Assembly (NCBI RefSeq): GCF_018350175.1
Contig: NC_058379.1
Span: 73,160,001 to 73,224,000 of the forward strand
Reading direction: 5' to 3'
Length of the DNA stretch: 64,000 bases
Origin: Felis catus
Taxonomy: Eukaryota
Translations under genes and position numbers: made by a program
The notes under the pieces: model-generated
Told to the model about the DNA's origin: nothing
Database searches by the model: none
What the model saw: only the letters and a program-made list of their open reading frames with translations
Part shown: piece after piece, positions 1 through 64,000 of the stretch
How the letters are laid out: the number at the start of each line of letters is the position of its first letter
Numbering within the stretch: position 1 is the first letter of the stretch

Positions 1-984
1 GGCTTATCGTCCCATGGGGTTGGAAGGTAGAAGAAAGTAGAAATAAGGCAGCCAAGTACGGGCGTAAAAGCAGGTACCGCCAGCTAACTCCCGTTTCCAA
101 CTCAACCCAAAACCTCGACTTCTCGTTTCATTGATAGAAGGTTCTTGTTCTTTCTCGACCTCGGGAGTTTTCTGGGTGAAATTCGAAATCGGGCCCATAG
201 GTAGAGGACAAGGGGGGACCGCAGGCAGGCCACGCCAGATCAGGAGGTAGTAGTCTTAAAAAGCAGGAGAACTTAGGTACGAGGTGGGTCTTGGGAGCCC
301 CAAGACCATCAGGTCCCTGCACCGCCTCTTAGAACCGTAAAAGTTTACACGGAGGCCTCACCTGGGTTCTGTCACCAAGTACCGCATTCAGACCGTCTCA
401 GCAACACCTTACCTTCTCAAGTCTGCATCCTGGAAATGACTGCTCTTGAAATGTACGCCCCAAGGATAAGGGCGAGGGGAGGAGCTTCCCATTGCCCGGG
501 TCCAGCTGGAGGGTCAACCGGAGGTTACGCACTCTCAGTGACCTCCAACAGTTTCATTTAAGGAAGGTCAATGACAACGCTATTGTTCCTCCGAAGCCTA
601 CAGAAGAGTAAAACTTCTGTTGAGAATGTCTTCCTTTTCCCTCAAAATGCTGGGTCCATATAGAACAATTATGATGCGGTAGAAAGCCTGGTAGAGTTTT
701 AAAGATTACTATTTCTATTGTTAAAGTGATAACCGATTGTTATTCAATTTAGGAGCAATTACCACTGCCCAGGCGTTAGAGTCAAGCAATTTAACTTAAA
801 TGAGGTATTAGTAGTTGCTTGAATGTGTGATCGCTTTGAAATTCCTTCCAACGTAGTTTTGGGGGGAAAATGTCAAGGGTTGTGAAGATAATTAATTCTC
901 CCGGATGCAAATACCAAGACTCGGAAACCTCTTGTGTAAGAAGACGAGAAAGGAGAGTTAGTTGGCAGTAGTAGTTAGCCCTCT

Positions 985-1420
985 TAAACCAGGCTCTGCT
1001 AGGTGCTCATTTTATAATCTTAAATTACTTTCTGCATCTTTGTTTCCTCATCTGTAATGACTACCTTCCTTGTAGAGTCCCTGGGAGGATTAACTGAGTT
1101 CGTATGTGTGGAACACTTCAGAGCGGTACGTTCTTTTTTTTTCTTTTCTTTTTTTTAATGTTTGTTTATTATTGAGAGACAGAGCATGAGCATGAGCATG
1201 GGAGGGGCAGAGAGAGGGGGAGACACGGAATCCGGAGCAGGCTCCAGGCTCGGAGCCGTCAGCACACAGCCCGACGCGGGGCTCGAACGCACCCACCGTG
1301 AGATCATGACCTGATCCGAAGTCGGACGCTTAACCGACTGAGCCACCCAGGCGCCCAGAGTGGCATATTCTAAGGACTGTGCAATGCTATCTATGTGTGT
1401 GCTGAATACAAACACCGTGA
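985..1420 (+). mobile_element. MIR remnant split by a SINEC insertion
   Basis: tttcctcatctgtaa ... gaggattaactgagtt MIR core; continues after the SINE. Confidence 0.65.
1135..1356 (-). mobile_element. SINEC_Fc-type CanSINE
   Basis: Reverse of GGGCGCCTGGGTGGCTCAGTCGGTTAAGCGTCCGACTTC with A tail; degenerate TSD 1120-1134 / 1357-1371. Confidence 0.95.
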
Positions 1421-1631
1421 TGAAGACCGCTTGTTATTTATGAGGAAAATATTCTGAGATGAACAACACCATTTACATCAGCCATTCGATCCTAACATTT
1501 TTTTTGCACTACAAACACTTCAAGGGTCTGATGGAAGCATATTCATGATGCATGACAGTAAGCTTTGGCGTACAATTTCAGCACGTTTCTGGGCCCAAAG
1601 GAGTCCATGGGCTCTAGGTAAGAAGCCTTGT

Positions 1632-1858
1632 GGGGTTCCTGGGTGGCTTAGTCAGTTAAGCGTCCGACTTCAGCCTAGGTCATGATCTCACGGTCCGTGG
1701 TTTCAAGCCCTGTGTCGGGCTCTGTGCTGACAGCTCAGAGCCTGGAGCCTGCTTGGGATTCTGTGTCTCCCTCTCTCTCTGCCCCTCCCCAACTCGTGCT
1801 CTCTCTGTCTCTCTCTCTCTCTCTCTCAAAAATAAACATTTAAAAAAATTAAAAAAAA
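1632..1858 (+). mobile_element. SINEC_Fc-type CanSINE
   Basis: tRNA-like head, (CT)n tract, AATAAA and A tail. Confidence 0.95.
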
Positions 1859-1884
1859 GATATTTAGCCTCAGACATATAGAGA

Positions 1885-2035
1885 GGGAAGAGGAGAGGCC
1901 CCAAGAGGAATCAGACCTGCTAGCCACTCCATCTTGGATTTCCAGCCTCCACAACTGTGGGAAAGTAAACTGTTGCCCAAGCCCCCCCTCCAGGCGGTGG
2001 CCCTTGGCTCTGGTGGCCCTGGCAAACCAACACAC
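1885..2035 (+). mobile_element. MaLR (MLT1-type) LTR 3' fragment
   Basis: atcttggatttccagcctccacaactgtg ... ggcaaaccaacaca, a typical MLT LTR end. Confidence 0.65.
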
Positions 2036-2249
2036 AGGGTAGTAGAAACCGTGAGAACAACGGACCAAGCTCCACCAGAGCTGAAAGGGTTGCAAAAAAA
2101 AAAAAAAAAAAAAAGAGGAAGGACACTTATTTCTTTACACTTTGATGTGTGGATATCGCAAAGAAGTGAAGAAAAACAGTCACAATCCTGAATTCTGCTG
2201 AGCCTTTATTTCAAAGTACCACCTCTTTTGAAATTCTTCAACTGTCACC

Positions 2250-2990
2250 ACGTGAGACCCTATGAGCGCGTCCAAATGAGGCGGCAATAAATACAAAGCT
2301 TTCAGATCCAGATGAATTGAATTAGAACGGGAAGAGCGAGAAAGACTTAAGAGGCAAGTGCTTACACGCAGAACGACACAGATGCAGGTGGGGCTGGGGC
2401 AGGGCCGGGAGAAGGGGGCGTGGAGGGCTGTGGCTGTCCCCTGTCAAAAACAGCAGTCAGCTTTGTCCGGAGAGCAGAGACTACATCTCCCTGGACAATT
2501 CTTACGCCGTCGCCTTTCGTAATCGAGGGTAACGGCTGGGGCTGCTTCTGCGGGCGGCTAGGACACGAATGTCAACACCAAATGCTTGTTCTGGGAAAAT
2601 AGCAGCCCCGTTCTGTGAGCCACCCCTGCTGGTTTTTCTGTCTCTTAGAACGGGTCCTGAAATGCGGCGCTGCACGCTGCGGTAACGACTGATGAGAGGG
2701 AAGAGGAGAAAGCAGAGGGTGAGGCGGGGGCAAGGCAGCCTCGCCGTGCAACGAGTTCCCTTCCCGAGCCTCGGCAAGAATCACATCCCAGCTCTGGGAA
2801 AGAATCAGGACAGGATTCCCAGTGTATGGGAAACAGAACCTCGGAAGGCTTGTTTTAGAGACTCCGCGCTGACTTTCAACACCTGCTTCGAGGAGCACTT
2901 TTCGTCTTGAGTATTTCCGTGGACGTTGATGAAGGAGCCGGCAATGCTTGTCTTAAATTTTTGTGAATAAAAGCAATTCAGAAACGCGCC
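2250..2990. promoter_or_regulatory. Orphan CpG-island-like segment
   Basis: About 43 CpGs in about 740 bp by hand count, in non-repeat sequence, with GC boxes (GGGGCGTGG, GAGGCGGGG). Intronic background has only a few CpG per kb. Confidence 0.5.
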
Positions 2991-3789
2991 TGCATACATT
3001 TTTTATTCTATTTTTAGGAAGAACGTGGCATCCAGGAAATATATTACATTGATGACTTATTCCCAAGGGTACAGAAAGTGTCCCATTTACCCTGCTTGGG
3101 TCATTACCTCAGCCTGGCCCATCCGAACTGGAGCTATCCTGAAGGTAATGAGGTTGCCTCTCCAACCAAAGGCTAGGAAAAGGGAAGCATTAAAGAAATA
3201 AAGCATGCCATTTAAGCGAAGATGCAACATGCTGAAGAAGCAGTATTTTCTAAAATAGCTAAATGTGGTTTCTTTCAACATGAGACTAGTGCCCCTATTT
3301 CCCTTTAGACTTTGACACAAGCTTTTTCTTTATTTNNNNNNNNNNNNNNNNNNNNNNNNNNNNNNNNNNNNNNNNNNNNNNNNNNNNNNNNNNNNNNNNN
3401 NNNNNNNNNNNNNNNNNNNNNNNNNNNNNNNNNNNNNNNNNNNNNNNNNNNNNNNNNNNNNNNNNNNNNNNNNNNNNNNNNNNNNNNNNNNNNNNTCCTT
3501 TCTTGTTCTTTTCTCCTTCCCGGTTCCTCTGCTTCCCTCAGACCCCCCCCCCCCCACGTTCCACTTGTTAGAGGTCATGTTACTTCTCTCAGTTCTGGGG
3601 TCTTCACCAGAATGTTGTCAAAAAGGTTGCTCTCTCATGTTCTGGAATCGTGGTGGTCCTTCAGGCTGTTCTTTCGGTGAATGTTCTTTTTGTCCATACA
3701 GCCACAAGGGAGATGGTGAAGATGGCGTCCTGCACGCACTTTGGAGCCTGGGTTCTGCCCTGGCTCTAATGTCCACCTGCTGAGCGGTC

Positions 3790-3900
3790 TTGCTGAGGGG
3801 GCTCTATGATTCAGTTTTCTCATCTGCAAAATGGGGATAGTAGTATCTCTCTTGCAGGGGTATTGTGAGTCTAGAACGTAATGAGGTATATGTCTGGCAT
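3790..3900 (+). mobile_element. MIR fragment
   Basis: tcagttttctcatctgcaaaatggggatagtagta core. Confidence 0.7.
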
Positions 3901-3910
3901 TATTGTTTAT

Positions 3911-4159
3911 TAAAGAAATTCCTTTTTTTAATTCTTTTAAATATTTTTTAAATTTTTTATGTTTATTTATTTTTGAGAGAGAGAGAGAGACAGCACAAGT
4001 GGGGGAGGGGCAGAGAGACAGGGAGACACAGAATCCAAGCAGGCTCCAGGCTCTGAGCTGTCAGCACATACCCCGACACGGGGCTCGAACTCACGAACCA
4101 TGAGATCATGACCTGAACCGAAGTCGGACGCTCAACCCACTGAGCCACCCAGGCGCCCC
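3911..4159 (-). mobile_element. SINEC_Fc-type CanSINE
   Basis: Full element; TSD tggcatta(t/a)tgtttat. Confidence 0.95.
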
Positions 4160-4560
4160 TGGCATTAATGTTTATAAGGAGTTATCCTCTGGAGGTTCTC
4201 CAACTCAGTAAGAACTGCTATGCTTTCTCATGGAAATAAGCATGGATTGTAGTAGGAAACAAAGGAACGCCTATCCTGGAAGTGTTTGATCTGTGTCCCT
4301 TCTCTCTGCACTAGCAGGAAGTTAAGACAGAGAGGGGCCTCTGCCCGGTCACTGCAGAGATCAAATCCCTTTTCTCATGTGACACTTTAATGAAGTGACC
4401 ACAAGAGTGACCCTGGGTTTATGCCCCATGGGTCCTTTCCTCTTGTCATCTGTATGTTTACACACAGATCTGATCGTAGTTGGATCGTTTGAAAGCACAA
4501 CCGTGGGGCAAACTGTTTGCAATATATTTACTAGGTTTGCTAGTCCACCCTGCTGATTTT

Positions 4561-4757
4561 CTTTTTCTTTTTTAATTTATTTATTTTGACAGAGATAGAG
4601 ACAGCGAGCAGGGGAGGGGCAGAGAGAGGGAGAGAGATGATCCTAGGCAGGCTCCACACTGTCAGCACAGAGCCCGACGTGGGCTTGAACTCACTGTGCT
4701 GACCTGAGCCAAAACCAAGAGTCGGATGCTTAACCGAATAAGCCACCCAGGTGCACC
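4561..4757 (-). mobile_element. CanSINE (older subfamily)
   Basis: Head and tail motifs; TSD cctgctga(t/c)ttt. Confidence 0.9.
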
Positions 4758-5463
4758 AGCCTGCTGACTTTCTATTCTTTAACATCACCATAAAAGACGA
4801 AGTCAGATGTCAGCATTTTTTTTTCTTCAGGAATTAACCAAAATCTGTCACCAATACCATCCAACAAAACAAAGTAATTAGCCACCAAGGAAGGAAAGAA
4901 ATTGAAAACTGAAACGTACAATACGGAAGATGCTACAATAACATAAGTTCCCCATTTTGGAACATAAGTTCCAAAGCAACACTGACCAAGATATACCTGG
5001 GAAGTCTGCCTCTTCACAAAGCTTCAGAGGAAGGCNNNNNNNNNNNNNNNNNNNNNNNNNNNNNNNNNNNNNNNNNNNNNNNNNNNNNNNNNNNNNNNNN
5101 NNNNNNNNNNNNNNNNNNNNNNNNNNNNNNNNNNNNNNNNNNNNNNNNNNNNNNNNNNNNNNNNNNNNNNNNNNNNNNNNNNNNNNNNNNNNNNNNNNNN
5201 NNNNNNNNNNNNNNNNNNNNNNNNNNNNNNNNNNNNNNNNNNNNNNNNNNNNNNNNNNNNNNNNNNNNNNNTTCCAGACAGATCAGCTGGATCTATTCTG
5301 TACGTCAGCAGTATGGTGATGTTACAGCCAGAGAACTCTCCTATCCATATTTATTTAATGCTAGGATAGCCAAAGAAATTCTGATCTCTAAGGATGAAAT
5401 AGCTTAGTGTCTTTCATGAAAGACAAGAAAAAGATCATTCAAAATGCTTGATAAAGAGATATT

Positions 5464-5671
5464 GGAGCACCTGGGTGGCTCAGTCAGGCCTTTAACTCTC
5501 CATTTCGGCTCAGGTCAGGATCTCGCGGCTCATGAGTTGAAGCCCCATGTTGGGCTCCGTGCTGACAGCAGGGAGACTGCTTGGGACCCTGTCTGTCCCT
5601 CTCTTTTTGCCCCTCCCCATTCATGTGTGCACTCTCTTTCTCAAAGTAAATAAATAAACTTAAAAAAAAAA
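5464..5671 (+). mobile_element. CanSINE (older subfamily)
   Basis: Head and A tail; TSD aaagagat(a/g)tt. Confidence 0.9.
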
Positions 5672-5731
5672 AGAGATGTTAAAATGAATATCAGGATTAA
5701 GTTATGAATCCATAAGAACAAGAATAAGATT

Positions 5732-5935
5732 GGGGTGTCTGGGTAGCTCAGTTGTTTCAGTGTCCAACTTTGGCTCAGGTCATGATCTCACAGTTTGTGA
5801 GTTCAAGCCCTGCGTGGGGCTCTGTGCTGACAGCTCAGAGCCTGGAGCCTGCTTTGGATTCTCTGTCTCCCTCCATCTCTGCCCCTCCCCCCTCCCACTA
5901 GTGCTCTCTCAAAAATAAACATGAAAAAAATTTTT
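5732..5935 (+). mobile_element. SINEC_Fc-type CanSINE
   Basis: Head, body ctgacagctcagagcctggagcctgc and tail. Confidence 0.9.
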
Positions 5936-6299
5936 TAAGAAGATCATTAAGATTACATGATAGCATTTTCCTCTTCCACAAAGATTGTGATTACCATGCA
6001 AACAGCATTTCCACATTACATTGGATTAGGCCAGAGGACAAAGATGATGTCTAACTCCTGTGTTGCATTTGGAGACTAGTTGATATTTTCATTATCGTAC
6101 CCAGCACAACCCTGAGCATATATTAAGGTGAATGAATGCAACTCTCTGAAGCAAAATACAGAAAGATTAAAAACAGAGCAATTGCCTCATATGTGTGTCT
6201 GACTTATCTTGAATTTAGAACTTCACTAAGCACAGAATGTGAGACTACCCTTTTGTTTAATCCTCTCAACAATAAACAAATTCTTTAAGATGTGTTAAG

Positions 6300-6710
6300 A
6301 CCTTCAAGTTTTGATATTGAAACAGTGGGGTAATACCCCTTGACAGATGAATAGGTAACAATGGATAAACAAACATCCATAGCAATAATTGAATGGCCCT
6401 CCAGTGACATGACTTATACCAATCCCACAAAGCCATATATTGTAGGATTCCATCCATACAACATTCTGGAAAGACAAACACTACAGAGAATGGAAAACAG
6501 ATGGGTGGCTGACAAGGGATTATGGTAGGGAAGGGGGGGTCATAACCAAGGGGGTAGCATAAGGGAATTTGGGAGGGTGGTGGTGACAGAACTTTCCCCT
6601 ATCAAATATAGTGGTGGATATAGAACTATTCATCTGTCAATACTCATAGGCCTATACTTCAAAAAGACTGAATTTTAGTGCATATGATTTTAAAAATAAA
6701 TATTTTTTTA
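6300..6710 (+). mobile_element. Old L1 (L1M) 3'UTR fragment
   Basis: gattccatccatacaacattctggaaagacaaacactacagag ... G-rich tract ... aaaaataaa. Confidence 0.65.
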
Positions 6711-6868
6711 AAAATCCCAGAATGGTATGGAATCATTCAGGCATGAAGGAGCACTTTAGAAGGAGCACTTTAGAAGGAGCACTTTTCTACCTACCCCACC
6801 CCATTCGCCTCTGGTGAGTGACATTTACCTGATGGGCAAAATAAAATACTCAGATATCTCCATAAAGC

Positions 6869-7080
6869 CTTTTTTTTTTTTTTTTTAATTTATTTTTGGG
6901 ACAGAGAGAGACAGAGCATGAACGGGGGAGGGGCAGAGAGAGGGAGACACAGAGTCGGAAACAGGCTCCAGGCTCCGAGCCATCAGCCCAGAGCCTGATG
7001 CGGGGCTTGAACTCACGGACCGCGAGATCGTGACCTGGCTGAAGTTGGACGCTTAACCGACTGCGCCACCCAGGCGCCCC
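6869..7080 (-). mobile_element. Young SINEC_Fc
   Basis: Near-consensus; TSD taaagccttt. Confidence 0.95.
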
Positions 7081-7109
7081 GTAAAGCCTTTTTTTAAAAA
7101 GTCCCTCTT

Positions 7110-7342
7110 GGGGCACCTGGGTGGCTCAGTCGGTTGAGCATTTGACTTCTGCTCAGGTCATGATCTCAAGGTTCGTGAGTTCAAGCCCTGCGTCCCCACG
7201 TCGGGCTCTGTGCGGGCAGCTTGGAGCCTGGAGCCTGCTTAGGATTCTGTGTCTCCCTCTCTCTCTCTGCCCCTCCCCAGCTTGTACTCTGTCTCTTCCT
7301 CTCTCAAAAATAAATAAACATTAAAAAATTTTTTTTATAAAA
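7110..7342 (+). mobile_element. SINEC_Fc-type CanSINE
   Basis: Full element; TSD about aaaaagtc(c/t)ctct. Confidence 0.95.
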
Positions 7343-7363
7343 AAAAAGTCTCTCTCTTCACAC

Positions 7364-7570
7364 CAAGGTTTTGGCACCATGGACATCGGGGGTGCTGTTC
7401 CATGCATTGTAGGATTTGAAGCTGCGTCCTTGTCCTCTACTCACTTGATGTCAACAGCAAGTGCACCCTCTTCCTTCTTTGTGAGAACCAAACATGGCTC
7501 AACACTGCCACATGTCCCAGTAGAGGGAGCGGGGGAGGCGGGCAAAATTACCCCCAGACTGAGAACCACC
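7364..7570 (-). mobile_element. MER20 (hAT-Charlie) remnant
   Basis: tgcattgtaggat ... ggcaaaattacccccagactgagaaccac resembles reversed MER20. Confidence 0.7.
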
Positions 7571-8190
7571 GATTTCGACTCATGTTTAGAATTACTTTAT
7601 AGAATTGTATATGCCGAACTATGATAGGAGATTTAGAGTTTTTGAGGATAATTTTGACTATATATGTTTTCACCTTCTTTAATGATTTTCAAACCTCAGG
7701 CCCTCCCCAGATATGATAACTCTATTGTAGAAATAATGTGTGTCAAGACTCCTGTTCTCCTGTCCTATAGACTCAGGAGCTGGTTTATCCCTTTCACTAG
7801 AGTCATAAGCTTAGAACCAAAAATGTTCTATTATGATGTAGATAAAAGGGTGGATTTTTTAAAGGTCTAAAAAGTATTAAATTAAAGGTAGGAAAGACCT
7901 ATGACTTTGTAATTGCTGCAATAATTATTATTGCTAAAGTTTAATGGAGATGATTGCTTTTCCTTTCCAGGAGGTAAAATGTTGGCAAGATTACTCAGTC
8001 TGTGGCCTTGTTGTTTATTCTTATACCATATTTTTGCTCCAGATTAAGAAAAAAGGAAGCAATTATTTCTCAATTAGCTTATACGGTTCGTGAAGAAAGA
8101 GCAGCAGAGAGATTCTCTTGCTTATCTTATGGGATGAATGCAAAGAAATATTCCTGTGTAGTAGGAAGAGGAGAGTTGAAAAATGAGGCT

Positions 8191-8392
8191 GGGGGCACCT
8201 GGGGGGCTCAGTCGGTTAAGCGTCCGACTCTTGATTTCAGCTCAGGTCGTGATCTCAGTTTCATGGTTTCGAGCCCCACATAGCGGGCTCTGTACTGGCA
8301 GTGCAGAGCCTGCTTGGGATTCTCTCTCTGCCCCTCCCAACTCACACAGTCTCCGTCTCTCTCAAATAAACTTAAGAAAAAAAAGAAAAGGA
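8191..8392 (+). mobile_element. CanSINE (older subfamily)
   Basis: gggggcacctggggggctcagtcggttaagcgtccgactcttgatttc head and A-rich tail. Confidence 0.9.
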
Positions 8393-11139
8393 AAAGAAGG
8401 CTTTAGTGGAATGGCATTATATGCTAATTGCCCTTTAAGTATGATCATTCTAGAATGCCTAAATATTAACCTGATTATCAACCAAATTTTGCTGAGGGTC
8501 GTGGTAATAACTAAGGTAGAATCTGCTACCAAAACACTTGCCACAAAGTGTATGGTAAAGAATTTGGCCTTGACCAGAAAAGACTAACCATGGCCTTCAG
8601 CTTGTGGGAGGTAACACTGTATGTCATACTTGATAAGAGTGTCTCTATCTTAACTAAGGGTTTTAGCCCGGAGTGTCCACAGGTAAGCCGCGTAGACCAA
8701 GGACAAGAATGTCATCTGAGGAATTCAGACCTCGTCCAAAAGGATAGAAACCCACTGTAAATATGACTCGGAACACCGGGTAATCTAAGAGGCATTTGAG
8801 AAAGGCCTGGCAGCACTACTTAAAATGGCACAGAGCTGGAGAAGCTGGTGGCAGGGAGAGCAGATAGAAGCCACTGTAGTGACCCAGACAGGGTTCACAA
8901 AAGCCTGCACATGAGTAGCGCAAGAAAAATGATACTGAGAAAGAAAACTTGACAAAACTCCTGGTGACTATTAGTACTCAAAGTGAAGTCTAAATTTGGG
9001 CATGTACCAGTTAGCAATAGCTTAAAAGAGAGAGGAGAGAGAGAGAGAGAGAGAGAGAGACATTCATTGTATGTTGGTATTGTTGATTTAGCAAACAGCC
9101 CAGGGGAGGTATTAACAGAGCTAGTCCAAGAATTTAACATTGACCTTGAGAATCTGGGCTCTTCCTGATTTGCCAATCCATCCCCCTTGCAGTGTTGCTT
9201 TTTCACCTTCACATTTGTCTCTTCAAGGTCACGTGATGGCTGCTGAAGATCTAAGCCTCAGATCTTAATTAGGAACTTAAAGGTGGCATCGGCACAGCTG
9301 TGAATAGCCATCAGGTTAACCAGCCTTCTGTACCTGCCACAGATGGTTAAATAAAGAAATGGAAAAGAGAAGATGTTCCCTTTTCTATTTGACTATTTGA
9401 GGATATGATCTAAGTTTAGGAGTAGACATCTGAATTAACAAGAGAACTCTAAGTAGACATGTTTGTGAGAGTATAAATTTCTTCATTGTCACATTTATCT
9501 CTTCCCCAAATTCCTCTGTATTCAGGTAGGGATCTCCTTGAGTGGTCTGAATTATCTCCATTCTTTAGCATTCTCCCTTTATTTCCTTTTGCCTCTTTGC
9601 TGGTCTTGAAGGATATGGCAGTGGAGGCTACGGGATTTCATTAAAAAAAAAAAAAAAAATTAGAAGAACAAAGATTGCGACTACTCCCTGAATGAATTTA
9701 AAGCTGAATGTGTTTTGACTCCCCGAGTCACTGTGTTTCCCCAGTGCTAAGTGTTTTCCGTGTCAGGTGACTAATCAATCCCTTTTCACAGCAGCGTGGG
9801 GAAAACTTAAATCTAGTTTGTGCCAAGGCAGCACCACAGTTTTTAAAAATAACTGTGATAGCTATACGGTTGTGGTTTTCTCATTTATAACATTATACTG
9901 AGTGTTTTGGGGGACGGAGGGGAGGGAAAGAGAAGGTTTTCAAAGAAGGCATTCATTCCCACCATGAACAGCATTTTCCACCATGTTGCTGCTGTATCTT
10001 TCTCGTTGAGTTTCCAAACGTTTCTATTTTCACACAACTAGCTATTGTTGGGTCCCAGGCCTTCAGCAAATCATGCTGTGATCAACAAGGCACTCTGACC
10101 CCTCGCCATCAACCTCTCCCACCCTCACACACAAAACTCCTTGCTTTTTCTCTCCTGATCCCAGGAGTATCTGTCCAGTCAACAAAATTCAGGCTAACTC
10201 CTCAAAAGCAGGTTCTAATCCCCCCCAAAATTCTCTAGGGTATTTTGTTTTGTTTTGTTTTGTTTTTAGAGAAGGGGCTGCTACCATTTGTGAAATACAT
10301 ACCATATACCAGGCACTATGATATATATTCTCTATTGAGAGCTTTATGGAAGCTATAGATACCCCCGGAGAAGGGCATGTTATCACAAACTTTTGCATCC
10401 AATGGCAAGAGGAGGTTCCTTGAACCCCAGATAAGGAGACTTGCACCAGGGTAGTGGTCTCAAAACTCTTTTAATTTAGAAACAAAATTTCAGAAACAAA
10501 AGCATATATCCCAATTATTTATGGAATTTACTTATAAATTACCTACATGTACTGCTCTACTAATATGTGTATCATAAAACACTCCAAAATTTAGATCTTA
10601 AAAGGATAAGATGCGAGCACTTATCAAAAGGCCAGAGTTTTTCCCACGGCTGGTGAATGCTTTTATGCATGCCCAAGTCACACGTGCAGATACACCCCAC
10701 TTCAAACCCCTTCCCCAGGACCTGTGCCCATTGCATCTTGCTGCTGGACGTCTCACAGCATCTTGTTCATGAAGCAAAAAGCTGAAAGTAGTACAACAGG
10801 AAGAAAACGCTAACAGCCCCCTGCAGATCAAAATAACTCCCAACATTCTGTGACTAGGAAACTGCACCTGTTCCCACCTCTTGTAAAAGAGAAGTAATCC
10901 TGGTAAAGATTGCTCAGCAGAAGAGATCACTGGAAAAGCTTTGACTACTCCCACATAAAAGAAGCAGGTTTCCTATTAAAAAAAAAAAAAAAAATCACTC
11001 TGCCCTATATAAGCTCTCAGGCCACAGTCACACTGTACTTAATAAACCATACCGTGTTATTCTCTGTCACAGAAAGAAATGCAGCTTGAAACCCAAGTGG
11101 GGAAGGGCATCGGAAGGTTGCATGGCATTCTAGAAACAG

Positions 11140-11335
11140 AAGACCTCTGCATTCAAATTCCACCGCTGCACCTTTCTGGCTTGACTAAGTCATTTAACCT
11201 GCTCCTTAGGCTCCTCGGCTCTTACATGGGGACAACATGTGCATATTTCATAGCTTAAATGTAAGTTAAAATTCAAACATGACATTAATGGGGGTGAAAG
11301 TGTTCTATAAATTATGAAATGCTGTATAAATGAAA
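11140..11335 (+). mobile_element. MIR fragment
   Basis: ttcaaattccacc ... taagtcatttaacct ... pattern. Confidence 0.55.
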
Positions 11336-12229
11336 TAACTTTTGTCCTCCTGCTATCAAAACAAAAGCCGAGTGATTGACAGAGTGACACATGCCCTTCT
11401 AGAGAAATCAGTGTGTAAATTTTCAAAGTTCACCTCAGACCCTTTGAGACATGCAGATTGGTAGCTCACTACCCCAATTCCCAATCCCCCAGCTACTCCT
11501 AGGTAATCCTGTGTAAGTGCCTGATGGAACTGCCTTCATGGAACTAGAATTTCGGTGAAGGCCATTCACTGGAGTAGATTTTGTAGAGAGGTCACATCTG
11601 CATCCCAGGAGTGAAGGCAGGCAGGACAACGAAGCTATGTTAACCCGGGCAGAGGCTTGGAAGCTATGGCCTCACAATGTGTAGTTGGCCTCCCTCTGAT
11701 TCTGTGGAGAAGCTTTCAGCCCTTCTGCTCAGTAGACATACCCGCAGCACACGACTAAGCAAATGTCTTCGCAAATGGGAGTAGTGTCACTGAGTAAGCT
11801 CTGAAAGCTTTGGGGCCCTAAACCCCATCTAAAGCCCCTTGCGTCCAGGAAACACAGGCCAGAGATGTGTTTCATGGATTAAGTCATTGAAGATGACTTA
11901 CACAAACATTTTTAAAGCTTCAAAATTTATTGCTGTACACTTTTCGCATAGCATTGACTATGGAAATACTGATAGTGCAAATATTTATTTTGGACTTTGT
12001 AGCATTTGAGATCACAAAGCTTTTTGATATCTTTTGCAATCATTTACGAAGATCTCTATTACTCAACTTATCTTTCAAATTCAAACAAGTACTCTTATAT
12101 TCAGCGAGATTACATAATGCTCTCAAGATCTCTCTCTAGAACAAAAGAAATACACTGGAAGCCACCAGGGGCATTCCTTTCCTTGATAATACATTCGTCT
12201 CACAACACTTTTTCAACTGCAAGTCTCTT

Positions 12230-13690
12230 TGTTCATTTACAGATTCATTCCAATAAATATTTATTGACAAAACTGCTATGTGCTGGACACTGTGCTAGGC
12301 TCTGGGGACATTAAGATGAAAAGAGGCAATCTCTGCTTTCACGGTGCTTACAGTCTAAAAGTGGAAACAGACATGCAAACAAATTTACAATACAGTAAAG
12401 TGCTTCCGTGGAGGTATTTACAGAGTGCAGGGGGAACCTGGAAGAGGGAAGAACATCTTGCTGGAGAAATCAGGGACAGCTTCACAGAGGAGGTAGCCAC
12501 TGAGCTGAGACTTGACCAGTAACCAGGAATTTGCCATGTAGACAGGCAGGCAAAGGGAATGACAGGTGCAAAGACACAGAGGCCCAAGGGGCACTCAGAA
12601 GGACCAAGTAATGTAGTTTTTCTTGAGCTGAAGGTGATAAGAGGGGCAGGATGACCTAGACAAATAGGCAGGGATCAGATCATGGAGAGCCTTTTGATCA
12701 TTCATCCATTTATTCAACAAACATTTAATAAGTGCTTACTATGTACCAGGCACTAGGCTAAATGCTGGGGTTGTACCAGGGAACAAGACAGATACATCCT
12801 CGCTCTCGTGGAGCTTACATTCTAGTAAAGAGATAGACAAAAAGTCAACAAATAAATACAGATTGAGAAGATTTCTACAAAGGAAATAAACAGAGTGCTG
12901 AGGCAGAAAACGAATATTACAGGGGCGGAGAGTAGTTACAGTTATTAGAAAATGCCTCTTGGAAGTGACATAAAACTGACACCTGCAGGGGTTATGACAA
13001 AGGCATGCTCCGACGGGAGCGTTCACTATGCACCAGGCACTGTGCTAAATGCTTTATAAACAGTAGCTCATTTAGTCCTCACGACGACTCTATGAGGTAG
13101 TATTATTCCTATTTCACGGAGGAGGAACAGGGCTCAAGGAGATTAAGTCACCTGACGAGTCACACAAATGGCAAAAACCAAGGTTCAGACACAGGTTCTC
13201 TTCATTTCAAAGTGCTCACTCTTAAAAATTCTTAAAATAATTCTTAAAAATTACATGGAGAAGTGAGAAACTTCGAGTAGGGAAATGATACAGTCACATT
13301 TGAGGACCATTCTGATGACCATATGGAGGAGCAGGGATGGAGACAGAAGGAGGGAAGGAGGGAGGGAGGGAGAAAGAAGCCACTCAAAGTCCAGAGGAGA
13401 GGAAAGGAGTTGCATGAAGACAGTGGTTGCGGAAATGAAGAGGTATGGGTGTGAGAAGGGCATTTGATAGTTCTAACAGGACTGACAGGACGTTGGAAGC
13501 AAGGGAACAGGGACCACTCAAGGGCACCCGCTTTGAGCAATTGAATGGGATGATTTGCTTCTACCCTTGTTAGGGGATGCAGGACGGTGGTAGATTTGGG
13601 GAATAAGATAATGAATGTTTAATTCTGGACATGTTATCCTGTGGATATCTTGGGAAGACCTGGACTTATAAGATGGTCGCCAGTTGGACA
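12230..13690 (-). mobile_element. L2 cluster (3' ends near 12235 and 12700) with a nested MIR at about 13020-13215
   Basis: cattcattccaataaatatttattga ... tatgtgctggacactgtgctagg and ttcatccatttattcaacaaacattta ... ggagcttacattctag L2 signatures. Confidence 0.75.
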
Positions 13691-14501
13691 TCATGTAATG
13701 GCTTTCATACCTTGTTCTCTACCTGAGCAAAGTACATAAGAACAAAAATCAAAGTTTTATACGTGTGTACATTATGTTTTTGCTTTTACCAAAACTGTTT
13801 ATAAAAGCATGTATATCTTGGTTGGATAGCTTTGTAAAAAGAACATATGATCACCAAGGTGAAGTTACCCCAAGCTTAATTACAGAAGAGAAATCATGGA
13901 CTTGGGGCGGGGGAACCTAAGAAAAGCCTTTGGCCATCCATTCTAAGTAGCTACACCAGTTCTTGAAAAGATATCAATATTGACTTCCCACGGCCACCTT
14001 GTTTGGGGCAGTTTGATGGGCCCAGAGGAGGCATCCTTGGCCAGTAGTCTGCCCAGAGTCTGCCAAGTATCCAGGCTCATTTGCCAGTAAGAATGCTCTG
14101 AGGAAGCTGGTGGCGTAAGGGACAGAAATCAAAGCTGACTATAAATCAGGAATTCCAAGAAGGTGTTACTTATATAGTTTGGCATAAGGTCCAGAGAGAC
14201 AGCAGCCCAAACCTAGCCAGTTGTATTGCTTTGACTATTATTCCTCCCTTCCTCAGGAACTGGAAGGGTGCTGGAGGTAGTGGTAATAAAAGGTACAGGT
14301 GACACTTATATGGAACTGGTCACACCACGGACCACATCATTTCTTGGTCTAATTTTAAAAGAACTCAAGAGTGAAGAAGTACATAAACCCTCCCTGTAGA
14401 AAGCTATTGTTTCCCAAAATATCTTCAAATTTGCTTACAACCACTCCCTCCTTTTCCTTGGCATCAGATTAACTTAAGTATGTTTTTGCTTTTTAAACTC
14501 A

Positions 14502-14842
14502 TTTAATAATGCTGTGCCAGTTGTAGTAAATAGGTATCTAAGAATTTAAGTGGTAATGAAGTTACACTTGAGAGTTTCAACAACAACAACAACAACAAAA
14601 TAATACTGTGGAGGCCGGGGACTGATTAGTAAAGTATTACAATCTGGCTCATTAAGCAACTCGGCCTGGAAAGTTGCCTCTCTCTGGAGCAAAGGGTCTA
14701 ACCTGCACCTGTTAACTCAGTAAGCCAGCAGACATGAGAAAACACTAACTGTTCTAGAAAAAACAACAGCCATGGACTTCCAGTACCATCCAAAGGGTAC
14801 CTGTGTACCTAACTCACGCCCAAGGGAAGGAAATGCTTTATT
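14502..14842 (-). terminator. Distal poly(A) signals: AATAAA 14837-14842 and ATTAAA 14502-14507
   Basis: Plus-strand tttatt and tttaat. The ATTAAA lies where similarity to the recalled longer human mRNA ends. Confidence 0.5.
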
Positions 14843-15083
14843 TTTATAAAACTAACAAAAGTACTAGTCACAGGCAAGAAAAAACAAAAAAACAAAACAA
14901 AAAAAAACCCTGACACATGCTAGATGGCAACTGAGAATTCAGGGGAAAGCGACACAGTTTTCACGCTATTCGGAGGCGTATTGCAAATGCATGAACTATT
15001 CTCTACCACCTCCATTTGAAACCTAAGGCCCAGGGATCACAGCTGACTGTAAATCAGGAATCCCGAGGGGACGGGGGAGGCTA

Positions 15084-15255
15084 TTTATTATGTGTGCTCT
15101 TTTAACAGAAAGAATTCCAATCAGTCTGTGAATATAATCATTTATTTGTCTTTACAGTGATGATGGAAGAATGTACAGGTGTCCTCTTTCAATAAAGTAT
15201 AAAAATCTGTTTATATACAGTGAAGTCACAATAATCTTTAATTGGGAGATTTATT
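15084..15255 (-). terminator. Proximal poly(A) signal cluster: AATAAA at 15250-15255, 15141-15146 and 15084-15089
   Basis: Three plus-strand tttatt hexamers in the last exon; UGUA elements lie upstream of the 15141 signal on the transcript. Confidence 0.65.
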
Positions 15256-15307
15256 TGGTACTACTGATCGGTTCATATTAAAACGGGGGGAAAACAAATA
15301 TTTCACG

Positions 15308-15319
15308 TAAGTGCTACAT
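15308..15319 (-). promoter_or_regulatory. Overlapping miRNA 8mer sites: miR-221/222 (ATGTAGCA) and miR-302/372/520 family (AGCACTTA)
   Basis: Minus strand GGAAATGTAGCACTTACG; exact seed complements plus A1. Confidence 0.7.
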
Positions 15320-16252
15320 TTCCAGTAGATTGCACCTGGCATCAAAAGCTCAGCTTCAACTTAAGCGTCCTCCTTNNNNNNNNNNNNNNNNNNNNNNNNN
15401 NNNNNNNNNNNNNNNNNNNNNNNNNNNNNNNNNNNNNNNNNNNNNNNNNNNNNNNNNNNNNNNNNNNNNNNNNNNNNNNNNNNNNNNNNNNNNNNNNNNN
15501 NNNNNNNTATGTTTTTTTTCTTACAGGCGAAACCCAGTGGAAACGCTTTTGTTCAATTCTAGAAATTTGCTCTTGGGGAACGTTGGTCGAAAGTTACCTG
15601 TAAGGAAAAACAAACAAATTTAAGTAATTCAATGATTTCTCAGGTGAGGTCAGCAGAACTTGAAAAAGTAGTTAGAGGCTAAACTTCACGTAGAACCACA
15701 TTTTTAAAGTCTTGTTAACACTTCATTACGGCACTTTGTACATAAAAAATGTTCAACATATCCTCTCATTGTTTCAAGTGCTTTAACAATAACTTTATAC
15801 TCCTTTTATTTTCAAAAGAGTCATATGTACAGCTTTGTATGCTAACACAAATACTATCTATAATTAATTGAATCCATATAAAAACAGAAATCATAGGGCA
15901 TACAAATTTAAAAAAAAAGACTGTATTAGATACAGCCAAATCCAAACAATTTTGAGAAAATTTAGAAAAACTACTAACTGATTTACTTTACTTCAGAGCA
16001 TTTACAGATGACAGATATGCACTGAAGTTTTATTATTATTTCACCTCGGTGAAACAGTACTGTGCAATGGCAGAGTTTATATATGTGATCCCGTATCTCA
16101 GATGTAGCTACATATTTTAAAACCTTTGCTTTTATGGTTTTCTTCTTGTTGCATTCACTCCTAAAACTGCAATAATCTGGGTACTCCTCTATGATTGTAA
16201 AATTGTAACAGTTCTCAACCTGTTATGGATATATATACATATATATCAAATA

Positions 16253-16489
16253 GGGGCACCTGGGTGACTCAGTCAGCATCCGACTTCAGCTCAGGTCATG
16301 ATCTCATGGTTCATGGGTTCGAGCCCCACATCAGGCTCTGTGCTGACAGCTCAGAGCCTGGAGCCTCCTTCAGATTCTGTGTCTCCCTCTCTCTCTGCCC
16401 CTCCCCTGCCTGCACTCTGTCTCTCCTGTCTCTCAAAAATGAATAAACATTAAAAAACTTTTTAAATAAAAATAAAACAAATAAATAAA
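16253..16489 (+). mobile_element. SINEC_Fc-type CanSINE (intron 6)
   Basis: Head, body and A tail. Confidence 0.93.
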
Positions 16490-16976
16490 GGCCCACTTTG
16501 CTAATAAGGAACATCAGAAAGAACCGTGGCATGGTGGGTGACAGACCCAAGCGGAACTGCGTGTTACAGGCTCCGTCTCTTACAAGCCATGTGAAGTCGG
16601 CCATGACCTACCCTTTGATCAAGCCAAGCCCTACCTATTCTACAGATTATTACGAACACCTGATTACGTTATGTGGCAGTGCTCTGGTTTATGAAACACT
16701 TTAGGTGCAGAGAGGACTAAATGAGCGAATTAGGTACATTTAATTCTGAGAACTAAGAAGTACTTCTAATTCTTCCACAACCTTCGAGTCTAATGGCCTG
16801 GTCTCATAATACCATTCCCCAGTTTAGGATGTGATACCCATACTCTGAATCTCTCTGTACCCAACATGCCAAAACAATGGCTACTTTAAGTATATATTCA
16901 AATTCTAATCACTCAATATTAATTAGTTTGTTCCCACCATTAACCACATTTGCGCCAGGCAATGGGCAATGCTGGC

Positions 16977-17152
16977 ATTCATTCATTCATTCATTCATTC
17001 ATTTATTTATAACGCTTATTCATTTTTGAGAGAGAGAGTGTGTGTGTCAGAGCGGTCAGCACAGAGCCTAACAGGGGCCCGAACACACAAACCGCAAGAT
17101 CATGACCTGAGCTGAAGTCAGACACTTAACCTACTGAGCCACGCAGGACCCC
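16977..17152 (-). mobile_element. Internally deleted CanSINE with (ATTC)n tail
   Basis: TSD caatgctggc on both sides; central gagcctggagcc block missing. Confidence 0.85.
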
Positions 17153-17859
17153 AATGCTGGCTCATACATGAACAAAGTGCCTAGTCCCTAAAACCCATGC
17201 TTGCTTACATAAATCAGGGTACTGCCTTGATACCCATTTGCAAAGTGATCTGCGATGTAAACAAGGGTCTAATGAAACCTCAGTTAGTAGACCCCTGATT
17301 AAATTGTCTTCAGGACAAAGTCTGAAAAACAACAAATGCTAAAAGGCTCTGAAGAGGAGGGCTCTCCTAGAGTCCCTTTTGATGCAATCCAGGCACAACC
17401 ACTCCAATGCCCACACTGCGCTCCAGAGACAGCATGGCTGAAGCCTTCAGACAGAAGAAACATGCCTCAGACTTTTCCTCTGGAGGACGTATACAGACCA
17501 CGCACACTCATCAAAGCCCATAAAACACATCCCGGCCAGAGTGGAAAACAAGATTCAATACCAACATGGCGTCTTCCTGTCCTCAATAAGGGAGAAAAAA
17601 AAAAGACTTAAAATAGCACTGAACTGGATTCCCATGGTTCTGTGTGTTCAGGAAACTGTCACCAAATGGAGATGCTATCACTGAATACATAATGTGAGGC
17701 ACTATAATTATTACACGATTTCTGTATCACTGTGGCATGAGCCGCTCCCTGGGTTACGGCAAAGGCACTGATGGGAAGGGAAGGTTGTGTGAACCACTGA
17801 CTCAGCGTCCCTGCACACAATACCCTGTCTGTGCCTGTACCAAACAGGCCTCTGGCCAT

Positions 17860-18585
17860 CCCTCGGCGGCTCACGTGAAAAACCTGGAGTCGTCCCCATC
17901 ACTTCCAATCAGTCACCTGGTCAAGCTGATTCTATCTCCAAATACATCTCAAACGGACCTCTGCTCTTCCTCTTTCTCTGCACCCACTGCCAACATTCCT
18001 GTGAAGCCACCATCTCTCTCACTGCCAGGCTACAACAGCCTCCTCACTGGCCACCCCGCGTCCAGGCTGTCCCTGCTCTAATCCTCTCTTTCACACGGCA
18101 GCCAAAAGGAACTTGCACAGAAGCACATCTGACCATGTTCCTCAGCCTTCAGTGGATTCCCATTTGCTTTAATGTTAAAGCTGGAAACCCTTAACAACAA
18201 CCCATCAGCACGATAAGATTCGCCTCCACACATTCTCCCAGTGCTCCCCAGACCTACTGTAAAGGCACCGACTTCTCCTTGCTGTTTCTTTTCATGGGAA
18301 CACTTTTATCCCCAACTCTGGCCTACTGCTGCTTGCCCTTGAGGCTCAACATAAATGTCACCTCCTCAGAGGCTTTGTTGACCCTTCACACCACGTTAGC
18401 TCCCCTGCCATCAGCTCCCCCAGTACCTTTGCTTTTCCTTTGTAGCACTGATCACAGTTGGTAATTATGGAATGTGGTGAGCGTCTGGTTAGTACAACTG
18501 TATGGCACGTTCCATGAGCAGAGGGACCGTGTGATTGTGGCCACCAGTGTGTCTCCAGAACTAGCACCAAAAGCAAGAATGACTA
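17860..18585 (+). mobile_element. L2 3' region
   Basis: aaaacctggagtc ... tacaacagcctcct ... aaatgtcacctcctcagagg ... ttccatgagcagagggacc. Confidence 0.75.
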
Positions 18586-18677
18586 AGCGGGGCCAGGTGT
18601 GGGTCCATAGACTGAAAGGGATGGGGGAGGACAGATTCAAAAACATCTAGGAGTTAGAATTCTAACTCACTCTGTTT

Positions 18678-18713
<36 letters not shown>

Positions 18714-19046
18714 CACAATGCCTCAGTTTTGGCTTCAAAAGACATAAGTCACTGGCTCATGGGGGACAGAAAGTAAGACAAGGTCTGCCGAAACCAAGCA
18801 GGATGGCAGTTGGGAAGCAAGATGCCACATTAACCCCTGGAGCCTGGACCACAGCCACTTAAAGAGAATATATACCCACCAGGACAGAACCTATGACACT
18901 CATGTGAGCTCACGACAGGGTCAAAGTTTGTATGTTGTAAGGTAAATTATTTACTATCCTTTAAAATGTCCTTCTGAGTCTCTCTGCATCAAGTCCATGC
19001 TAGAGAAAACCTACTTTAGGGCCCTAATTTTCAAGAGCGGACAACA

Positions 19047-19259
19047 GGGGTGCCTGGGTGACTCAGTTCGTTAAGCATCTGACTTCAGCTCAGGTCATGA
19101 TCTTGTGGTGTGAGTTCCAGCCCCACATCAAGCTCTGTGCTGACAGCTCAGAGCCTGGAGCCTGCTTCAGAGTCTGTTTCCCTCTGTCTCTGCCCCTCCC
19201 CTGCTCGCATTCATTCTCCCTCTCCCTCTCTCTCTCGAAAATAAAAAATAAAAAAAAAA
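19047..19259 (+). mobile_element. SINEC_Fc-type CanSINE (intron 6)
   Basis: Head, body and A tail. Confidence 0.93.
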
Positions 19260-19589
19260 GGGGAGGGGGGGAACAAGAGACCCCAGAAAGATAGTGTGGC
19301 GGGGATGACCGCCACCTTCACCACCTGCGACCACTCTCCTTTCTTCCACCTGGCATTACAAGAGGAGGTTAGACTCCTTGCAAGTGGCTTCAGGGCTGTG
19401 AGTGTCTTCACATCATTAGGACAAAAGGGTGATTCTTAAACACAGAAGAGGCCGAACAGCGCCTGCTCACCCCTGCGGGGGAGCGTCTATATTTTGCTGA
19501 GGCAGGCCACAAAGGGCAAAAGCAAGAAAGTCAACCATCTTCAGGTGCAAGCCCCTCCCTCTCTGCTCTCAGTTTACCTGATCATATTC

Positions 19590-19716
19590 TTAGGCTTCAT
19601 CTCCACTGTCCATTTCGATATCCATTTCTTCCGTATCAGCAGCTCGTGACAAGATGTCTGCCATCAGTGCTTCTTCCAATTTTTTGCGTACTTGTTGTAC
19701 TCGCTCTTCCTGTTTC
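19590..19716 (-). CDS. MBD2: MBD2 exon 6 coding part (C-terminal coiled coil binding GATAD2/p66); exon continues 12 nt to the donor at 19578
   Basis: poly-T aaag|G AAA CAG GAA GAG CGA ... GAT GAA GCC TAA GAATATGATCAG|gtaaac. Translates to KQEERVQQVRKKLEEALMADILSRAADTEEMDIEMDSGDEA*. Confidence 0.97.
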
Positions 19717-21478
19717 CTTTAAAAAAAAAAAGTAAAATCACACTGATGATCTGGCAAGTACTGGAACCATGAAGCTGCTACTACAGTTTATGTTTAGTTT
19801 ATCAAAATCACGAAAACTCCCGACAGTACATTTCCTTCTCCTTAACTTTGCAAAACTTTCTCCTACACCCACAAAGCCAAATTGCACAGGAGGCGGGCCT
19901 TGCCAAAAAGAGGGAACTTCAGACAGGCAGGTATCCCACATCTCGCTGAGAATTCCTGGCAGGAGTGGATTTATTGCAGTGACCTCTTCTTCAATTTCAA
20001 AACTTTCAAGTATGTGAAGATTTGGGGCTGTTGCTATAAGGGAGATTAGAAATAACTCGAAAGCAGGGATAAAAGAAAAGTCATGCGGGAAATAAAGAAG
20101 GGGAAGAGATTTGTTCAACAAAGCACAGAGGAAGATGGAGGAAATGGGGGCACGATGGAGTGCCGCATTCTGTCTTTGTTAGGGGCCAGCCCGTCAGAGC
20201 TCTTCCCTGGGTTCCCAGTCCTACCGACAGCAGGCCATCACAAAGAAGCAAAGACCAAGGAGAAAAGCCGAACAGCATCTCAACTGAGATGAGCTGAGAG
20301 GTTAAGAATATGCCACAAGTTTCTCTGTATCTTGGGGATTGCAGTGGGATCTCAAAAGTGAAAGTTAATAGCGCCAAGTCATAAAAAGAGGTTCTGAACC
20401 ATTTGGTGGGAAACAAAGCCCAGGAAGAAAGTCTACTGGTATGTACTTTGTGTCTAGAAGTCAGACTAAATTTCAGAGTAGCTCCGTGACAGTGCAAGAG
20501 AGGGATTCCTAAAACAGCTCTCCTGAGCAAAGACAGTAAGTAGCAATTCACATCCAGAACCCAGTGAAGAGGCCACGGCTGCAGAGAGAAGGGGGAACCC
20601 TAGGAAGGAAGAGGTTCAGGAAACCCAAGACAGGGAAAGAAGTAGAGCCACAAGTGGGGTGCTGGCCTTGACTCGAGAGCGGGACAGATTGCGTCTTGAG
20701 GCCAGAGGAAAGGTGGTTAGGACAGATGTAGACTGGGACATGGAACAGCTCAGTGACAAGTAAGAGACACAACAAGCAATACTGAGGGCTCTACAGTGGG
20801 GGCTGGGGGGGGAGTGATTTTTCTCTGTCGATATTGAGGAAAACGAAGTGCAGCACTGCCTCAAACCTGGGAAAGTGGTGGGGCGACATTCTGGAAGAGC
20901 ACGTGAAGCTTCCCTGAGGACGTGCCTCTTGCGTCCTCAGCCAGGTGTAAAGCTGCATGTGCTGTGCTGTATCCCAGCCTGCACGTTTCTTGATCTCCTG
21001 AGACTATATCCCAAGTGAGAAGCTAACATAAAACTCTACAGCCACAAAAACTTTAGATGTCCTCTTTACTGCAGTCAAAAAAACAGCACAAGGAGTTAAA
21101 AGGTACAGGCTTCCACTTTATACATGAATTTGCACAAAGAGGAAGGCTGTCACTGAGTTAGCCTCTGCCATGTTAAGAAACTGGAGTTGAACAGATTTTC
21201 ATGTAGTTGGAGCAGGGTCAAGAAGAAACATTGTTTATTTCTTACATAGTCAGTCTCGCCTTGGGCTCCCTGACTCAAGGTTTATGACAAATGGTCTATC
21301 AGTCTCATCGGCAATCTCTCACTCCTAGTAACTGAGTATGAGAATCTGCACAAGTGCCCCAGAGTAATCCCATTAGGAAGAAAACAGAGCAAATCTAATG
21401 TTTGCCATCGATTCTCTTTTGTCTTGAGCATTCCTTCCCATACTTATGTAAGCTGAAATAAAGCATCTGCATCTGCCC

Positions 21479-22012
21479 ATGGTGGTAGGCAGAATTGCAA
21501 CAGTCCCTGCCCCTGGAGAGACTCCCTGTGCAGTTCCCTCCCCTTCAGGGAAGGCAGAACTTGTGAATGGGCTGGGATGTCCCTCCGTGATTAGGCTACT
21601 GATCAATGGGACCTTGAGTTAATCAAAAGAGATTATCCCAGAGGGCCTCACCTCATAAGAACTCTTACAAGAGGCTGCGCCCTTTTTGAAAGAAGTTGGG
21701 AGAGAAAATGTGGAGGGAACCTCAGAGCAAGGAACTGTGAATAGCCTCACCCCACATCCAACAAGACACCAGGGGCCCCAGTCCTACAACTACAAGAAAA
21801 TGGATTCTGCAAAAATCAAAGGACCTTGAAAGAAGATCTTAGAAGGGAATGCAGTGCAACTGACACTTTGGTTTCCGCCCTGAAAGACCCTGGGCAGAGA
21901 ATCGACTTGTATATCAGGCCCAGGCCTCCGGCCTACAGAACTGTGAGCTATAAATGGGTGGTGTTTTAGGCTGCTAAGTTTGTGAGGACTTGTTACTTAT
22001 ATTAAAATAACA
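21479..22012 (+). mobile_element. MLT1-type solo LTR, antisense in intron 5
   Basis: tggtggtaggcagaat start; cctacagaactgtgagctataaatgggtggtgttttaggctgctaagtttgtg ... aataaca end. Confidence 0.8.
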
Positions 22013-22076
22013 TCCAAGGATTAAAATGTTATCAAATATGCTGAAAAAAATATATACTTAATGTTTAGATCTTTAA

Positions 22077-22291
22077 ATTTTTTTTTTTAAGGTTTATTCA
22101 TTTCTCAGAGACAGAGAGACAGAGCATGAGCGGGGGAGGGGCAGAGAGGAGGAGAGACACAGAATCCGAAGCAGGCTCCAGGCTCTGAGCTGTCTGCACA
22201 GAGCCTGATGCAGGGCTCGAACTCATGGACTGCGAGATCATGACCTGAGTCGAAGTCGGACGCTTAACCGACTGAGCCACCCAAGTGCCCC
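22077..22291 (-). mobile_element. SINEC_Fc
   Basis: Perfect 17-bp TSD aatgtttagatctttaa (22060-22076 / 22292-22308). Confidence 0.96.
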
Positions 22292-22338
22292 AATGTTTAG
22301 ATCTTTAACTGAAGGTCTAATATAAACAGAATATTGGC

Positions 22339-22535
22339 AGGGCACCGGGACAGCTCAGTCGGTTGAGTGTCTTGACTTTGGATCAGGTCATGATCTCATG
22401 GTTTGTGAGTTCCAGCCCCATATCAGCTCATTCCTGTCAGCGCAGAGCCTGCTTCAGATCTTCTGTCTCCACCCACTCTCTGCCCCTCCCACCCCCCTCA
22501 AAAAAAAAAAAAAAAAAAAAAGCATTAAAAACAAT
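22339..22535 (+). mobile_element. CanSINE
   Basis: Perfect 16-bp TSD taaacagaatattggc (22323-22338 / 22536-22551). Confidence 0.93.
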
Positions 22536-22969
22536 TAAACAGAATATTGGCTGCACAATTAGAGAAAGGATAATAATTCCATTTGCAATAATTTTGAACC
22601 TGTATTAATTCAACAAGAAATGTGTGCATAATAATTTCTGTTATGACAATTAAATCAAATGGATAATTTGTTAAACAAGTTTACCCTAAAAGGAAATCAT
22701 GGAGATCTGGCTTTGAGATAGTCTGCTCTACTATCAAAAGATCTGCTGTTGAAGGCATCAGCGTTCCCATGACATCAGCCAGAGGCCCTCAGTCTACGCC
22801 CACAGTGACCTGGCAGAATCCCTACTGATTTACCCGATATTCATTCCAAGACAGGTAAGAACCTGTCTCCAGGGTAATTTCCTTCCTCAAGGGTAAGAAT
22901 AATCCAAAGGGCAAGTCGCTTCCTCCTCTTGAATTACATTTTGTTTTTCTTAAAAAATAAAGCTGATCA

Positions 22970-23187
22970 GGGTTGCCTGGGTGGCTCGGTCGGTTAAGCG
23001 GCCGACTTTGGCTCAGGTCGTGATCTCACAGTCCGTGAGTTCGAGCCCTGTGTGGGGCTCTGTGCTGACAGCTTAGAGCCTGGAGCCTGTTTCAGATTCT
23101 GTGTCTCCCTCTCTCTGACCCTCCCCTGTTCATGCTCTGTCTCTCTCTGTCTCAAAATAAATAAACGTTAAAAAAAAAAAATTAAAA
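22970..23187 (+). mobile_element. SINEC_Fc
   Basis: TSD aaaaaataaagctgatca (22952-22969 / 23188-23205). Confidence 0.96.
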
Positions 23188-23419
23188 AAAAAATAAAGCT
23201 GATCAATTAAATTCCATGCAATTAATGCATGTGAATGCAACTTTGAGTCATTTTACATCTTTTACATCTTTGCAAAAGGAACTACTTTAAAACCTAGCAA
23301 GTGCTTTACAATTACAAACCTAGGTAGACTCACACATTTAAAAACATTTTCATGCCACCTTTTCATGGATTTAGAAAGAAAATACAAATATAAACATTTT
23401 AAAATTCTATGATTCAAAA

Positions 23420-23433
23420 CTGCCATCTGCTGG
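23420..23433 (-). promoter_or_regulatory. Candidate CTCF site in intron 5
   Basis: Minus strand CCAGCAGATGGCAG fits the core CCASYAGRKGGCRS, with TATTCC 9 bp upstream resembling the upstream module. Confidence 0.5.
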
Positions 23434-24388
23434 TTTTGTCTAGGAATAATACTCTAATAAAACTTTCTGATTTAACATTCAGAGGATAGAAATGGTGAAA
23501 GATATGCATTGTCCTATTTTTAAAGAAAATACAGTGCACTACAATCTCATTATAAGGCAATGATATTCCAGTTCATAAATCCCATATAACAATTTCTTTC
23601 TGCTCTGAATATCTGGAATAGTTTGCTTCTTTTGAGCAATGGTTTGCTCATACATTCTGGGCATTATCAATCTGAATTGTACATTTTCTTTTCACTATTT
23701 GCTGCTAAAAACTAACTTGTGGAGTAGTCCTGGAGTAAAAGAGGTTAAGAAATGAAGCTCGTGTCCTCTCTTTACCCCTGGCTCTGTTTTACCACTTTAT
23801 GCTTTACCCTTTGCTTGATATTTGCCATTTGCTTCTCACCGAGCTTGTGTGTGTGTGTGTGCGCGCGCGCATGTGGCCACCTTAAATCTTTACCTGAAAC
23901 AAGATGAAGCAGAAATGAATAAATCTCTAAACTAAGCCTAAGAGAGTAAACAGAATCAAGATAAGCAAACTGACCTTTGAAAGCACAAGTCAGCTTAAAG
24001 CAGCATGGTTACAATTTGTTTTAAAGAAGACACTGGTTTGCAGACAAACCAATGCAAAAAGCAATCACAAAAGGTATCACTGAATGAAAGGGGTTCTTTA
24101 CAGCAGAAAGGCAGAACCCCAAAATGCAAAAGACACTGCAGTAACACTGTGTAGAGAATACAACTGATGTGTCCTTCAGACATGACCGTGATGATACTTC
24201 CAGCTTTTTTCAAGCATGTATTTGTTTTAAATGTCCTATATCACCTTCCATTAGTTTCATAAGAGTTATTAAAAAAAAAAAAAAGTGTAACTTTCTGATT
24301 GATTCGTCGTCACTTAACCAGATGTGCCACAGAAACTAGGAGGCAGTATAAAGTTTATCAAATAGGAGTTATATTCTAACTGCCTTAC

Positions 24389-24566
24389 CTAATGTCTTCA
24401 TCTGTGACAATGAAAGCCTTGCAGAGGGGTTGAGATGTGTTCAGCCAAACAGCGGGGTTCTTTTCCACAGCAGGGGAGACCTGCCCTGTGATTGGCGCAG
24501 AGCTTGTGTGCAAAGCGCTGGCAACAGCAGATAAAAGAGTCTCGTCATTACTACCTGGACCAACTC
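24389..24566 (-). CDS. MBD2: MBD2 exon 5 (178 nt)
   Basis: gcag|GA GTT GGT CCA ... GAC ATT AG|gtaagg. Translates to GVGPGSNDETLLSAVASALHTSSAPITGQVSPAVEKNPAVWLNTSQPLCKAFIVTDEDIR; phases fit exons 4 and 6. Confidence 0.97.
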
Positions 24567-25774
24567 CTGCGATCAGAAATACAAACTGGTTAAAGGGACT
24601 TCCAGATGTGCTAAGCAAATCTTACATAACCTAAAACAACTGACATTTTTTATGCTTGTTTGGGATCATATATTTAAAAGGATGATATCGTATCTACTGA
24701 ACAGTTATCATATACCAGAGAATTAACATTCCAAAAAAAAAAAAAGTAACAAAATGGTTGAGCATTTTAATAAAACTTTAACACAACTTCAAAATACATT
24801 CTCCAAGGTACTAAACTGTTTAAAGTTGGCTACGTTTCTTCAAGCAGGGTCAATTATTTTAATGAGCTAAATCCCTTCTAAAGTCACATCATATTTGAGT
24901 TTCCCTATTAATGCATCCCTCGAGTCCTACAATAGTTACTCCTGCAGGTTTCAATATTAATTTCTGGCAATATCTCAACACTTTTCTTTTGTTTGGGACT
25001 TAAAGCCAATGCAAGCATGCTGTACCTGCAGCTCTCACATCCTTTTCAAATACCTAACAAAATATCCAAGTTAACCAATTAATAATAACCAATAGTAACC
25101 AACTAATATTAACCAATTAATAATTGCATACCGTGACTACCTACACTACCTACACCATGACTGGCACCAGGACCGCATTTAAATGCACTGCTTGAAGTCC
25201 TAAACTTATGAAACCAGTGAAAGCAATAATTTCCAAGAAAAGAGAGGGACGCGATAATGTTCTAGCCATGAATTATGACAATTTTTGAGCAACCCACACT
25301 AGATCAACATTTGGAAGCTGAAGTTCTAATACTTGAAAAATAACGCTCCTCTGGAATGCAATTAACATGGGATATGACAGGCACACTAGTTAACTGATTT
25401 CTATACCCTGCAGACCCCACTTGCTGATGTTACTGGGCCAAAGTGCCTCAGTTCCCACTGCTACATGCAGCAGCAGTCTGTGCAGGGAGAGACAGAAGAG
25501 TTATTAGCTGTTCTTCTGATAAGAGGAAGAGTGAAAGAGCAAGCATTGAAGCCAGATGCTGCTTTGAACAGGAAGCTTGAGAAATTCTGCCACTCGGCTG
25601 CATTTGGTTCTAAAAGCAGCACATGGGTCGATTTATACGGTGAACCTAACCTAAAGCCAAAATTCTTACACAGAAAAAAATCGGAAACATCCCTGCAACA
25701 CTGTACAAGCTCTTCAAGTACATTCTCCCTGGGTTTACACCAACACAAGAGGGACATCATCCAGAAAGGCACAC

Positions 25775-25868
25775 AATCCCCCAAAGTAAAGACCCTGTCT
25801 CAATCATTTCTGACTCCCACAGCATCTAATACAGAGCCTGGCACATAGTAGGTACTGCTCAACTGAAT
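25775..25868 (+). mobile_element. L2 3' end abutting the exon 4 donor
   Basis: cccacagcatctaatacagagcctggcacatagtaggtact ... tgaat. Confidence 0.65.
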
Positions 25869-25879
25869 TTGGATAATAC

Positions 25880-25970
25880 CTTGAAGACCTTTAGGTAGTT
25901 CCATGGTTTTTATAATTTGTTCTGTTACATCTGATGCACTAAGTCCTTGTAGCCTCTTCTCCCAGAAAAG
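25880..25970 (-). CDS. MBD2: MBD2 exon 4 (91 nt)
   Basis: ttacag|CTT TTC TGG GAG AAG AGG CTA ... CTT CAA G|gtatta. Translates to LFWEKRLQGLSASDVTEQIIKTMELPKGLQ; contains the RL pair used to recruit the NuRD HDAC core. Missed by the ORF track because it is short. Confidence 0.97.
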
Positions 25971-28423
25971 CTGTAAGGCAAAACATCACTGTTAATAGAC
26001 ATTCTTGGACCAAGAAAGTAGCGCATCGATGCTGCTGAATGATGAAACTGAAATCATTTCAAGAGTTTCCTAATTTCCCCACTTTTGTCCTTACATATAC
26101 TAAATGATACTCCAAATATGAATTATTTCAACATGTCATAATTCTTTAAAATGATATTAATCAAAATTTTCTTATTTATGCAATCTATTCACTTGTTACA
26201 GTATTATAGATTTTTATATGCTATATATTATATATAGTACTTCATAAGGTAACTTCCAAAGAATGTAACTTGAATTATTAAAGATTTCATTTGGTATGAA
26301 AATTTAATGTTATAATTTATCAGGGAAAGAAAACAAATTATATTATAAATACCCCTTTATTCAATATCATTAGGGAAAGAGCTCCTCCACCTGTGTGATT
26401 CTTCCCCAAAACTGAAGTTTAGTATTTAAGGGGTCAAGAGCCAGTTTTTATGAAAACTTTTCTAAAATGTTTTGTATACTTCCTTGCTTTTTGAGCAGGG
26501 TGTCACGTTCATTGGTGACTTTCTCCCTGTTGCAGAGAGCCCAGATCACCTGAGTCACTTAGTGGCCCCATGCCATCATTCTGGACATGAGTCAGCACAC
26601 TGAAGGCTCCTCATACTCTATGGGGCCACTGAGGTATGCAATTGCTTATTCAAACACTAAATGGTCCAAGACAGTTCTGCTGTTTGGTTTTCATATCCTT
26701 TCCGTACTTCATTTTCTCTCCTAGTTAGCTATTACTTCTCAATAATGTCATTCATTTGTTCAACATGTATTTACTGAGCTCCAACTACGTGCTGCCCCGT
26801 GGATGCGTCAGTAGATGAGATACACTGGGTCTCTGTCCTCAAGACTTATCTCTTTTCTAGTCTGTTTCTTATTCACTGTAGCCAAAACAAAACAAAACCA
26901 AAAACAAAACAAAACAAAAAACAGATAAAGGAATTCCTTAGTCTGTATATTTGTCTTTAATCCCAGATACCTGGGGCTTGTCAAAAGTAGGTACTGAAAA
27001 AACACTGGTACTAAGAAAAATATTGAATGACTGAATATGGGAATAAAGGACTCAGAATGAGGATCCTGAGGGGCACACAAACCCAAGTTGAAACCCCAGT
27101 TCTAGATGTCTAAACCTTCAACTGCCTCTTCTGTAAAATGTGACAGTAATGAGAACCATGTAAGATTAATGTGGGGATTAAATAGGGCAATGTATGTAAA
27201 GTACCTGTCATGGGGAGTCGGCACAAGGTTTATCATATTTACTTTTAGCAAATTTTGACCACTCTGAGGGCTTATATTCTGACTTCTAGATATATGAGAA
27301 GTATCAGGTAACTGCCCTCCAGACAAATGCAAGATACAATAAAAATCTCTTTATGGCAGAAGAGTTACACGCTGGATCTCTAATAACCTCACTGCTAGCA
27401 CCAAGAGTAACCTGCAATAGAATGCTTCACTCTCCTCTGAAGACGGCTGGTATATGGTAACAACTCCTTACATCTCCCTATAAATTATGTCATCAGCAGA
27501 ATATGTGGTCAACGTATATGAGGACACGAATGCATTAATTATCATGGGTGAAAAATAGTTAGGTGAAGGTAATAATTGATAAATGTGATAAATGTCCCAA
27601 AAAAACCCCACCTGCTATTCTCTTTTTGTGGGAAATAATATTATCTATGCATTGATTATCACAACTATGGGAAGAAAAAAAAAAACAAGGAAAACAAAAG
27701 CCAGTCAATTCCTAATGAAAAAGGAAAAGTATTCAGAGGAATCAGTGAGTATGATATTAGCAAGCACCTTTAAAATAAAATAACTTAATTTGCAAAATAA
27801 ATCAACACTACCAAAAAACAAAGTATAGATATTATGTACAGATATGATTACTAATATTTTACATACTAACATTTTACATAAAATTCCATTGCTAGATATC
27901 AAAAGTTCAATTTTTTTACATTCTATAATTTTTAATTCTTAATTTTTAAATTCCTATTAACTGAAAGGAAAACGATAGAACATTTAGAAAGGAAAGTCTT
28001 GCAAAATAAACCTTGGACTGAGAAACGAAGTGTATGGATCTGGATTACAAGTCCTGGTATCACCACATGCCATCTCACAGCCCTCAACTAAGTCTGAAGT
28101 TGAATATGATATGCACCGATGACCTCTGTATAAATGAAATGCTTATGCCATGAAAATGGAGGCACATGGATTTACGTAGGTGGATGTGTGTAGGTGACTG
28201 TGTATTTCTGCCCCCACTCGCGCTCCCCAGAGGAGGTGGGGGATATGGGAGAAGGAAAAAAAGGCTGGTTTGATAAAACAAAACATACACTGGGTGTAGG
28301 TCACCACTGCCCTGCGCTCCATCCTCTCCACCACTCATTCAACACTATCAGCTCACCTAATTTTTGAGAGAACTGAAACAGTCTTCATGAGATAAATGTC
28401 TGTTTACAAATCCGTATGTTCCT

Positions 28424-28623
28424 GGGGCGCCTAGGTGGCTCAATCGGTTGAGCAACCGACTTCGGCTCAGGTCATGATATCACAGTTTGTGGGTTCGAGC
28501 CCCGCATCAGGCTCTGTGGTGACAGCTCAGAGCCTGGAGCCTGCTTCTGATTCTGTGTCTCCCTCTCTCTATGCCCCTCCCCCACTCATGCTCTGTCTCT
28601 CTCTGTCTCAGAAATAAAAAAAC
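28424..28623 (+). mobile_element. SINEC_Fc
   Basis: 20-bp TSD ttacaaatc(cg/tt)tatgttcct. Confidence 0.95.
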
Positions 28624-30299
28624 TTACAAATCTTTATGTTCCTAACTCATGTTCCCTACATTAATTTTCTCAGGCCCCTACCCGTTTTGTTTGTTTGTTT
28701 TAGGGTTGGGAACTTCTTTACATTTGAAAATATTTCTTAAAATGACATAGGCATCATGCTAAGTGAAAGAAGCTAGTCATTTACATGCTGTGTGATTCAA
28801 TTTATAGGACATTCTGAGGAAAAAAAAAACCTATAGGGAGGTTGCCAGGGATTAGGGGTGGAGGGAGGGTCTGACTACAAAGGGTCAGCACAAGGGAATT
28901 TTTTGGGGACTGGAATTGTACCCTTTGTTTTTATCCAGCTGCTAGAATTACCATTTTCTTTACTTTTCAAGCCAGTTCCTCAAGGAATGACTGATACGTA
29001 CTACCTCCATCCCCCACTTCCACTTGACTACCCCCTTCCCATTCCCCATGAATTTTCACCAAATTTACTCTTGGAGGCAGTCAGCTCCTGTCACCAAATT
29101 CAACGACCTCTTCTCTTTCTCTCTGGTCATCTTATAACCCTGCATATGCTGTGGAGAGGTACAGCGAACGGAGAAATCTTCCTCTGCCTAACTTTAAAAT
29201 TTTCTGATCTGCTCATTTATGAATTCTATGTTTTCATTAGGTGACAAATTGTGGCCATCTGGAGTTCTTATTACTTCTCCAGCTATTAGAAGGCTAAAGG
29301 CAAAAACACTGAAATGATGAGTCTCCTTAAATGTGTAAGGAGTCTCCCTCTGTGACAGCGATCCCGTCTCTTCCACCACACCTTCATAAGCACTATTGCT
29401 TTCATGAATCCTAACCTACCCACTGAAAATCTGATTTCACCTGCCAAATCAATGATATTCTCAGTGTAACCTTGTTGCCTGAGGCCAAATAATCAATGTA
29501 ATACTTTTAAGGAGCAGTGATTTAATATTTGGAGAAACTCCCAAAACGTGCTATCACCCTCAGTTATTATATCCCTTTCTAAGTCCCCACTACTTAGACC
29601 CTCCAGGTGCCTCTAACACCTTTTCTTTATCACCCTCCAGCATGTAAGAAAACTGGAGAGAGCCCATGTGTGCATGATGTCATATGGCCAACAGTCTGGG
29701 CAATGCCTGATCCAGTAGACTAGCCAATGGAGAAGCGAGGCTGGGGATTAAAAGTCATCTAAAACCACAAAAGTGTCTAAAATGTCAGCGACAGGGGCAG
29801 TGCAGCTTTGGAGGAACTCCCTCCCCGGAAAATGGAGTTCACGTCCACAGCTTTGTTCCTCACATGAAGATGCATGTAATTCTATCTTGGAGTCCCAGGG
29901 GACAAACAGGATCGTGTTATGAAAGCTGTTTCTTTAGTGAGATGATCAAATCTGTTTTCTGAAAGTAAACCAACCCAGAATACAACTGCAGCATTTTCTT
30001 CTCTTAACTGCTGTGGATTTAACTGGGACTTTGGGAAATTTGTTCAACTGGCCTTACAGAGGATATCCAAAAGAGAGGATGAAGAAGAAACTGGGATAGC
30101 AAAGCAGCTCCCCACAACCACACACAAACACACCATCCCTATTCTGATGCAGTAGGAACTCAGGCTAGTCATGTTTATTAGTACTGTCCTCTATCACCCT
30201 GAACTTGATCATGTGTACCATGAAGGAATCCGTGCTCTTCTGGGGAAGTCAGAACAACACGGTTTACCGGAAAAAAGTAATTAGAGGATCTCTCCAGAT

Positions 30300-30520
30300 T
30301 CAACAAATATTCTTTTAGTGCCCATTATACACAAAGTATTTTGTCAGGTACTGAGGATAGTTATTAGGATAACTGGTAATCACTGCCCTCCAGGAGCTTA
30401 CTGCTTGTTGGGAAATGAGCAAAACTCTACAAGATAGACTGTGATACCCGCAACAAAGAAGATACGAAATGAACTTCAATTTGGGAGAATCCAGGAAGGC
30501 TTTTAGAAAGAGGTAGCTCT

Positions 30521-30551
<31 letters not shown>

Positions 30552-30640
30552 TGTATAAGAATTCTACACAGGAGGAAAGACTACTCCAAACAAGGAAATC
30601 ACTTAAGCAAAGGCAAGGAGGTGAGACAGGGAGTATAGGT
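30300..30640 (-). mobile_element. L2 3' fragment
   Basis: ttcaacaaatattc ... ctgccctccaggagctta ... ccaggaaggcttttagaaagagg. Confidence 0.65.
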
Positions 30641-30644
30641 CACT

Positions 30645-30920
30645 ATTTCTAAATGTTCTTATACAGAAGAATAACCAGAGTGGCTTGTTTTAAATCTATA
30701 TTCCAAGGTCTCAGCCCTAAAGATTCTGTTCAGTAGGTCTGGGGNNNNNNNNNNNNNNNNNNNNNNNNNNNNNNNNNNNNNNNNNNNNNNNNNNNNNNNN
30801 NNNNNNNNNNNNNNNNNNNNNNNNNNNNNNNNNNNNNNNNNNNNNNNNNNNNNNNNNNNNNNNNNNNNNNNNNNNNTGATTTTGATGCAGGTCCAGGGAT
30901 CTCAGTTTGAGAAAAGCTGG
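30645..30920 (+). mobile_element. MER5-type DNA transposon spanning an N gap
   Basis: agattctgttcagtaggtctgggg ... tgattttgatgcag ... agtttgagaaaagctg. Confidence 0.7.
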
Positions 30921-32747
30921 TTTGGTCTGTGGTGAAAGAATGGTGGTACACACATAACGCTGGTGTATACTGACCACCAAGATCTCCGAGTTTTATTCCT
31001 GATTATACCAGAAAGTAAAAAATATATTATTCTATTCTGTTCTTGCAGAGGACTGGAGGAAGATATTTGCCTTCCTCTTTTTCATTGTAGGAAGACATGT
31101 GTCAACGTATATTTAAGAGTATACCAAATTGTTCAGGTGTAAATAGGGAAAGGGCTGACCTAAAGTTCTTTTGGTGCCCAGTCATATTCTCTTGGTGGAA
31201 TAAGAGGAGGAGAAAGAGGACAACTACCACTTATCCACCAAGCCCTTTCCACAGGCCTGGCACTGCGCTCAGTGCTTTATGTGCAGAAATCCTATGAATC
31301 TTTCCTATAGCATTTTGAAGAAGACATTATTAGTCCCATGTACAGTCACTTACCAAAGGTTATGTAACTAGTCAGTGGTGCAGTTGGAATTGAAACTCAA
31401 GTCAGGGTGATTAAACAGCCCTGATCTTAACAATAAAAGCTCTGGAAGAGCATTTCCATATTTGGCTCTGTGTTAGATCATAAGGTAACAGGCCTCAGAC
31501 CCTTCCATTCATGAAATCAAAGGCTGACAAAAGTTTAATACATATGAAGAGACGTATCAAGTTGCTTAGTTCATCTGCCTGTTAAGTCATACTGGGTAAG
31601 TCGTCAATTGCAGGCAATCTGTGCTGATGCCTGCCCCCTCCTCATGCAGAATTAAGAGGCCCACACTTGTACTAGATTTAGATTAAAGCCAGCATAGAAT
31701 TTTAAGAAGATATCAAATCATAATTCAGTGTAGCTTATATGATAAAAACCAAAGAATTGATATAATATATATTCTCTGAAAATGAGCTTTCTTAGAATTA
31801 ATTGCAAGTATCAACCCCATTGAATATCAAATTTTTATTTGGTAAATAGAAATTAAAGTCTGAGAACCGCTACTCCAAGAAAACATTTTCAGGTAAATCC
31901 CACTAACAATAGAGTGGTAACAGGTATTTCATAAAACAAGAGAGAGGGTGTGATTTACTATAAGCATACATAACAGAAGGCTTTTGAATTTTTTCTATAA
32001 GAACACTGTTTTAGGTTCATTATATTAATATCTATTTCTCATGAAACATTGAAAAGCATGTAGATCAAATATACCACTATTATTTTCATCCACCATTGTA
32101 TTTAATTTGAAAAACACTGATGTGTCTGTGTCGTGTTCATAAAAAATTCACTGACAAAAAGAAATTGACCTTCTATTTATACTCATAACATCAACCTGAC
32201 AACTTGACAGGCAAGTCAGAGGGCAGAAGATTTAACTTCTGAGTAGCAGAGTGAATGTCAGTGGGCTTGTGTTCAAACCCTTGCTTTGTCATTTACTAGC
32301 TTTCCAAAGTTAAACCACTCAACCTGTCTCAGTATCAGTTTCCAACTCTATGGAAAAGGACAATAAAAAACAATCTCAAAGGGTTATAGAAACTAAATGA
32401 GGAGGTTTCACAAACACCTGAACGTGCTAGTACAGAGCAAGTATCATTTTCCCACATTTTTCCCACAAGTCTTTCAGCACACTGATCATACATACAGTGG
32501 CATTCAATAAGCAGTTGGTCATCTTATTACAATTAGCAAACATAATCAGATCAGAAATTAATCAACTCTGAAAGGTGAGTATTCATACATGAACACTGAG
32601 CACATGCACATGAATCTGCCCTTCCCTCCCAGATTTTCAGCTGGGCTTTTCTTGCTACAAAAATCTTACAACTCCTCCTTTTCCTCTTCTCATCCAAGCC
32701 AGACTGCCTCTCACTTAGACCAAAGCTGGTTGGGAGAGCTCTGGTGA

Positions 32748-32870
32748 GCAGGACCAGCCACATTATTTGCAGGACCCAGCACAAAATGAAACTCTGAGGT
32801 CCCTTGTTCAAAAAGTATTAAGAATTTCACGATAGCAACGAGGCTAAACCCATGCAGTACAAAAGAGCCT
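32748..32870 (+). mobile_element. MER91-like hAT fragment
   Basis: cacattatttgcaggacccagcacaaaatgaaa ... cccttgttcaaaaagtattaagaatttc. Confidence 0.65.
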
Positions 32871-33346
32871 TCCCTTAACCCCTTGTTAAAATAACCCAAG
32901 GATCTTTCATCCCTCCTGCCACTCCTCATTTGGAGGACCGTGAAAGGATCACTGCCAAGGCTCCTCCCAGTTGAGCAGTAGGAGTGAAGAAGGAGGGAAG
33001 CCCAGGCAGTGAAGAAACCACATCGGGGAAGAACGGACAGAGCCTCGAGAAGGATCACAATTTTGTTCTATTTAAAGTCCAGCAAATAACATGGGTAGCT
33101 TTTAATTAAGATTTCCTGAAACTGTAATTTTCTTGTTATTTTTACTCCATCTATTTCCATGTTGTGATGATACTAAAGCCCTTAGAAAAACCTCAAAAGG
33201 TCTCTGAGCTTATTTCAAGAATAGAAGGTAGGAGAGAATCAGGGAACCCAGACTACATTTCTGTCCTGCCATTAAGCAAGAAGAGAAAGGGCGGGGGGGG
33301 GGGGGGGGGGGGCGGGGGGGACTTGAAGCAGGAACAATGGTTTAAA

Positions 33347-33577
33347 GTAGTGTCTCAGTCTTGGCCGTATTAACATTTTGGGTTGGATAATTCTTTGTTG
33401 TGGATGTTCAACAGCATCCCTGGCCTATATCTGCTATATACCAGCAGCACCACCCCAGCTGTGACAACCAAAGGTGTCTCTACACATTGCCAAATTTCCC
33501 TGAGTACGGGGAGGTGGGGAGGTGGGGGGGGGGGGAGGGGAGACGGTACAAAACCGGATCTGGTTGAGAACCTCTAG
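33347..33577 (-). mobile_element. MER20
   Basis: acattttgggttggataattctttgttg ... cagcatccctggcct ... gtgacaaccaaa ... cattgccaaat ... ggttgagaacctct. Confidence 0.8.
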
Positions 33578-35293
33578 TCCAGACAAAGACAAGGAGGGCA
33601 GGGTGGGAGGCTTACAATGCGAGGGGCCCAAACCTCCTCGCTGCACAGAAAGAAGAGCCCTCCAGTGGCATATGCTATGACTGCAGTCAGCTCCTTTCTC
33701 AACTTCCAAGAGTCTCCCAGCTTCTCACTCCTGGACCTTGTAAGAACCACCCTACATGGCCTAGAGCTTGGTGCTTCTTTCGTCACTGCCAGATGAGGGT
33801 GTGAGTAAGATAAAGCAGAAGTGGGAGAAACCTTTCTTAAGAGATGAAATTTAAGGCTCTTCAAGATAGAAACATGGTTATAAACAGTGATTATTTTTAA
33901 TAATTCAGACACACCTAAGATTAAATGGTCTTTATAGGCTGGTCTGGGATGTTAGAACCATTTAGAATATATGATTTCTGCTGGACGATGTTAGAGTTCC
34001 AAACAACCAAAACATGACACTTTACATCCCAACTCATAAGTTAGATGGAGTCTGTCCATACAGATTTTAGAAGGAGTTCTCTGCTATTACCAAAGGACGA
34101 GAGACCATATGCATGTGCAACTCTGCCACTGACTACAGAGAAAGGTACATCTCTGTTCACAATGATTTTAGGTATTCAATAGGTACCTACTTGATTAGGT
34201 ACTTGAATACCTAATCAAGAAAGGTTGATCTTGACCATGTTAATTTCCATAAGATCTTTATGGGTAGCTATAGGTAGGGCCTGGGCAATTCTAAACTAAT
34301 AGCCATCTCCCCACAATGAGCCACACAAAAACTTGTAACTGATTTTAGCCCTCACATACTGTTTCAAAATGCATCCTCCCTTAACTTTTGAAATTATATC
34401 TCCACTAAAAAAATAAACAAATTGATTATATAGAAACACACTGAAATTTCAATAATGAAACTAAGCAAAGTTCAACTAAAACTCCCATATATCTGAACTC
34501 CTATTTCTCATTGTGTATTTTAAACATATACCACAAGCTGAACGTTAGTTCCCATGCCGAGAAGCTGTAACAGACTCTGTGCCAAGCTTAAGGGCCCTTC
34601 CACAGTAGATCCCCTCTGGGCCATTTACCTTCCTTGACTTTTCTCCTGTCTCAGAGGAATAAGCACCCTGCTACCTTTCTAAGATTATCCCTACACAGGG
34701 CTCTTGGTCTTACCTTCTGCCTTCTCCTGACCTTGCCCCATGAATTTGCCCAACTTCTCCTCCCACATTTCCCATTTTCCCTCTTCCTCTCCTTGGGCTT
34801 CTTCTGAAGAGACAGATACACTCCAACACTGATAACCTAAAAATGTCCTTGTGCACACTTCTCCCTCAGACCAGCTCCAACTTCCTCTTTCTACTAGGAG
34901 GGAAACTTTCCCTCTGATTTCTCCACCTTCCATCCATTCTCTTCCTTCTAGACTCTTCTCCTATTTTTATGTTAACACTGACCTGCCCAAGGTCAGTAGC
35001 CTTGTAATTACCAAATCCAATTCCTAATTCAAGCCTCTTTTACCCTGCTTCACTGTTGAATCACTTGCTGCAGAAGACTTACGAAACTGCCTTTTATGAT
35101 GGTTCTCTTTACATTTCTGTATTTTCTATTACTATTAAGCAACAAATTAAAATTTCTAATGGTAATAGTCAAAGAAATAAGACTATGACTTATAAGACTA
35201 TGACATAAGACTATGACTGTTTTTTCCTAACAAAAACAAATCTTTAAAGTACATAAATGTGATAGATACACCTTGTAAAGTGTCTGAGGACAA

Positions 35294-35438
35294 GTGGCAC
35301 CTAGGTGGCTCGGTCTGTTAAGTCTCTGACTTCGGCTCAGGGCATGATCTCATGGTTTGTGAGTTTGCATCTGAGAGCCTGGATCCTTCTTCGGATTCTG
35401 TGTCTCCCTCTCTCTCCGCCCCTCTCCCATTTGCGCTG

Positions 35439-35489
<51 letters not shown>

Positions 35490-35519
35490 AGTAAATAAAC
35501 ATTAAAAATAAATAAATAA
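35294..35519 (+). mobile_element. CanSINE with internal deletion and long (CT)n
   Basis: Head, (CT)n at about 35440-35486 and tail; degenerate TSD taaa(g/a)tgtc(t/c)gaggac. Confidence 0.9.
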
Positions 35520-36569
35520 GTAAAATGTCCGAGGACCAAAGTGCTAATATTTTGTAAAATAGAAGAACCAAAAAAATGACCTTCAACATCTCACCATTTT
35601 AAAGAGTGTTAATCTGCAGAATCTTTCTATCAAGAGCATGATGTTAGACACAGAGTTGGCACTCAAATGTTTTAGGGATGAATTTGTGGCTAAGTAGGAG
35701 TACATGGTAACAGAAACACTGGTTTGAGAGTTGAATGTTTTAGTCCTGACTCAACTATTAAACAGATGTGCTGTCTTAGGCAAGTCACTTAACCTCTTTG
35801 GATGTATTTTCGCTAGTAAAATAGAATTACCAGTAACAGTCTTAACCATCTCAGAAGGTCATCAAAACAATGATGATACATGAGTAAATTCTTTGAAAAT
35901 ATAAAATATTTATTGAATTTTTCATTTTCTAATGTTAGGATTTCATAAATTCAATGAATATTTGATTCACTTTTCTAAGGCTTTTGCTAACTCTAATCAA
36001 AGAACAAAGGACCTTGTCATGTATTTGTAGACTAAAGCAAAACCCAGAAAATGTGCACTTTATATTCACTGACTCATGAAAAGCTAAATATGCAAGACAC
36101 TGGGTTAGGGCTATACAGAGGAATGATGTTTCCTGCCCAGAAGGAATTCACTGGCCAGTTTATAAAGTGCTCTATTTCAAATCAACCCCATATGATATCT
36201 GAGTTGTCTAGTTCTGGTCAGCAAAAACAACTTAACTTAAATACTATGGCCTGCAAACATCAAAAGCCAAATCCAAGCTACCTTCTTATTTTGTGAGAGT
36301 GGCCCAGGAAGAAAGGGTAAGACCATGACCAGAAAATTACTATGTAAATCAAGGAAAAGCTCAATTCGTGTGGCTGTGTAAAAGATAACAATTTGGGCTC
36401 AAGAGGCTGGAAAAACGAAGCAAATAGCAAAACTCAGAGTTGAGGGGGATGCAGGTGTGGTACATCTGCTGTAGCCACTTGTCCAAATTTTGTCAGGAGT
36501 GCTATTGAACTTACACAAGGTGGGCATGTAATGCTTGTCAAAATATTATGAAGTCTTAGACTACCAAAT

Positions 36570-38190
36570 GTGAAAATTATGAAATGCACAAATTCCTAGA
36601 AAAACATATTCTCAAAACTGATACAAGAAGAAATGAAAATGTGAGTATTTATCCATGTACCTATCAAATAAATTGAATCTGTAATTTCAAGCTTTCCTAT
36701 TTAAAAAAAAAAAAAAAAAAGGCTGAGATACCTCACAATTAATTCTTCCAAACATATAAAGAAAAGTACCAATTTTATACAAACTCTTCCAGGGAAGGTT
36801 AAAAGAAGGATCACCTCCCAGCTTATTTTATAAAGCCAGCAAAACCTTGATACTGAAGACTGAAAAGAAAATTATGAGAAAACACAAGCCAATCTCTCTA
36901 ATCAATATAAATGCAAAAAATTCTAACCCACGTAACAACAAATCTAAACAGCAATAACAATGATAGTACATCATGACCATATTTAGCTTAATCTAGAAAT
37001 TCAAGTCTTGTGTAACATTCAAAAAACCTCAACCAATGCAATCCACCACATAAACTAATTACTATAATTCATGATATTAACAGAAAAGAATAAAAACCAT
37101 TTCAGCACTTAACTAGATAGAGAAAAGAATTTGATAAAATTCAATACCCATTTATGAAAGATAGCCTCAGTAAACTAGGAATAGAAGTGAATTTCCTTAA
37201 TCTGACAAAGGGTATTTACCAAAAACAACCCTACAGCAAGTATACTTAATGAAGAAACATTAAAAACATTCCCTGGTAACACAATGAGACAGGGATACGT
37301 GTTATCACTCTTATTCAAGATCATATTGGAAGTCCTAGCCAGTGAAATAAGACAAAAAACAAACAAACAAACAAACAAATGTTTAAGGGTCAGCAGGGAA
37401 TAAATAAAACTCTCATTTGCGATGACCATGTTTCTTCATGTATAAAGTTGAAGAGACTCATTGATTACTTAATAAGTGAATTTAGAAAGATAAATCAGTA
37501 CAATGTGCAAAATCAGCTTATTTCTACATATTAGCAACAGACAACTAGAAAATTAAAGAAATTAACGTAATCACTTAGAGTAGTATCAAAATACACCAAA
37601 TATCTAGAAATCATTTAAAAATATGTAAGATCTGGGGCACCTGGGGAGCTCAGTCGGTTAAGCATCCGACTTCGGCTCAGGTCATGATCTCACAATTCGT
37701 GAGTTCGAGTCCCATGCCGGGCTCTGTGCTGACAGCTCGGAGCCTGGAGACTGCTTAGGATTCTGCGTCTCCCTCTCTCTCTGCCACTCCCCTGCTGGTA
37801 CCCTGTCTCTCAAAAATAAATACACGTTAAAAAAAAAAAAAAAAAAAAGACTGGACAAGGTAAGTCTAAAACGTATGTAGAAATGCAATGAGCCAAAACT
37901 AACCAAGATAATCCTGAACCAAGACTAACAAAACTGGAAATGCATACGACCAAGTATCAAGAATTCTTATGAAACTATAATAATGACGACAGTGAGGTAC
38001 TGGAAAAGAAAAGACAGACCAATGAAAAAGAACTGAGTGTAGAAATTGACTCACATGTACACAGACCAAAAATAGAACTGGGAGTCCAAAAACTTTCATA
38101 AGACTTTTACACATTTGCATTTCGACAATGCAGAGCAATGAAAAATAATGTACTTTTCAGTCAATGATGCTGGGTCAAACCAGACTGCAT
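36570..38190 (+). mobile_element. Degenerate old L1 ORF2 (RT region), antisense to MBD2, split by a SINE
   Basis: gccaatctctctaatcaatataaatgcaaaa, tttgataaaattcaatacccattt, atattggaagtcctagccag, and a broken FADDM-like catttgcgatgaccatg near 37415; multiple frameshifts. Confidence 0.85.
37634..37848 (+). mobile_element. SINEC_Fc nested in L1
   Basis: Head, body and A tail; short TSD aaga(t)ct. Confidence 0.95.
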
Positions 38191-38807
38191 CCAAGCAGAA
38201 TAAAGTTATTTCTAACGTGCAGATTCTCAAAACCTTTACCTCCCACTACATTTTATGAGAAAGGTACTGGAGGATTAGTTACAGCAGAAGGTATATACTA
38301 AGACAGAGGAAGACAGAAATCCAGAAAATTCCAACACAGAAGTGCAGCAAAGGAAATCCCTGGAGCTGCAGCTACATGGCAGGACCAGAGAACAAATTCA
38401 GCCCAAGTGGGGTAGAGGGGACTCAGGAAAAACACAGCAAGGAATTGCATGGATTTCAGCATAAGAAAAATATGATTGATGGGCATGTGGCAGAAGTACT
38501 GATGCATTAGAGACGATCAACTATAAAGAAACCTAGCATACAATTCTTAAGATTAACAACAACAAATTATGAAAGCGTTCAGATGATGACTGGGCATTAT
38601 CTGCCCTACCCATGAATATTTCCAGTCATAATAATGTAAACCCTGACTATTTGACCTATTTAACTAAAAACATGATACACTATGTTGGGAACACGAGAGC
38701 AGAGAGAGAGAACTAGGTACTCATCTACCACCACGAGCTACCCGCCTCAATTATTTCCATATTCCTGTCAGTGACAACATTCTCCCAGTTACCTAAATTC
38801 TTGAGAC

Positions 38808-38894
38808 TTTTTTTTTAATTTTTTATTTTACTTTTGAAAGACAGAGAGAGAGAGAGAGCGCGCGCACGCGCGCGCGCGCAAGTGGGGGAGGGGC

Positions 38895-38931
<37 letters not shown>

Positions 38932-39064
38932 CACAGAATCTGAAGCAGGCTCCAGGCTCCGAGTCGTCAGCACAGAGCCCGACGCGGGGCTCAAACCCAC
39001 AAACAGTGAGATCACGACCTGAGCCCAAGTAGATGCCCAACCAACTGAGCCACCCAGGCGCCCC
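38808..39064 (-). mobile_element. SINEC_Fc-type with an expanded (GC)n tract
   Basis: Full element; (AG)n-(GC)n-(AG)n-(AGAC)n middle. Confidence 0.93.
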
Positions 39065-40267
39065 TCTGAGACTCTTCTCATAAGCACCGCTGAACAGTCA
39101 ACAAATTTCATCCATTACTTTATGACCAGCATGAAGCAGATCTTATCATTTGTGCCCTAATTTCCTATAGCTTCTTGGTGTTTTCCTAGCCTTAAGTCAT
39201 TCTTTATATTACATACAATAACCAAATTAAGACCTCTGTCTAGAATGTTCTCCTCCATACTTCTCTGCTTTTGAAGACCATATATTATGTGTTTTTTTTT
39301 CACTGCACTTATCATACCATGGTACATTATGTACATATTTGTCTGTCTCTCTTCCTATTACAGTAGAAGGTAAGATCCATGAGATCAGGGGCTGTTATTT
39401 TGTTCACTGAACTATCCCTACTACTTGGGTAAGGGCCTGGCACAGGTTGAAGGCTCAATTAAAGATTTTTTAATTTAAAAAAATTCACTAATTAATTCAT
39501 TGAGTCAACAAATGCATATTAAACACTGACATAATGGAGATATTGTGGATAAAGTGATGAGTAATTAATACAGTTAGATCAGAAAAGGAGAAGGGAGAGA
39601 TCCTAAGGAGGATCTCTAAACCCAGACTTGATCAGTTAGAGGTTTTCGAAACAGGTAAAGTGATATCTAAGTTCACACTTGAGGGAGGAGTAGAATATAG
39701 ATAATTAAATGTAGGAAAGAAAGCAGGATGAAATATGACCAGGGGATGCAGGGGCAGGAGGCGGCCATGAAGTGGAGTGAATCAATAGCATGTTCAAAAA
39801 TCTGCAAAAACTTTCATGTGATTCACATGTAGAACAAGAAAAGAAAGTGAAGCCAAAAAGATAAGCAAAAGCCAAATCATGAAGGACTTTGTAAGTCATG
39901 TTAGGTGTTTTAACTTTGTACATCATACTTAGGGGTTTTTTTCCTAAAACCTTATAAGAATCATTGAAAGCTTTTGGGAGAGGTAACACTGTCAGATCTT
40001 CATGTCAGGTGGAGTTTCTGGATGCAATATGAAGAATAAATTGAAGAGAATAAGAAGCAAAGAGATGAGACGAAATGACATTTACCTGGTACAGGGATGG
40101 AGCAAGTGAATATTCAGGAGACAGAGTCAATTGGACTTGTCGGCTAATCAGAGGTTTAGGGTAAATGATGGGAAGAGTCTAGGATGATGCTCAGGTTCTG
40201 GCTTAGGCAGCTGAGTGGACAGTGGTACTTTCATTAAGATAAACAAAGCACATAGAAGAAAGGGCCA

Positions 40268-40480
40268 GAGGTGCCCGGGTGGCTCGGTCGGTTAAGCATC
40301 CGACTTCGGCTCAGGTCATGATCTTACAGTCTGTGAGTTCAAGCCCCGCGTCGGGCTCTGTGCTGACAGCTCGGAGCCTGAAGTCTCCTTCAGATTCTGT
40401 GTCTCCCTCTCTCTGACCCTCCCCCATTCAAGCTCTTTCTCTGTCTCAAAAATAAATAAAAATTAAAAAGAAAAGAAAAG
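40268..40480 (+). mobile_element. SINEC_Fc
   Basis: Full element with (AAAAG)n tail; TSD about agaaagggcc. Confidence 0.94.
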
Positions 40481-40920
40481 AAAAGAAAAGGGCCGGTTAA
40501 ATAGGGTGATGAAGGAGATTACACAAGATGAATCACAAGTGCTGGTAAGACTTGCAAGCAAATAATGTTAGTAGATGGAGAGATACAAACAACTGGAGCT
40601 CAGAATGAAGACGTAGATTTGGAAATCATTAACATACAGATGACAACAGAAGCCATGAGAATGAATGAAATCATCTGCACAGGCTTTACATACAAAGAAG
40701 AATGCACAGTTTTCCCTGGGAAGATGGGTAGAGAAAAAGGAACCTAAGAAAGGGAATAAGAAAAAACAAAAAGGGAGGAAAACCAAGAGAGTAGAGCATT
40801 ACAGAATAAAAGAGTATTTCAGAAGGCAGGGTAGTCACAGTGCCTAGTTAGAGCAGGTTAAGTACTGCAATCTAAGGGTGGAAATTTGTCCATCCAATTT
40901 AATGGCAATCATCAGCAGTC

Positions 40921-41155
40921 TTTTTTTTTTTTTTTAATTTTTTTTTTTTTTTAATGTTTATTTATTTTGGGGACAGAGAGAGACAGAGCATGAATGGGGG
41001 AGGGGCAGAGAGAGAGGGAGACACAGAATTGGAAGCAGGCTCCAGGCTCCGAGCCATCAGCCCAGAGCCTGACGCGGGGCTCGAACTCACGGACTGCGAG
41101 ATCGTGACCTGAGCTGAAGTCGGACGCTTAACCGACTGAGCCACCCAGGCGCCCC
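40921..41155 (-). mobile_element. Young SINEC_Fc
   Basis: TSD agcagtctt; near consensus. Confidence 0.96.
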
Positions 41156-41760
41156 AGCAGTCTTGATAAGAGACATCCAAGGGGCAGTGGGAACAAAAGT
41201 CGTGTTTCAGAGATACCAAAAATAAGAGGTAAGGTAGATATTAAATACACACAATTCCAAGAAGTTGTACTGTAAAAGGAAAAGAGAAAACAAATTGCAA
41301 AAGGGACACAGAGTAAAATGAATACCTTTTTAAAATGGGGAAGATCGGTGTATATTTAAGAGCTTTTGGGAAGAAGCCAGTTTCACGAGAGAAGTTGCCA
41401 GTGAAACATACGTATGACATAATCCATCGAGTGAGATGTCTGAGAAGGTAGGGGGAATGTGTCTGGGGTGTACAGACGCTGGCATTAGCTTTAGGCCACA
41501 AGGAGATATGCTCACATTCAGTTCAGAGGGGTAAAAAAAAAAAAAAGCTACTTGTTCAAAATCCTCTAAACACTTCTCATTTGCAAAGTTAAACACAAAT
41601 GCTCTAGTTTGTTCAACTTCAGAAGTATTCAAATAAGTGAAAATTTAAAATGAAATACCATTTTTATACACTGAGCTACCAACAAGAGAAAGCACTGATA
41701 ATACACTGACAATGAAGAAAAGCTAAAACTGGAATGCACATAACTTGTCCACAGACTTTT

Positions 41761-41999
41761 ATTTATTTATTTATTTATTTTAATTTTTTTTTTTTTAACA
41801 TTTATTTATTTTTGACACAGAGAGAGACAGAGCATGAACGGGGGAGGGGCAGAGAGAGAGGGAGACACAGAACCAGAAGCAGGCTCCAGGCTCTGAGCCA
41901 TCAGCCCAGAGCCCGACGTGGGGCTCGAACTCACGGAACGTGAGATCGTGACCTGAGCTGAAGTCGGACGCTTAACTGACTGAGCCACCCAGGTGCCCC
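41761..41999 (-). mobile_element. Young SINEC_Fc
   Basis: TSD gtc(ca/tg)cagactttt. Confidence 0.96.
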
Positions 42000-42493
42000 G
42001 TCTGCAGACTTTTAAATTGGTGCAACCTTTTGGCAATCAACTTGCCAATGTGAGTCAAAACTCACAGACATTCATACTAATTGTATTTCTGGGAATCTAG
42101 TCTGATGAAACAATGTAAGATATAGGAAGGATCTTATCTATATAAAGATACTCACTGGAGTACTACCTACAATAGTGAAAAATAAAAATAACAATATGAA
42201 AATGATTAAGTAAATCATATGCTAGCATAATACACAGTTGTTGGAATAATATAAATTAATTATAAAGTTATAGCACATAAACTATATAAAACATGGCTAA
42301 AATTGTATATAATGGTATGTATAANNNNNNNNNNNNNNNNNNNNNNNNNNNNNNNNNNNNNNNNNNNNNNNNNNNNNNNNNNNNNNNNNNNNNNNNNNNN
42401 NNNNNNNNNNNNNNNNNNNNNNNNNNNNNNNNNNNNNNNNNNNNNNNNNNNNNNNNAGATGCATTAAAAGATTGAAAAAATATAAAAAATGCT

Positions 42494-42710
42494 GGGGCGC
42501 CTGGGTGGCTCAGTCGGTTGAGTGTCAACTTCAGCTCAGGTCATGATCCTGTGGTTCATGGGTTTGAGCCCTGTGTTGGGCTGTGTGCAGATAGCTCAGA
42601 ACCTGGAGCCAGCTTCGAATTCTGTGTCTCCCTCTCTCTGTCCCTCCCTCGCTCACACTCTGTTTCTTTCAAAAATAAACATTAAAAAAAATTAAAATAT
42701 ATATATACAT
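42494..42710 (+). mobile_element. SINEC_Fc-type CanSINE
   Basis: Head, body and tail. Confidence 0.92.
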
Positions 42711-43527
42711 ATAAAATACTAAAATACTGTAACTGAATTACAAAAAAGGAATGATGAGAATTTTTTTGTCTATCCCAAATATCTTTCTCTTATAAATATA
42801 GGAAATTATAACATTTTTAAAATTTGTAAAGATTGGCACTTAAGGAAACGCGCTACAACATTTTCAGCTCCCACTACTTCCCATGAAAACCCTGATCTGC
42901 AAACAACTCGTCTTTTCATTCCCTGCCCATTCCCACTACAATAGCTTTGGTAACACTACTCTCCCTAGTTGGAATGTCCTCGCCCTCCCATCTGCTTTTC
43001 TAAATCCCACTCAATCTGCAACGTCCGGCATATGTCCTGTATCTCTTCTAAAGATTTCCCCAACCACCCTAGCCACGGTAAAATCACCTTCTGGAACACC
43101 TATAGCATATGTCTGTACTATTTATTTGATCCTTTGTCTACGGCACCTCTCCTCCTACACCACCCAGAATAATGCTTTTAAGTATTTCAGGACAACACGT
43201 CATCCACTTCCTCTGCCCAGGAAGCTAATTTTTTTGTCTAGAGAAAAGGAATATAACATCCTCCACGGAACTCTGTGCTTTAGCTTCTCTATTTCTCAAT
43301 CATAAAAAAACTAAAACAAGTCTATACTAGAAATAACCTTTCAAGGTTACGAAAAAGTAAATGCTCTTAGAATGTCTAGAATGAAGAGTAATTTCCTAGG
43401 TTATGGTAACTAAACACTGAAATATTTTACAAACTTTTCATACACAATGTCTTTAAAGTGTATATGTTTTTAAAATTTAACTTCATCTTAAAAGTTTCTT
43501 CTAACATATTTTAAAATATCCATTCCA

Positions 43528-43749
43528 GGGGCACCTGGGTGGCGCAGTTGGTTAAGCGTCCGACTTCAGCCAGGTCACGATCTCGCGGTCCGTGAGTTCG
43601 AGCCCCACGTCAGGCTCTGGGCTGATGGCTCAGAGCCTGGAGCCTGTTTCTGATTCTGTGTCTCCCTCTCTCTCTGCCCCTCCCCCGTTCATGCTCTGTC
43701 TCTCTCTGTTCCAAAAATAAATAAACGTTGAAAAAAAAAATTTAAAAAA
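43528..43749 (+). mobile_element. Young SINEC_Fc
   Basis: TSD aaaatatccattc. Confidence 0.96.
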
Positions 43750-43764
43750 AAAAATATCCATTCT

Positions 43765-44575
43765 TGGTTACTATCAACGAGCCAAGAGATATTAAATGCT
43801 AGCAAGGATGTGGAGGAAAGAGAACACTTGTATACTGCTNNNNNNNNNNNNNNNNNNNNNNNNNNNNNNNNNNNNNNNNNNNNNNNNNNNNNNNNNNNNN
43901 NNNNNNNNNNNNNNNNNNNNNNNNNNNNNNNNNNNNNNNNNNNNNNNNNNNNNNNNNNNNNNNNNNNNNNNNNNNNNNNNNNNNNNNNNNNNNNNNNNNN
44001 NNNNNNNNNNNNNNNNNNNNNNNNNNNNNNNNNNNNNNNNNNNNNNNNNNNNNNNNNNNNNNNNNNNNNNNNNNNNNNNNNNNNNNNNNNNNNNNNNNNN
44101 NNNNNNNNNNNNNNNNNNNNNNNNNNNNNNNNNNNNNNNNNNNNNNNNNNNNNNNNNNNNNNNNNNNNNNNNNNNNNNNNNNNNNNNNNNNNNNNNNNNN
44201 NNNNNNNNNNNNNNNNNNNNNNNNNNNNNAGTAGATTGGTGGTGGCCAGGTGTGGGGGTGGATGGGCAGGTGTTGGTCAAAGGGTATGAACTTCCAGTTA
44301 TAAGAGGAGTAAGTTCTGGGGACCTAATACACAGCATGGTGACTATAGTTAACAATACTGTATTGTATTCTTTAAAGTTGCTAAGAAAGATCTTAAATGT
44401 TCTCACCACCACCACCACAACAAAAATGGCAATTATGTGAAGTGATGGATGTGTTAACTAACCTTATTGTGGTTATCATTTTGCAATGTATATGTGTATC
44501 AAATCATCACGTTGTAGACCTTAAGCTTAGACAATGTTGTGTGTCAATTATATCTCAATAAAGCTGGGAAAAAAG
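43765..44575 (+). mobile_element. L1 (L1MA-type) 3' end spanning an N gap
   Basis: gcaaggatgtggaggaaagagaacacttg ... cagcatggtgactatagttaacaatactgtattgtat ... gtcaattatatctcaataaagctgg. Confidence 0.88.
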
Positions 44576-45175
44576 CATTCTAAAAAAAAAAAAAAAAAAG
44601 GCTGACTTCTAGAAGGGAGTAAAAGAAAATTTCATATCTTTTGAAAGAAGAATTAGCAAATAAAAGGAAAAAATCTAGGATCAAATAGAACATTTAAATC
44701 CACTTTTTTTGCTAATTCTTAAATATTTATTTCTTGGTTAAAAAAAGTGAAGAAATGTAATTAATATTCAAAGACTATCAAAAACACCTCCAGCCTATGA
44801 GCATCCTATAATATAATAATTAAAAGGAAGAAGTAATGGCTCAAAAATGAAGTTTCTTTGAGTTGAGGATAAAAGAAAAGGTGAGAGACCAGAAAATATC
44901 AAAGATGACAGGATCAAAGAAATGAGAAGGAAACAGAAATGTGAGTTCTTCATATACTGAGGGGAGAAAGCTAGGAAAGACAGCCTTAACAGCAAAATCA
45001 TAATTATGTCATATTAAAAAGATTTTTGGAGGTGTTTTATATATATGACCAAATAAGAACATTTCAATGATCTTACTATTTGGGATAATAGTCTTATAGT
45101 TGGTCGAGTTTCCCCACCCCACTCCAGATTTCTGTTTAATCTAAGGGAAAGACAAGCACTTATCAAATATGCTGA

Positions 45176-45177
<2 letters not shown>

Positions 45178-45230
<53 letters not shown>
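45178..45230. repeat. (TG)n(TA)n microsatellite
   Basis: Direct reading. Confidence 0.97.
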
Positions 45231-45231
<1 letters not shown>

Positions 45232-48200
45232 GTCTACTTATCCTATCATAACTAGGTTTTAATTATAGGCAGATATTATTGCTGAATTCCATTTAATGCA
45301 CTTTTGCTTACATACCCTAATTTTAAATTTTGCTTAATTTTAAATTTTGCAAAATTTAAATTTTGCTTACATACCCCAATTTTAAAGCTAAGGTATTTTC
45401 AAGGAATCAATACACTAGAAATTTATAATTCATATATTTTACAGAAATCAAATCAGATAGCCACACAAAGATACGGGCATAGGATGTTTGTCACATAAGA
45501 CAGAATTATTCCTTTCTGTGATTGCATCACATGTAAACTAATCACTTCAAATTATCCAACGTAGAACCTAGTTAAGATCCAAAAATCCAATCCCAGTCCT
45601 AGGTCTCTAAGTATTACAATACCACTAGACTGAATACTTTATTAAAAGACTGCGACACGGTTAAGAAACAAAAACATTTATATCTATCTCAAAAACAGAA
45701 ACCATTCTGTCTAGTTTATTTACTGGATGATCAAAAGAAGTTCTCCAAATGGAATATGTGGCAATTCATACTGCCAATCTAGTTCAACCAGGCTGTGTGA
45801 AAGCACAGTGGAAGAATTATTTTTGCCTACATGTTTTATTTTTTTTGTCAACTACCTCCTCAACAATAGTTGATTAGCACGTATCTGACATATACACCAA
45901 AATATAACTTAAATCAACATCTTTCCTTTACTAAAAAGCCTGAATCTAAAATGAAATAGTCAGAATGACAGATTATGATTTCTCAAACAATAATATAGAA
46001 GTTGTCTCTATTTTCCTATAGCTGCCCAACGCCCTGTCCTTTATTTTGAAATCCCATTAGTGAGACAGTAGTCAAATATTCCCTCAATTCTTATGTTGAA
46101 GATAAAGCTGGGGGAAAGACAACTAATGTCTTGGTATAATCAAAAACATCCAGCAAAAACCACCAGGTGATGTGAGGATAAAGTAAGAAACAGTTCAAAC
46201 TTTTGAGGAAGTAACCTCCTAAATAATTTTAACACTTCTCGTCTATGCAAGCAAAAAGGAAGATAAAATCCTCAAAAGATCTGAGTTGAAAATGATATAA
46301 GATTTGGGGGTGGGGGCAGGGGAAGGAGGTGGGATTTAGCTTTTTTGGTATATTCTTTTCATTTGAGAACAATCTCAGAAACTTTAATAAAAGAGGAAAA
46401 TGTAAAACTACTCAATGTATCAGTGAATAAGGAGCAACTAACCTGATTATTTCAGCTTTAAAAATCTCCGTTACCAGTGTCCCCTACAACCAGGTGAACA
46501 CCCAGTAAATACAATTACTACAGTTGTTAAAATCTGTGACTGAACTTAGGTACAGAAAAGAATTACTGTTTAAATAATCGTAATTTGCTACTCAATTGGT
46601 CTTTAAAATATTTGGGTTTAGAGGCTATATTGAGAATGACTTGGCAAAGAAAAGATGAGGATAAAATCCATCTACTACCTATTCTCAACAAGGTAACTCA
46701 AATTTCCAATATGAAACTATTATTATCAGTTATTCCACTTCCTTTATCTTTCGAGCTTTTTGAAGCAAACTGTCTTACCCACATATAAACTTTGAAAAAT
46801 TTCAATTGATAAAAATCTTTACAAGGAAATGATTTAAAAATCACCAAAATGCCAAAGGACAAGATGTTCAAGACTTTAGACAGTATCTAAGAAAGAACAT
46901 AATCGGGGAATGGCTTTATCAAGGTGGGCAAAGTTCAGAATGGCAGAATTCCTTCCCTGTTGTAATGAGTATACTAACACTACCAGCGGTGTGGTGACTC
47001 TCACTGGGTGCAGTAGTAAAACAGAAGGGAAAAGCCTGGCNNNNNNNNNNNNNNNNNNNNNNNNNNNNNNNNNNNNNNNNNNNNNNNNNNNNNNNNNNNN
47101 NNNNNNNNNNNNNNNNNNNNNNNNNNNNNNNNNNNNNNNNNNNNNNNNNNNNNNNNNNNNNNNNNNNNNNNNNNNNNNNNNNNNNNNNNNNNNNNNNNNN
47201 NNNNNNNNNNNNNNNNNNNNNNNNNNNNNNNNNNNNNNNNNNNNNNNNNNNNNNNNNNNNNNNNNNNNNNNNNNNNNNNNNNNNNNNNNNNNNNNNNNNN
47301 NNNNNNNNNNNNNNNNNNNNNNNNNNNNNNNNNNNNNNNNNNNNNNNNNNNNNNNNNNNNNNNNNNNNNNNNNNNNNNNNNNNNNNNNNNNNNNNNNNNN
47401 NNNNNNNNNNNNNNNNNNNNNNNNNNNNATCTAAACGGGGAATATGAGAGCAAAAGATAATCGTCGTAGGTAAATCAGCATTTCTAATCTGTAAGTGGGA
47501 GGAGGCAGAGAAAGGAGAGAAAAAATATGCACAGATGTTTCTCCCTCCACTCCCTCACCCCAATTGCTACTAAAAATTCCCGAAGTACCTAAACTTTTTG
47601 ACCACAATTAGGGAATGAATAAGCAAGGTTACTTGGAAAGGTAAGCATTTTATCAAGTCTCCCTCCCCTGGCTATATGGCATTATTAAACAGCAGGGAGG
47701 CCTTTCAGATAATACTTTTTTCCTAAGAACAGATTCTGGTGCCATACAGTTTGAAGCCATAAAGAAAGAGAAATTTATTAAACTGAATTTCTGCAAAAAT
47801 GGAAGTCACAGGACAATATACCATATTGACAAAGTTTATTTAATTGTTTTTCAAAAGGGGAGGGATGGCTGTCATATAATAAGAAATCAGAAAAGTAGTT
47901 TCTATAAAATTGAAAATATTTTTAAACTAAGCAACACAAACTGCATGCTTCAGCCTCCTAGGAAATATTATCCCTGGAAAGATAATCTAAACTAAGATTA
48001 GCAAAAGCAAATCTGATGTACATTACCACACAAAAACACAAAAATGTAGTCCATAATATTAATTTAGATTCATTTTTAATTAACTTTTTTCTTAAAACAT
48101 TTAACCTAAATATTATTAGACTTATTCTCCAGCATTCATGTAATAGCCTAGGAACATAAAACAATTTTCTTTCCAAATATTTTCCATTTTAACCGGTTTA

Positions 48201-48271
48201 CTTGAACTATGTCTGGTAAAAATACCAGAATTGTCTGACAAATAAGATTGGAGAACCAAGTAGATCCTTAC

Positions 48272-48409
48272 CTGACGTGGCTGCTCGTTCATTCGTTGTG
48301 GGTCTGACTTCACTTTATTACTAGGATGATTTGTGACTTTGGTAACTGGTTGTTTGAAAATTGATGCGGTTTGTCTAATTGGCAATGTTGTATTCAAGTC
48401 TGGTTTACC
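48272..48409 (-). CDS. MBD2: MBD2 exon 3 (138 nt), intrinsically disordered region
   Basis: cag|GGT AAA CCA ... CGT CAG|gtaagg. Translates to GKPDLNTTLPIRQTASIFKQPVTKVTNHPSNKVKSDPQRMNEQPRQ, the MBD2 sequence. Confidence 0.97.
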
Positions 48410-48482
48410 CTGTGAATATAAGCATGTTTTTGTTAATAAATATTACATATAAATATAATTTGAATTATTTATTATCCATTAC

Positions 48483-48630
48483 TTTACGTTTTTATTCAAT
48501 TCTAGTTAATTAACAGTGTAATATTAGTTTCAGGTGTAAAATACAGCAATTCACTTCCATACAATAGCTGGTGCTCAATTCACAAGGGCACTCCTTGATC
48601 CCCATCACCTATTTAACCCATCCCCCTACT
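48483..48630 (-). mobile_element. Short carnivore-type L1 3' end, sense to MBD2, about 75 bp upstream of exon 3
   Basis: tttttattcaattctagttaa ... tattagtttcaggtgta ... cccatcacctatttaacccatcccc. Confidence 0.75.
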
Positions 48631-48965
48631 TTTAATCAATCAGTAAATAAAATCTAAGATGTGTTCTAGTGAAGTCAAAACGTTGCACAGAGCTCCTTTT
48701 AAGTTCATTTGCAAGGCTCTAACCATGGGGTATACAGGGGCAAGGAAGGTGGGGGGGGACAAAAAGAACAAAATGTGATTTAATCATTGTGGGTTCTGAT
48801 TCTGGCAAAAAACATATATAAAAGGCCATCTGTATCTGAAGACAACATACCTGATATTTTTTTATATAGAAATATACTTGATAAATCTGCAGGATATTCA
48901 ATGAACTTCTGTCTTTACAACTATCCCCAGATAAAAATTGTGTTATCAACTTCCAGACTCCAAAA

Positions 48966-49146
48966 CACTGGTTCTCAAACTTCACATCAGAACCACACAG
49001 AGGGTTCATTAAAACACAGATTCCTGGGCCTCACTCCTAGAGAGTCTGATTCAGTAGAGATCTGAGGTAGGCCCTGGGAATTTGCATTTCTATTAAGGTC
49101 TCAGGTGATGCTGACTGCTCCAGGAAGCACTTGCAGAATGACTACT
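48966..49146 (+). mobile_element. MER5A
   Basis: ggttctcaaactt ... aaaacacagattcctgggcc ... tctgattcagtag ... aatttgcatttcta ... caggtgatgctga. Confidence 0.85.
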
Positions 49147-49151
49147 CTAAA

Positions 49152-49460
49152 ACAAAGATTTGCAAATTGGTTGCAGGCCGATGAAGTTTAACCCATAAAT
49201 GTATTTCGTTCAGTTTTTAGTGTCTAATAAATGAGCCAACATCTGCAAATATGGAGATATCACATAAAACCCAGATTCTACTTCTCTTTAAAACTCAAAG
49301 ATCTAGAAATACCGGACTTGATTTGGCCACAAGAGGCCATAATTAATTAGTATAGCTGCTCACAAGAGGTGTCAAGCTTCTCCTTTAGCAAAATTCTTCA
49401 ACAACTCATATTTGCATTACCTGTCTGAGGCCTATAAGTGTTGAGGTTTGTGAACTCTGC
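49152..49460 (+). mobile_element. MER102-like hAT remnant
   Basis: ccaacatctgcaaatatggagatatcacataaaacccagattctacttctctttaaaactcaaagatct. Confidence 0.55.
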
Positions 49461-49699
49461 TTAAGGAATGTTATCAAGGCCTAGAAAGGTAAGCATCAAA
49501 ATAAAGTGACAATTATCACAATTACAGTAGGATTTGGACCCACTACTAAATATGTCTCCATCACCACCCTCTCCACCTTCGTTCCCTCCACCCCTTCTTC
49601 TCTGTATGTACTTATCATTCCTTTATCTTATTCAATTTTCCCCCAATGTATGTGCTTACCTTTAGGAGATATAGTCTTCTTTTTTATTTAGTTGTTTTT

Positions 49700-49804
49700 T
49701 GTTTTTTTTTTTTTAGGCAATCTCTACACCCAACTTGGGGCTCTAACCCACAACCCCAAGACGAAGAATCACCTGCTCTTCCAACTGAGCCAGCCAGGCA
49801 CCCC
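49700..49804 (-). mobile_element. Short old CanSINE
   Basis: ccaactgagccagccaggcacccc head; T tail directly after the tRNA part. Confidence 0.8.
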
Positions 49805-50868
49805 GAGACATACTCGTCTTAAATAAGACTATTCCTTAGGTATTTAGCTTTCTTATCTTTGTAGATATATTTTCAAAAACTTTGATTTAAAAGTGAGCAA
49901 ATCTGACTGACAGGCTGCAAAATTACCACTTAGGATGCCATCTTTAAAAGTGTGAAGCCTAGGAAGGTGTATTTTTAAAAGCTCTCCTAGTAATTCTGTG
50001 ATGCACAGAAGGCTTGGACACCTCTGATTTATGACATCTAGAGCATTCTGAGGCCATAAGTGAAGCCACCCAAACTATGAAATAGTCAATATTTTATCCT
50101 AAAGAAGCTCACGGAGAACTTTTCCTGTCACTAGTTATAACTAGTATAGATCACTAAACAATACCCTGTTTGGTTTTTCATGTTTCCATTCTTTAATAAA
50201 GAACGATGTGCTCAGCTGGTATTAGAACAAGATGGCATCTACGGACACAGAAATACGTTGCAACTGTTTGTATGCACAAACAGTGGAGCCTCTTAAGATT
50301 CCCCTTGTTACAAAGGATGACTAGAGACAGCAGGGACTACTTCTAAATGAATCCTGAATCCACAAAGACTGGAAGGAAGCATGAAACATATAAAACTATT
50401 GGTTCTACAATGGGAAGGTTGTTGTTGTTGTTTTCATTAACATGTTTTTGGTGTAATAAGTAAAAATTAGAAGAAAAAGCTGGCTACAAATATTCAAAAT
50501 ACGCAATTCCCATTGACTGATGAGGTAGTGCATTCCTCACTGGGAGTAAGAGATTTTTCAAGAGTATGCTGTATTACTTCTCTCTTGATCTTACTTTGGT
50601 TTTTATTATGTTTTCTCCTTTTACCCGGCTTGAAAGCTCAGAAGACAGAATTTTTCACTAATGAATTTTGTATTCCAAAACAGTAGCATGTAATCTGAAA
50701 AACTGGACTAACTGGTTTTCCCAGAAACTGTCACAAAAACAGTAAATTTTATTACCACTCTCACCTGAAGAGTGCCAAAGAGTCACTGTTTATGCCCAGC
50801 TGTGTGTCTGAATCCTTCTAAATAACTACCAATCTGCCATAAACTTAAGAATTATAAAGCAAACACTG

Positions 50869-51034
50869 GTTTTGGTTTTGGTTTTGAGAGAGAGAGACAG
50901 ACAAACAGAGAATCCAAGCAGGCTCCATGCTCAACGCGAGCACGACACGAGGCTCAATCACACGAACCTGGGATCAAGACATGAGTGGACATCAAGAGTC
51001 AGACACTTAACAGACTGAGCCACCCAGGTGCCCC
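50869..51034 (-). mobile_element. Older CanSINE
   Basis: TSD aagcaaacact. Confidence 0.88.
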
Positions 51035-52417
51035 AAGCAAACACTTTTTTTTAATGGGACAAGATTAAAGCTACTCTTATAATTGTAATCTTCCCTTTCA
51101 GCATACGAAAAAGTAAAGCAGAAGTTTCTTATATCACAAAATTAAACTTGCAAACACACATTCTAATTATTAGAAAAAGTTTCCAACCTTGATTAATCTC
51201 AGTATACAGGCTAACCCTCAAACCAAAATTTAATGTATTTTATAATAATGTGTATATTAGGGTGGAAATACTCAAATAACTCAAATAATTTTTGAGACTC
51301 TTCTTTCCTCTTAGGTGCTGGAAGGAATACAAAAACAAATCTTTTTAATTTTTAAAAAAATGTTTACTTCATCCCTTTCCAGTAAGTATCTCTGAAAAGG
51401 ATCTTTGTACATTCAGAAAGAACACACAATAAAAATTAATTTTTAAAAAATCAGCGACAGGGAGAAAACAAATTTCCTTTTGAAAAGATTAATAGTGATC
51501 AATACTAGAGCTGAGCATCAAAAGTGGATCTGAAATTTTTAGGATCCCGGGTGAAAAGAGAAACATTAAATTATATAGATATCAGGTCAGAGAGAAGGAA
51601 GTATACCAATTAATAAGGGAAACAAAGCTGTCCTAGTATTAAATCTAGAAAAAAAAATTAGAGACACTAACATCACAACAAAACTAAGCAAATTTCAAAT
51701 GCTTTTTCTTTTTCAGTGGCCTTCCATAAAAGCCAAGAATATAAAATTTAAAGGAAACTTGGTGAAGGTGATTCTTAAAGGGACTAAGCACCCGTGTGAT
51801 CTAATTACCATGTCGCCTTTTGGTTGGTCTAACTTGACTGAGGCTAGAAAAGAGGATAATTAAAGAGGTGGAGGAAGAGCATGTGTTTTATAAATGGGTG
51901 ATTTTCAAACATTTTTGCATTCCTACCAGCTAAAAAATTTTTGAAAATATATATCTCACCTACATTTCAAAGCTGACATCAAGACTATTTCAAACTGTAA
52001 TGTGATTGCAAAGAATGCACTTACTACACATTTTAAGTACTGACACTTTAATAAACCTATCACTTTACAATGTATCTAACAATCTAAATATACTCACCGT
52101 CAACCACTTATACATGAACAAACTTTTCAGTAAGTACATTTTGTTTCACTCCTTTTTCTCTTTGAGCTAATAATTCCATTCCCAAAGTTATTTCCTCTTT
52201 TAAACTTGAAAACCTTTAGTTGATCATATATATGTCATGAGATTATTTTTTTTTACATTTTGTGACCATAAAGTACTTAGTGATTAAAAAATGTCTTTTG
52301 CTTTACTATATCACTAGTATATAACTGCCCCTAAATAGTAAATTACATGTTAATGAATGAGATAAAAGTTAGATGCATTAAAGAAGAGAATTTTTTATTT
52401 AAAAAAAAAAAAACCTC

Positions 52418-52642
52418 AGGGCACCTGGGTGGTTCAATCGGTTGAGTGTCCAACTTCGGCTCAGGTCATGATCTTGCAGTTCATGGGTTCGAACCCTGCG
52501 TTGGGCTCTACGCTGACAGCTCAGAGCCTGGAGCCTGCTTCCGATTCTGTGTCTCCCTCTCTCCCTGTCCCTCCCCAGCTCATGCTCTGTCTCTCCGCCT
52601 CTCAAAAATAAATAAACGTTAAAAAAAAATTTTTTTTTTTTT
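52418..52642 (+). mobile_element. SINEC_Fc
   Basis: Head, body and tail. Confidence 0.94.
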
Positions 52643-53534
52643 AATAACTTCATGGGCTGGGACAGATGCTAGAATAGGCCCAAGATTTAGTACCAATTCC
52701 ATTCCTATCCTTCATTTTTTGTAGATGTAACAGCAAGAAACCCTATTTGCATAAATGAGTAAATAGAATGAGCTTTCTTCTCAGTCAATTCTTTGAACTT
52801 CTTTTGAGTTATATGTCAAAATATCGCATAGTGAACCATCAAAAATTTTTAATAATCGAAGTCTACATAAAGTGCTCTGTAAATTTTAGACAAAGAACTT
52901 TACTGACAGAAAGTCTTGACTGTTACCAAGTAATTCATTTTCTCGGCATCGACACCAGTATTTCAAATTAATCCTTTACTGGAGATCAAACATTTTGCAC
53001 CATGGTAATACAACAGGCTAGTAAAAAGTATGCTCTTCTGTAAAATGGGAGAAGGTGGACTACAAAAGGGCAACTGGGGAAAAAAGAGTTTGTACCTCCA
53101 TCCCGGGGCATGCTCAGGTCCACTACACGAAAGAGTATACTTCTAGAAGTTAAGAATATAGAAACACTCCTTTAAAACCATGCGTGTTGTGTGTACTATG
53201 GAAGCCTTTACACAGCATAGTTTTGAATAGCAGGAACTTATATATTCTAAATACCACTTTTTCCAGCCTAGCTTTGAAATAAAACTGAATGACAGTTCAA
53301 AATTGTACATATTCTATGACAAGAACCAAAAGGACTCATTTCACCTTTAAAATCCTTGCAAATTTTGCACTTTTAAAAATTAGCCATGTTTTAATGTAAA
53401 AAATGTTGCTCTACCTACCCAAAATGCTCAAATAAAACTGATACTTCCAGTATCATTCATCATTTTAATTCCATGGCTTTCCATATAGTACATCCCCCAA
53501 GAAATATTCATGCCCCCATTTGAGAACTTTGTTT

Positions 53535-53765
53535 TTCTGGGATCACTTTCCTCATCTGTAAATGAGGATGATAACAATAACCATTCATAAGATTCTTACA
53601 AAGATCACACAAGATAATGCATGTATAATGCTGCTTTCATCCAGTCATTGAACAAATACTGAGTGCCTACTACGTGCCAGACACTGACTGTATGCTGGGT
53701 ATACAGTCATCATCAAAACACAAAAATCCCTGCCTCAGAGCTTATGTTCTGGGAGAAGACAACAA
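53535..53765. mobile_element. MIR core followed by an L2 3' end (minus)
   Basis: tttcctcatctgtaaatgaggat; tcattgaacaaatactgagtgcctactacgtgccagacact. Confidence 0.7.
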
Positions 53766-54999
53766 AATAGCTGTAGGTTTTATGGCCACATTGGTATGTC
53801 AATTCTGAATAAATACCTGCTCTTTCTATTATCAGCATTAATGTGTTTTTGAGCATGCTACTGAAAATTAGGAACTTAAACCTATTAAGCTTTTTCAGGA
53901 GAAGAGTCATTCCCTGGTTCACAAAGAGGGGAGCCTGAGAGGTACATTTAGAGCAAACCAAGAATATCATCAAAAAAAATAATTTCATTTTGTTCCAGAA
54001 TATGTACAGTAGCCTATACTTCATGCCTTTCCACAAAATCAAAAGCCAATAATGCAAATTGCTTTACAATCTTTGATTTCGTTTAACTGGTATATAATTC
54101 ACACACCATAAAATTCACCATTTTTAAGTGTACAATTCAGTGGGTTTTTTAAAAATACATTCACAAAGTTCTGCAAACTTCATAGGCTTTTACAAAAAAT
54201 AAAGAAAAAATATCTGGGATCTACAATTTTGTACTGAAAATCCACTTAGTATAATTTGCTAAGAGCAAGATTCTTTTTTAAGGAGATCAATGAGATATTA
54301 AAAAGAGGAGACAGACTACATTTTGAGCTCATTAAAAAGGACTTATACTTGTAGTTAATTGAAGAGGTGGAGGACTGAAATTCATCACTGAAAACAAGTT
54401 TTGAGGAGTTCTACTTGAAAAATAACTTCTTACAGTTTTAGTTAATATGAGGTCATTAAAGAACTTACAACAAAAGACAGAAATGAGTTTCAACCAAATA
54501 CTGAAGAGCAGCTCTACTCAAACTAGGCCACGTACTGTGTGGAATTCATTATCTCCTTTACATCTGGGTTGGCACTAACTGTATACACATCCTTGGGAGA
54601 ATGGTGGAGATAGTCACACAAACCATTTGCTGTAGGGCTTAATTCTCTTACCGACTTACAGTCTACAATGTCAGGGAACTCTTCAGGACCTATAAAACTC
54701 AGTGAAACAGACCTCAATTGCCAACAAAAAAACCTGGGCATCCAAAATAAATCTTGCCAAAGCCACAGCATAGGCTACTATGACTCCAAATCTACCTTCA
54801 TTATTAGCATGAAATCCAAGCCCAGCCCTCTCAAAAGGCTCTATCATATTTGGATAGATCTGAAGGCACTAACTTACAACATAAACCTAATATCATACTG
54901 AAGAGACTATTCTCATCAGTAAGCCTATTTGCTAACACGTAAAGTTCTTCTGTTCGCTTTTTGCTCCCTAGCAATCTTTATCCAATCAATATCTAAATA

Positions 55000-55356
55000 C
55001 AGATGACCCTTGAATAATGTGGGGGTGAGGGGCACCTAACTGCCACACAGTCGAAAATACATATATATACATATATAACATATATATATACACATAATTT
55101 TGACTTCCCCAAAACTTTACTACTTATGGCCTGNNNNNNNNNNNNNNNNNNNNNNNNNNNNNNNNNNNNNNNNNNNNNNNNNNNNNNNNNNNNNNNNNNN
55201 NNNNNNNNNNNNNNNNNNNNNNNNNNNNNNNNNNNNNNNNNNNNNNNNNNNNNNNNNNNNNNNNNNNNNNNNNNNNNNNNNNNNNNTGTATTTATCAAAG
55301 AAAAGTCTGCATATAAGTGGACCTGTACAGTCCAACCTGTGTTTAAGGATCAATTG
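55000..55356 (+). mobile_element. Tigger3-like (TcMar-Tigger) MITE spanning an N gap
   Basis: TA TSDs at 54998-54999 and 55357-55358; TIRs CAGATGACCCTTGAA ... TTTAAGGATCAATTG. Confidence 0.85.
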
Positions 55357-55589
55357 TATCTGCTCAAATTAGCCAAAAAAATGGAACAATGTTGTTAACT
55401 GATACCTTATCTTCATTTATTAGCTAAAGGTTATTTATTAGCAAAAGATAAATAGGTATCTATTATTAAGGACGTTCCTGCAATGAGAAAATTAGAAGTG
55501 CTTTGAACAAGAGAATACTAAACAGTTCTAGGACTAAAGAGGCCTTTGCTCTGATCCTTTCCTCCTTTATTCACTCATTAAACAAACAC

Positions 55590-56190
55590 TGTCCACGTCA
55601 CCATCATTCCTGCCTGAACGAGCACTGGCCCCTGACTCCCACTTCTGCACTTCCACATTTTCCACACAGCAGCCAAAGCAATCCTATTGCTCCCTATCTG
55701 GAGTCCGAAAATAGCATTCCATACCATTCCTTATGCCAGCTTGACAAGCCGTGATTAGGTTGTCTGCTGCCTTGACCTCACCTAGGATGCCTTCCCCTCG
55801 CACTAAACTCCAGCCACAGTGGCCTACTCTGCTCTCACAGGCTTAATGTATCCTGCCTTAGGGATTTTGCACTGGCTACTCCCTTTACATGGTATGCTTT
55901 TCCTTGTGATTTTTGTATAGCTCACTCTTAATCATTCAGATCTCAGCTGCAAAATCCTCCTCTTGGAGAAAACTTCCCTGATTGCTCAGCCTGAACAGCC
56001 ACCCAGTCAGTCTCAACCACTGTTAATTGATTCACAGTACAGCACTTGATATTTAAACTGTGTATTAGTTTGTCATACCACTAGAATTAAAGTTCCATGA
56101 ACACAGAAACTTCCTTTACCGTATTTTTCAGAGTCTGCGATAATGCCTAAGCATATAATGTGCTAAAAGTTTTCTGTGGAATAAATGGAT
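55590..56190 (+). mobile_element. L2 3' region
   Basis: ccacacagcagcca ... ctccagccacagtggcct ... tcattcagatctcagct ... ctagaattaaagttccatga. Confidence 0.7.
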
Positions 56191-56358
56191 GCACAAAATG
56201 TCTATTACACGTAAAATCTTATGTTACGCAGACCTGAGCCTTCAATAGTCTCATTTTCTGCTTTAAACTCAAAGGTGCTAAACAGGTAGAAAATACTATC
56301 ATTCATTGCTATCTACAACGTCCATCTCAAAATTATTATGCAAAGAATGAAGTCACCT

Positions 56359-56557
56359 GGGGCACCCAGGTGGCTCAGTTGATTAAGCTTCTGACTTCAG
56401 CTCAGGATATGATCCTGCGGTCTGTGAGTTCAGGCCCTGCATTGGGTTCCCTGCTGTCAGCACGGAGCCCAGTGTGGATCCTCTGTCCCCGTCTTTCTGC
56501 CCCACCCCCACTTGTTCTCTTTCTCTCTCTCAAAAATAAACATTAAAAAAATTTTTT
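56359..56557 (+). mobile_element. CanSINE
   Basis: Head, body and tail. Confidence 0.9.
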
Positions 56558-56999
56558 AAGAATAAAATTATCTATATTATCTGCCTTGAAATCATCAATG
56601 TAAGAGAAATGGCCCCTAGACTTACTCCATCTATTACTATTTAAATTATGCTTATAGGTGGGATGTGGCCAGTGTCTTCCTGAGTCACAAAGTCAGCCCA
56701 GAGTCCAGACCATAATGTTTCAACTGTGTGCTCTGCTCTAACAATTACCAAAATTAATACCACCACATATTACATTCCTCAGTAATAACCAGTCAAGTCT
56801 CTCAGATCATACACTATCACCCACCACTCGTCCCCGTAATATTCTGCACCCCCACTCATCTACCCCACCGTTCAGTGGCTTTCAAACTTTTTTGATCCAT
56901 CCGAGACCCAATCCTCATAGCATACACTCTTGAATGACGGGCCACTTTCCTATATCCTCAATATTTTCTCTAAACGTTCTCTCCAGTTCCTGCATTCAC

Positions 57000-58620
57000 T
57001 GACTTGGCCATCCTTTGATGGCCTCAAGTCCTCTCACATGAAACTTCTCTTTCCCTCCCTCTCCTCCCACCCTTCCTACATCTCTCCCTCTCTACTGCAT
57101 ATCTAAGGGCCAAGAGGTGGCATAGGTTTTCTCCTTTCTCCCATTTTTCTCAAATAATTTCTCCACTTTTGATCCTTCAAAAACACTAGTTCCTTTGAAG
57201 TTCATGTATCTGGCTATACTACCCTCTACCCCTGCTCCCTTTCTCCTTCATTCACTAGACTTTAGCTTCCATTTCAGTCTTCTTCTCCATCCCAACTCTT
57301 GTCCTCATTCTGGGAGACCTCAAAAACCATGTGGATAACTACCCAATATCCTGAGTCCTTTGACCTATTATTCCTCTGCCCAACCTCACTCACCTAACAT
57401 TATAGTCACAGGCTTGTCTACACTAGTAACTACACCATCTCCAGTATCTCAATCAAGCATCCAAGTCTCCCAATTCCTACTTCCTATCCTTGCAGCTCAC
57501 TTTCTCAGAACTGCCCTCTGCATTCTTTGACTCCCATCCATTGACTCTCTTGGTTTCTCACTGCTCTTTAACCCCTTTCACATTCCTCCCTACACAGTAC
57601 AGGTTTCATGGTAGTGGTGGTGGTTGTTGTTGTTGTTGTTGTTGTTGTTCTTCTTCTTCTTCTTCTTCATCATCATCATCATCATCATCCTGCGAATGTG
57701 CTTAACTTGTTTGATGTCTGTGATTTTTCCACTTTGCTACAGACCCTATTATTAAACTTTTCAAAGTCTTTAAGGTGGGAGTTTAACCAAATCATCTCTT
57801 TCACCTACCATCTAGTGATTCTCTTCTCTATCCAAAAAAAATTACCAAAAAATTTGTCCATCTTAATTTTATCTCTCACTCACTTTTAACTCCGTCCAAC
57901 CTGGCTTCTGTTGCCACTGAAAATCAAGGTTATTAATTTACCAAGGTTATTATTTGGCAATTTTCATATTGCCAAATTCAAGGGAAATTTCTGTTTCCCT
58001 CCACTCAACCCATCATAGGCATCAATACAACTGACCACTCACTCTTCTTTTTGAAACATTCTCCTCTCCCATGTCTCTCCTACCGTACTAGCCATTCTTT
58101 CTCAATTCACTTTGCTGATTCCTTCTGCCGTAACCAAGTTTTAGTTATTGGATTTGCTCAGAGCTTGGTTCTGGATCTTTTTGTCTGGGCAATCTCTTTT
58201 AGTCCCATTACTTGGAATACTGCCTAAGTGCTAATGACTTTCCAGGTGAGACCTCACAATTTGGCATAGCAACTGCATATGTGACATCTCCATCCGGATG
58301 TTTAATAAGCACCTCAAACCTTGCATGTTCAAAATTTATTTTATTGACCCATACAAATTATTTCCTAAGGTGATCGCAGTGAATGGTAACCCAATCCACC
58401 CACTCATCTAAAAACGAAGGTCTCACACTTGAGTCTTCTCTGTCATCTTCCATACCCAATCATTAGCAAATCCTGTAAATTCTACATTCAAAACAGATCT
58501 AAAAACTGTCTGCTTCTCTCCACCACCACGTGTCTAGGCCATCATCATTTATCAACAGACTACTAGAATAACTACTTGCTCTCTACTTCCACTTTTGTCC
58601 ATTTCATTTCAAATTAACAG
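57000..58620 (+). mobile_element. Long L2 remnant including endonuclease-domain fossil
   Basis: ctcattctgggagacctcaaaaaccatgtggat = LILGDLKNHVD (decayed GDFN motif); tgccaaattcaa, ctgaccactc, gacatctccatccggatgtttaataagcacctcaaac. Confidence 0.75.
57611..57688. repeat. Compound trinucleotide repeat GTA(GTG)3(GTT)9(CTT)6(CAT)7
   Basis: Direct reading. Confidence 0.95.
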
Positions 58621-61600
58621 AAACTGGACTCAACAGTGGCCTACACTTAAGGGAGATGCCAGTAATCCCTTATAAGAACTTCAAGGCCTAGCAATGCTAA
58701 TTTATCACCTATGATCTGCTCACTGCCCCTCTTCACTCCCAACTATATCCACTAGAAAGATACCAGAAGAAACTCCATGCCAACAAGTGCTTAATACACT
58801 GAGGAAGAGGACACCAGCATCTTTGGGAAAGATTTTAGTTACTTTCTCTATAAGACCAGGAATAAAGAATGAGAGGTCTCTGTTTTCAGTGTGGATGGAG
58901 AGATTCTACAAAGAACCCAAGGGGCAGTTCTTACCATATAGTATGCTCTATCAGGAGCTGGTAATCAGAATGATCCTACCACAGGAGTCCTGAGGACATA
59001 AATCAGTCAGTCCTGAGGACATAAATAAGTCAGTCCACTACAGGACTACTTTCAATAACTGAAAAATCCCCAATTTCTTCAACAAAGTCCTAACTTGAGA
59101 TAGAGCAAGTGAGTTGGTCCCTCATATCTTCTGCCAAGGCTTTGCTTCTTCTCTTGCTTCTAAACAGTGGTTATTAGCTTTGCCAGCTACATTTTCCTTT
59201 AGAATTTGGTAAATAGACTCTCTCCTCACAAAAAATGCATAACAGAAAATGCTGCACTTAGTTCAAAGGTTCCTGGAGGGCCTCCTGAAGCATGGACTCT
59301 TAGACTGGACACCTGCCTCTCTACTGGTTCTCTCTTGGCCACTTTTATCCATTAAAGGAAAAATAACAATAATGATAGTGTTCCTTGGTCATGCATTCTC
59401 TTCTGAATATTTTCCTCTCCTCTACCTCTCATTCAATCTCCATAAAAGTAGTCTAAGCATTTTTATGGTTAGAGGGGTAAAAATATATACTGTACATACA
59501 TGTTTGTAAATGCACAGAAGTTCTGGAAGGACACATGACAAAACTAACAGCAGTTTCCTCTCAGGAAGAGGACTGCACATGAGAGGCTGTAGAGGGAGGG
59601 AGGCTTTTTTTATCAACTATCCTTTCACCCTGTGTACAAATTACCCAATCAAATAATAAATCAAAATTGTAAAACCTTTAAAACAGCAGGATACATTTTG
59701 CTTCTAATTTCTCATTTCCCAGAAACTTTCTGGCATTCTAAGAAAGACCTCTGGTCCCTCATAACTGGTCACCAGATGCCTTCTAACTTGGAAATCCAAT
59801 GGATACTACAAAGTAAATTTTCTTTCCTAGGCTTTTATAACACAATTTCTTGATTCTCCTACTACTTTTCTGGAAGTTCCTTCTTACTCTCCATGAAACT
59901 AATTTATTCATTTATTCACTACCAATGGTGTGACAAGGTAATTTTCTTCTATTTGCCCCTTGTTAGGCGATCCTAGTAAGTTATGACAAACCACAATGAC
60001 AGGAGTTCTCAAAGCATGACCTGGGAGTTCCTGGGGCTGCACCAGATCCTTTCAGAAGTCCAAGTAACAAAACTATTGCAACTCAATCTTCCTCACCCCA
60101 TCCCCAAACTCGATCTTCTTCCCCTATTCTTTACCGACCTCCACCCCAGTGACTCAAGCCAGAACTGTAGCATGCATCAATGGTTCTGTCTCTCTACAAT
60201 CATCAGTACTTAAATGTACTTATATCTCTTGATTGACTCTAACACCTTTCCATACCTCCTGCTACAGTATTAGTTCAAGCCATCATTACTTTTCTAGACT
60301 ACAACAGCCTAAACCACTATCCCTACTTCCAGTTTCATCTTTTCCCAAATTTATTCTCCCCCTGTACCCATTCTGTCCAGTACCCAATCTGATTCCCACC
60401 ATCACCACCTGTTCACTTGTGCTTCTCAAACTGCAGATACTGCCCCCAAGATGTATTAGCTCTCTACAAGAATTTTTATTATTTTGTTGAGGATAAGTAA
60501 AACAAGCACATTCTAGATCATTTGGTTACATACCTAGGATACAGCCATACAGAATCCAAGGTCATGTTGATAAAATCACAAGCACACTACCATAAACCAA
60601 CATAATTCATGAAAAATGAATAATGGCAGACTTACACAATTGATCCCACTCAAGACAATCTAATGTTGTTTATTTCCAAATTATCAAATTTGTGTGACTA
60701 GAGAAATGTGATGAAAGAACTGAGTCTTTCCAAGGTAAGCACACCCAGCCAACCTAAAAAGTAACTTGTTCTATACCATATTCACATTGTAAGCATTTTA
60801 TAAAAATACATCATATGGCACATTCATGTTGGGGAACTTGGACTTTATTAATTTTGTTGCTTTAATTTATACACATTTTAGTGTTAAGAGCTAGAACCAC
60901 AGGAATTCAGTTTAATGTTCACACATCTGAAACACTGAAGTAAAAGGAATTTCTAGCAACAAAACCCAACTACTGGAGTTCCCAAGACATATTTTGCGCA
61001 CAGAACCACTGTGCTCTTTTTATCCAATCCTAGTTTTTCCAATTACTTTTTTAAAGAAACTTACCCTTTCAAGAACTGAAAATCAGTTATTCAGTCTCAC
61101 TAGCCATATTCCAACTACTCACTGACCAGCCACATGTGGCTAGTGGCTACGACATTTCCATCATTACCTAACTGTAACTTCTCCCTTTGAGTAAGCATTG
61201 AGAAAGCTATTCCTCCCTTCAAACTCTGTTTTGATGACTTCCAAGTCTTCGTTTAGTCTTTTTCTATTAACTTAATGGAGTACCTTCAGCAACCACTTGA
61301 TAGCTCTACTTTATCAGCTAGAAAGACAGAACTAGTGACTGGAAAAAATTACGGTAGTACCAAATCAGTAAGGTACAATGTAATAGGGAATGGAAAAGAT
61401 TTTCAGGGTAAGGTTAAGATTGTGATTGAGACAAGCAAGAATAGGTACTGCAAAAATAGTAGTAAATACAAAAGACAATGCCCACTCTACTGTACCCACT
61501 CATCCTAAAATGATTACCACTTTGCAAAGATCTTCAAAAGATATCTTCCCAACCTTACCTGAAGTATTAGCACTCAGTAAACGCACTTTTGATATGGAAA

Positions 61601-62141
61601 ATATATTAAGATCTCAGTATATAATCGGTCATTATGAACTGCAATTTAACCTGTTTCAAAGTTTATTTTGTTAATAACATTTCAAATTCTTTCAAGGGTT
61701 TTTAAAAACCTCAAAAACAACACAATTAATAACGTACTTCAGCCAAGTTTATAACTATACAGCAAAACCACCTAACATTCCTGTTTACTAATTTAAATTT
61801 CCCAGCATTCTCTATACCATATTATTTTTTAAAAAGATGTAATACATTATTAGCCACAAATACACTTTCTGCTTTATAGAGATATTCAGTGTTGGCATGA
61901 CTCCAAAAGAAAGCCTATTTTTAAAACTGCAAAACTCAATTTTCTGAATGCTTAATTAAAAGAAAATCAGGTGCAAAAGTAAGACTATGCCCCCCAAAAT
62001 TCAAATAGAAACTTCAGAAAACAATGACAATGAAAGGTAGTTCCAAAATAATGTACGGCATATTAATTTATTCAATGTTTATGACCACTATAAACTTCCG
62101 GAATGAGGTGAATAGTAAATCAAATAAACATGAAGCAAACA

Positions 62142-62147
62142 TTTATT
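62142..62147 (-). terminator. AATAAA poly(A) signal for the MBD2c terminal exon (second AATAAA at 62067-62072)
   Basis: Plus-strand tttatt, within the L2 3'-end motif GTAGGTACTTAATAAATGTTTG on the minus strand, about 33 nt after the stop. Confidence 0.7.
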
Positions 62148-62179
62148 AAGTACCTACCGTGTGCTAGGCTTTGGACTAC

Positions 62180-62503
62180 CTATACAAAAGAAAAAGAAAA
62201 AGAAAGAAAAAGACAGTCCCTGCCCTCATGGAGCTCACAGTCTAGTTGAAGCAGACAAACAATCACAAATACAATGGCAAAGCACCAGGGAGGCATTATG
62301 GAAGAAGGGACTGGTCCTGCCTGATGAATGCAGGGGCGGGCTTCACAGAGGTGGAGACAATGGAGCTGGGCCTTGGATGAGCAGGAGTTCACCAGATGGA
62401 GGGGAAGGGGGGAAGCGCATTCCAAGCAGAGGAAACAGCACATGCGCAAGCAGAATCTCGAAAGCACATGCCATGGTGCAGGAGGATGAGCAGTCCAGCG
62501 CAG
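62180..62503 (-). CDS. MBD2: MBD2 alternative terminal exon (MBD2c / testis-ES short isoform), 107 codons plus stop, L2-derived
   Basis: Minus strand reads cctttatgctctag|CTG CGC TGG ACT GCT CAT CCT CCT GCA CCA TGG CAT GTG CTT TCG AGA = LRWTAHPPAPWHVLSRFCLRMCCFLCLECASPLPLHLVNSCSSKAQLHCLHLCEA. This closely matches the recalled human MBD2c tail (LRWNTHRPAPWHALSRLCLLIRCLLCLECAYPLPLHLVNSYSSKTQLHCLHLWEA). Phase-0 acceptor, same phase as exon 3. TAG at 62180-62182. Confidence 0.8.
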   Translation of the reverse strand: MRWTAHPPAPWHVLSRFCLRMCCFLCLECASPLPLHLVNSCSSKAQLHCLHLCEARPCIHQAGPVPSSIMPPWCFAIVFVIVCLLQLDCELHEGRDCLFLSFSFSFV

Positions 62504-63289
62504 CTAGAGCATAAAGGTGCACACAAACTAAAGAGACGAATTAGTTTTTGGTTTTTAGTGAATCGTAACTATCAGGTATAAATCTTCATATTACACTTAC
62601 TGTAGCTTAACTGTGATTCTGATAACAATAGGGCAGTTTGAAAATATTCCATTCATTTCACAAATATTTGAGCCCTTTTGACAGGTACCCAGCAATGTGG
62701 TTAGAGTTGTTTTTGTTTTTTTAAAGCAGTTTTAGAAAAATAAATCTTAATATTCCTCTGTACATTCAAGCAGCAAAATTAACCCAGAATAAAGGTTCTC
62801 TTAAGCTGAATCACAGAGCTTCACCTATACACACTACACTCACTTTTGGTAATCTGAGTTCCCTGTACTACCACTATCTTTTTTACCCTTAACACTTTTG
62901 TAACTATCAACCCAAAGTAACCCCACAATTAAGCAATAGAGAAAGCAATTTCAGCTTTCCCTTCCCATTCTGCCTATCTAAACATGGTACTTGACAATGC
63001 CCCTATGGACATCAATGCATGGTGACCAATGCAACAGATGAGGAAATAATGCACTCTGACCCCCATACCAATTTTTGGAAATTAAACTATTAAAAACAAA
63101 CTATTCAGCTGAATTCTGAATAAAGAGAGCTACGAAGCAGAGACCCATAGCATTTCAGGAAAAGTAAAAAGGTACAGAGGAAGAGATCTTCGGTCAAAGA
63201 GTTTCCCACACTGGCCACCAAGCAACACTGTTCACCGAGGAAGCTTGGAGCTTAGGAGGGTGCGATGCGGAAAAGAAAGGAACTCACAT

Positions 63290-63520
63290 GGGTCAAACAC
63301 TTTATTAGGGTTTTCATATTAATTCCTATTTACTCCTCGCAGTAATGCTAAGGGAAAGAGTGCACTACCTTACTTTCACAAATGAGAAATCTGAGGCCAT
63401 GCGAAGTTAAAAGAGTCACCCCATGACTGCCTGAGCTAATAAGTGGCAGAGCCTGCCTGGTTCCAAAGCCCGAATAAGTGGCAGAGCCTGCCTGGTTCCA
63501 AAGCCCGTCTCATTCTACAC
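63290..63520 (-). mobile_element. MIR with internal 35-bp tandem duplication
   Basis: tttcacaaatgagaaatctgaggc ... aagttaa ... taagtggcagagcc. Confidence 0.75.
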
Positions 63521-64000
63521 ACCGCCTCGGGGTTCCTACAGTAAATGCTAGACTCCCAAGTGGCATACGACTGACTGTAGCAAGGTTATATATACCCTGG
63601 AAGAAAAGCCCTTGCTTTTCCCTCCAATATGTTCACAGTCAGTGTGAGACGATAGTGGTGGCAATACACATACATGTATCTCTGAAGTTTAGAGGAAGAA
63701 AAATTGTGACAAAATGGTTACGTAAGATTAGCCGCCCTTGGGGCGGGGGTGGGGAGGGAAGCTTTCTTAGCAAAGATATTGGATGCTGTAATGCAATTAA
63801 ATTAGCATAATAACTCAAACTCTACTTGTTTAAATTCCTACACAATAAACCATCAAACAAGCAGCTCAATAAAAATAAGAGCTAATGGAAAAAAATCCAA
63901 TCATCCTATCCAGATGAGAATATTATTGCTACAAGTCCTTCTCCTCCACATCATCAAAAGTCAAAATAAAAACTACCCTTTCTCAAATCCTAATCCCAAA

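Follow-up and report, generated by a model that had tools for sequence, protein, structure and literature searches.

The window, by which we mean the whole stretch of 64,000 nucleotides analysed here (Felis catus contig NC_058379.1, positions 73,160,001 to 73,224,000), carries MBD2 on the minus strand. Exons 3 to 6 are identified by their similarity to mammalian MBD2 (Table 1), and exon 2 lies beyond the window. An old dispersed repeat, which accounts for almost the whole of an alternative terminal exon, is located 14 kb upstream of exon 3 and thus probably in intron 2. Eight N gaps of 132–390 bases each (1723 in total) are spread over positions 3336–55286, and none is close to the exon.

Table 1. 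Features of the MBD2 locus in the window
Feature	Position	Strand	Basis
MBD2 exons 4–6, intact	~25973-25875, 24573-24388, 19718-19593	-	tblastn, 89-100% vs mammalian MBD2
MBD2 exon 3 (phase-0 start), left out of the c isoform	48269..48409	-	tblastn, 96-98%; acceptor context
Branch-point-like motif, A at 62541	62540..62544	-	sequence; putative role
Upstream acceptor AG 62529-62528 and 7-codon tail FVCTFML	62504..62529	-	6/7 residues as in chimp model P0014
First 55 codons from downstream acceptor AG 62505-62504, primate MBD2c frame	62339..62503	-	47/55 lemur P0001, 41/55 chimp P0002
C run, frame +1 base relative to primates	62333..62336	-	sequence and frameshift-aware alignment
AG...GT stretch, 54 nt, shifted frame; 18-residue cassette in automated bear model P0011	62267..62320	-	17/18 identical
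TAA equivalent to the primate stop, out of frame in cat	62296..62298	-	sequence
T-rich simple tract coding the Phe/Ser-rich tail end	62186..62211	-	sequence
TAG ending the 107-codon frame	62180..62182	-	Tyr, Tyr, Cys in three non-primate ORFs
Dispersed repeat, old, same orientation as MBD2; nearly all of the alternative terminal exon	62125..62513	-	nhmmer copies in window; L2 landmarks by eye
Likely L2c microRNA-source segment	62226..62248	-	by eye vs miRNAs in Table 3 of PMC6433296
Likely L2 terminal segment with AATAAA 62147-62142, likely poly(A) signal	62129..62149	-	sequence; miR-95-5p 15/21
Other copies of the repeat end	12254-12550, 12709-12847, 18280-18536, 39343-39467, 55804-56133	two adjacent on -	nhmmer

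The initial annotation had described a long open frame in this exon, and this observation is confirmed. Starting at the downstream acceptor, 107 codons can be read (62503–62183, minus strand) before the TAG at 62182–62180 closes the frame. The neighbouring frame stops at the TAA at 62298–62296, 208 nt from the acceptor. Of the 107 residues, 13 are Cys, and residues 73–85 (62249–62287) form an unbroken hydrophobic run of 13; 32 nt separate the stop from the AATAAA at 62147–62142. When the sequence is dinucleotide-shuffled 3000 times, a frame of at least 107 open codons arises in 2.9% of cases, and the stretch of 51 codons 3′ of the frame shift remains open in 11%. Among 541 intronic yAG read-ins, the MBD2c tail itself is the one that reaches at least 107 codons. 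Pyrimidines make up 64% of the exon and A only 15%, and this low A content makes stops scarce. A Pfam search returned no family at E values up to 1.

The cat exon does not keep the 68-codon primate frame; it shifts after codon 55 and continues to 107 codons in total. The claim that the MBD2c terminal exon is frameshifted is borne out by frameshift-aware alignment, in which the lemur and chimp tails each align with one switch, between 62339 and 62337. The alignment with the primate end that the annotation had put forward is likewise confirmed by database proteins, the 68-residue tails of lemur P0001 and chimp P0002. The lemur tail is identical to the cat exon at 47 of 55 residues before the switch and 8 of 13 after it; the corresponding values for chimp are 41 of 55 and 7 of 13. 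The one-base shift relative to primates is very probably real. The extra base could instead be a homopolymer error of the assembly, since it falls in a run of four and the N gaps in the window mark the assembly as a draft. Against such an error, all 42 sampled 31-mers of 62150–62600 are present in 15 of the 24 listed runs, from six studies, one of which may be the assembly's own source; this support consists of k-mer shares of runs, with a 5–6% chance, if sampling is random, that no sampled word spans the C run. The 15 runs comprise 14 of organism A (five studies) and one gut metatranscriptome. Six of the other listed runs hold 0.50–0.91 of the words (one organism A run, 0.69), and three hold none. 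We consider an assembly error highly improbable.

Two AG acceptors lie 24 nt apart (exon starts 62527 and 62503), and their pyrimidine tracts are moderate, with 12 and 14 pyrimidines of 20. The A at 62541, in a motif that we take to fit the branch-point consensus, lies at distances of 14 and 38 nt from the upstream and downstream acceptors, respectively. Splicing to 62527 would place the whole repeat, including the one-base shift, in the 3′ UTR. A single TAG triplet serves both isoforms, closing the 7-residue frame and supplying the AG for the 62503 acceptor. The terminal exon presents both a phase-0 AG acceptor and, downstream, a likely poly(A) signal; another AATAAA begins at 62072. A human MBD2c primer (PMC8938476) matches 62480–62459 at 20 of 22 positions by eye.

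The exon likely derives from the 3′ terminus of an ancient, sense-oriented L2 retrotransposon, to judge from its other copies and from two landmarks. With the exon as query, nhmmer finds five further copies above threshold in the 64-kb window (E values 8.8e-15 to 1.2e-4) and three below it. The five copies jointly span query positions 48–436 (62513–62125) and are ~60–72% identical in blastn pieces. PMC6433296 lists microRNAs that arose from L2 3′ ends; miR-28, miR-151, and miR-708 have their source segment in L2c. For L2 on the plus strand, PMC2553571 reports that AATAAA is found within the final 50 nt, ahead of poly(A) sites. The first landmark, 62248–62227 (minus strand), matches miR-708-3p at 19 of 22 positions by eye, with the first 17 contiguous. 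The second, 62149–62129 (minus strand), matches the L2b-derived miR-95-5p at 15 of 21 by eye, AATAAA included; the terminal AATAAA segment is common to L2 and MIR and counts for L2 only beside the miR-28/151/708 segment. The two landmarks are in the correct order, the second ~80 nt downstream of the first. Rfam gives five matches in 61800–62800, all far below the gathering score and none to the miR-28 family, which we take as chance. A metagenome motif scan was likewise judged to return chance matches, with three of three loci matching a 20–25 nt motif alone.

Among the openly accessible papers listed by the literature search, none links MBD2 to L2 exonisation or to transposon-derived intronic polyadenylation. 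MBD2 is absent from the supplements of the exonisation papers PMC2203978, PMC3765721, and PMC10515820, and is not named in the main text of PMC6433296. The preprint 10.64898/2026.10.21.760529 mentions MBD2 for 3′ UTR length only. The overlap of MBD2c with L2 may already be plain in subscription papers or genome-browser repeat tracks.

A protein search with the 107 residues gave one match, the lemur MBD2 model, among 20 candidates. A search with the last 95 residues of that model gave 105 proteins among 132 candidates. The 68-residue tail is found in two of the 105 (lemur and chimp) and the 7-residue tail in four, all primate models; 63 have no match to the junction motif and are hence unclassed. 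The feliform records P0036 and P0045 are both full-length types. These counts leave room for the reading that the exon is not meaningfully used in cats, and that the shift is the decay of a dead or primate-biased exon. Both alternative tails are confined to primate models, the feliform records are full-length, and no felid protein with the 107-residue tail is among the 20 candidates. In addition, the L2 signal of IL18R1-Short is conserved and its expression is species-restricted (10.64898/2026.05.25.727421). However, both AG sites, the branch-like motif, and the AATAAA are intact in the cat, and the proteins are clustered at 90%, so that clustering and sparse annotation can hide isoforms. Five metatranscriptome runs hold 0.50–0.91 of the sampled words and one holds 1.00, values that neither distinguish RNA from DNA nor tell which part of the sequence is represented. 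We rejected the shares of 0.50–0.91 as evidence of expression, since an exon-only contig would give 0.77–0.83 and splice junctions are invisible to shares. An exon without meaningful use in cats is, on balance, rather unlikely.

Several gene models required separate judgement. The 18-residue cassette of the bear model might have represented a conserved shifted frame; this was rejected, since panda and rabbit models carry other short inserts at the same junction, and all of these are likely gene-model artefacts. In the Prionailurus MBD2 model P0045, an exon is predicted at 53417–53556 (minus strand); the window matches it in two frames, and it is likely an intronic artefact. The felid identity of the window is based on this intronic match and on runs labelled 'feline metagenome'. 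A Pro in exon 5 was rejected as a felid marker, since it is present in five of the 105 proteins, three of them from bats.

A search of 1.84 billion representative sequences gave two matches, P0106 and P0107. P0106 was rejected as a Cys-rich repeat protein that matches by composition. P0107 led to P0108 and P0109 (the three being 3 of 93 candidates); candidates were limited to 96–308 residues, so a species with an intact 68-codon frame could not appear, and the sample is biased accordingly. All three ORFs, which come from non-primate mammals, continue past the repeat, to 62017, 61951, and 61991, respectively, indicating that they are orthologous to the cat locus. Relative to the window, P0107 has three frame switches within the exon, P0108 four, and P0109 seven, as deduced from protein and not from DNA. 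P0108 and P0109 have a common shift near 62412 and may represent one lineage. The cat stop is absent from all three, and all three run through the position of the AATAAA. As far as the protein sequences show, P0108 and P0109 are without the extra base of the cat. P0109 switches frame at 62335/62333, and P0108 has the primate residues there; we therefore infer that the extra base is derived in the cat lineage.

Identity to the three ORFs is no higher in the 5′ part of the exon (164 of 242) than in the 3′ part and flank (168 of 227; Fisher p 0.16). Lemur and chimp agree at 54 of 68 tail residues and at 85 of 85 of the preceding residues. The lemur identity of 47/55 exceeds the flank level of 74% (p 0.03), and the chimp identity does not (p 0.53). 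Between cat and primates there is a single indel in 208 nt, and no stop falls within the first 55 codons. Mild constraint on the tail in some lineages is possible. The mouse MBD2c tail is short and not known to be related. The annotated reading of the exon as that of MBD2c stands in one part, the exon being the orthologue of the primate terminal exon (47/55 and 41/55), and lacks support in the other, that a conserved coding tail has been altered, as the exon is repeat-derived, its frame is broken elsewhere in three of three non-primate ORFs, and the hydrophobicity follows from base composition. The segment 61951–62188 (minus strand), which covers the repeat end and the sequence beyond it, shows 72–76% translated identity in P0107–P0109 and may be a conserved 3′-end region.

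The tail had been called newly Cys-rich and hydrophobic. The first attribute does not survive comparison, as Cys makes up 12.1% of the cat tail vs 11.8% in lemur and 8.8% in chimp. Eight of the 13 Cys are encoded 5′ of the shift, and in lemur eight of the 68 tail residues are Cys, so the shift does not account for the Cys content; the 13 Cys do exceed the shuffle mean of 7.2 (p 0.015). The second attribute is confirmed, with a GRAVY of 1.25 for the last 30 residues, vs −0.31 and −0.87 in the primates, and 2.06 for the last ten. The last 90 coding nucleotides are 49% T; shuffling gives a mean GRAVY of 1.39 for the last 30 residues, and the other two frames give 1.69 and 1.19. The hydrophobicity thus follows from the T-rich base composition, whatever the frame. 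Of 54 distinct intronic read-in ends, the MBD2c tail included, one attains this hydrophobicity. The five other repeat copies, read in 15 frames, have GRAVY values of 0.09–0.70 and Cys contents of 1.9–8.7%.

The suggestion that the tail acts as a C-terminal degron is retained in part: the hydrophobic last 30 residues would fit a degron if translated, and the Cys richness is not new. U-rich non-coding sequence gives hydrophobic tails that are degraded (10.1101/2022.07.20.500724), and enrichment of Cys and hydrophobic residues promotes degradation, with an outcome that depends on arrangement and ligase (PMC12976096). MBD2 does not appear in the text or the six supplements of PMC12976096. Substrates of such degrons are expected to be lost to the proteasome through BAG6/RNF126 or other ligases. 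The 107-residue form is likely degraded if it is made, and the long oily tail is likely a neutral by-product and not a new function.

A stronger claim would be that selection in felids favoured the shift because it equips the MBD2c decoy with a degron of its own, by which the decoy is tuned or switched off after translation, with the choice of acceptor (7 vs 107 residues) setting its stability. The rise in GRAVY relative to both primates, the degradation-favouring composition (PMC12976096), the retention of the tandem acceptors in primates and cat, and the identical words in 15 runs from six studies are all in line with it. However, the hydrophobicity equals the shuffle expectation, the cat stop is missing from all three outgroup ORFs, and sharing within a species says nothing about selection. 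We regard selection for a degron as improbable.

Tail-anchored proteins have one transmembrane segment of ~17–22 residues near the C-terminus. The best 19-residue window of the cat tail has a Kyte–Doolittle mean of 2.33 and leaves 20 residues on its C-terminal side, as could be expected if the tail were a membrane anchor that keeps the methyl-CpG reader outside the nucleus. However, the unbroken hydrophobic run is 13 residues, the primate tails have windows of 2.09 (lemur) and 1.80 (chimp), the three non-primate ORFs do not keep the frame, and in human cells MBD2c has been detected in nuclear lysates and on chromatin (PMC5345072, PMC8938476). The proposed membrane association is accordingly weak, and an anchoring role is very unlikely.

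The likely L2c microRNA-source segment may also bear on regulation. By eye, 62246–62226 (minus strand) is complementary to nucleotides 5–21 of miR-151-5p and nucleotides 3–17 of miR-28-5p (human and mouse miRNAs). A centred site consists of 11 perfect pairs from miRNA nucleotide 3, 4, or 5 (PMC4053950), and the candidate pairing has this arrangement on sequence, without a full seed. Non-canonical microRNA sites are reported not to repress (PMC4532895). Every L2 end resembles the L2-born microRNAs, so we treat the candidate miR-151/28 site as a lead only. It would fall in the 3′ UTR of the primate and 7-residue forms and in the coding sequence of the 107-codon form. With this site included, the exon could be seen as an L2 invention of a pluripotency-linked NuRD-reader decoy, in which L2 contributes the exon, the poly(A) signal, and the miR-151/28 site, and a 24-nt acceptor choice selects between a stable 7-residue tail and a long tail that a single base has made into a degron in cats. 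We would give this broader proposal only a small chance of being correct.

The account that we favour, and consider reasonably probable, is that the exon is the frame-shifted orthologue of the primate MBD2c last exon, that an L2 end lends it acceptor and poly(A) signal, and that truncation is what works while the tail is unconstrained. MBD2c keeps the MBD and lacks NuRD binding (PMC4880565, PMC4260518, PMC5345072, PMC8938476, 10.1101/2021.03.17.435677), and the available text of these sources assigns no role to the tail. The sense-oriented repeat would supply two acceptors and an AATAAA to MBD2. Exon 2 would be spliced to the repeat and the RNA would end there, as is known in human cells and presumably holds in the cat. 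The product would be an MBD-only competitor without the NuRD-binding part. If truncation alone suffices for function, indels and stop changes may accumulate, and the cat base would be one of several. Use of 62527 is predicted to give the 7-residue tail, a form unaffected by the shift. From 62503, the predicted tail is 107 residues long, and its T-rich end would likely mark the protein for quality control of hydrophobic tails. Overall, the amount of long-tailed MBD2c would fall, and no new activity would be gained.

By itself, the cat shift is ordinary and lineage-specific. If the exon that defines MBD2c is an exonised end of L2 whose tail is free of constraint, this would support truncation as the functional principle of MBD2c, and it advises caution in transferring results on the human 302-residue protein to other mammals. 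The analysis also points to an overlooked 7-residue form of MBD2c and to a possible miR-151/28 site.

Human MBD2c (MBD2t) has three exons and 302 amino acids (PMC8938476). Like human and primate MBD2c (PMC4880565, PMC4260518, PMC5345072), the cat form would use an exon located before exon 3 in phase 0, share 55 homologous residues, and lose the NuRD-binding part. Unlike primate MBD2c, it has the +1-base shift, 107 vs 68 residues, a hydrophobic last 30 residues, and another stop.

Sites of polyadenylation derived from L2 and MIR, of the skipped terminal exon type, have a plus-strand L2 3′ end with an AATAAA just upstream of an intronic site (PMC2553571). The MBD2c exon resembles them in this arrangement; its own cleavage site is putative. 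Similarly, the exon shares with the tails of translated non-coding sequences (10.1101/2022.07.20.500724; PMC12976096) a U-rich sequence that yields a hydrophobic, Cys-rich C-terminus; in contrast to those tails, degradation of MBD2c is a prediction only, the outcome being dependent on arrangement and ligase (PMC12976096). With the L2-derived miR-28, miR-151, miR-708, and miR-95 and their L2 targets (PMC6433296), the exon has matching L2 segments in common. It differs from those target sites in that its pairing is without a full seed and is coding in the 107-codon form.

To judge from the analogy, IL18R1-Short (10.64898/2026.05.25.727421) is the closest worked example for the MBD2c L2 exon. In both, an L2-derived intronic poly(A) signal yields, or in the cat would yield, a truncated competitor, and the tail length varies by species; the L2 tail of IL18R1-Short is 22, 23, or 5 residues long, depending on the species. 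In MBD2, by contrast, the L2 end would be joined by splicing, as a terminal exon that has tandem acceptors; the host gene codes for a nuclear chromatin reader, and the tail is far longer.
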